Positions 1 through 64,000 of a DNA stretch of 64,000 nt are shown piece after piece; positions within the stretch are counted from its first letter, which is position 1; each line of letters begins with the position of its first letter. The translations under genes were made by a program, and so were the position numbers. Source of the DNA: the human T2T-CHM13v2.0 reference genome, Homo sapiens; the NCBI RefSeq assembly GCF_009914755.1, contig NC_060934.1, one strand, 5' to 3'. The notes beneath the pieces were generated by a model. It had not been told where the DNA came from and made no database searches. It saw nothing but the letters and a program-made list of their open reading frames with translations.

Positions 1-904
1 CAAGAAAGATCACTTCCAATCTGCTAGACGAAAACCTACAAAGAGGGCCTCAGTTGCAAGTTTCATATGTATGTACACAGACTGATCAAAATTAATATTG
101 CACTGCATTATTTGAGACCCATTAAAAAGAGACCACCCAGTGGCTAAAATGTTTGAGATAAAACACTTCATCTGGTTGTCATAACCCTTTGTTTAGTGAC
201 TTATTTAAAACAATAAACACTAAAATATTCAAGACCCGCAGCTTTTATTAGGAGATTTTAAGACTGTTTTTGGGATAATCTGTCATTTTCTGTAGGTCAG
301 TGGTCTACAGTGTTAATTTATTCAATAAGCAAATATTACAGATAGAATATGCATAGATATTAAGTATATTTCATATATGTAGATATTTATCTAAGTATCT
401 AATGTATAACAAAACAAAACACACAAAGAATACATGCAGCTGTCCCCAACTGTGGTCAGCGAAACACGGCCTGTATTACTGATGAAAACGTGTAGCCCCT
501 ACACAGGCTGCCTAAACTTAGGGCCTATCAAACTAGAAGAGGGAGGGAGAGAGGAAATGGAGAAAGTGATCTAAAATCACCGACATAGCAATGGTACTCC
601 TGGAGTTTAGAAACGTAAAGCATTTCAACTCCTTGTGGGCCTGCACTTACTCGGCATGGAGCTGGACCCTTGATCACCAAAACTGGAAAAACAGATTCCC
701 TTCTGCATCCACGACCAGGCCTTGCCTGATTTCAAGGAAGTTTAAACAATGGTCAAAACACCCTGCCCAGATGTGGCAGAGACTCCTCCTGCAGGAATGC
801 AGCTTTTCACATCCAGGTTCCCAACCTCCAAACACCCATGACCAACTATGGCCACAAGTCCCGACCAGAGCATCCTAGTCCACCCTTATCCTCCCTCTCT
901 CTCT

Positions 905-1573
<669 letters not shown>

Positions 1574-2095
1574 CTAGATTTTTCTTTTCCAGTATCCCAA
1601 ATCCACAAGTCATCATAATTAGCAGAAGTGATCACTGAGGCAAAATGCCCATGTGATTACCTTTCGGGGTGTACCCACTCAGCCCCTCCTCTCCTGCCCT
1701 TCAACCATCAATCCAACATTTTCCCCTCGAAATGTGGTACAAAAACACAATCACATACGGCCCGAAAAGGTCCGTGACGTCAAGGCAAGTACATTGATTG
1801 AAGTAACATGAGAGAGAAGGGGTGGGTGTAGCAAAAACATTCTCAAGGCCAAGTCATCAGCCCTTACCCTTAGGAGGGGGCAGTGATTAAGAGGTGGTAT
1901 GAGAGCCTCGTTTCTCATTTCTATAAGTGCTGGTAAAGGACCTGACCCCACTTCCTTACCTACTGCCTGCCCAGGTAACTGATGCCTACAGCATCACAGG
2001 AATTGCCAAAATGCAGAAAACAAATCCTAAATTGCTCTAATTTCATAACACAAAGGCTGGTTTTTGGCTTGAAATAATCAGGCAAATATATAATG

Positions 2096-2361
<266 letters not shown>

Positions 2362-2453
2362 TGAGGTCTTAATAGGTGGATGTTTTGGGTTTTTTAAGTG
2401 ACAAAGTTGTCCATTTTTAGGTCTCTCGTATTGATGTTTAATTAGAAATATTA

Positions 2454-2723
<270 letters not shown>

Positions 2724-3511
2724 GAGGACCTCAGCAGTGGACTCCCTGCTGACTTCAGCAATTCCATTCCCTAGATCACCCCCATCCCTAATCCTAAGAA
2801 GTACTCCCAGAATCCAGCCCCATCCTCTGCGCTAAGGAGGCCACCACAACCTTCACACGCCATTAGCCAGGGGACAGTGGGGCATCACTTTTCTCCTAAG
2901 CAAATCAGTCCCATGTAGGACAAAGGAATTAACTTTGGTTTTAAGGGGCTGGCAAAAGACAGACCAGAGAAGAACAGTATCTCAGAAGAAGGTATGAACA
3001 GTTCGATGTAGGTAAACACAGATAATACTGCCAACACCAGCTCCTCTGGCATCTGTACCAGGTAGATACAAATCAGAAATGCTGCTTTTGAGAGAAATTA
3101 GAAATGGGGTAGCTAAAAATGTATATTTTGAAAATAAGAATCTTATGCAGTCAAAAGCTTATTATACTGATTATACATAAATACAAAGCATTAGTAGCGT
3201 ACAGCTCTAGAGGATAAACCCAGCAAGTCTTACCTTCATCAAAGCATCTGTAACACTCCAATAGATTCAAACAGAAGGAATCAATTATCATTCCGATTGT
3301 GATTTTTCTAATGCATGGTTGGAGTGTCTTTACTTCCCGTTGGCTTAACAGAGCTCCAGTGGCCACAGGTGGCTCGGGGAGGAACCGAGGAGGCTGCGCA
3401 GAGGCTAAGAAGGGAGGCCAACCTGCAGGCCAAACAACAGAGCGGGGCTTTCACCCCCAGGGGCTCGCCTGACTTGGAGGCTCAAGATTTGAGATTTCTT
3501 AAATTTCTCTT

Positions 3512-4362
3512 GTATATTGACAAGTTATCATTGAGGTACAAAAGTGATGTTATTGTTTAATACAATGTGGAATGAATAAATCAAGTTAACTAACATTTCC
3601 ATCCCCTCAAATATTCAACATTTTTTATGATGAGAACATATGAAATTTACTCTCAGCAGTATTAAAATGTACGGAACTCAATTATTAGCTACATTCACTA
3701 CACCATGTAACAGAGCTCCAAAAAAAAGAATAAGAAATAAATCAAACCTATGCCTCCTATGTAACCCAGGCTTTGTGCCCTTTGGTTACGATCTCCCCAA
3801 CCCCCCTCCCAACCGCTAACCTCCCAACCTCTAACCCCCATTCCTCTTTGCTTCTGTGAGTTTAATGGTTTCAGATTCTGCGTATCCGTGAAAACAGGCA
3901 GTATTTGTCTTTCTGTGTTTGGCTTATTTCACCTAACACAATGTTCTCTAGTTCCATACACGTTGTCACAGATGACAGAAGTTCTTCCTGTTTTATGACT
4001 GACTAGTACTGCACTGTGTATACAGACCATTTATCCATCCGTCCAACGTAGGCTGGTGCCGTATCTTAGCTACAGTGAACGGCGCTGCAACAAACACGGG
4101 TGTGGAGACATCTCTTCGACATATTGATTTCAAATCTTTCAGGTAAACACCCAGAAGTAGGATTGCTGGACCATATGGTAAGTTCTATTTTTAGGTTTTT
4201 GAAGAACTTCCATGCTGTTTTCCATAATGTCTGTATTAATTTACATTCCCACCAACAGTGTATGAGGGTTCCTTTTTCTCCACATCCTCACAATACTGGT
4301 CATTTTGTGGGGTCTTCTGGATAACAGCTATTCTAACAAGAGGGAGGTGACATTTCACTGTG
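3512..4362 (-). mobile_element. L1M (L1MA-like) 3' fragment
   Basis: Antisense L1 3' motifs (gtatttgtctttctgtgtttggcttatttcac; ttacattcccaccaacagtgtatgagggttcc). Confidence 0.85.
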
Positions 4363-5809
4363 GCTTCACTTTTCCTTTCTCTAGTTTTGAGAGTTTTAAG
4401 TAGAAGGCCATTAGCGTCCATTTTAACCCCTATTCCATACTCAACTACATTGACCTGTCTAGTTCCAGCCTGAGTCCTCTGACCTGTCCCTTTCTTATTC
4501 AAAAGGTAATCAGTAACAGACCCAGGAAGCTACACAATGGCAGGAATAGATGACACTAGAAGATGAAACTCCTTCCTAAAGGAAGCAGAACTGGAAGAGC
4601 ACTATTTGGGGAGAACCCTGGGAATAGATCCAAGGCGGCTTGTTTGGAAACCCAGAAAAAATAGGGGAGTTGTGAGAAATTATCCCCTAATTACTAAGGA
4701 GCTGTTAACAGATGAAGTCAATCTACATTTGCTGATGCGGAAACTTATCCAAGATATACTGGCAGAACAGTACGTATAGCGGGAAACCATTTGTGCGTGT
4801 GGGTGTGCTTAAAATGCTCATATATGTGCAGAAAATTTCTGGAAGGATGCGGGAAAAAAAAGATAATGTTTTCCCTCCAGGGGAGGGAAGGAATGTGGTA
4901 TTCAGGACATTTTTATTTATTTTCCAGTTTACACACTTCTCCATTTTCTTTCCCATTAGCATGTACTACTGCTGTTATAACTAAACAAGAAATACTCAGG
5001 CTTTAAATAAACAGAAGAAACTGAAAGCAGGATAGGTACAAGGTTTTAAAGAATTGTTCCATTCAATAAGAAGGAAAGAAACAAAAACAGGGCAAAAAAT
5101 GCTCTTACATGCACAAAGAAACAACTGAAAACAAAAGTACCTTCAAATGAAACATGGAGACAGCTTTGGCTTTTTGCTGAGACCCTAAACTTGGTGCTTT
5201 CAAATGTATTACGGGCAGAATGAAAGCTGCAAAGTACCATTTCCAGAACTGGGAGCTTTTTCAGTTTGTTGGGTGATTTCTAGTTAAGATTGAAGCTGGA
5301 GTGCTGGGAACAAAAGGCATCAAAAAGCAAACAGGGGGAATCTGAACATGAATGAGGTGAGGGGACAGCCATGATGGCATCACCACAGGCGAAGCAGGAG
5401 TCCAGGGCACAGTGGTGCTTCATGTCTAGCGTCCACCTGAAGAATGGCGGCCTACACTGGGTCCCCAAATAGTCACTGTGTTTCAGAGCACACCCAGATG
5501 GCATCACGATGGCTCCACTGAAAACACTGCTCAAAACCGGAGATTCACTTCTAACATGAGGTTATAGAAAAATACATATTTAAGACATTTTCAAAGGAGG
5601 AGGAGAACTGGAGAAATGCAGCGACGTGTTCAAGCTCCATGGATGAATTCAAGGCTTCTCCCCATGGGTGCTCTCAGCCCACCATGTTGCCGGTCTTCTG
5701 ATTCTATTTGCAGATAAATGCTAAAGGCATAGGATTTCAAATAGGGGTAGCCAGAAAGTATTGGGCAATAAGTCAGCTTGTGGTTACCTGTCTGAGCGAG
5801 AGATGCCAG

Positions 5810-6400
5810 GCATAAGGCTGAGGGCTTGGGCCCTAGAGCCAGAGAGTGTGCATTTGGGGCTCAGCTCCTTTTCCCCACATGGGAAAGTTTCTTAACTTTC
5901 CTGCCTATCCTGAGGGACCACAGGGGTACGACAATGACGGTAGTGGTAAGGGGTCTCAATGTGACAGGGTTGCTACAGAACTAAGGGAGATAGTAAAGCA
6001 CTCAGAACAGCACCCAGTACGACTCAAATTTATATGCCTATGACTCTGAACACACCAACCAAGTCTGCTAAATGGTCCATTCCTTGAGGTTGGTCAACTG
6101 GTATGTAGAAAACACTCGATGAGATACTTGTTTTAGTTTTTCTTCTTTGCTATTCATTCAATCTTAAAGGATGATGTAGGAAGAGAAAAGAACAAGTGAG
6201 CACCTACCGGTATGTCCCAGAACTGAGCTGGACTTCTATAAATACAGTAGAACTTTCTCCTCACATTTGCTGTGTGAGTTGATATTACCCAGATTAATAG
6301 ACAAAGTCTGGGAAGGTTCTGGAACTACTTAAGGTTGTAAAGCTGACAGTGTGTGGGCAGACTGGGTCTTTAATCCCAGGTCAATGAGAACAGAGCCTGG
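5810..6400. mobile_element. Degenerate MIR fragments
   Basis: Weak similarity to MIR core (aaagtttcttaactt, gtaaagcactcagaacag; aaggttgtaaagct...). Confidence 0.4.
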
Positions 6401-6479
6401 ACACCTCCCACCCCATATTCCCTCCACAGAATTTTTTTTTACGCAAGGATAACTTTTCTTAAGTAACTTTTCTTCTATT

Positions 6480-6586
6480 AAAAAAAAAAGAAGAAGAAGA
6501 AAGAAAGAAAGAAGAAAGGAAGGAAGAAGGAAGGAAGGAAGAAGGAAGAAGGAAGGAAGACGGAAGGAAGAAGGAAGAAGAAGAAG
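6480..6586 (+). repeat. Polypurine (A)n/(GAA)n/(GGAA)n tract
   Basis: About 107 nt almost purely A/G. Confidence 0.95.
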
Positions 6587-8116
6587 CCAAAACTCTTCAA
6601 CGGTTTTTCATCCCTTGCCTGAAGGATAGATTTACGCATTTGCATGTGCCCAGGGCCCTCATCAGTTTAAACCAAACCAGGGCCAGCACTCCCTGTACAC
6701 CTGCAGACAAACCCTCCCCTGCAATCCACGGAGACCCACCCTGTTTCCACCCTCTTCTTCCCAAATCTCTACTTTCCCTCTGTCATCCAAACCCACACTG
6801 CTGCCTCCTCCATCCGGGCTCGGGGCTAACACCCCTTTGCTCGCTGGCCCTTCTGAGGCCAGACACTCTCTGGCGTTAATTCACTGGGTGCCCCCTGTCC
6901 AGTCCCTCCACCCCACCACAAAGGCCGCTGGCGAGAGGCTTTGGAAGCACAGGACACATGAACCCAGACAGTTACCGCACAGGTGCTTCTGCGGGGTGGA
7001 GGCATGGAAAACGAAAATCACACTGCACCTAAGTCACCTCACGAAGAGTCAAAGTAACCATGATGCTTACGATGGTGTGCTAGTTCCCGTCAAGCCTAAT
7101 GTTGTCACCCAATTAGAATAAATTGATTTCCTTCATAATGGGCTCTGTCTCCACGTTAATTTGACTGCATGCGCTCTAGGGGAGGATTCATGCCTGGAGA
7201 AAAGGTGGGGCAGGGCGAGGAGGCCCACAGGAAAGACCCGATGCCGTGACGGGCAGCAGGAGGGTGCACAGCTGCACACGACAGCAATGCACGGCTTATA
7301 AAAAATAAGCACGAAACAGGAAAACCAAGAAGGGCAAAGGAATTGTGCAGTTCCTCCTAGCATCAAAACCTTTTAGGCAAATGCCTACCGAGTCTTATCC
7401 ATTCACAGCTCTGTTACGGAGCAAGAAAGTTGAGAATAAGGCATGAACTTAAAAGAAAGGAACTTAAAATCAAGATGACTGCCTGAGACATGTTGCACAA
7501 CTGATATAAAAACAAATCTGAAAGTACAATTATACCCTATTGCAAGGATTTAAATAGTTAAGTGGTCCGGTTTAGTGCCTGCTTTATTTCCAGAAATCAA
7601 TAAGTAAAATAAACCTGTTAGCCAGGACTCCATCAGGTGCTATGAGCCCAGTTTTGTGCAAGATGGATAAAATAATCCATGTGCCTTTATTTGCAAGTAT
7701 TTTCCATTCTTTTCAAAAACAACGACAAAGCCAGCATGCAAGCTTTTTCCCAACTAACTCCTCTTATTTCCACACCTCATAACTATTCAAGGGATGAAAG
7801 AAAAAAGACTCCTTATCAAAGGCCTGCCACATATTTTGAATGTTGTACAATGAGAAACGTCCATTAACGTGAGAGCTCACCCCCATCCACAAGTGTTAGT
7901 TTTAATTACAAGTGATCCTGTGTATCAGGCCCTGCTGGAGAGACCAGTCGCAGAGGCTCCGAGAATTTCCCGGATCGTGCATTTGAATTCACTACAATGC
8001 TTTGTCACTGGGGGTTTCAGCGTTCAGTAATAATGTGCTTTGTTCTCAAAAATGCCCCCCACACCTGCCAACTGAAAAGAAAGCCAAGGAGACCCTTGCA
8101 GGCTGGTGTGCAATCA

Positions 8117-8135
8117 CGCTGCCCCCCAGTGGGCA
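8117..8135 (-). promoter_or_regulatory. Candidate CTCF motif
   Basis: Minus strand TGCCCACTGGGGGGCAGCG versus consensus TGGCCACCAGGGGGCGCTA. Confidence 0.35.
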
Positions 8136-9090
8136 CTGCCGGTACAGCAGCCCTAAAGAAGGGCAGAGCAAATGGGGAATCAGCACCTCTGCATCAGGCC
8201 GGCAGTTTGGAAAGCACCTGTCATCAGTGAGTTGAAGGAGCAAGAGAAACAAAAACAGAAGTGAACCTAAGAGAAAAACCAAGTGATCTCTTCTACAACT
8301 TCCATGCACATCAAATAATTAAGTTTGCAGGCGTGAAATATATTCAAAAGCCAGGTATACAAGCATGTTTACACAGTACTTAAAACTTTTACATAGGAAA
8401 AGCTGAGGCAAAAACAACTCTGTATCTGCAAGTGTACACATAAACAAGACACACGGACTGTGCACCCGCCATTCTTACAGTGGAGAAAACTGACAATTCA
8501 GTCCACAGAATATAATGGCTGTGATAGTCTGGTAGACAAAAGAATAACCAAAAGATAATTTGGACATTGTGGAGAGTGGACTAAAGGAGGCTGTGTGATT
8601 CTCCACTTCAAATGCAATCATTTCCCAGGATTCACAGCAAGGAAAGAAATACCTGAGATTTCAGAAAAATTAAAAATTCACAGTAAGTCATGAAGCCACC
8701 AATAAGAAACTGCCATGCTTTCTTCTTGGTTACACATCAAAAATTAAACATTTTCCCCTAAATTCCTAAGTACTGAGATTTCCTTTATATAACTCAAATT
8801 CAAGGAGGAGAGGCAAAGTAGGGATCCAGCCATGTGTCAGTAACAGTCCCCAATTAGCTAAACCATGCTAAGTAGCTAACTGCAAAATGTTCAGTACATC
8901 TAGGTAGCAGGAAACAGCAATATCTTCTGTGACACCTTACAAATGCTATTATGACACCTATGATAACTTTCATGACAACATTCTAAAATAAAATGTAACT
9001 ATTTCCACATCACACTCAGACCCATTTCCTCTGGGAAGTGCAGGCGCAGGCTCACTCAGCTGCCAGCAAGGATGCTCACTCACAAACTGG

Positions 9091-9109
9091 CAGTGCCCTC
9101 TGCTGGACA
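9091..9109 (-). promoter_or_regulatory. Candidate CTCF motif (strong match)
   Basis: Minus strand TGTCCAGCAGAGGGCACTG; core CCAGCAGAGGGCAC. Confidence 0.6.
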
Positions 9110-9574
9110 GTCCATGAATCACACCCAAACAAGAAAAGTACTGCTTTCCATTTCTGGGTATTTTGAAATAAAAATACCACAAAACAGCTCAACTATTTAT
9201 CCTTAATATAGTCCCTTCAACCTGTCTGGCAAAACCACGTAAAAATCTTATGCTTTCAGCAGGCTTGCTCTGATGTGTAAATCAGTTCTAAATTGAGTTC
9301 AATCCTCCACAAACATTCTTTGTCTTTGTTACTATATACGTATGATTTATAGTTCTCTCTCTGGGGAAATAAAATTAAGTTCTTTCACAATTCTTAGAAG
9401 AGAAATATGAAATACGGCTCTATGAAGTTATTTCAAAGATGACTTCTAACTAGGCCTAGGATCCTCATGCCATTAGCATAATGTCTAAAATTTCCTCTGT
9501 TCTCAAATTCATTCTAATCTATGAAAGAAGATATGAGTAGGCATGAAGATGTATAAAGATGATACCAAATTACA

Positions 9575-9860
9575 CCTGGGTGCAGTGGCTCACACCTGTA
9601 ATCCCAGCACTTTGGGAGGCCTAGGCAGATGGATCACCTGAGGTCAGGAGTTCAAGACCAGCCTGACCAACATGGTGAAACCCCATCTCTACTAAAAATA
9701 CAAAAATTAGCCAGGCATGGTGGCACGTGACTGTAATCCCAGCTACTCGGGAGGCTGAGGTAGGAGAATCCCTTGAACACAGGAGGCAAAGGTTGCTGTG
9801 AGCAAAAGAGCAAGACTCTGTCTCAAAAAAATAAAAATAAAAGTAAAAAAAAAATAAAAT
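9575..9860 (+). mobile_element. Alu (AluSx-like) with right-arm deletion
   Basis: Alu consensus; jumps from gtgagc to aagagcaagactc. Confidence 0.93.
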
Positions 9861-10034
9861 ACATAGGAAAACACAAGGAAAAAAAACACGTTTTTAAACA
9901 AACAGGAATGAAGCATTTCATGCCCTAGGGCACATCCCCGTTAGTGTGGTGGAGGATGAGAATCAAATCTCAGCTTTACCACTCACTAATGGTCTTGAGG
10001 CTCACATCTTATTAAATTACAAAACACGGAAAAC

Positions 10035-10347
10035 AGACTGGGCACTGTACCTCACACCTCTAATGCCACCACTTTGCGAGGCCAAAGCAGGAGGACTGCT
10101 AGAGGCCAGGAGCTCAAGACCAGCCCGGGCAACAGAGCAATACCCCATTTCTACAAAACATTTAAAGAATAAAAAATTAGCTGGTGGTACATGCTTGTAC
10201 CTGTAGTCCCAGCTACTTGGGAGGCTGAGGTGGGAGAACTGCTTGAGGCCAGGAGATCAAGGCTGCAGTGAGCTATAATTGCAACACTGCACTCCAGCCT
10301 CGGTAACAGAGTAAGACACACACACACACACACACCACACACACACA
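10035..10347 (+). mobile_element. Alu (AluJ-like) with (CA)n tail
   Basis: Alu body; tail replaced by CA repeat at 10316-10347. Confidence 0.9.
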
Positions 10348-10794
10348 GTAAAAGAGCAGATACCTCGCAGAGTGTTATGAGAATCCATTTATGTGAAGCA
10401 CCTAGCACATGGGTTATATTCATTAAACACCATGTTACATACAAACATAGATAAAAGACAGACATGCCCTTAATTTCTCTCCATAAAACCTCCCAAGATT
10501 CTATATTCAGAACAGAAGAAAATACCAATCCCTCTGACTAGCAGTCTCAGTCTTCCTCTTGTACAACTGAAGAAAGAACAAGCGAGGCTACAGCAATGAG
10601 GGTGGAGTGCACCATGACACAGTGAGGCCCACAGCAACTGCACAGCACACCTGCCCCATCCCTGGGCCTGGAGGCTGCAGGCGTGAATCCTACAAGAGCA
10701 AAGGGTCTGGGCACCCTGAAACGTTCTTTAAAAGATTCTAATACTCAGTGAAGCTGGAACTGAAAATCATATGCACCTTTTAAAAGGCATTTTT

Positions 10795-11167
10795 GGCTGG
10801 GCACCGTGGCTCACACCTGTAATACCAGTACTTTGGGAGGCCAAGGCAGGCAGATCACCTGAGGTCAGGAGTTTGAAATCAGCCTGTCTAACATGGTGAA
10901 ACCCTGTCTCTACTAAAAATACAAAAATTAGCTGGGCGTGGTGGCATGCACCTATAGTCCCAGCTACTCAGGGGGCCTGTCTAACATGGTGAAACCCTCT
11001 CTATACTAAAAATACAAAAATTAGCTGGGCATGGTGGCATGCGCCTATAGTCCCAGCTACTCAGGGGGCTGAAGCACGAGTTTGCTTGAAACCGGGAGGT
11101 GGAGGCTGTGGTGAGCCAAGAAAGCGCCACTGTACTCCAGCTTGGACAACAGAGTGAGACTCCATCT

Positions 11168-11219
<52 letters not shown>
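10795..11219 (+). mobile_element. Alu (AluS-like) with internal 93-bp tandem duplication and A51 tail
   Basis: Duplicated unit 10883-10975 / 10976-11068; A run 11169-11219. Confidence 0.95.
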
Positions 11220-11220
<1 letters not shown>

Positions 11221-12558
11221 CACTTTTAGGGAACACAATTTGACAACACCTATCCAAACTTTAAATGCACACTCCCTTTTACCCAGCAATGCCATTGCCA
11301 GCTATATATTCTGTGGGATGTATTCAAACAAATTCACTGCAGTATTGTGTTTTATGGGGGAAAAAAGGGACAGGGAGGGAGGGAATGTGATATATTAATA
11401 AACATGTAATAATTTTCATCAAAAAAGGGTGGAATGAGTTTAGCATGTGCTCATCAAGAAATAAATCCAAATTATAAACTAAATTTTCAAAGGAAAATTT
11501 CAGAAGAGTATACCTTAGTAGATTTGTTTAAACATTTACAATTTCCAGAACAATATACACACAAAAGTATTTGTGATTAATTCTGGGGAGTTAGGTGGGG
11601 GAGGAGATGAAAGGCACTTCCAGTTTCTTCCCTACAGCTTTCTATGATGTGACCTCCTTACCACGAACACACTTTATTTTATAATTAAAAGAACTCCGAT
11701 AATGAACTCTTACTTGAATTAAACACACACCCAAGGAGGCCAACAAGGAAATCACAGAGGCCAAAAATGTAAGCCAATTAAAATTAACCAGGTTCTCCCT
11801 CCCGGCACCTGCCCGCACCCTGAGCTGCCGGGGAAGCCTGGAGGAGGGACTGGGGCTTGGCCTATCTTTGCTTCTTCAGCAGAAAGGCACAGTCCTACCT
11901 GGGCTAACGTCTGCAATGGCGGAACCTGAAAGTATTTGAGCCCTGCATTCTGGTCTTTGACTGAACAGTGGTCTTTACTGGAAGATTACATACTAGTAAA
12001 AGGCACTGCATGAAAAATCTCAGGGCCTGGAGGAAGCCTTGGCGTGTAAGAAACAGGAGGCCATTCTGCACACAGCCCCAGCCCACCCAAGTCCTCATGG
12101 CCCAGCACCCCCTCACCGATGGCCTCCGCAGGGGAGGCAACATAGTTCTCCACATGGCGGAGCACCACGCATGGCTGGGTGAGCTGTGCCGCAGTTCATC
12201 AGTCCTGAGCCTGCCCCCATTCGTGAAATGGGCTGATGACCCACTGGCTGGGAGGCATGCGCCTCGTGGGAACAGCTCAGTAGGTGGTGGCTGACAGACC
12301 ATGGAACCCTGTCCTGCACGTGAAATACAGGTGCATGAGGCATCCAGAAGGGAGCGTGGAGGAGGGCACAAGGGTGGAGGTGGCAGAGGAGAAGAGGCAC
12401 GGAGCCTCCCCACCAGCTGTGCCTGACTAGAAACTCCCAGGCTGTAAACAAGACTAAATGGTAATGAACACCTAAGGTCCCAGGGCCGAGGGGTAGCACT
12501 GGGACACTGCCCAGAGCCCACCGGGGGCACATCACCCCTGCGGGCAGTATCCACTCAC

Positions 12559-12708
12559 CTGGGGCCCCTCGCCCTGTAAGCACGGCCCCTGTCCACCCTG
12601 GGCCCATACCTGGGTACATGGGATCCCCGCCCACCCAAGGCTCATGGCCCCCATGCACACAGTCCCTGCCTTCCTGAGCCTCCTGCCCTGCCTCGCACCC
12701 TCTGTCAT
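12559..12708 (-). other. Weak candidate alternative first exon (50 codons, phase-0 donor)
   Basis: ATG at 12708 open to a perfect CAG|GTGAGT donor at 12559/12558. Confidence 0.15.
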
Positions 12709-13900
12709 CCCTTGCTGCTTCTGTACTCTCCACCTCCCTCTCTCCACTCAATCCTTCCAACTACCACGTCAAAGGGCCCAGCTGTCATGAATCTTTCTAA
12801 AAACATTCTTTTGCTTTCTACACCCTCTCAAATGAAAGCCCGCCCTTGACCCTCCTCTTCCTTGATCCACCCAGCCCCATCTGGCCCTGCCTCTCACGGC
12901 CTTCCACTCACTCTGCCCCACACCCTGGCTCTGCCTCACCAGCCTGCTCTTCCTGAGACCCTGAGTCACTCCACCTGGCGGAGAACTTCCAGGTCCATTT
13001 CTCCTCCCCAGGCCTCTCCTAAGCCCCTAGTTTGATTACCTGCACAAACTGCAATTTGAATGCCACATGGCACCCCCACTCGGCATGCCCCAAATTTGCT
13101 AAGTGACTGCCCAAATGTCTTCCCTTCTCTGTGGTACCCATGATAAACCCTGAGGACAGCTACCTAGACGGCCCCCTCCCCATGACCCCCACGAGAGCCC
13201 TTCCAATCCACCTCCCTAAATAGCATCTCTCAAATCTGGCCACTTTGCCCTCTTTCCACTGCTGGTCAGAGCTACCCACACCTCCTGCCTAGACTACAGG
13301 GCCTCTTACCTGGCTCCATCACCTACAGTGCAGCCAGATGACCTTATTAACGCTCAAGCCTGATCACTCTCCAGCAGACCCCCAGCTCTGTGGCTTCCCA
13401 TTGCCCTGATAACTGACTGGGAAACCTTCATATGCCCAGAAGGGCCTTTGCTGAAATGCTCCCCCATCAGAGAAAGTGGACTTGGCCTAAGACCCTACTG
13501 CACACATCCAGTGTTCTATCCTGCCCTGTGGACTCCGTCACACTGATCTCCACCTGAGGCGGCACCATCAATCCCCCCACAACATAAAAATCACAAGCAC
13601 AGAAGGCAGCTTGCTCGGGAACCTGGAATCGGCTGGGTCCTGCAGTCACTCAGCGTCTGCTGGCTGGAGGGACAGAAGGCCCCACGGCTCTCACTGGCTC
13701 ACCTGGAGCCCCCTCGTCTTGTGTCTAACTCTCCCTTTATGTGTTCTGTGGTACAACTTCAGCTCCTAACTGTGCGTCCTCATTGCCTCAAGTTTACAGT
13801 GTGAGTGCCATCAGGGCAGGGCCTCTGTGTCCTCTGCCTCATGTCTCCAGCCATAGCACATGAACAGAACCAGCTCAGCAAACCTCTGTCCAGTGAAAGT
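12700..13900 (+). mobile_element. Degenerate L2 fragments
   Basis: Pyrimidine-rich L2-like motifs (catctctcaaatctggcccacttt; tggcttcccattgccc; agggcagggcctctgtgtc). Confidence 0.5.
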
Positions 13901-14120
13901 CAGTCTACATGCATTACAATAGTGCCTCTATGGCCAAAATACATCAAAGCATCAATTACTCACAGAAACATAAAACGAATAATAGAACAGGCATCAAGGC
14001 CTTCTGTAATTGTTAGTGCTTTGTTATGTATAAATATATTACCATAGAGAATTCCTTTAATTCAGAGCATTACACTTTAAAACAGCATCACTTCTCATGT
14101 AAATCTAAAATAAAATTATA

Positions 14121-14521
<401 letters not shown>

Positions 14522-15336
14522 TTACTGCTTGCATAAATTTTTTAGGCTGCAAAATACTACAAAACTGTCCACTGTGACTGGATACTGAACTCTGAAACCA
14601 ATACAACACAGAAGAGACTAGAAACAAAATTCAAAACTATTTATCCCTGCCTGCCCTTTGGGGCTTCTAGAGTCAAATCTGCCAGCAACACATCTTAGTG
14701 CCTAAGACTGCAGCCCAGGGGAGACATCTGCCCTGCAGCTGAAAACTGATAAAACATAGAGAGGGACCCAAAGGACACAAAGTCTTTACCCAGCTCAGTG
14801 GGACTTTTCTAAGCTTAATATTTTAAAACTGCTTCATACAAGCAGCAGCTAAATCCCAAGGGCCAGCCCCACGCTCCGACAGTTCTCTGAAATGCTATGA
14901 CATTAAGTGCAGGCTTATTCTCTGGTGCCACAGCATGGCTGGTGCCGGCTGACATGGCCCAGGGCAGCTGCAGGAGGGATTTGTGCTCAAGGTTTCAGGC
15001 ATGTTAAACCCTTCAACCACTGCCAGTGCACAGGAAATCCCAAAATTCTTAACTGGTGGCTTATTTCAAGAACTAATCTAGGGAATAAGGACAAAAGATG
15101 TACCTTGACAGTCTCACTCTCATTTCTCAGGGTCATCACTTACGGGGTATAACAACTATGAAAAGCCTTTATGTTTGGCCACATCTTAGTGACTGATGGA
15201 GATCAGACCTTAATTTAGCACACACAGGTCTGCTAGGACAAGAGCATTCTCAGTGACAAAAACAGTGGAATTCAATTTCTCATACAGTTTATGAGTTGTA
15301 AGGAATCTAATTGCTGAATAGAGGTAAAACTACATG

Positions 15337-16034
<698 letters not shown>

Positions 16035-17163
16035 TAAATTTACTTGTAACCCTGGATTATTTACCAAATTTTCCAAAACAGGTATCTCTTACCATCTGAC
16101 CAGCAGACAGTATGGCTTAAAGAAAACAGCATGAAATAAACCAAGATACGCAGAATCTAGAAGTCGCTCTGCAGCTGCGGCTGGGAGCAACTAAGTATCT
16201 CTGCAGGTGCCTGTTCTCACTGGGATATTAAGAAACCAAGCGTTTTAAAAAGCAGACATGTGGACAAACGAAAGGTTATCAGCTGATGAGCAGATTTTTA
16301 GAGCAAATTATTAAAACGTGTTACTATATCTGACATGTTCTAATTCTTCCCCGTTTTATTTTTAGATACCATTTTACTACTAAGAGTAAAACTCCAAGCT
16401 AAAATCCAAAATGGAAAAGAAAATCTCTTTAACTGATTAGCTCTTGGGAGAATCACCAGGACAACACAGAACCGGGATAAGAGTATATGTTGTAGGAACT
16501 AGGCCAGAACCCCCAAAACATAGCGAGACGCAGGAACAGTCACAAAATAGCATTCTTCACAAAACAGGCAAGTTAGAAATAACTGAATATATGGTTATCA
16601 TATGTAACCACTCACAGTCAAATAAATTGTTTTACCTAAATAAAAACCATCAATAACTCCTCATTTTTGTTTTTGGATTAGTATAGATGAATGACTACAA
16701 TTAGCTAAGCATTTTTTTGTAATCGTGATTAAGTCCAGGTACATGAAAAACAAACTCAACTCCCTGATGAATAATTTAGAAAATAATATACTTTATTACT
16801 GAAATTTTGCCCTAAAGCTTTCTCTGCTGTCCAAATAATTTCCCAACTGCATTTCAAATTAAACTCCTAAGTTTTCACCTCTCTCCCCAGGGTGTTTTTC
16901 TGCATTACAACATATTTTAATATGTTTAAATGATAGCAATGCTATAAAGTGTTATTTCTCACTGCAAACAGATTAATATCACTTCATACCTCAGAGAGCA
17001 TAATAGTAATAAGGTAATAAAACAAAGCAGGATCATCACCACTAATAACCTGAGAGGGAAGTCCTGCTAAGACTTCATCTCTATCACGGAATATTCTTGG
17101 TCATTACTTAGATGGGAGCGTTTCCCACATCACATCTCTAATTCAGTAATTGCTTTTCGTGTG

Positions 17164-17387
17164 CGTGAGACAAGGTCTCGTTCTGTCGCCCAGGCTGGAG
17201 TGCAATAGCACAATCATAGCTCACTGCAGCCACCACTTCCCTGCCCCAAGTGATTCTCCTTAGTGATTCTACCTTAGCCTCCCAAGCAGCTGGGACCCAC
17301 AGGTATATGCCACCACCTTCAGCTACGATTTTTTATTATCATTATTTTTTTGCAGGCTGACAGGGTCTCCCTATATTGCCCAGGCTT
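17164..17387 (-). mobile_element. Partial Alu (J/FRAM-like)
   Basis: Antisense right arm plus part of left arm. Confidence 0.85.
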
Positions 17388-18919
17388 GCATGCACTTTTA
17401 TATAATTACTGTCTTCCTCCCCAAATTTCCATATACCTCTGATGGTCTCATAACATGTTTGACATCAGAACCATACAACTCCCACTTGGGTATTTATTTT
17501 TTGGAAGTGTGAACATATTTGCTTTTATTTCAGCAAAGAGCTTTATTAACTACTCATTCATTCTGACTGCTATAGTATGCTTTAAAGAAGGCTTTTTATA
17601 CCTGGAACTTCAGGATGTCTGTAGTTAACCAGAATCACGTTTTGAAGATCCATCCATTATTCATCCCTTCCTGTGAATAACCTCACAATGTTCATTATTT
17701 ATTATAAACAACAAGTCATAAGCTGGAGTCTAAGCCCATGAGGACAGGGGCTTTGTCTCCATTCACTACTGCATCCCAGCATCTGGAAGAGCACACCGCA
17801 CACAGTAGTATGTACTCACTGAAGGGAGGAGCGGATGAGTTAAACAGGGAAGGTCACTTCAAAGTGTCCGTTTTGCACGGGTTTCGCAAAGCCAGCAGTC
17901 CTACTGATAAGACTCCACAAATTTAAAGTTGTTCTGTATTCTAACACATAAATAGTACCAGGGCAGTAACAACGAAAACGTTAAGGACTTTTCAAGCCCA
18001 CAGAAAATACAAAAAATCTGTCACAGTTTATATTCCAAAAAGTTCTTTTTTTCTAGTTTTTCTCTTTTAAGCTTTGCTGGGCTTTAGACTGCACCTTTTC
18101 TCGATGCAGTCAATGCACCACACTTAACGTGTAGCTCTTTTTTTCCATTATCATAACTTAAATTGCACTTCTAATTATCTTTTAGCTAAAATGCAAGCAA
18201 ACATAAAGCTTCCCTTTCTATCTTCTCATCCATATTTGTAGTTGCTAAGGCCTATTTGAGAGAAATCGTAGGGTAGGTCAGTTTTTGCAAATATTCAACC
18301 AAGAAATGATAAATATATTTGGAAGCCTAGCTTTGTATTGTTTGAAGCTAGCAGCTGGAGTAGGGATATTTAAGTGCTGCTTCCTGGGCCCAAATTAAAA
18401 CCTCAGAGAATGGGATCAAAGAGGAGGGTGCAGTGAGACCCCTGACATTTCATTATTCTTCTCTGTACATGTAGATATGTGCCAATTCTAGACAGGAGTC
18501 CAACATACAAATAATATCTGAAGTACTCAGGAATCTGTTTATAAATAGAAATATCTACTTCATCCCGGGATCGCCATGCGGCCTGCACATGAGTCTGAGG
18601 ACTGCATTTGATTTATACAAACAGACTCAAACCTCGTCTTAAAATGCATATGTGAACCCCAGATGCAAACCTATAAAGCCCAGTTGAACTGCAGAGCAAC
18701 TGTAATAAATGCAATAATGTTAAGTCAGCTTCAAAGACATTCTTCAAAGAAACTCCAAAAACTTTCATGAATGTTTTATAGTTATTTTTAATATTGATGT
18801 ATTTCATCTTAAAACCAATGCCAAGAGCTGCCGTGAATGGCTCATCTTTTCATGCTGGTGTGCTGCTTGGAGTCTCTCAGAAGACCAAAAATTACTTCAC
18901 AATACTGCAAGATCTAAAC

Positions 18920-19242
18920 CAGTGGCCCCCAACTTTTTTTTGGCAACAAGGACCAGTTTCATGTAAGACAATTTTTCCACAAATGGGGGCTTGGGAGGAT
19001 GGTTTCAGGATGAAACCATCTGGCCTCCGCCTCAGATCATCAGGCATTAGTTAGATTCTCAAAAGGGGCGTGCAACCTAGATCCCTCACACACAGTTCCG
19101 CTAACACCGATGCTGACCTGACAGGCGGCGGAGCTCAGTCAGTAATGCTCCCTCCCCTGCTGCTCACCTCCTGCTGTGCAGCCTGGCTCCTAATGGGCCA
19201 TGGACCAGTACCACACAGTGGTCTGCGGGTTGGGGACCCCTG
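18920..19242 (+). mobile_element. MER1B-like hAT-Charlie MITE
   Basis: TIRs cagtggcccccaac...gttggggacccctg; 8-bp TSD atctaaac/atataaac. Confidence 0.88.
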
Positions 19243-19596
19243 ATATAAACAATACTACACAATGTGAAAATCTATGTCCTTGTATGTGACATTTTTAAGG
19301 AAGCCCAGCAATCTCAGAGGGCCAGTCACTTCACACATCCTAGATGAACCAGGAGTCCTGCTGTTCTCTGGGGAATGGCCAGGATAAACTCATTATGGTC
19401 ACTTACAAATGAATCCTCCAAACAAGGGACACCATCATCATCAGTTTTAAATATGGCTGTGGAGCTACGTCTGCTAAGCATTAAATGAACCAAGTTTGGG
19501 AGATTCCTGAACTTTGATGGATTTATAGCCCCAAAAGTCACAGCTGACAGATGACTGTACAAGTAGCCAGTAAAGGCCAGGCATGACATGAGCATA

Positions 19597-20903
19597 CAGA
19601 GACATGCATCGCTTAACAGGGGCACACTCATTCTGAGAGACGCATGGCTTGGGCACAGGACTCACACCTGTAATCTCAGCACTTCGGGAGCCAAGGAAGG
19701 AGGATTATTTGAGCTCAGGAGTTTGAGATCGGCCTGGGAAACACAGCAAGGCCTTATCTCCATAATTAATTAAGGTAAAACAGAAATGTGTGATTCAGGG
19801 ATTTCATAGTTGTGCCATCAGGCTAGAGTGCACTTACACAGACCTAGAGGGTAGAGCCTCCTACACACCTAGGCTACATGGCATAGCCTCTTGCTCCTAG
19901 GCTACAAACCTGTACAACGTGTTATTGTCTTGAATACTGTAGGCAACTGGAACACAATGGTAAGTATTTGTGCATCCAAACATAGACAAGGTACAGTCAA
20001 ACATATGGTATAAAGGGTGAATGATGGTATGCCCATGCAGGGCACTCACCATGAATGGAGCTTGCGGGACTGGAAGTTGCCCTGGGTGAGTGAGTGAGTG
20101 GTGAGTGAGTGTCGAGGCCAAAGGCATGAGTGTACACCACTGTAAACTTTAGAAACACTGCATGCTTAGGCTACACTACATTTTCTAAAGATTCTTTCTT
20201 CCACAATAAATTAAACTTAGATTACTGTAACTTTTTTACTTTATATACTTTTAATTTTTTCAACTTTTTGACTCATAATAACACTTGGCTTAAACACACA
20301 CACATTGGACAACTGTACAAAAATATTTCCTTTCTATCCTTATCCTATAAACTTTTTTCCATTTTTAAATTATGGTTTTTTACTTTGTAAACATTGTTGG
20401 GAAAAACTAAGACACACACACACACACATTAGCCTAGACCTACACAGGGTCAGGATCATCAACATCACTGTCTTCCACCAGCACCTCTGTCCCACTGGAA
20501 GGGCTTCAGAGGTGACAGCACACATGGAGCTGCCATCTTCTGGAAACCTCCTGAAGGCCCTGCCTGAAGCTGTTTTACAACGGGCTTTTTTTTAAAGAAG
20601 GATGACTCTCTAAAATAACAATAAAAAGTACAGTAAATACATAAGCCAGTAACAGAGTCAAAGATTGTCATGATCAAGCACCATGCACCGTGCACAACTG
20701 TATGTGCTAGACGTTTATACAACCACAGCACAGTAGGTTTCTTCACAGCAGCATCACCAAAGACACCTAAGGACTGCACTGCAGGTCGACACTACGACGT
20801 CACTAGACAATAGGAACTTCTCAGTTCCATTATAATCTGACGGGACCATTGTGGTTTATGTGGTCCATCACTGACTGAAATGCTTTTATGCTGCACGTGA
20901 CTG
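19597..20903 (+). mobile_element. Tigger3b-like TcMar-Tigger DNA transposon, interrupted by an Alu monomer
   Basis: TA-flanked ends; diagnostic acacacctaggctac...ctcctaggctacaaacctgtac; ~1.2 kb without the Alu. Confidence 0.85.
19646..19772 (+). mobile_element. Alu left monomer (FLAM-like) inside Tigger3
   Basis: ggcttgggcacaggactcacacctgtaatctcagcactt. Confidence 0.8.
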
Positions 20904-21154
20904 TATTTGTATTTGCATGTGAACTGCTAAGCCAAAGACAGCACATGCATCTTGTGGGGTGACGAATAGGGTGTGCAGTGAGACCTGTGTGCCTGGGCAG
21001 GGGGAGAACTCTAAAGATGAAGTGGACATTTTTTTTTAAGTTGCTTCAATGATTACAGAAAGCCAGACAAAAACTGAGTCTTGAGGATTGCTCTTAGAAA
21101 TTGTCTTCATAATCAATTCACACATGAAGGTACACATTGCCAGCACTTAGGTCA

Positions 21155-21547
<393 letters not shown>

Positions 21548-22569
21548 TCACACTTTGGATGCACTTCACTTCATGGTGGCGAAGGAATCACAGCCGCCCG
21601 CACAAGGCTGAGTGTGTGAGGAATTATGTGTTCCAGCTTCACTTTCACAAAATTACATGGTCCCAGCATCACTTTGACAAAAATTAGATTTTTGCTCCAA
21701 ATGGCAAAAATCAATTAGTCAAATACTTTCCATGTCTTCTTTTTGTTGTTCTAAGAATGACACACACGTCCTCTTAAGACTAGTCTTTCTCTCACATACT
21801 GAGCACTCACAACCCTTTGATACTCCCCACTAAAGGGCATGTCACAGGCTTTCTCTGTGCAGAGGAAGAAGCCTGCACATAAAGAAGAGAAAGTGGGAAA
21901 CGGATTTACACCAGGAATTGGTGAAGCCCCTTCCCTGCCCACCAGCCAGACGTGGGTGTCCCCTAGACAGAGACTACTGCTCTGGGCAGGAAGTGTGGAC
22001 AATGAAGCCAAGGACTGCATTTTCTACAGCCAACCGCAGTCCCTGAAGAGGGGCTTGCAGTGAAGACAAAAACCATAAGCACTGCTGACAGATCAACAAA
22101 GGCCAGGCCATGCTGGTTGTTTTTTTGTAAGCGACGTTAATACAGTATGCTGGTAAGAGACCCGAGCTTTGCAAAAACTGTATCATATTAGTTACTTAGA
22201 CCCATTTCATCATGGATAACAAGGAATTTTCTGTTTTTGGTAGAACAAAGTGGACAATTTGGCCACTTATCTTCTGCTCATGCTTTGGATTTCGACACAA
22301 TTATTTTTTCCTAAGAAAGCTGTAAGTGAAATTCCCTTATTCCAGTTGTACCATACAATCACCCTCCTGGCAAATTTTATACTTCAGAGTGCAGTCACTT
22401 CATTGCTTAATGACTGGCCCCTAAGAAGTTCCAAGAAGCAGGCACAGTATCTGTTCTTGCTTAACAAGCAATCCCCACTGTCAGTCGCAGCATCTGACCC
22501 ACACGGCCAGCATTTTTTCCTCCGGGTTCTCACTGAGCTCCCAAGCAAGCTGGCTGGAATTTGCTGTTG

Positions 22570-22687
22570 TTAGAGACAGGGTCTCACTATGCTTCCCGTG
22601 CTACATCTGAACTCCTGGGCTCAAGTGATTCTCCCACCTCAGCCTTCTAAGCAGCTGGGACAAGAAGCATACGCCACTGCACCAGGC
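22570..22687 (-). mobile_element. Alu monomer fragment
   Basis: agagacagggtctcactatg...ctcctgggctcaagtgat. Confidence 0.75.
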
Positions 22688-24122
22688 TCGCTGGCTGAAA
22701 TTCTGTAAACACTAGCCTCTCTTCGTGTGTGATTTTGGGACAGGTTAACTACTTTGCTGGTCCACTACCAGTCATCAAGAAGTATGTCAAGGAGCAAGGA
22801 CAGAGGCTATTGGCTGAGATGAAAAGAATAATGGCCCAAGAAGCTTTCACATATGGGTGTGATGGGGAGAGGGGTCTTACTTTCTTAGGCAAGTCACATT
22901 TCACTTTCTTCCCAAGCTAACCACCAGAACCCAGAAAACAGGGAATGCGTCTAGTTTGAGAAGTTTGCTGAAGGACCACTTAGATGGTGAAGCCAGCAGG
23001 GTAGAGATGTGATAGAAATACGACTCCAAGACAGTCAATATTCTTCAAGTAACAGACAATAGCATAGATACGGATGGATCGGCCTCACATAAAAACAATG
23101 CCCTTACTGAAATGCACGCTGTTTGGGGAATGGATCACATCTCACTCACACCTAACAAGGAAATGACTGCCCTCTCGCAGTGTGCTGAGGATTTCCCTAG
23201 AAGACTCCATGAGGAAAAGACAGGCATGCATATACATTCTAGAAAATGAAAATACGTTAGTGCAAGGCAGACTGCAACCATAACTAACCACCATGTGAAT
23301 TCTTTAGTTATAAGAAGGAGCTTACATATAAAGTTAACAGTGCGTAAGTGGGTTAGATTTTGGCTGTTATATAAAAATTTGCATTTCAAATAAACAATGA
23401 GTAGCTAAGGCAAATGGATGAGCCCGGAGGACATTTAAACGGAAGTGCTCATTTTAATGACAAACCTTAGAGCTCTAAAGGAAGGGAGGGGGCACAGACT
23501 CGCAAAAAACAACAACAACAACAAAAAAACACACATGCTTAAGAGAACAAAGTGTGTTATGTGTTAGCATGGATCACTTTCAAGGATGAGAAAGGTTTGG
23601 AGGGTCTTATATAAGTGATAGTAATCAGAAAAATGGTATTTTGGGCTGTTACAAGGACTGTATTCTTTAGGGGGGAAGCAAATTACGTTCGAACATTAAA
23701 AAAAGATAATATCTGAGAGTAGAACCCATTGAGGAAAACAGCCTGTTTCTGATACTAAAATGTGCAACATGTGATGTCCTTCTAGAGCCCCTGACTCACA
23801 TCATGCTCTCTTAGACAGCAAGGAAGAATCCCACTGGCTTCTTCCCTCACATCCAATAATACTCTTTCCTCAGTCCCTCAACAAAAACAGGTTCATCACG
23901 TTTAAGCACTTGAAAAGCCATACATCTTCACCTTTGCCCTTGTTTTGACAAACTTTCTCTTCTCTGAAGAAAAAAGAAAAAAATGCTCCCACAAGGAACA
24001 CAAAACCAGCATGTATAGCACGAGATACCACATGAACCATGATGATGAATCCAGGTTTGCAAGGTAAAGAGGAAAAGACTCAGACCAACATCACACTTTT
24101 ATATAAAAATGCATTTGAAACT

Positions 24123-24295
24123 GCCAGGTGTGGTGGTGCACCTGTGGTCCCAGCTACACAAGAGGCTGAGGCAGGAGGATCACTTGAGCCCAGGAGCTCA
24201 AGGATGCAGTGAGCTATGTTCGCACCTGTGAATAGCCACCGCACTCTAGCCTGGGCAACATAGCAAGACCTCGACTCCAAAAAAAAAAAAAAAAA
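24123..24295 (+). mobile_element. Alu monomer (FAM/FRAM-like)
   Basis: Single monomer with A tail. Confidence 0.85.
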
Positions 24296-24739
24296 TGTAT
24301 ATGAAGATGGGATTTCTGGCCTTGATCATTCCAGAAGACCCTGAGATAGCCTCAGCATGTCCACTGGCTTAGATTTTGCTCTTTTTGACTTAGATTACTT
24401 GGAGATGTGATTACAGGGCTGAAAGAGAAATGTTTGTGCCCATGTACACAGACATGCACACCAATTATGGTAAGATGCATGCTTATACGTTGCTTCACAT
24501 TAAGACAGAGGTGCATTAACAGAAAAACTCACACCTTGTCTTTATTAATTGCTTGAATATTAAACTGACAACCTTTATACAAACATGAATGTAATTGCAT
24601 GGTTCTAATGGGGACTAGGTGTAGATAAACACATTTGGTGCCAGTAAAACTGTAAAAAAAAAAAAAAAAGTTCAAAGAACTACTGTAAACATTATTCCAC
24701 TACTGGCTCCTGGGAAAGAATTTGCAAATACAAAAAAAT

Positions 24740-24960
24740 GGCAAGAATAATAGCTAACATGTATAAGGTGATATCATATAACAATGTTTTCACCATCACA
24801 ACATCCCATGCAATCGGTACAATTGTTATCATGATTTTACAGACGTGCTAAAAGGTTAAGTAACTTGCCCAAGGTCACACAGCCAATAAACAGCAGGGCT
24901 GAACTTCGAACTCAAGCCAACAGAATCCAAACTCTCTGCTCTAGAATCCAAGCTGCACTG
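24740..24960 (-). mobile_element. MIR
   Basis: Core aggttaagtaacttgcccaaggtcacacagc. Confidence 0.8.
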
Positions 24961-27607
24961 CCTGCCTTTCTATGGAAAAATATCTATAACTCTCTACAGA
25001 ATGGCACAAGTTCAACAGATGAAAAACAAAAATAGAGTTCCAGGTTCCACAAAAACTCCTGCATTGCTAAGTTATATCACATTGAACACAAAAACCAATC
25101 ACAATCTACTTCTTACTTCTCCATTTCCCACAACCCATTTGCCCTGCAATCACAAGATGCTCCAAGTTCACCTCTAATGTGGAGCTTTCAAGATCTTCCA
25201 TCCTACAGCTCCTCCCAAGTCACTCTCCCGCAGACACTCTGCCGTGATATGGACACACACTGCACCTTTCCACATCTATGCTTTCCTTAATTCCGATCAA
25301 TGTCCAAAACAATTTTGACCCCCACCTTTTCTGACATTGCCATCGCTCCGTGACTGCACACACCTGTTACCAGCTTTCCCCATCTACACTCCCGTTGCCT
25401 TACAGTAAGAACCATTAAATTAGCACTTAAAAATTACCTTATATTCTTGTTACGAAAACGGACGTGCCCAGGACAAATCCTTTTTCTGAGTCCAACATTT
25501 CCACCCACCATTTGCTGAGCACGTCAACAACTTTTACAGTAATAGTTGCAATTTGAACCTGTTAAGGAAACAGCTACTCCCTTTATCTAGTATCAAGTGA
25601 CTTTTATGTGCCTTAACACACTTGCTCTGCAATCCTACCTGTGTTATAGTTACAATTTGAAGACGAGGTTTGTTCAAAGGAAAAATAAACTTAACACCCT
25701 ATCAAATCATTACAAAGTGGAGTTCGAATTGTATGCAACATAAAGGTATATATGAGTTTCTCTTCTAAGGCCCCCATTTAGCTTTTTTCACAATGCACCT
25801 GTTTGTCTATAAATTGTTCTAGAATATTAGTTCACATTGATTTGTGTGTTTTATGTATAACACACAATAAGCACTGCCCTAGCCTGTGTTACTCCTGATC
25901 ATACATGACTGTGGGTGTGTGTGAGATGGAGAGAAGTTCATGACATCACAACCAACCCTGGAGAAAAGTGCAGAATGGGGAGGAGCATAAATTACCAGCA
26001 CACGATTCATACTCCAAAACTCCACTCTGATGTCTGGCTTTCAAGACCTTCCATTTTATGGCTCTTCCCAAGCTATTCTCTACCAACCCCGCAGAAGAGG
26101 GCAGAATGCAGAGGAGAGTAAATAAGGGGATGAGAACGCTGACGAATATAGCCATTGTCCCTTCCTCAAGAGCAGTAATAAAGTTACCTTACAAGCTGTT
26201 TAACCAAGAGCCTGGAGGATGACAATACAAAGAGTAGACACAAGGGGGAGCCAATGGGTCCATCTTAAAAGTAACTGGAGACCAGGAAATTGGGCTTTTA
26301 AGAACTTTAAATTCCACAAACAAGCCACAAAATGGGAATGAATGAAGTCTAAGAGTAACAACAGATGCCATGAAGGAAAGCAGCAAAGAGCAGGAGACAC
26401 TGAGATTTCTGATTTTTAAATTCAGTTCTGAACTGAATTAAAAAACCAAAAGAATTTTTTTAATCGTGTTCTTCAACGTGAACTCAAAAACAAACAACAT
26501 TTGAAAAGGATGACTTGGGAATGGCTCACTCACATACTAGCAAAATGTCAAAATTTTTTATGGTATACAAATTTGATGTTGAAGAAAAAAGTAAAGAGTA
26601 ATTTTTAAAATTCCCTGCCTTTGTTAAACTTACTTAACACCACTGCCCCCCATAAACCACAAAAATTGTAATGTTAATGGGCTTCTCTTAGCTTCTCCTA
26701 TATTGTATTCTACTTTTAACCTTCAAGATAAAAAAAAACCTATCTGAAATGCATGTCAGTTCCACATAAACTGACCTTAATTCCAGGAAGTGTTCTATGA
26801 TAAATATATTGTCAGTAAAGGTTTTAAATATTGCTACTAAAGATGTAATTATAGATGCTCAAGTTTTCGTACTATTGAAGTACATTAATTAAAACTTGGC
26901 ACAGTTGAAATCAGAGAACATATGAAAGGAGAGTGACGTGCATTTCATATCGAGGGTAGCATAATTATTACTTTTGATAAAGATGTTCGGAAGAAGGCGA
27001 GAGTGCTGTGCCTGTAATAACCTTAATCATCATTCAATACAAAAGAACCAATCCATCAAAATCCAAAAGGATTTGCTTATTGTTATGCTTTTAGAAAGCT
27101 CATCAGGTATTTCCAAAAGCTTCCTAATGACAATAATTAAACATCTGGTAATGGTGACCTACTTGTGGCTGCTGAACTTCCTTGGATAGTCTTTTCCATT
27201 AATTATGTACATGCTGGGAACTGAGAGAGAATTTACATTATGAATAATAACTCAGGGCCGCAGGAGAAGTCAGAAACCGACAGGGGCAACTCCCTGCTGT
27301 CCTCACTGCTATCTGTATTAAGGCCTTGTTAGCGCTCTTGTATTTGGGAACAGATGCTACATAAAAATTGCAAAAGCATCAAGCTAAGGCATGCATGCAT
27401 CTTGATGTAAACATGTTGTGAGGAAACAGCCTTCTAATAAACATTCAACACTGTGCCTAAGGGAGAGAAGAGACAAGCTGTCACATTTTCTACTTTTTAC
27501 TCTGTGTAGAATTACGATCTGATGCAAACTTTGACCCTAAACTTATCAAATAAGGCCCAGGTCTGTTCTAGCCTTGGCAATTGCATAAATAAGAAAAGCC
27601 AGATCAC

Positions 27608-27726
27608 AGCTGGGCACGATGGCTCATGTCCGTAATTCCAGCACCTCTGGGAGGGCTGATTGAGGCCATAAGTTTGAGATCAGCCTGGGCAACAGAGGAG
27701 ATCCCACCTCTACCAAAAAAAAAAAA
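27608..27726 (+). mobile_element. Alu left monomer (FLAM-like)
   Basis: Monomer with A tail. Confidence 0.8.
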
Positions 27727-27866
27727 GTCAGAAAAGCCAGATCGAGAACATGCACACTTTCAAACATTTCATAGTTCCTTAAATTTCAGGGTGAAATGGG
27801 AGAGAAAGGTAGGAACTGAGACAATGATGTTTGTATTGGCCTGAAATTCATCTGGTGATGAAATAA

Positions 27867-28321
<455 letters not shown>

Positions 28322-28347
28322 ACTTCTCAGCTTTTTAAGAGATCAAC

Positions 28348-28663
<316 letters not shown>

Positions 28664-29000
28664 TTATTCAAATGTTTTTTTAAAAATGTGTTTTATACCT
28701 TTTGGTAAAGATGTAAAAATAAGTACTAGTACTAATAACTAGATACTATTTTAAATTACAATATTCCTTAGAATAAATTCAATTTGCTGAATTCTGAATA
28801 TCATTTAATAAATGCCAAAAATAAGGTCAGGATCGAGTAAGGAAAACAAATCACAAAACAAATCCTTAATATAAGGAAGAGGGTAAACAGGTAACTGCAG
28901 CACACCTACCACCCGCGGAACTGAGGAAATTCGGTTATGAGAACCTGAAGCTTGAAGGCGGCACCAGGGGCAGACGGTACCCACCCTCCGAGGAGAAGAT

Positions 29001-29033
29001 GCTGGGGGCTGGGGCTGAGGCTGAGGCTGAGGC
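29001..29033 (+). repeat. (GGCTGR)n short tandem repeat
   Basis: gctgggggctggggctgaggctgaggctgaggc. Confidence 0.8.
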
Positions 29034-32000
29034 ATGAGGAGCTTAGCAGAAGGACCTCGGTGCTGATTCTGTTAAGGGGGCCTAAAGATGTGGACAGGGG
29101 GAAAAAATCTAAAAACGAGAAGGAACTGCCAATTAATGACTATTGCTGGGCAATGCAGACAGGAACAGGAAGCAAACAAGGGCCATGTCCCCCCTCCTGC
29201 CTGCCAGGCTCCAGCTCCCTCTAAAGCTCCAGGGAGCAGCTAGCAAAGGAGACGTCTCCTCGAAAAGCAGAGCACAAATGGCTGAACTGCAGCTGAGAAA
29301 TAACAACTTAATCCTGGTGCATTCTGAGCCTCAATTTCCTCACCTATAAAATGGACAAAACACCAGAGCCCATTCACAGAGTTCACCACGTGTGTTAAAA
29401 TAAGTACAGCATTTATAATTGTGCATGTCACAGAAGACATGCTAAATTTATATATATTATTTTCAAAGTGTTTTAGTTTCTACAATTTCACTGCTTAGAA
29501 TTTACCTACAAATTCCATGTTCTTAGTGAAGAGTAAGGCAATGCAAGCGCACACACAGTACTGGCTTGGTACACACCCTCAGGAATCAGATCCTGAAAGG
29601 CACACCCAGCACAAAGTGAGGAACCAGGAAACCTGCACCTCCCAAGAGGCTCTGCCTCCAAGGAGCCTTGACACACAGGACAAACCAACACATGTCATCT
29701 GCCCTGAGTTTCCTCCACTAAATAACAGAGCAAGAATAAAATTATTTCTAAGGGTTTTGTTCCCAACATTTAAAAATGTTAATTACAAAAACTTTTTAGT
29801 TTTTTTAATGATCTAATTTGCCACACTTGCAAAAAAGTAGAGAGGATAATTTATTGAACTCCTATGTATCACTCACTCAGCTGTAGTAATTATTAATCTT
29901 CGCCAAAACTGTTTCATTGCTTCACTTTTTTTATTTTTGGCTGGGGTATTTTAAAGGAAGTGCCACTCACATTGTAGCACCCAGAGGCCATTTCTTAATG
30001 GTTCATAGGATAATGCTAGATGATACATAATAACATGTAAATGAAGACATAATAGCATACATGAATAAAGGTGTATGAATTCTTTTCCTTAAGGTACACA
30101 TCTAGATCACTTTTTATTTTCCCCCCACTGTGAATCAATTTACATTTTTAATGTAAAAGGATGGTGAAAATGACTCCACTGAAAAAGCCACCAAGCTCCA
30201 CTCAGGATAATACTATTAATTTCTAATTCATACCACCTGACTCAGTAAAGCCTTACTTCTCTTCTTCCTGTAGTGCAAGTTAGGTACCTAGTTAGAACCT
30301 GTTTTACTAAGCCAGGCCATCTAGGTTATAAAACACAAACCCAAGGGCCTTCAATGGTAGGTACTTTTTGCTTCCGCGCATGCATTTTCTTCCCTAGAAA
30401 TAATCCATTCAAAGGTTATTTACATTAGCCACAAACTAGAATTAGCATCTTCATTTTCATAAAATGAATTTACCAAAAAGTACTCAGAAATCTCTCAGAA
30501 TTTATTTAACTTTGTGGAAGGCAGAAAACATATTAATTTAAAATGCATATGTTTTCCCCAAATCTTCCCCTCTATTGTTGAAATAACCCATAACATCAAT
30601 AACTCTAAGAAAACACAATGTAAACTGTAACCTAAAATACTAGCCAAACATAGCTACATATTACATGCAATTTTTCCCCTGCCTCTCCCTCCATTGTGTG
30701 TATTTCTCTCCCAACTCCAATTATTGGGAGAAGATAATTTTATAATTTGAAACTACAATTTCTAAACATTTCCTTGATTTTAATTAAAGCTTATCTCAGG
30801 ACAGAAGTTTAGGTAACAACAAATAATATCTAGATAAATACTTACATTATCTATGCTTATTTTTCTCTAAAAAGGGGCAATTTAAAAGTTAGAATAAAAT
30901 TTTAGTACATAAAGAACATCTTTAACACAGGGGTATTTTCAAAGGAGCTTACACAGATGTATGTCACTGTGCACGGGGCTGCACTACACACCTGGGTTTA
31001 AGGGAGCCTCGGAGGGCATGGCCATGTACACAGCAGCCCTCATCACACGGATGCTGAAATGCACAGCAAAACCGGGCAAATAGCCATGCATTTCAGAATA
31101 AAGTGTATCTGTCATCCGCTCACTGACCTGAATGCACACCAACGCATGTGTGAATGGACAATTCTCAGGGTTAGAAAGTGTAAGTTCAGCAACCACTAGG
31201 CATCCTTTTGGCTGAAGTTGCCAACACCAGATTCCATCAGTACCAAATAGGATAGCAATTCCTGCACAGCAAGAATGCAAGGAACTAAGGCACAAAACAG
31301 AAGCTATGCTTGGCTGTTTCCAGACTGGAAAATTATTTTAAAACATCACACAGAAATATTGTGTTTCATTATAATTTTTTAAATTTTTTTTGGTTGTGTG
31401 CCAATTTATCCCTAATACTCAATACTACCACTGAGAAGCTGAATCTACTGACATAATGAAATAGTAATGTAAATAAATGTTACTTTTTTAAAAATAGAAT
31501 TGACAACATTCTTTTCTTTTGCACATTAAATTCACTTTTTACATGGGGCAGAAACACTCAGATTATGACTAATGGGACTGGTGGAGATAGTTTGAGGATT
31601 CTGTGTAACAGAGCGGTTTTCAGCTTTTGACATAACATAGCCCTTCAGAGCATCATGGGAATCTCAGTTTTTTAAAAAAGTCATTTTTAATTGAAGCTAT
31701 AATCACTCTACTTGAGAAACAAGGAACAAAACGATGCATTTCTTGTACCCAATGTGCTGACAAAGCTAACTCATCTATAATTAATAAAGGAACAGTTTAT
31801 TATGAAACAATACAGAGTTTCAAAAATGCTAAAAGAAATGTACAAATAAAGTACCTCGGGACATTTATACAGTGCAAATGTCAAACTTTTGTATTGATCA
31901 TGCCTGATTAGGGTCCTTTTCCCCAAATTTGATGAAAGAACATGAATTGGCTAACCACCACTCTGATGGCCTGATGGGTTAATCAATACAAAGCAACCTG

Positions 32001-33073
32001 GGAGGGGAAAAACGGGCAAATCTATTTTCTACGGAGGTTAGAAAAAGCAAGTTAGAGCTATTAGTAGAGCCGGATGTTTTATTGCATAGAATAAAGGGGG
32101 AAGAAGCAAGAATGAACATGACCTATTTATTCATCTGCAGCAAAAATTGGGCCTGGCTATGGTCCATCCATCATCTGGCCTTCATCCAGATTCAATGGTC
32201 TATAATTAAAGAATCACAAAGATCAGAATTGTTATCAAATGTTGGGCAAAACAGCTGTCAAAGGAGGGACCGCCCAGACAGTAAATGAGATAAGAGGCTC
32301 TGACTTTGAGACAAGCCCTTCAGTGTGGAAGGTGGGGCATTTTATCCAATCAATGTTAGATAAAGGTTCCCAATCATGGAGTAGTGCAGCAGTCCAAGAA
32401 AGAGGCAGATTTCTACCTTGAAAGCCCCACTGGAAAGAAGGTCCTGCAGCCAGATCCTGCATGTAAGCACCCTGGGGAGATGGTTAAATTCTGCTCCTTT
32501 GACCTGCAGGCCTAACCGTGAAGGCTACTACTGGGCAGGGAGCTACTTAAGACAACTGCTCGGCTGACATCTCGGAGTGCCTAAAATGAACTTCTGGCCC
32601 TTTCATCAGTATTCCTCATTCTCAAAATGTTCCCTTTCCCCAACATCACCCATCATCAGAAAAATGCAAATCAAAACTACAATGAGATATCATCTCACCA
32701 CAGTTAAAATGGCTTTTACCCAAAAGACAGGTAATAACAAAGGCTGGCAAGGATGTGGAGAAAAAGAAAACCTCATACACTGTTGGTAGGAATGTAAATT
32801 AGTACAACCACAATAGAAAACCATTTGGAGGTTCCTTAAAAACTAAAAATAGAGCTATCACATGATCCAGCAATCACACTGCTGGGTATATAACCTAAAG
32901 AAAGGAAATCAGTACATCAAAGAGGTATCTGCACTCCTATGTTCATTGCAGCACTATTCACAATAGCCAAGATTTGGAAGCAAACTAAGTTTCCATCAAC
33001 AGATGAATGAATAAAGAAAATCTGGTACATACACACAATGGAGTACTATTCAGCCATAAAAAAGAATGAGATC

Positions 33074-33369
<296 letters not shown>

Positions 33370-33663
33370 GAATCAAACTGAAGATCATCATCTTAAGTGA
33401 AACAAGCCAGGCACAGAAAGACAAACATTGCATGTTCTCACTCATTTGTGGGAGCTAAAAATTAAAACAACTGAAATCATGGAAATAGAGAGTAGATGAT
33501 GGTTACCAGAGGCTGGGAAGGGTGTGGGGCTGGGAGCAGGGGAGTGGAGTTAATGAGTACAAAAATACAGTTAGAAAGAATGAATAAGAACTAATATTTC
33601 CTAGCAGAGCAGGGTGACTATAGGCAACAATAATTTCATTGTACATTTAAAATAACTAAAAGA

Positions 33664-34025
<362 letters not shown>

Positions 34026-34287
34026 TTATGCCCCATAAATATACACACCTAATACGTATCCACAAAAATAAAAAATTTTTAAAAAAAGTTCCTTCTCTAC
34101 TTCCAAGCATCTGATTTTAGACGAAGATGGAGCTGACAGGCCCACTGAACACAGTGGGGTGGCACCCTGTTTATGCTTCAGAGGTTCCAGAAGTGTCAAA
34201 CATTTTAAAGAAGCTGTGTCATTCTTCTATTCATCCACAAAACTTTTCATTTCCCCCTCAGTTTTTGTTATTCCCAAAGAATTCTTT

Positions 34288-34622
34288 AAAAGAAAAAAAA
34301 AAACAGAACATGTATTCCATGACCAATCACTGAAATTCTGAAGATGAGGTGCAGTAGCTGGCCCTTGGGTCTGGGTGCTGTCCTTCACGGAGCCCAGGCC
34401 TGAATCTGTAGTGTACAATGTTTAGGCGCCTCATTCAACCAGCCCTGGTGTTGCTTCGTCTTTTCGCCTTGGCACTCCAGTTCTGCCTTCTCTTGGCTTA
34501 GCAGGTTGGGGCCTCAGGGCCGCAGCAGCACAGGGAGTGTGTCCAGCTGCGATGTTTCCCTAAGGATGACACTCCCTTCCTCATCTCGCTTCTGCCGCCG
34601 AGACCAAAGAGACCAGAGGTGG
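34288..34622 (-). pseudogene. RPL37P18: RPL37 processed pseudogene
   Basis: Minus strand matches RPL37 mRNA: 5'UTR ggtctcggcggcagaagcgagATG (ATG 34584), aactggagtgccaaggcgaaaagacga (NWSAKAKRR), 3'UTR remnant. Intronless, internal stops, ~35-nt deletion removing the second CxxC. Degenerate TSD aaagaactc/aaagaattc. Locus number recalled, not verified. Confidence 0.92.
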
Positions 34623-34668
34623 GAGTTCTTTTTAATATATTTGGTTATGTCACTGTCTGAATCAATAG

Positions 34669-35268
<600 letters not shown>

Positions 35269-35715
35269 CAGAAACCTTTTTCTTAGTCAAATTAGCAATT
35301 GCTACAGTCTGTCACTTCAGACAAGGCTGTGAAGAGGTGTGTGCCGGACAGGTCTTAGCATGTAGAATGTTGAATCCCCTTCTCTGATTCACTTCTCTTC
35401 TATGATGGCTTACAGAGAATTTGTAGACAGTACAGAACTGCTTCCTGGTGTGCATGTGTGTGGTGTGTGTGAAGAGAGAGGGAGAGACAGAGACAGGGAG
35501 GGAAAGAGAGGGGGAGAGGGAGGGGGATCCTACTGAATAGAGGCAATATAAGTAAAACCACAATTACAAAGTTTTTTTTAAAATAAAAAAAATCTGCCTA
35601 ACTTTTCATGCCTAATACAATCAAAGTTATTAATAATTAAGATTTCCAGAACGTGTTTATTAAAATAGTAATTCAAATAAGCTAGGGGATAATCATACTA
35701 AAAAAGAAATTCTAA

Positions 35716-36030
<315 letters not shown>

Positions 36031-36040
36031 AAGAAATTCT

Positions 36041-36322
36041 GGGCCTGGCACGGTGCTCACACCTGTAATCCCAACACTTTGGGATGGCGAGGCAGGCGGA
36101 TCACGAGGTCAGGGGTTCCAGACCAGCCTGGCCAATATGGTGAAACCCCACCTCTACTAAAAATACAGAAATTAGCCTGGCATGGTGGCACGTGCCTATA
36201 GTTCCAGCTACTCAGGAGGCTGAAGCAGAAGAATCACTTGAACCCAGGAGGCGGAGGTTGCAGTGAGCCAAGACGGCGCCACTGCACTCCAGCCTGGGCT
36301 TTTTGAGACTTCGTCTCAATTA
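36041..36322 (+). mobile_element. Alu (AluSg-like)
   Basis: Alu consensus. Confidence 0.92.
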
Positions 36323-36323
36323 A

Positions 36324-36420
36324 AGAACAGAACAGAACAGAACAGAACAGAACAGAACAGAACAGAACAGAACAGAACAGAACAGAACAGAACAGAACAA
36401 AAAGAAAAGAAAAGAAAAGA
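36324..36420 (+). repeat. (AGAAC)15 followed by (AAAAG)4 in Alu tail
   Basis: 15 perfect units at 36324-36398. Confidence 0.97.
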
Positions 36421-36429
36421 TTAGATTCT

Positions 36430-36722
36430 AGGCCAGGCGTTCACACCTATAATTCTAGCACCACGGGAGGCCAAGGCAAGGGGCTTACTTGAAGCCAGGA
36501 GTTTGAGATCAGCTTGACAACCAAGTGAGACCCTGACTCTACCAAAAAAAAAATTAAATTAAATTAGCCAGGCATGGTGGCATATGCCTGTAGTCCCAGC
36601 TACTTGGAAGGCTGAAGGCTGATGCGGGAGGATGGCTGAGCCCAGGAAGCTGCAGTAAGCCAGGATTACACCAGTGCACTCTAGCCTGGATGACAGAGCA
36701 AGATCTTATCAAAAAAAAAAAA
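36430..36722 (+). mobile_element. Alu (AluJ-like)
   Basis: Diverged Alu with A tail. Confidence 0.88.
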
Positions 36723-37259
36723 GCCAATTCTCAAACAAAGAAAAATCCCCATTTAAGTATAGAAGGTATATTACTGAACTCCGGCATGTACATATTCATA
36801 CCATGCTGACTAATTACATGGCTGATCAAGCAGCCAGAAACTGATCCTGATTCCAATTACTATTGAGTTTCTTCATGATACAGAATAAAAATGTCTGAGA
36901 ATCTCAAGTTCTCCATGCTCCTTGACAAAGCTTAGAAGTTAATTCAGTATTACCACTAGACTCTAGGTGGCACTCGAGGAATTGCTCAAGAAAACCCCGA
37001 GCACATTGCCAGATACTTAGGTCCACCCTTACTAACGTCCAGGAGTCCACAAAAGGATTCCTCATGTGTTGTACTTCTGCTTCTGGACTCCTTCGCCTCA
37101 CCCTCAGCCCTCCAGGCAGGAAGAGAGGGACAGGGCAGGCACACCTAACATGGGATTGACAGTTCCAAAACCTGAAGCCTTCAGTTTTCAATCTGACCTT
37201 GTTTGGAGGACCTAATTTGGAAACCAGACCTTGATTTGCATACAGAACCTTCCACCTCA

Positions 37260-37750
<491 letters not shown>

Positions 37751-39196
37751 TCATCTGCAGCAAATCTAGATAGCTAGTAGGAGTGATCTTTCTGCTAAAG
37801 AAATGCCAATAGGTCAAAAATAAAAGTTTCATTTCTAAAGAAAGAACAGACCAAACCCCAAGTGTCATTCCACAAGGTTTCACAAAGCACATCTGTCAAT
37901 GTCTAAAGCATCCCAGAGGCAGTGGTGGGGAGATCAATGGTGCCTTTCTCTGCAGTGGCATTTACCACGGTGTTACTGATAGTGCAGGAATTTAAGGCTA
38001 CAAAATTGTCACCTATTCATCACTGAACCATAAAAACACAATGGGGAAAAAAGATATTTGATAGCCTTTGGCACTGAAAAATGCCTAATGATTTAAGATG
38101 ATTTTGTTTCTAGCCATATTGGAAAAGTATTTGCTAGATGATTCTAAGCATTAAGGCATTCACATAGGGGTGATATCGGACAAACTCATCTTTCTAGTCC
38201 AGGCCAGTAAGACCAGCCCCAAAATTGACAGCCAGCTTGAATAGGCATGGCAAATTAAGCAGAATATAAATATCAGCCACTGAGGCTAATGTTTATTTTT
38301 AAATTCCACAAGAAACAAATAATATTGTGATGACATTATTAAGGATAACACATCATGCTAAGCTCCATTCTCCTCCGTGCAGCCTGAAGGAGAAACCATC
38401 TGCTGCTTTAATGTTCCAAAGTTACATAAAGGGGAATGAGAAGAAGGGATGTTCTTAAACTAGGGGAAGAGGAGGTGCAGTACACTAATGGTGCATGTCT
38501 CCTGCTCAGCCTTTAACTTCCTGCATGGAGTGAGGATGGATACGGATTGTCCTCAAGCGGCCTGAAATGGTCAAGGTGGAAAAATAAGCAAGACAGTAAC
38601 TACCACGGGTTCGTAAATGCAAGAAAAAAACAGCTAAGCAACAAATAATTCCTCATCTGCAACAACTACAAATGAAAACCATCAAGACTCCAGGACTATG
38701 TGCCGAGACAAGCCTCTTTTCTGGCAAATGTCTTGACCTTATCAAAAAAGCTCAGTAAATTTCTTGGCCTTATCAAAAAAGTTCTGTGGTTACTAGCATA
38801 AAAATACCTTCCTCTGGAGAACCCTTCTCTTTTCATTATAGTATTGTCTATCATGAGATTTTGTGGGTGCTCTCTACCTGATATAACCTGCTCAGTGCAA
38901 CTGAATCATAGTCACTGCATCATATCAAAGTTTTGAACTAGGAGTCAGTCATCTATCACAGTTCACATCCATGTGAGTAGCTTCAAGAGAGTTCAAAATC
39001 CAGGAAGAGCAGAGAGAGGAAGATGAAAAACAGACGTCTCTCCTCCTCCAAACCTGGCTCTATAGCATTATTCTGACTCCCACAATATATATATTCAAAC
39101 ACAGGAAGAAGAAAACACTCCAAAGCCTTTTATCTTCAAAGATATATCTTATGGTACATATTTAATTTTCATTGATAAGCAAAAGAAGAAAAACTT

Positions 39197-39325
39197 GGCC
39201 AGGCACAGTGGCTCATGCCTATAATCACAGTACTTTTGGATGCTGCAGTGGGAAGATCGCTTGAGCCCAGGAGTTCAAGACCAGGCTGGGCAACATAGCA
39301 AAACCCCGTCTCTACTAAAAATTTT
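39197..39325 (+). mobile_element. Alu left monomer (FLAM_C-like)
   Basis: Single monomer. Confidence 0.85.
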
Positions 39326-39404
39326 TAAAAGTTTGATTTTTTTTTTTAAGAGAAACTTATTTGCATAATAGGACCTTCTCAAAGCAAAGATAGATTGGGT
39401 ATTA

Positions 39405-39510
39405 ATTCATTTCCATTCCATTCATTCATTCATTCAACAAATGTTTACTGAATGCTTATGAGCATTGTTCTAGGACATGGGGATACAGCAGTGAACAGAA
39501 CAGATTAAAA
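39405..39510 (-). mobile_element. L2 3' end
   Basis: (TCAT)n-caacaaatgtttactgaatgc signature. Confidence 0.75.
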
Positions 39511-39513
39511 CAG

Positions 39514-40120
39514 GTGGGAATGTAAATTAGTACAAACTCTATGAAAAACAGCATGGAGATTTCCCAAAGAACTAAAATTACAACTACCATTTGATCCAGC
39601 AATCCCACTACTAGGTATCTACCCAAAGGAAAAGAAGTCATTATATCAAAAAGATACCTGCACTCATATATGTATCTCAGCACTAGTCACAATAGCAAAG
39701 ATAGGGAATCAACCTAAGTGTCCAACAACAGATGACTAGATAAAAGAAAATGTGGTATACAGACACAATAGAATACTATTCAGCCATAAAAAAGAATGAA
39801 ATCATGTCTTGCAGCAATATTGATGGAACTGGAGGCCATTATCCAAAGTGAAACAACTCAGAAAGTCAAATACCACACGTTCTCACTTATAAATGGGAGC
39901 TAAATAATGTATACACACGGACACAGAGTGTGGAATGATAGACGGTGGAGACTCAGGAGGATGGGAGGGGGTGAAGGATGGGAAAGTACTTAATGGGTAC
40001 AGCAACATATTGAATGATGGTTAAAAGCCAAGAATTCACCACCACACAATATATCCATGTAACGAAACTGCACTTGTATTCCTTACGTTTACACAATTTT
40101 AAAAACATTAAAAAAAAACA
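39514..40120 (+). mobile_element. L1M/L1PB 3' fragment
   Basis: ggtgggaatgtaaattagtac...cagccataaaaaagaatgaaatcatgtc...aaactgcacttgta. Confidence 0.88.
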
Positions 40121-42436
40121 GAAAAAATTACCTTACCTACTAACAAAATTATGCACCGTAAGAGAGAAGCAGGTGATAATTTGCTTGCAACAAATGAAAA
40201 GGAACTGGACCCTTCTCACAAAATACTGATTTTCACATAATTTAATGACTTGATGTTCTGAGTATCTGCATTAAAATGTGATTTAAAAAAAAATTTAAGG
40301 TATCTGACACCTCACATGGTCCTCTAACATAGGTACAAAAACATATTCCAAAAGGATGTATTTAAAATTTGGCTTTCAATCCTATGATAAAAGTAAAATT
40401 CTACTAGGAAGAATAAAAATATAGTACTCTTTGACAAAGCTACACCTATGTGTCTAAAAGATTTATAGTGAAAAGGTCATTCAAAGTTAGATAACCAGAA
40501 AATGGCTAACACGAACAAAGTCACAGGTTATGTTAGCAGGGCTGAGAGATTCTTTATTAGTAACCAGGTTAAAGACTTGTATATTGACTTTTTAATTTTG
40601 ACCCCAAAGCAGGTGGCTTATCCGTGCTCTTATCACGTATAAAGACCATCTCTCTGGCCTGGGAATCTGAGCAGCATTTGGCGGCTAGCCTCCCAACTCC
40701 ATGCACACGCACCTCTGTGCAGCTGCAGGTGCTTCCTCAGAACTTGAGAAGCCTCAAAACACAAGGGACGCCTTCACGAAAGCTGACACCAATACCAGCC
40801 AGCGCGTGCACACCGGCTCGCCAGGCCGCCGCTGGCTCTCAGGCAGGTGATCTGCACCACTATGCTTCTGATTTCTTACTGGGGTGAGCACAGGGCATAT
40901 GCTCAAATGCCACTGGCTTCTTTCTCAAATCTGTCACTAAACAGTTCTATTATCTTCATATCGCCTGGTGCTCTAGACTTCAGTTTCTTCACCTGGCAAT
41001 GTTTAGGCTGGATTCACTTTGGGACCTTTGCGGGAGGAAGTGAGGGTACCTGACTAGCCCCAACCCCATCCCACTACCACTGGAGATTCTGATTCAGCGA
41101 GTCCTGAGTGGTTTCTGGGCATCTATGGGGTGGGATGTATGAGTGTGTGCATGTTTTAGAGTATCTATAAGCACCTAGTGAAACCATGGTTAAGAAATCC
41201 TACACTAAATGACAAAGTCAAATCAAGCTGTAAGAATTCAGGGTCCAATCCAATTCCATCCGTGAACAGTTGCAATCCCTTCCCTTGATCAAAGAACTTT
41301 GTTGTTGGTTTTGTTTATGCTTTCAATCTTGTTTTTAAGACACAAACAGGGAAGGAACTTGGATCATCATCAACCTGAAGTTGTGTGTACCTGAACCTCC
41401 CAGAAAAGACAAGAATACATTTCTACCTCCTCATTTTACAACTGATTACTTCAGCAACACATCGGCGGCCATCAAGTTTTACTAAATTGAGACCAGACCA
41501 ACTCCAGAGTCATCGGACAGAGGCAGATGAGGTAGCATCTGGCTAGAGAGATGGCGGGCACCTGTCAATGGCTGCTCTTGCAAAAGTTACTGAGACTCGC
41601 AGTAAGAATTACAGCCTTCAAATCAAAAGAAATAAGCGTTTAGGCTGCAACACACAGCATAAGACAGTTGCTGTGGGACTTTGCCTGTGAATATAATTTC
41701 TGTTGCAATGTCATGGTTCCAATGGAAGTGGAGAAGCATTATAAAGAAATAGTTAACTGCTTTCTGCTTTTAAGAAACAGGTTTGAGTCAGGTAACCCAA
41801 ATATATCGATAGATATTCTAACGATATAAAATGTTGATTTTGGTAGGGAAAAATAAAGTGATGCACGCAAGTCAAACTTTCCCATTAAATAGGATGCATT
41901 TAAAACCTCCTTCCTCAAGTAACACATTCATCTAGGCCACAACGTTGAAATCTTAATTTTAAAAAAACTTTAAAATTCTTTGGCATTTCATATTAAAACA
42001 TAGTGGTAAAAAAACTAAGAAATCTTATATGCATCACAGCAATGAATACAATCTTTCAAACTGCAGAAGAAAATTAAAATCAAGAAAAATACCAAGGAGT
42101 TGCTATCACCATACAAGGCTACAAGATAAATTTAAACATCAAGAAAAGCAGAAACTGAAAGGGGTAAAATGCTTGCCAAAATAAGATTATATGTATTTCC
42201 ACATCAGGGAGAATTCTTTTCACAGTTAATGTAAGTTGTTCTATCTATCGCAAAGATCAGCATTAACTGTACAATCTGTACTTCTGCAAGAATTCAGAAG
42301 TAGCACTCCTAAGGTAAAAAAGAAGTAGGTCATGAATTACAAAAACATGCTTTACAGTTTTAAAGATATAACTCTAGATTTACATATCACAAAAAACTGG
42401 GTTTAGTTACATATGATTTTTATTCAAAAGGATAAC

Positions 42437-42685
42437 CTTGGAGGCCAAGGTGTGAGGATTGCTGGAGGACAGGCATTCAAGATCAGCCTGGGCAACATAG
42501 GGAGACCCCATCTGTACAAAAAGTGAAAAATTAGCCAGGTATGATGGTGCATGCCTGTCAGCTACTGGGAGACTGAGGCAGAAGGATCACCCGAGCCCAG
42601 GAGTTCGAGGCTGCAGTGAGCCATGATGACGCTACTACACTCCAGCCTGGGTGACAGAGGAGGATTCTGTTTTTTCAAAAAAGAA
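42437..42685 (+). mobile_element. Alu (AluJ-like), 5' truncated
   Basis: Alu consensus. Confidence 0.88.
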
Positions 42686-43040
42686 TAACCTCTCTCCCTT
42701 TCACGACTGCCATTAGTATTTATGCATAATTTTCATCTTTCTCACCCACAATTAAGATCGAGTACAACCCTGAAAACTTTTAAAGCACAAATTAACATAA
42801 ATTACAGTGCAGCTGGTTCACAACCCAAAAAGGTAAACAAAAAATTTACCACCAGCTGAGCACCCACTCATTCTAACCAAGCAGCTACAGGTTCCCAGGC
42901 AGCATGCTCCATTCATTCTGATCTTACAGAAACAGCTCCTCGCTGTGATCATGTAATCATGTAACTAACAGTTCTCAATATGTACCGTGTTTCCTAACTT
43001 TAACTGCATTATATCCACTTTGTATTAATAAACACATGAA

Positions 43041-43195
43041 CGGCCCAGTGCATTGGCTCATGCCTGTAATCCCAGCACTTTGAGAGGCCAAGGCAGGAGG
43101 ACTGCTCGAGGTCAGGAGTTCGAGGTTCCAGTGAGCTATGATCACACTACTGAGCTCTGGCCTGGGCAACAGAGCGAGGCCCTATTTCTAAAAAC
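43041..43195 (+). mobile_element. Collapsed Alu monomer (left-arm start, right-arm end)
   Basis: cagcactttgagagg...gagttcgagg joined to cagtgagctatgatc. Confidence 0.8.
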
Positions 43196-44287
43196 ACATA
43201 ACCAGTATGCTCCTTGTAGAAGAACTGTTGCCTTTCAGGAAATATGTATTAATCCTCTAACTATATGATCTACATTTTTTTCTTCAAAATAAGCAATGGT
43301 TCCATGTTGATCCTCCTGTACTTTGACATCTGTTGCCTGCTTTACTTAGTAGTATGAAGTGGCAAAAATTCTATCTGGAGTAAGGGATGTGGAATACGGG
43401 TAAAACTTAAAGACCTTGTCTTGCTTGATTCTTTCTTGATTGAACTGTATTCAGCAGTCTTTTTTGTTGTTAATACCTCTAGGATGATAAATTCCATCCT
43501 CTCTCTGACCTATATGTACTTCATTTCTCTTGAACATCTAGGGCTTCAGTGATCTAAACGATTCTATTCTTAAATCCAACCTTATCTCAGCATAGTTTAA
43601 ACTTGGCTTCCATTTCTGGAAAAAAAAAATCTTCATGGAGATCCGGGAAGCACCGGAAGAATTAATGCTCAACACACTGCATGATATTTCCTTAAAAATA
43701 ACTAAGGAGAACCTGCTTCAATCCAAATCAGGAATCTCTCTATCTAGGGAGAGCATGATTTTGGGAGAAAGCTTATTTGCCACAGATTAAACTAAAGATA
43801 GCAAAAACTTAAGGTGTTTTTTGTTTTTCATTTTAAACTAATATCTTGAGTACTGTGATATGCACATTTTTACCTAGTTACATAAAGCTAAACTTAATTA
43901 TTTCAAAAATTATAAGCTATCCTCGAAAATATGAATTGTATTTAAGTTTTGGAACCTCTCATTACTTGTGGTTGGTAAAGGAAGCCAGAACACACAATTT
44001 GCACAACACAAGAGTAACAAGAAATCAAGTTCCAGAATATTTTCATATTTACACAGGAAAGCAATGTCACAAACTTATCAAGAACACATTACTCCTTTAG
44101 GGCTGGGGTGACATTAGTAGCCAACACCACCTTTTCTGCTACGATTAGGAAACTAGTAATGAAGACAATCAACACAATACAAGTATCCACACATATATAT
44201 TCTGTTTTCTATTTAGGAATCAAAGTTATTCTCTCTACTACAAACAAGAGACAGAGAAGAAAAGATATCGAGACAGACAGACAGACA

Positions 44288-44513
44288 GGAAATTGAGACC
44301 AGTCTGGGCAACATGGTGAAACCCCATCTCTACTAAAAATACAAAAATTAGCCAGGCATAGTGAAGCATGCCTGTGATCCCAGCTATGTGGGAGGCTGAA
44401 GACTCACTTGAACCCGGGAGGGAGAGGCTGCAGTGAGCCAAGATCGTGCCACTGCACTCCAGCATGGAAGACAGAGCGAGAGTCTGCATCAAAAAAAAAA
44501 AAACAAACAAACA
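44288..44513 (+). mobile_element. Partial Alu
   Basis: Starts mid left arm; A/AAAC tail. Confidence 0.88.
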
Positions 44514-44774
44514 GGAGGAGAGTTCTAATTCCCAACTTGTTACATATTCTTAGCAAGTAGTTTTCTAACACAGCACTTAGCCAGAACATAGGTATGTTTT
44601 AATATTTTTTGATGAACAGTTCTGTACTCAAAATTATCCTGGTTATATCTGTATTTCTTCGTTAACAAGAAGTAGCACTGTCTATTGTACAAAGAACGAC
44701 TGTATAAAAAGCACCTCTCCACAAGACATCCCCACCAGCTCGACAGTTTAACACTGCCACAGCAACACCTGAAA

Positions 44775-45375
<601 letters not shown>

Positions 45376-46098
45376 ATTTAACTATAATTCTACTGCAAGC
45401 CAATTTAAGTAGGACACAGAAAACTATAAAACAACACACCTTACTATGTTGTCTTCACACATGTATATGCACGTAATAGATATTATAAATCTCTAGATTG
45501 CTTAAATATAAAATCCACCCAATTTGCTTTGCTTCTTACCTTTTCTATCAAGGGGATTCACAATTACCTCAAGGCCTTACAAGATCAAGGCAGTATTATT
45601 TTGAGTTGTGTCTTCTATTAATACTTCCTTGAAAAGGAAGTCTTTTTTAACAGGTAACCTATAATTTATATCTCTAATTTACAGCTTTTAAAGCTTTTTT
45701 GTTGAATTTTGTAAAATCATCTAACTTTCTGAGTTAGCATCATTGTTTTTCTGCTGTTAAGCAACTTTGTCAGATTGTATCATTCTGATGGACTTCTACA
45801 TCTTGGTTGTTATTTTCTCCATAATCAAAACCTAGAAGTCAGTATACAGATTCAGATATATAGATAATAATAACCTAGGTGTCAAAGAAGATGATTGAAG
45901 TCCATGAACCCAGTCATACAGACATCTGGATGCATGAATTTCAACCATTTACTTCAAAAACCATGTTCTGCTTTTGCTGAGGCAGAAATTTCAATCATCT
46001 ATGCTATAAACTGAACCTCTCACCCAGTGAGCTCAGAAAACTCCCCAATATGATATTTCAGCTTCTCTTTTTTATTCCATTTAATACAATACCCCAAC

Positions 46099-46635
46099 TT
46101 TTTTTTTTTTTTTGAGGAATGTGAACCAAAGTTTTATTAGTTCATTTCTTGCATTTAAAGTGCTCTTCAATGACATCCTTGGCCTGAGATTCCTTATAAC
46201 TTCCATAGTCCTTAACTATTACACAACTTCAACCAACCTTTCTACAGGGTCTTCCCTCTGTCAGTATTACAGAGGCCCACCCATTCCCTAGTTTCTTGTT
46301 TTCATCAACCTTAATTAGGCTAATCTGGTGTTCAGCACATGGGCCTCCACCAACTTCACACACACACACACGCGCTCATCACAGTTGGATACAGGCACAC
46401 AAAGATGGGCTTGGTACTTGTCTAAGGCTCTGGCGGCTCCGCGAATCTCATGTGCTGGGCCATCATGGACGAGAGTGGTCTTCAGCACCGCTTGTAAAGC
46501 AGTGTTAACAACCATCACACCGCCAGCAGCAATGCCCTCCTCAGCCACCAAGGCAGGCCACAGGTAACGAGTGATGCCCCATCTTGAACGCACCCAAGCC
46601 TCCGCCTCCATAACTCAACAGCAGCAGGGAAAAAG
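46099..46635 (-). pseudogene. RPS12P16: RPS12 processed pseudogene
   Basis: Translation [23 protein letters not shown]...QAHLCV..SNCDE matches RPS12. Intronless, 5' pyrimidine (TOP) end, AATAAA (46133-46138), poly-A (46099-46113), start codon mutated, frameshift. Locus number recalled, not verified. Confidence 0.96.
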
Positions 46636-47705
46636 CATGGTCTCAATTCTCTTGACAAATCTCAGAGGTATTATACTCTTATTCCAACTACATCTCCCTC
46701 CCCAAAGAAGCGCACACAAAACAATTTTAAAACTTATGTTTTCTACGGAAACCTTACCTCAAAGTGATGCACAAAACTGAAATTTATATGGCTGCTTAAA
46801 TGTCACATCCTGGCTCCTAGCAGGGAAACAAAACGCTCTGAAGAGAGGATGGTTCCTGCTTGAGGGGGAAAAAGTCTGTCTTTCTTAGCAGTGCTCCTTC
46901 CCACAATAAACAAATGATCCAGGAATTTTGTACAAGAAGTCTACCTGATTCTTCGTCTACCCGCAATGTCCCCATCCACACACATCCCCCAAAAGGCCAC
47001 ATCTCATCTTTAAGATGAAAAGTAATTCCATTTTACCTGCCAGCTTAGAACTTAATAATTTAAAGGCATGTTTACAAGGGCAGAACATCATCATTATCAT
47101 CACTACCACTGGAACGACACGCAATTAGAAGTCGTTTAGGGAAGGAAGTTAGAAATGCTCGGCGGAATTTAATTAGACAAATTAGGTTTTGGCAGAGATC
47201 TCTAGGTCAACACCCTACTTCTATAAACAATATTATGGAATTCTTAATGACAATACAAGGCACTCATTCTTAAATTCTCAACTGGCAAATACCAACACTT
47301 AGGCCACCACCCTCAGGTTCAAGCAGTTTTAAACTATGATTTTTCGAAAGGGAAGAGAAAAGATTCTGCCAACAGAATCAGCAACAATACTTTTAGGCAG
47401 TCTCTGAATTTCCTCATTCATTTCTGGTATTACTTTCTGCATAGTCTACACAGAAAGTTTAATGTCTTAAAAACAGGTTTTATTCTGTGTCTTTACTCAA
47501 ATTACATTAATTTGAAGAAAATATCACATCGAAGAAAATCAGGTTTGCTGAAAATTCTTTACCAACAAACATCCAATATGGTGGCAGTTTCTGCGGAAGG
47601 AAGTATGTTACATATAAAATAGAGATTTGGAATGTCTTGGACTTGATTTATTTTCAGTATTTCAGTGTTGTCCAATAAGGAAAATATAAGAAAGATGATT
47701 AAACT

Positions 47706-48000
47706 GGCCAGGCACAGTGACTCACACCTATAATCCCAGAACTTTGGGAGGCTGAGGCAGGAGGACTGCTTGAGGCCATGAGTTTGCAACCAGCCTGGGC
47801 AACATAGTGAGACCCCCACATCTACAAAAAAATAAAATTAACAGGGTGTAGTAGCACATGCCTGTGGTCTCAGCTACTTGAGAGGCTGAGGTGGGAGGAC
47901 TGCTTCAGCCCAGGAGATTGAGACTACCAAGAGCTGTGATCATGCCACTGCACTCCAGCCTGGGCAACAGATCTAGACTCTGTCTCAAAAAAAAAAAAAA
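47706..48000 (+). mobile_element. Alu (AluJ-like)
   Basis: Alu consensus with A tail. Confidence 0.92.
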
Positions 48001-48554
48001 GAAAAGAAACTAAAACTGCAAGATTTAGCAGACATATGAGGACCAAAATAAGTGTAGAATTGATGACATATTAAGTGTCCATTCTATAAACCATTAAGAG
48101 ATATTCCCAAAACACACATCATTCATAAACTGGCCAGAATCAGTATCACACATTTGAGCTGAATTTGTATGAAGAGGGAAACAGTTCTGAAGCACCTATC
48201 TGTAATGCTGCAAGGCACCACTCTTCTCCGGGCAGGGGGACACAGATACCATGACTAACTCTCAATGGTTTCACAGCTCGAAAATCACCGTTCTAATGAA
48301 AGACCACCGGAGGGCACACATAACCCATGGCACTCATCCAAAAGTAAAAATAAAAAAAGCACATTTTATGTGCAGGGTAATCTTTACTTTTTATCTGTTA
48401 TTGCTGTTTGGTAATTACAAACTAGCTCCAAAAATATCAACATTAAGAAAAGGAATCTTTATAACACTGTTAAAAGATCCACTATATATTGATTGTATAG
48501 CCTAAACTTACAGTCATATATCCAGTAGCTTCAAAGAATTCTTTTTAAAAAATG

Positions 48555-48908
<354 letters not shown>

Positions 48909-49367
48909 TAATTCTGAACAATGTACAGAACTGTGAAATTGGAGAAACACTAATTTGCTTTTATTCCATTATTTTGTTATACATAAAAATCAACTAATCC
49001 TTTTTAGTGAGATGTTTGGGTAACATCAGGGTCTCCATTAAAAACATGTTTTAGTAAGAGATTCCATACGAGTAATAAGGATCTGCTAATATCACAACTT
49101 GTTAGTATTGCAGCATACAGTAATTTAAACCCTTGCAATAAGTGAATAAACATAAACACTAATAAATAATAAGCATTCACAAATGAATTGATAGCACAGA
49201 AAATATCAGTATGATTTTGAAAACAAAAATGTTCAAAAATTAATCAGGAAACTTTTTCAAAATAATATTAAGGAGTAAACACAAAGAGTAAGCATGACTT
49301 TCAATTCCCCCCGCCCACCAAGAAAATAAAAATTAAAGGGGTGTTTTAAGGAAGTTTCTGTACCAAC

Positions 49368-49508
49368 CTGCCTTTTGCTGACTTCTGAAGTGGCTCTCTT
49401 GAGGTTCAATGACCTTGAAAACCTTAACGCCTTCACCGAATCCTTCCGAGAGGTCCCAGAAAAAGAGTAATACCTCTTTGCAGGTTTCCCCTTCGCTCTG
49501 TCTGCCAT
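49368..49508 (-). CDS. Candidate alternative first coding exon of host gene (47 aa, MADRAKGKPAKRYYSFSGTSRKDSVKALRFSRSLNLKRATSEVSKRQ)
   Basis: GAG-ATG-G Kozak; 141 nt open to CAG|GTTGGT donor in phase 0; unique non-repeat sequence. Confidence 0.5.
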
Positions 49509-50289
49509 CTCAACCCATTAGGAAGACAAAATCCTCAACAGCACAGACTTCAAGACTAACAACAGAATAAAATGATCCCCAAATAAACAGTCCACCCAAA
49601 ATGTAAATAAACAACCTGTTTTGCTCAGTCCTCAAGGAAAGGGCAAAACCTCAAGTAAAGGGTAAAAAATGGAAAGCAGGTGGAAAATAGGGGAACACAT
49701 TCCACCACCTAAGTAACCCCTCAATGGACGGCACAGACGGCATCCGGCAGTGTGGACTCCAGGTTCACCAGGGAAACCAGCTACGCCTCAACTGCACCAA
49801 ATTAAAACTGCACCAGTCAAACAGGCCGGAGGTAGTTTGTCAAGAGTAAAACAGGGTGTAGCAAAACACCCTGGAGTCAGCAGGGTGTGAGAGCACACAT
49901 CAGGTTCAAAGAAGTCTCTCAACGCATTCCTTGCCAAAATAGACAGAGGGCTATAGGATAGGATCAAATCACCACTCCTACTTCAAACCAGGAGCCCTCG
50001 GAGTGTGACTATTTTGTTAAGCTCTTTGAAAACTCTCTTCTTCCAGTGAATGAGAAATGGAGTGATCGGATGCTCAAATACACATATTTTACTCAGAGAA
50101 ACACAAAACAAAATAGTCACAAGCATTACGAATTAGGAGTCTGGAACGCCACCTCCCATGTCACAGAAAGAGGAGGGAGGGTGTTTTTATACCCTTTCAA
50201 AAGGCAACAGGAACATCTTTCCTTCATTTTATCTCAGGTCTCACTGAACTGAAGTTGAGCTCGAGAACAGGTCACGAAAATAAGACAAG

Positions 50290-50620
50290 TCGTCTGTGCA
50301 GGAACAGGGATGGAACTGGAGGCCATTATCCTATGTGAAATCACCAAATCAGACACCGCATGTTTCACTTACAAGTGGAAGCCAAACAGTGGGTACATAC
50401 AGACACACAGAGCAGAATAACAGACACTGGAGACTCCAAGAGGTGGGAGGGTGCAAGGTGTGAGGACAGAAAATTACCTTCTGTGTACAATGTTCACTAT
50501 TTAGGTGATGGATGCACTAAAAGCCCAGACTCCACCACTACCCAATATGAGCATGTAAGAACCTGCACTTGTACTATCTAAATATATAAAAATAAAAATA
50601 AAAATTTTAAAGAAAATAAA
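50290..50620 (+). mobile_element. L1M 3' end fragment
   Basis: ggatggaactggaggccattatcct...acctgcacttgtac, A-rich tail. Confidence 0.85.
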
Positions 50621-50784
50621 ACATGAGAAAATGGAGAAATAGGTCTCTAGAGAAAGTACTGAATACTATGAATACCTGCAATACAATTATACTTATAATA
50701 CTATTAACACTAGAGCCCCACAAAACCCAATGCTTTAGGACACCTACAAGCCTAACCCAAGGATTGAAAGATACAGTACATTCA

Positions 50785-51077
50785 GGCCAGTGTGGCAGCT
50801 CATGCCTGTAATCCCAGCACTTTGGGAGGCCGAGGCGGGCTGATCACTTGAGGTCAGGAGTTCGAGACCAGCCTGGAACACATGGTGAAACCCCATCTCT
50901 ACTAAAAAATAAAAAAATTAGCCAGGTATGGTGGTGGGAGCCTGTAATCCTAGCTACTCTGGAGGATGAGGCAGGAGATCACTTGAACCCAGGAGGTGGA
51001 GGTTGCAGTGAACCAATATCACACCACTGCACTGCAGCCTGAGTGATGGAGTAAGACTCCGTCTAAAAAAAAAAAAA
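50785..51077 (+). mobile_element. Alu (AluS-like)
   Basis: Alu consensus. Confidence 0.93.
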
Positions 51078-51205
51078 TGAGGGGAGGGGAAGGGGAATGA
51101 GAAGCGGGAGGGGGAAAGATAAAGAAAGAAAACGTTCAAGGTAACAAGAGGCATGGAATTATTTTTTAAAACACATACCAATCATTAAAGAAGCTACATA
51201 ACCAA

Positions 51206-51501
51206 TTGGAAATCATCATTCTCAGTAAACTATCGCAAGAGCAAAAAACCAAACACCACATATTCTCACTCATAGGTGGGAATTGAACAATGAGATCACA
51301 TGGACACAGGAAGGGGAATATCACACTCTGGGGACTGTGGTGGGGTGGGGGGAGGGGGGAGGGATAGCATTGGGAGATATACCTAATGCTAGATCACGAG
51401 TTAGTGGGTGCAGCACACCAGCATGGCACATGTATACATATGTAACTAACCTGCACAATGTGCACATGTACCCTAAAACTTAAAGTATAATAAAAAAAAA
51501 A
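51206..51501 (+). mobile_element. Young 5'-truncated L1 (L1PA2-like)
   Basis: Close to L1HS 3'UTR but with GAG (not ACA) and cttaaag; perfect 19-bp TSD aaagaagctacataaccaa (51187-51205, 51502-51520). Confidence 0.95.
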
Positions 51502-51605
51502 AAAGAAGCTACATAACCAAACAGCCTACACCAGAAATATACAGCTGGTGAATAATATAAACACAGAAAATTTAAGGACAGCTGTATTTAACAGTGTTAT
51601 ACGAT

Positions 51606-51858
51606 GCAATATTACTCAAAGTGTGGTCCCAGTCTCCATGAAGTACAGAAATAGAGTAAGCTTTTGAGAACACAGCAACTTGACTGAGTAATTTTATATC
51701 TGTTAACTCTAATAATAGCTAAAATAAAGGCCCATAAAACACAAGCCACTTTATCCCAGTAATTTATTTGCATTGTATTTTAAAAGTATTGTTCTGCCAC
51801 AGGTTGGAGGGAAAAAAAAAGCAAATCTAGTCCTTCACAGCGACAGTTTGAGAAGTAA
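51606..51858. mobile_element. hAT-Charlie-type DNA transposon remnant
   Basis: Ends tactcaaagtgtggtcc ... cagtttgagaagta resemble Charlie TIRs. Confidence 0.55.
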
Positions 51859-52129
51859 TTAGTTGTGTTAACTAAAGGTAGAAAGAATATTCAAGACTGC
51901 CTCTTTGGGGAGGGAGAGAAAGTTAGAACTAGCCCATCTGGAGGCTGACCTGAACACACCTCCTAATTTATCCAGCCTGAATATTCCCACCTACATATGG
52001 GACTTTTCTTGCTTTAAAAGTATGTGGAATGCAGCTACACTAAGAAAAAAAGGATACAAAACTTTACATACCTTATAGAACATGGAACACCACTGTTGTA
52101 GCTGCAAACATTTTGCTAGCATTTTCCTT

Positions 52130-52532
<403 letters not shown>

Positions 52533-52776
52533 TGAGGGCTAGATGAAAGAAAAGGATGCTGTTACAGAAATGCAACTGCAGTGTCATCTCAACCTCAAGT
52601 TCCCAGCAGCCAAGAGATCCCTGTTGACACTACCCACAAGTGCTGATAACAAAATGCCTGATAGTGGACGGTCATCATTCGACTGTGCCCTTGAAAAGAA
52701 GTATCTCTTGACAATCTTTTGTAAGAAATTAAGTCAAGCAGTATAGCACACATTCAGACGCAAGGAACTTCAGAAT

Positions 52777-52862
52777 TCTTGCGTGGTAGTGCACGCCTGT
52801 AATCCCAGCTACTCAGGAGGCTGGGGCAGAAGAACTGCTTGAACCCGGGAGGTGGAGGTTGC
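52777..52862 (+). mobile_element. Alu right-arm fragment
   Basis: cgcctgtaatcccagctactcaggagg. Confidence 0.8.
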
Positions 52863-53076
52863 CTTAATAATGTATTGAGAATCCTCAAATTCTAACACAC
52901 AGAAAATAAACAATGTATTTCTTACAACTATCTCTGGGTGCCAAGTATATACCATGCTCTCTATAAATTCATAGAAATAAAAAAATAAGTGAAACTGATT
53001 ACCTACAGAAACTCATTTCATAACACAAATATCTAGGATAGCCTGGTTTGTTTGCTCGCTTGTTTTTAAATCCTCA

Positions 53077-53402
53077 GGCCAGGTGCAGTGACTCACACCT
53101 GTAATCTAAGCACTTTTGGGAGGCTGAGGCAGGAGGCTCATTTGAGCCCGGGTGTTGGAGGCTGCACTGAGCTAGGATCACGTCACTGCACTCCAGCCTG
53201 GGTGACAGACCAAGACCCATCTTAAATAAGCAAACAAACAAAAAGCCAGGCATGGTGATGCACATCTGCAGTCCAAGCTACTCAGGCGGCTGAGGTGGGA
53301 GCCCAGGAGACAGAGGTTGCAGAGATTGCATCACTGCACTCCAGCCTCGGTGACAGAGCAAGGGCCTGTCTCGAAGAAAAACAAAACAAAACAAAATAAA
53401 AC
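53077..53402 (+). mobile_element. AluJ-like dimer with chimeric first arm
   Basis: Both monomers carry the right-arm insert (ctgcactccagcc). Confidence 0.8.
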
Positions 53403-53570
53403 CTCAGAAGCAGTTATTAAAAGAATGAAGAGCCTAATTTGACAATGGTGGTGGTGGTGGTGATGGTGGCCGACAACGGCAACCACAATTAACATTTCCT
53501 GGGACCTTATTCTTGCCGAGCACAAAACCTTAATGTGAATTCTAAGGCTTAATCTTAAACTTAACCTCAT

Positions 53571-53913
53571 AATGAAATCATGTCCTTTGCAGCCACATAG
53601 ATGGAACTGGAAGCCAACACCCTAAGTGAAATAACTGACACAGAAAGGTGAACACCACGTATTCTCATTCATAAGTGGAAGCTAAACAATGGGCACACAT
53701 GGTCATAAAGATGGAAACGATGGACACTGGCGACTCCAAAAGTGGGAGGCGGGGAGAGAAGCAAGGCTTGCAAAACTATTTACCGGGTACTACACTCACA
53801 GTTTAGGTGATGAGTTCACCGAGGCTCAAATCCCATCATCACCCAATATACCTATGTAATATAACTACACATGTATCTCCTGAATCTGAAATTTAAAACA
53901 AACAAACAAAAAA
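53571..53913 (+). mobile_element. L1M 3' end fragment splitting a MIR (MIR remnants ~53480-53570 and 53930-54030)
   Basis: aatgaaatcatgtcctttgcagc...; MIR core cccattttacagatg-like motif resumes after the tail. Confidence 0.8.
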
Positions 53914-54949
53914 CTCGTAAGATAGTTACTATGATTATACCCCATTTACAGATGGGAAAAATGAGGTAAGAGAAGTCAAGTAAAGACAGCGTGAAGCCGG
54001 GATTCAAATGCAGGCAGTGTGGCTCCACAGCCCACCATACGAGATGCCAGGCACTTCCAAAGCAACAGAAAAGCACAGCGCGGCACACCAAGTTATTAAG
54101 CCCCAGCCTGGGATTGGTGTAACAGAAAGAGTGAGAACCTCTGTCCCCTGACTCACTGGGTGGCCCCAGATAAGCAAAGTCTTGAGGGCTTTCGCTAGAA
54201 GGACTGAGGCCCAGCCCATCCTGTGCAGGCTGACCCCAAAGCTCCTACTGCTCGTGAGGACCCTCACTTTTCATGCAGGAGGCCTGGCCCCCTCCGAACT
54301 CCCTTTCACTAACACCTCACTGCTCTACCTGTACCATATCTGGGCCCTGTGCTCCCACAAATTGATGAACTGTGGCCAAACCAGTACCCACAAAACACTT
54401 AAATGTTGGGAAGTCATCTTTCTGAATTAATTAGCCATTTGCTGCTCTGCTTGGCAGCAAATTTAAATATTTGCTTCTTTACACTCTAAAATAAGCTCAC
54501 TTAGGAGGAAATGAATAAAGTCATCTAGTTAATGAAGTCAATTTATACAAGTTATTTCATTTCCAGGTTATCAAAATCTTTAAATCATTCAGTTCCTATG
54601 CCAATTCATACTAAAGTCCAAAAAAAGATGTTTCTATTCTAAGCTATATTTATAACTAAACCTAATGCTTCTTTCCTACTGGAATTAAGCAGAAGTAGAA
54701 TATGGAGTGGACAGTGAAAACGAAAACAAAACAGTGAACCACACACACTGTCCTCAGAGATGACCAGTACTGACACTTTTTGGTCTACCCCTCAAACTTT
54801 TTCTAATGTATATAATTATTGCACTAAAGTTAGATTATATTTGGTACATTGTTTTAAACTGACTTTTCACAGATTTATATTGGATTCACAGATTTATCTA
54901 CGGTTAGTCCCAAATATCCAGCTGCCGAACTAACAGCTCCAAGACACTC

Positions 54950-55277
54950 AAACTCACAGAAGACAACACTGAATGTAATCTCCCATCCCTAGTCTGGCAA
55001 CCTCGCAGCAGTCCCTACCTTGGTGAATGCCCCACCATCTCCACCCAGCCCAATCGCCATCAATTTCAACCTCCTTCCACAAAACTGGCAGGAGCCACAC
55101 ACTGCCTGCATTCGAATCCTGGTTCCAGAAAACCTGCTGACTGGCCTCTGCCTTCCATGCTGCCTCCTCATTCATTCTTCACACAGCCACCAGGGGGATA
55201 TTTCTCAAATGTAAACCTGATCACTTAACACCTGCTGGTCTTTCAGTTACATGTCTATAAGACTTTGGCTTGATGAT

Positions 55278-55331
<54 letters not shown>

Positions 55332-55378
55332 ACACACATATATACACACACACATATATATACATGTATATATATACA

Positions 55379-55424
<46 letters not shown>

Positions 55425-55475
55425 AGTAGCACTAAGCCCAATGCCTGGTACAAACTAGGTGCTTAGTAAACTGAA
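54950..55475 (+). mobile_element. L2 fragment split by a microsatellite
   Basis: aacctgatcactt...; atgcctggtacaaactaggtgcttagtaaa 3' end. Confidence 0.5.
55277..55418 (+). repeat. Compound (CA)n/(TA)n microsatellite
   Basis: About 140 nt of alternating purine-pyrimidine. Confidence 0.97.
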
Positions 55476-56010
55476 TTACCTAAAAATATTAGTCTGATTT
55501 TCTTGCAAAGGAAATTATTCCATATGCTATCTTTTAAATTATTCACGCACTCTGGTTTGAAAAACTTATTAACCTTTGAGAGGGAGAGGGAGGCCACTTA
55601 GCTTTGATTCAATATTGAAACTAGGTTTTAATTTATTCCATTTAATCTTAATCTCAAGTATTCATCAGAAGACAGTAGGGTATGTATTTATGAATAACTA
55701 AATTATTCCTTTTGATTAAGACAACAGAAAACACATTTCATAAGTTTTTCATTATACTGTTTTCTGTAAGTAGGATTTATGATAAGGTATGCCTTCAGAA
55801 AACACTGCTTCTTTAAAATGTATATTTCCCCAAGATGGAAAGATTAAGATGCCTGCATTAAAAGCATGTTCTCCTGGGCTACATCCACTTCACCTGAAGG
55901 AAGGCAAGGAATTCAACAACTCACCTACCTGATCAGCAAAAAACAGTACGCTGGTCACCATGTAACACCCTAGGCAGATATCATAATTCATGTTTACTTA
56001 CGGAAATTAA

Positions 56011-56400
<390 letters not shown>

Positions 56401-56960
56401 TTTCTGCAATCATTTTAAAATTCGAGGTAGTAATCATATGATGCCACATCCTAATGGAAATTAAACACATTTCTGGGATCCCCACCCTGCAACTCATCCC
56501 ATTTTTGCATGTAAAACACTGAACTCAAATTAATTTCACATGTTTAGTAATAACTAAAATACTACTTACTTGAAATAAGAACACCTTAGTTATTTCAGGT
56601 ATCACTGCTTTTCACTAACACATAATTTACTTGAATTCCTTAAGTGTGAACTACAATTGTTACAAATGTAGTATGTGAAGCCCTCCCTCATTTAATATGT
56701 CTTATTTTTACAGCTTGTAGCTCTGTGAAATGTTAACAAATTAGAATCTGGATAATAACTTACAACCTCGGTCCTTGTGCGATAATTTTCCTATGGCTCT
56801 TTTCTGTCTTTTCACTACATACTCAAGTTGCTTTTAATATTTTGTATATTTTAATGTTAAAGGAAACTGGCCATAGTTGAAAATTCTATCCACCAAAGGC
56901 ACTTCCTTAGGAAACTTCAGTATGTATTAATAAGAACTCCCTTAAAAAAAAAAAAAATAG

Positions 56961-57615
<655 letters not shown>

Positions 57616-58353
57616 TTAAAGCATGTTCCTAACCTGAAAATTCTGCCATACTTGTATTTCAAAAGCAAAAATTATTATAGCACATTTCAAAAATATCAAT
57701 ATAAAATGCCTAATGGGGCAGTAATTTTATTACCATAAGAGGCACCAAAACAACATCAGTATGTAAGTTAGAGACTATACCCAGGGCAAGGGGGCTGGGG
57801 AAGGATGGAAATGTGCCCCTGTTAGCTTTTCCTCAGCACGTGGAGTTGTTGCCTGCCTGTGATCCCCAATAAGTTTTTTAAAGTTTCTTTTTCTTCCCAA
57901 CATTTTTCTAACGGAACTGGCCAAATCACCCCCTAGAAAATCCCAAATTCTCTGATAAACATCAACAGGCTTAGCAGCCAGCAATCTCCACCACAATCCT
58001 TCCCCATGCCTGGCTTCAGCATAAACGTGCAAACTCTTCAAACTGAGTTTACACAGCCATTCCATCCAAGACTTCCTCCACAAAGGGCAAGAAACAGATA
58101 GTGCAAGGCATCTCACAGGGTCACCACCAAAACAGAACATACATGACATCATTCCTGCTCAAAGCAAAATTACATCCAAGAACGACAAAGGAAGTGCTTG
58201 ATATTACATCTCTGAATCACCTTCAGCACCAAAGATAGTAAAAGATGACAACATGGGGAAGAGGAAGACTTTCTCCCTGTTGATCATCCACACAAAAGTG
58301 TACTTCCCCGCCACCTACTGACTCCACATGCCCGGTCAGTTACACCTGAAATC

Positions 58354-58659
58354 TTTTTTTTTTTTTTTTTTTTTTTTTTGAGACAGGGTCTCACTCTGTT
58401 GCCCAAGCTTGAGTAGAGCAGCGTGATCATGGCTCACTGCAGCCTCAACCTCACAGGCTCAATGCGATCCTCCCACCTCAGCCTTTGAGTAGCTCAGACT
58501 ACAGGCCAGCACCACCACACTCAGCTAATTGTAGTATTTTTTGTAGAAACAGTCTCGTTAGGTTGCCCAGGCTGCTCTCAAACTTCTGGGCTCAAGTGAT
58601 CCACCCGCTTTGGCCTCCCAAAGTGCTGGGATTACAGGCCTGAGCCATGGCGCCTGGCT
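58354..58659 (-). mobile_element. Alu (AluJ-like)
   Basis: Antisense Alu; TSD ctgaaatcttt. Confidence 0.93.
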
Positions 58660-59454
58660 CTGAAATCTTTGTTTACGCCCCTTACAATCAGTCTCAGGTG
58701 ACTGGCCTGCGCAGGAACTGAATCCCAAGTATTTTTATTCTGTGATAAATTTGGAAAAATTATCCACATTTCTAAATTTGCTGTACTACCCACAGGGAAT
58801 AAACAGGAGTGGCCTAGGCCCACTGTTGAGAACGAAGGGAAGGTCCTCAAATAATAAATGACAAAGACCAAACCAGACAGAGATTCACACAAAATACAGC
58901 TTGTCCATCAGGAAAGTTCACGTACACAAACGCATGACAGCTGCTCTAAATGGTGGTGAAGATAACATTAAACTGTTTCAGTTTTTCCTAATTTGGCAAA
59001 ATGTCAATTGAGAAAACTGAGACTGAGATGCTAAGAGTAAACACGACATCACTGTTCCAGAAACACAGAGAAAGGACAAACAAAACAAAGTACCTTTTTA
59101 CACTCAAAGAGATCTAGAGTATTCTACACCTTAGAAAATCAAACCTACTCCAAGGGGCCAGGGTAATATAATAGTACCATTTGAACAAATTTGGGTAAAT
59201 CCTGGAAGTGAGAACTGTATAGGCACTAACAGAAAACTTCCTCAGTGCTGTGCCCTGAACGTTAATAATTAAAGGATAATGAGGAAAATTAGGGGTAATT
59301 TAGTACTTGACTTTAATTTTCTTTTGCTATCATTTAAAATACTGCCTCTTCCCCTCCATAAAAAATAAGTTTTTAATAATGTTACAAATTCACAACGACC
59401 AAGTATAAAATTTGCATCTTCAAGAGCATCTTCCCTGCTACAGAGGCAGAGCCA

Positions 59455-59615
59455 TTAAAGCTGTGGTTTTGTAACTTAGTGAGCCTAAATAGCAGCAGGA
59501 GGGGGACTGTAAAATGCAGATGCCCAGGACCCTTCACAGAGATCCTATTTCCCAGGCCAGGTATCTACGTTTTCAACATGCATCCAGGGGATATTCACAA
59601 AACAGGACATTATTT
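59455..59615. mobile_element. MER5A-like hAT remnant
   Basis: aaaatgcagatgcccaggaccc...gtatctacgttttcaac similarity. Confidence 0.5.
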
Positions 59616-60384
59616 TAGATACATGTTATTATTTAAGAGAGGTATAATGCTTGTTCTTTTTTCCTTAAACCAAAAAGCAAAACAAGTGTCAAAATCCTTA
59701 CTTGGAGCAGCTGCCAAAAATAGTTGAAAACACTCCAGAATGATTAAATCAGGATCGAATGTCAGAGCCACGGAAAAGAGCCGTGCGACCGACTGCATCA
59801 CACGATCCCTCAGTCTGAATAATGCGTCCAGCCATGACTGTGAATCTGTGTGAATTATGAAAAACTAGGTGTTGTGAGTCTAAGCTACTAATCATATTTC
59901 TTACAGTTTCAACTTATAATGGGCACTTTAATCTAGGAATGTCACTCAACAATATTTAAATCAATTATGCATATATTTTAAAGTATTTCTGAACAAATAA
60001 AAAACGGCTTTAAAAGCTACTTCAGTCTATGGTATAAGGTGCTCTAGCATTTTTCTATTTGGAAACTGATTTCAATCAACATGATATAAAATTGTCTAAA
60101 GTGTTATTTCACCTATTAATGTTTAAAATATTTTTCTCAGGTTAAAGGACATTTTAATTTGTATAGGAAATATGATAAAAGATTCTAGAAAATATATTTT
60201 TTATTATCAAATTCGCAGAAGGATACAAAATCTAAAACGTCGTTTACTAAGAATTGTATAATTTTAATATGCCACTATTTAAAAAGATCAAGCATAGTTT
60301 GCCTTTTGCTTGGTTTTGTGTATAATCTAACAGTTAATTGTGTCAAAACAAGAGTGCATGACTTTCAGTTGCTGAATAACACAT

Positions 60385-60885
60385 TATTCAGTAAAGATCC
60401 AAAACAACATCATCCACCTTACCCTCACTGATTTTTACATGTTATTTATTTATTTATTTATTTATTTATGAGACAGAGTCTTGCTATGTCGCCCAGGCTG
60501 GAGTACAGTGGGCGATCTCAGCTCACTGCAACCTCCGTCCCCTGGGTTCAAGCAGTTCTCCTGCCTCAGCCTCCCAAGTAGCTGGGATTACAGGCACATG
60601 CCACCACACCCAGCTAATTTTTGTATTTTTAGTAGAGATGGGATTTCGCCATGCTGGCCAGGCTCATCCTGATTTCCTGACCTCAAGTGATCTGCCCACC
60701 TCAGCCTCCCAAAGGGCTGAGATTACAGGTACGAGCCAGCATGCCCGGATGGCCTCACTGATTTTTATAATAGCCCAATGACTGCAGAATACATTATTTT
60801 CAAGTACCCATAAAATGTCCACCAAAAAGGCCATATGCTAGACCAAAAAATATGTCTCCATACATTTCAAAAGACTGCAAAAATC
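60385..60885 (+). mobile_element. Old L1M ORF2 endonuclease-region fragment interrupted by an Alu
   Basis: actgcagaatacattattttcaagtacccat...ccatatgctagacc resembles L1 EN coding sequence. Confidence 0.6.
60442..60753 (-). mobile_element. Alu (AluS-like) with (TTTA)n tail
   Basis: Antisense Alu; TSD cctcactgattttta. Confidence 0.93.
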
Positions 60886-61437
60886 ATTGTGCTGAACATC
60901 TACATCATGATGTTCTACTGGCTCCAAACATAAACTCTGAGGGCATCTAATGTCAGCTGGAGTGCAAGGGGACAAATGGAAACAGTAATTGGTACTGCAT
61001 AACCCTTCAGGCCTTACTACATTATGCTGAGCATAAATGAGTCCATTGAGTTCAGCATTCTCAGAAGCATTGAGATCGTACAGCCCCATAAATCCTACTT
61101 GTGCAACAACCAAACTTCCACAACAGGTTATTCCAAGCCATGCACCAGGGCCAGGCATATCCCAGAAAACATGTTATAAGCCACGCCTCGCTAGCTCTAT
61201 GGAAAGGCACAAAGTCAAGGTGTAAAGAAGGATGGCAGAACCCCGAGGGAAAACCTGCGTCTGTAAAAGTAAAAAGGAAACGTGGTGGAGAAACAGGCGT
61301 GCTCATCTCAGCTGCTCAGAGTACAGAGAGTGCCAAAGGGAAAAGCGTACAGGTGAGCACAGCAGCTGTCTCCATAGTCATCTAAGTGTCCACAGCAAGT
61401 ACAACGAGACTGTACATGAATCCATACATCAAAACAC

Positions 61438-61628
61438 AGCCGAGCGCAGTGGCTCATGCCTGTAGTCCCAGCACTTTGGGAGGTCGAGGCAGGAGGAGCA
61501 CTTGAGCCCACGAGTTTGAGACAAGCCTTGGCAACACAATGAGACCCTGTCTCTACAAAAATGTTTACATAAATTAGCCAGGCATCGTGCAGTATGCCTG
61601 TAGTCCCAACTACTCAAGAGGTGAGGTG
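61438..61628 (+). mobile_element. AluJ 5' portion, cut by L1 insertion
   Basis: Alu stops in the right arm and joins L1 ORF2 directly. Confidence 0.85.
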
Positions 61629-62452
61629 GCACCCAAATAGGAAGAGAGGAAGTCAAACTCTCCCTGTTTGCAGATGATATGGTTCTATACCTAGAAAACC
61701 CCACAGTCTCTGCCCAAAAGCTCCTTGATCTGATAAACAACTTCAGCAAAGTTTCAGGATGCAAAACCAATGTATAAAAATCAGTAGCATTCCTACACAC
61801 CAACAACATCCAAACTAAGAGCCAAATCAGAAACACAATCCCATTCCCAATAGCCACAAAAAGAATAACATGCCTAGGAATACAGCTAACCAAAGAAACG
61901 AAAGATCTCTACAATGAGAATTTAAAAACACTGCTCAAAGAAACCAGATATGATATAAACAAATGGAAAAATGTTCCATGCTCTTGGATTGAAACAACAA
62001 ATATTGTTAAAATGGCCACACTGTCCAAAGCAATTTACAGATTCAATGCTACCCCTATCAAACTATACCAATGACAATCTTCACAGAATTGGAAAAAAAG
62101 AATAATTCACATAGAACTGAAAAAGAGCCTGAATAGCCAAGGCAATCCTAAGCAAAAAGAACAAAGCTGGAGGCATCACATTACCCAACTATAAACTACA
62201 GTACAAGGCTACAGTAACCAAAACAGCATGGTACTGGTACAAAAATGGACACACAGACCCATGGAACAGAAGAGAGAGCCCAGAAATAATGCCACACACC
62301 TACAACCATCTGATCTTTGACAAAGCTGACAAAAACAAGCAACAGGGAAAGAACACCCCATTCAATAAATGGTGCTGGGATAACAGGCTAGCCATATGCT
62401 GAATATTGACACTGGACCCCTTCCTTACACCACACATAAAAATCAATTCAAA

Positions 62453-62750
<298 letters not shown>

Positions 62751-63093
62751 TCAATTCAAGATGGATTAAAGAATTAAATATAAAATCTAAAACTATAAAA
62801 ACCCTGGAAGATAACCTAGGAAATACCATTCTGACCATAGGTCCTGGACGAGACTTCATGATGAAGACAGCAAAAACAATTGCAACAAAAACAAAAATTG
62901 ACAAATGGGACCTAATTAAACTAAAAACCTTCTGCACAGCAAAAGAAACTATCAACAGAGTAAACAGACAACCTACAGAATGGGAGAAAATATTTGCAAA
63001 TTATGCATCCAACAAAGGTTGAATATCCAGCATCTATAAAGAACTTAAGCAAACTAACAAGCATAAAACAACCCCATTAAAAAGTGGGCAAAG

Positions 63094-63380
63094 AGGCCAG
63101 GCATGGTGGCTTACGCCTGTAATCCTAGCACTTTGGGAGGCCAAGGAGGGTGGATCACCTGAGGTCAGGAGTTTGAGACCAGTCTGGCCAACGTGACAAA
63201 ACCCATATCTACTAAAAATACAAAAATTAGCCGGGCATGGTGGCGGGCACCTGTAATCCCAGCTACTCGGGAGGCTGAGGCCAGAGAATCGCTTAAACCC
63301 AGGGGATGGAGGTTGCAGTGAGCTGAGATTGTGCCACTTCACTCCAGCTTGGACAAAAGAGCGAGACTCCATCTCAAAAC
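63094..63380 (+). mobile_element. Alu (AluSx-like) within L1
   Basis: TSD aaagtgg(g/a)caaaga. Confidence 0.94.
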
Positions 63381-64000
63381 AAAGTGGACAAAGAACAAGA
63401 ACAGACGCTTTTCAAAAGAATACATACACATGGCCAATAAGCTTATGAAAAAATGTTCAACATTACTATCATTAGAGAAATGCAAATCAAAACCACAATG
63501 AGACACCACCTCACACCAGTCAGAGTGGCAATTATTAAATAAAACAATACAACCGTGTCGCGTGAGAAATTCGAAGAAAAAAATTAAAAGTCAAAAAATA
63601 ACAGATGCTGGCAAGGGTGTGGAGAAAAGGGAATGTTTATACGCTGCTGGTGGGAATGTAAATTAGTTTGGCCATTGTGGAAAGCAGTGTGGCAATTTCC
63701 CAATGAATTTAAAACAGGGTTATCATTCAACCCAGCAATCCCATTACTGTGTATATATCCAAAGAAATATAAACTGTTCTGCCATAAAGACACATGCACA
63801 CATATGTTCATCACAACACTATTCACAATAGCAAAGACATGGAATCAACCTAAATATCTTTCAGTGGTAGAGTGGATAAAGAAAATGTGGTACAAACATA
63901 CCATGGAACACTAGGCAGCCATAAAAAATAACAAGGTCATGTTTTTTGCAACAACATGAATGGAGCTAGAGGCTATTATTGCTAAGTGAACTAACATGGG

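What the first reader, a model, noticed from the sequence alone, without database searches (positions are those of the whole stretch)
49368..49508. Hidden alternative first exon predicted to replace the PARD3 oligomerisation domain with a polybasic phospho-switch
Seen in sequence: a strong Kozak (gagATGG), exactly 47 codons, then CAG|GTTGGT in phase 0, in unique DNA. The peptide has 14 K/R, 3 acidic and 10 S/T residues, with basophilic kinase motifs KRYYS, RKDS (PKA-like) and LKRATS (LxRxxS, AMPK/MARK/PKD-like). Recalled knowledge: PARD3 exons 1-2 encode residues 1-74, most of the CR1/PB1-like self-association domain, and exon 3 starts in phase 0 (LVAVFDEQ). Inference: splicing gives ...SKRQ-LVAVFDEQ, a non-oligomerising Par3 isoform. 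Its basic-hydrophobic N-terminus could bind membranes and be released by phosphorylation, as in Lgl, Numb and Miranda. It may already exist as a predicted transcript; I cannot check this.
Basis: partly seen in the sequence, partly recalled or inferred. Interest (0 to 1): 0.85.

Follow-up and report, generated by a model that had tools for sequence, protein, structure and literature searches.

The report
Conserved alternative first exon of PARD3
This stretch inside a large PARD3 intron is a real alternative first coding exon, kept in mammals and at least one bird, that gives a Par3 polarity protein without its self-association domain; it is already in automatic gene models of other species, but I found no study of it.

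Summary
On the minus strand, an ATG at 49508 in a gagATGG context opens 47 codons, followed by CAG|GTTGGT at 49368/49367. The DNA is single-copy in the genome.

Sequence alone is weak evidence, because the window holds 159 ATG ORFs of at least 47 aa. Comparison settles it. The peptide is the N-terminus of 23 of 23 named predicted PARD3 isoforms found: ground squirrel, donkey and Przewalski's horse. A crow PARD3 record has a 52-codon version with the same junction.

The frame, the ATG and the GT donor hold across 31 sequences. The flanks change frame and carry stop codons.

Human exons 1 and 2 encode residues 1-74, and exon 3 starts in phase 0. The isoform therefore loses nearly all of the PB1-like oligomerisation domain.

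The "polybasic phospho-switch" remains speculation:
- Only R-x-D-S-[VL]-K and a few other residues are invariant.
- The basic-hydrophobic score is no higher than in many random ORFs.
- No amphipathic signal was found.

Human expression could not be tested. Eight paper searches found no description of the isoform.

The parts
49368..49508 (-). Coding part of the alternative first exon: ATG plus 46 codons, ending ...AAA AGG CAG in phase 0
   Evidence: Searches give the sequence. Searches give 30 related sequences, with exon lengths of 46, 47, 48 or 52 codons only. One search shows a single frame across the exon. One search gives 83% ungapped identity to human in the exon, against 13% in the 20 codons after the donor region.
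49359..49367 (-). 5' splice site, intron side: GTTGGTACA after CAG
   Evidence: All 16 mammal-type read-through ORFs listed continue V-G after the last exon codon (GTN GGN), so GT and G at +4 and +5 are kept. The sauropsid-type ORFs continue V-G or V-C. The 23 named models splice exactly here.
49509..49720 (-). Probable 5' leader. Holds an in-frame TAA (49520-49518), a 2-codon uORF ATGGGTTGA (49518-49510) and a 22-codon uORF from 49700; a 30-codon uORF from 49743 starts just upstream of this range. The 5' end is unknown.
   Evidence: The Przewalski's horse models carry 60 in-frame codons upstream of MADR that are colinear with a genomic ORF, P0002, so the exon reaches at least 180 nt upstream in that species. 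In human this stretch aligns only with frame changes and stops.
49832..49918 (-). Conserved non-coding block 325-410 nt upstream of the ATG; candidate promoter or TSS region (inference only)
   Evidence: In one search, P0031 and P0032 align here at 62-69% in another frame with a human stop inside, and P0002 aligns at 65% over 49808-49867. There is no CpG island: o/e is 0.32 over 49368-49950, and 188 of 635 background windows are as high.

Best explanation
Window 49368-49508 (minus strand) is the coding part of a genuine alternative first exon of PARD3. It lies in intron 2 and is conserved in mammals and at least one bird.

Proposed mechanism:
- Transcription starts at an internal promoter without a CpG island, upstream of 49508. 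This step is inferred.
- The exon's phase-0 donor CAG|GTTGGT joins the phase-0 acceptor of exon 3, about 162 kb downstream. This is shown in gene models of other species; in human only the sequence fit is shown.
- The product is Par3 in which residues 1-74 are replaced by a 47-residue basic, serine-rich head. Residues 1-74 are nearly all of the PB1-like N-terminal domain that builds head-to-tail Par3 filaments.
- PDZ1-3, the aPKC-binding region and the C-terminus are kept.

The isoform should therefore be a Par3 scaffold that does not oligomerise (inferred from recalled work on the N-terminal domain).

The head is disordered over residues 1-20 and probably helical over 21-46. Its residues invariant across all 31 sequences are S17, R21, D23, S24, K26, R29, S33 and T40. 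This pattern points to a regulated interaction module with a basophilic-kinase site at S24 (R-[KR]-D-S-[VL]-K). Whether it binds membrane, a partner protein or both is open.
For: 1. Gene models. One search returned 32 proteins among 37 candidates, of which 23 are named PARD3 isoforms: Ictidomys tridecemlineatus X15, Equus asinus X18 and 21 isoforms of Equus przewalskii. 23 of 23 contain KRQ|LVAVFDEQ. 2 start at MADR and 21 have it at residue 61 after an in-frame leader. 0 carry exon 2 sequence in front.

2. Depth. A profile search of 1.84 billion representatives gave 8 hits, including two distant ones, P0048 and P0049. A follow-up search found Corvus moneduloides PARD3, which starts MADTPKRK...QKKQ|LVAVFDEQ. 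P0049 searched back against the whole human assembly hits this locus best (47% over 63 aa, E 0.02).

3. Coding-type constraint.
- Exon length is 47 codons in 21, 48 in 2, 46 in 1 and 52 in 7 of the 31 sequences.
- M1 is kept in all 31, including those whose ORF begins further upstream.
- Ungapped identity to human is 706 of 846 (83%) in the exon, against 44 of 333 (13%) in the 20 codons after the donor region.
- The flanks are alignable only in other frames and with human stops.

4. Human frame fit. Exons 1, 2 and 3 are all phase 0.

5. Loss of the domain. PF12053 positions 1-75 of 83 map to exons 1 and 2. P0005 and P0027 match only PDZ families. The best 60 of 262 PDB matches to P0009 are all PDZ domain chains except one 28-residue Par-3 chain (4dc2_Z, matching residues 776-803), and no match lies before residue 400.

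6. Structure. AlphaFold2 on the 16-row alignment gives a helix over 21-46 with block pLDDT of 78-80, and low confidence over 1-20.
Against:
- The RefSeq row supplied with the finding lists 11 transcripts and shows no exon of the selected one in the window.
- Only human was read in DNA. Its donor has T at +3 and G at +4, away from the GTRAGT consensus (recalled).
- If the human leader is as long as in the horse, it holds uORFs of 30, 22 and 2 codons, which would lower translation.
- No CpG island or other promoter signal was shown.
- The other-species records are automatic predictions, and I could not see their RNA support.
- The unnamed ORFs were found because they are open, so species with a broken exon are under-sampled. 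One hit, P0047, lacks the M and the RKDS core and looks decayed.
- No orthologous DNA was available, so dN/dS and codon-position tests were not done.
Confidence: 0.8

Rival explanations
1. The exon is real and coding in other amniotes but is silent or barely translated in human. The intact human ATG, frame and donor would then be retained by recent ancestry rather than by use.
For: Human has its own in-frame TAA and an out-of-frame uATG 10 nt before the start, where other mammals read W-W/T-E. Two longer uORFs lie in the likely leader. The supplied RefSeq row shows no exon here. One unnamed relative (P0047) looks decayed, so loss in a lineage does happen.
Against: The human copy has all 18 residues that are invariant in the 16-row alignment, which itself includes the human sequence. 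It also has an intact donor and a good ATG context. The uATG has C at -3 and its uORF is 2 codons, so leaky scanning is plausible (inference). A 94%-identical relative, P0034, is also intact.
Confidence: 0.12
2. It is a conserved non-coding element, such as an enhancer or a non-coding RNA exon, whose open frame is incidental. The gene models would have called a CDS only because a frame happened to be open.
For: The surrounding 900 bp is also alignable among mammals. No DNA-level test of codon periodicity could be run. All the models are automatic.
Against: Indels inside the 47 codons are whole codons only, in 31 of 31 sequences. Conservation drops from 83% to 13% at the donor, and the flanks change frame. 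The bird and other sauropsid-type versions keep the ATG, the in-frame length and a phase-0 GT donor at only about 47% identity. Substitutions are mostly K/R, S/T and V/I/L exchanges.
Confidence: 0.05
3. The 141 bases are used as an in-frame cassette exon between exons 2 and 3, with the acceptor at gAG|ATGG. This would insert 47 residues into the N-terminal domain rather than replace it.
For: An AG lies directly before the ATG, with a pyrimidine run (ttttgtcttcct) 12-23 nt upstream. Exon 2 ends and exon 3 begins in phase 0, and 141 is a multiple of 3. The codon before M is E or K in all relatives, which is compatible with ...AG.
Against: 0 of 23 named models carry exon 2 sequence before MADR. 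The 21 horse models run colinear with the genome for 60 codons upstream. G at -3 of an acceptor is strongly disfavoured (recalled), and 11 purine-rich bases separate the pyrimidine run from the AG.
Confidence: 0.03

Closest known systems
Predicted PARD3 isoforms of other species: Ictidomys tridecemlineatus variant X15 (P0005), Equus asinus X18 (P0009), Equus przewalskii X2-X38 (P0006-8, P0010-27), and Corvus moneduloides UniRef A0A8C3EDU6 (P0053)
   Same: They carry the same exon, at 89% identity to the human peptide in the three mammals. They share the ATG, the phase-0 junction to LVAVFDEQ and the PDZ-only Pfam content.
   Different: They are automatic models in other species. The horse models start 60 codons further upstream, in a leader that is closed by stops in human. 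The bird exon has 52 codons and a different tail.
PKM-zeta, produced from an internal promoter of PRKCZ
   Same: An internal promoter in a Par-complex gene gives a product without the N-terminal PB1 region. PKM-zeta is described as transcribed from an internal promoter in the discussion passage of PMC13385426 and as an N-terminally truncated form in the passage of PMC8204866.
   Different: PKM-zeta loses an autoinhibitory region and becomes a constitutively active kinase. Here a scaffold loses its polymerising domain and gains a new conserved 47-residue head.
Engineered Par3/Bazooka constructs lacking the N-terminal CR1 domain (recalled: Mizuno 2003, Benton and St Johnston 2003, Feng 2007; not read here)
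   Same: They remove the same domain and predict weaker clustering and weaker junctional or cortical localisation.
   Different: Those are laboratory truncations. This is a natural isoform, with a conserved replacement peptide that might compensate.
Basic-hydrophobic, aPKC-regulated membrane motifs of Lgl, Numb and Miranda (recalled: Bailey and Prehoda 2015; not read here)
   Same: A basic, serine-rich segment with basophilic kinase sites. The BH peak is 0.69-0.86 in the eight sequences scored (the scale is recalled).
   Different: The score does not discriminate, since 49 of 159 random ORFs reach the human value. There is no amphipathic moment. No binding or phosphorylation data exist.

Membership tests
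Protein-coding alternative first exon of PARD3 | Start codon kept across species | tested here: met
   M1 is kept in 31 of 31 sequences. In the ORFs that open further upstream the M is internal, so it is not forced by the ORF caller. Caveat: a caller may print M for a non-ATG start in ORFs that begin there.
Protein-coding alternative first exon of PARD3 | Frame kept open, with indels of whole codons only, while the flanks are not | tested here: met
   Lengths are 46, 47, 48 or 52 codons in 31 of 31. The flanks align in other frames with stops. Identity is 83% in the exon against 13% after the donor region. Sampling favours open copies.
Protein-coding alternative first exon of PARD3 | GT donor kept, in a phase that fits the exon 3 acceptor | tested here: met
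   V follows the last exon codon in all read-through ORFs. The human exon 3 acceptor is tttctag|CTG in phase 0.
Protein-coding alternative first exon of PARD3 | Transcripts that join the exon to exon 3 | tested here: inconclusive
   The junction is present in 23 of 23 named mammal models and 1 crow record, but these are predictions and their RNA support was not visible. No human RNA data are on hand.
Protein-coding alternative first exon of PARD3 | Own promoter or TSS upstream | not testable with these tools
   Only indirect evidence exists: a conserved block at 49832-49918, no CpG island, and horse models that reach at least 180 nt upstream.
Par3 N-terminal PB1-like oligomerisation domain (Pfam PF12053) | Match to the family profile | tested here: not met
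   P0005, P0027 and the 47-aa peptide give no PF12053 match at E up to 0.1. In the human genome, profile positions 1-41 and 40-75 of 83 lie in exons 1 and 2, which the isoform skips. This is the expected result for the isoform.
Basic-hydrophobic phospho-regulated membrane motif (Lgl/Numb/Miranda type) | BH score above 0.6 over a 19-residue window | tested here: inconclusive
   The human peak is 0.69, with 3 windows over 0.6; seven relatives score 0.71-0.86. However, 66 of 159 control ORFs exceed 0.6 and 49 reach 0.69. Scale and threshold are recalled.
Basic-hydrophobic phospho-regulated membrane motif (Lgl/Numb/Miranda type) | Conserved basophilic phospho-acceptor sites inside the basic segment | tested here: met
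   R21, D23, S24 and K26, plus S17, S33 and T40, are invariant in 31 of 31. Which kinase acts on them is inference.
Basic-hydrophobic phospho-regulated membrane motif (Lgl/Numb/Miranda type) | Binds acidic membrane and is released on phosphorylation | not testable with these tools
   This needs liposome or cell assays.
Amphipathic membrane-binding helix | Hydrophobic moment above that of composition-matched shuffles | tested here: not met
   Maximum muH is 0.65 (11-residue window) and 0.37 (18-residue window), reached by 826 and 1527 of 2000 shuffles respectively (the scale is recalled). A helix over 21-46 is predicted.
14-3-3 mode I site (R-S-x-pS-x-P, recalled) | Pro at +2 of a serine with Arg at -3 or -4 | tested here: not met
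   In the sequence, no serine or threonine has P at +2.

The most novel reading that the evidence does not exclude
The head is an ancient regulatory module, shared by mammals and at least one bird. It gives a monomeric Par3 its own switchable anchor. Unphosphorylated, the basic helix and tail hold the protein at acidic membrane or on a partner. Phosphorylation of the invariant S24 (R-[KR]-D-S-[VL]-K), and of S33 or T40, by PKA-type or aPKC-type kinases releases it. Tissues that use the internal promoter could then run Par3 scaffolding (PDZ, aPKC, Tiam1) without filament or condensate formation, or damp the clustering of the canonical isoform.
Probability: 0.15. Interest if true: 0.7.

Novelty: new member of a known kind. 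Interest (0 to 1): 0.45.

Why it matters
Nearly all work on Par3 localisation, clustering and phase separation rests on the N-terminal oligomerisation domain. A natural isoform without that domain, shared by mammals and at least one bird, would be a built-in test of what Par3 does as a monomer. It carries a replacement head that is under constraint.

It also bears on how antibodies, N-terminal tags and exon-1 or exon-2 targeted alleles are interpreted. Such alleles would leave this isoform intact, whereas exon-3 alleles would remove it.

The exon itself is not a discovery, since automatic pipelines have already modelled it in other species. What appears to be open is its use in human and its function. 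Eight full-text searches found nothing. Subscription papers and supplements were not searched.

Tried and rejected
- **Whole-genome search with long proteins.** Searches with P0009 and P0005 failed twice with a machine error. An alignment query is not accepted for this genome.
- **Paralogous exon in PARD3B.** Searches of the whole assembly with P0033 and P0049 found only the PARD3 locus, plus two chance-level hits at E 1.6 and 6.9. No paralogue was detected, though a diverged one could be missed.
- **Profile search of representatives.** The 2237-aa hit P0046 looks like a bacterial surface-type repeat protein (my reading of its sequence). It matches 9 times over profile positions 35-59 through a ...NVKRATIL..KDQVGG repeat, and I rejected it as chance.
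- **Solved structures.** The exon profile has no match better than E 0.34.
- **Pfam on the peptide:** 0 families.
- **CpG island:** none.
- **Amphipathic helix:** not supported.
- **BH score:** does not discriminate. Replacing S24, S31, S33 and S41 by E in the score lowered the peak only from 0.69 to 0.63.
- **Papers.** I read only the passages that name PARD3, or the search term, in PMC5100263, PMC13385426, PMC8204866, bioRxiv 10.1101/826156, PMC4912780, PMC3142162 and bioRxiv 10.64898/2026.03.11.710989. They concern gene lists, last-exon or polyadenylation events, or aPKC. None concerns this exon.
- **Peptide word search.** A search for the first 11 residues of the peptide as a word found 0 papers.
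- **Not run.** No complex prediction was run. dN/dS was not possible because no orthologous DNA could be fetched.

Full report
**What is there.** On the minus strand, an ATG at window 49508 sits in gagATGG. It opens 47 codons, MADRAKGKPAKRYYSFSGTSRKDSVKALRFSRSLNLKRATSEVSKRQ. The last codon, CAG, ends at 49368 and is followed by GTTGGT. If unspliced, the frame continues to 83 aa. The DNA is single-copy: a search of the whole 3.1-Gb assembly with the 83-aa ORF returned only this locus.

**Is it more than chance?** From the window alone, only weakly.
- The window holds 159 ATG ORFs of at least 47 aa.
- On the minus strand, 169 ATG...GT phase-0 pairs have at least 47 codons. Of these, 35 have a purine at -3 and G at +4, and one also has AG|GT. 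That one is this site.
- The plus strand has one such pair, without G at +5.
- The basic, serine-rich composition is found in 1 of 159 control ORFs, namely this one.
- All of these filters were chosen after the fact.

**Gene structure.** The Pfam model of the Par3 N-terminal domain places PARD3 exon 1 at chr10:34843416-34843538 and exon 2 at 34724817-34724924, which is window 66817-66924 and lies 2.8 kb past the window's end. A stretch of a squirrel PARD3 protein places exon 3 at 34545422-34545604.

Reading the junctions gives the following:
- Exon 1 encodes M1-K40 and is followed by |gtgagg.
- Exon 2 follows tatag| and encodes D41-R74, followed by |gtgagt.
- Exon 3 follows tttctag| and starts CTG GTA GCA GTG TTT GAT GAG CAG, which is LVAVFDEQ.

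The candidate exon lies in intron 2, about 17.3 kb downstream of exon 2 and about 161.8 kb upstream of exon 3 in gene direction.

**Comparative evidence.** A search of 5.8 billion proteins for longer proteins containing the peptide gave 32 hits among 37 candidates.
- 23 are named PARD3 isoforms: Ictidomys tridecemlineatus variant X15, Equus asinus X18 and 21 isoforms of Equus przewalskii.
- All 23 contain KRQ|LVAVFDEQ. Two begin at MADR, and 21 have it at residue 61 behind an in-frame leader. None has exon 2 sequence in front.
- The other 9 hits, and 12 more from the near-length search (13 hits, one of them the window's own ORF), are unnamed ORFs that read through the donor.

A profile of 16 of these sequences was searched against 1.84 billion representatives and gave 8 hits:
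- four known members;
- one repeat protein, bacterial by the look of its sequence, rejected as chance;
- one copy that looks decayed (P0047);
- two distant relatives of the form MAD...SFSYDRRRDSVKV.RQ.KSLSFKSAT.

Following one of the distant relatives led to a Corvus moneduloides PARD3 record that starts with a 52-residue version joined to LVAVFDEQ. Searched back against the human assembly, the sauropsid-type peptide hits this locus best. The database is clustered at 90% identity, so isoforms that differ only at the N-terminus are mostly hidden inside clusters. The absence of a human or mouse record among the hits therefore says nothing.

**Coding or merely conserved?**
- Across 31 sequences the exon has 47 (21), 48 (2), 46 (1) or 52 (7) codons, so indels are whole codons only.
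- M1, S17, R21, D23, S24, K26, R29, S33 and T40 never change.
- Within mammals the core SFSG.SRKDSVKALR.SRSLNLKR.TS is almost fixed.
- V follows the last exon codon in every read-through ORF, so the GT is kept.
- tblastn of nine orthologous ORFs against the window shows one frame across the exon. The 400 bases upstream and the 370 bases downstream align only in other frames and with human stops.
- Ungapped identity to human falls from 706 of 846 (83%) in the exon to 44 of 333 (13%) in the 20 codons after the donor region. Human indels in that stretch make the second figure a low estimate.

This is the pattern of a coding exon. I could not fetch orthologous DNA, so no dN/dS or periodicity test was done. 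The sample is also biased towards open copies.

**What the isoform is.** Profile positions 1-75 of the 83-position Par3 N-terminal family lie in exons 1 and 2.
- The squirrel and horse isoforms match only PDZ families.
- The best 60 of 262 PDB matches to the donkey isoform are all PDZ domain chains apart from one 28-residue Par-3 chain (4dc2_Z, matching residues 776-803).
- The product is therefore Par3 without its PB1-like polymerising domain. From recalled work on that domain, it should not form filaments or clusters by itself.

**The head.**
- AlphaFold2 on the alignment gives a disordered 1-20 and a helix over 21-46 at pLDDT of about 78-80.
- The helix is not amphipathic beyond what shuffles give.
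- The basic-hydrophobic score peaks at 0.69, just over the recalled 0.6 threshold, but 49 of 159 random ORFs do as well.
- No 14-3-3 mode I site is present.
- A phospho-regulated interaction module is a fair reading of the invariant residues. The specific membrane-switch model has no support yet.

**Points against use in human.**
- There is no promoter signal and no CpG island.
- Human alone has a TAA and an out-of-frame uATG just before the start. Two longer uORFs lie where the horse leader runs.
- The donor departs from consensus at +3 and +4.
- The supplied RefSeq row shows no exon here.
- GENCODE, CAGE, RNA-seq and proteomics were out of reach.

**Literature.** Eight full-text searches, and the PARD3 or search-term passages of seven papers, gave no description of this exon or of a natural Par3 isoform lacking the N-terminal domain. 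Supplements and subscription journals were not covered.

**Verdict.** The exon and its splice to exon 3 are real features of PARD3 in mammals and at least one bird, and are already present as automatic predictions in other species. The human copy is intact, but its use is untested. The proposed phospho-switch is an open hypothesis.

Noticed in passing
L008 (G000 C10:43347624-43347812, minus) and L009 (C10:38205530-38205718, plus): Two further copies of the PARD3 exon 3 region lie elsewhere on chromosome 10. They are 75% and 72% identical at the protein level, and one carries a TAG. blastn shows about 84% nucleotide identity over 368-370 bases spanning the exon and its intron flanks, plus further blocks. 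They are therefore old segmental copies, not retrocopies.
   Followed up: partly
window 49832-49918, minus strand: This non-coding block 325-410 nt upstream of the ATG aligns with the rodent-like ORFs P0031 and P0032 at 62-69% in a different frame, with a human stop inside. The horse-like P0002 aligns at 65% over 49808-49867. It may be the promoter or TSS region of the alternative exon.
   Followed up: partly
window 49510-49520, minus strand: Human reads TAA TGG GTT GAG before the ATG, where other mammals read W-W/T-E or W-L-E/K. This gives an in-frame stop and an out-of-frame two-codon uORF, ATGGGTTGA, that ends one base before the main ATG.
   Followed up: partly
P0047 (unnamed source): One relative found by the profile search has W-A-G-R in place of M-A-D-R, has lost the RKDS core, and keeps ...KSLNLKRAISEISQKQVG. 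It looks like a lineage in which the exon has decayed.
   Followed up: no
P0006-P0008, P0010-P0027 (Equus przewalskii models): All 21 models start 60 codons upstream of MADR, in a stretch that is closed by stops in human and not conserved in frame. This is probably a longest-ORF start call and not the true start.
   Followed up: partly
window 48600-48880 and about 50360-50600, minus strand: As read, an Alu lies about 500 bases downstream of the exon and an L1-like 3' fragment lies about 850 bases upstream. The exon and its conserved flanks sit between them in unique DNA.
   Followed up: no
P0046: A 2237-aa repeat protein, bacterial by the look of its sequence, matched the exon profile nine times through a ...NVKRATIL..KDQVGG... 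repeat (E 1.6e-11). This is chance resemblance amplified by repeats and is a caution for short basic profiles.
   Followed up: yes
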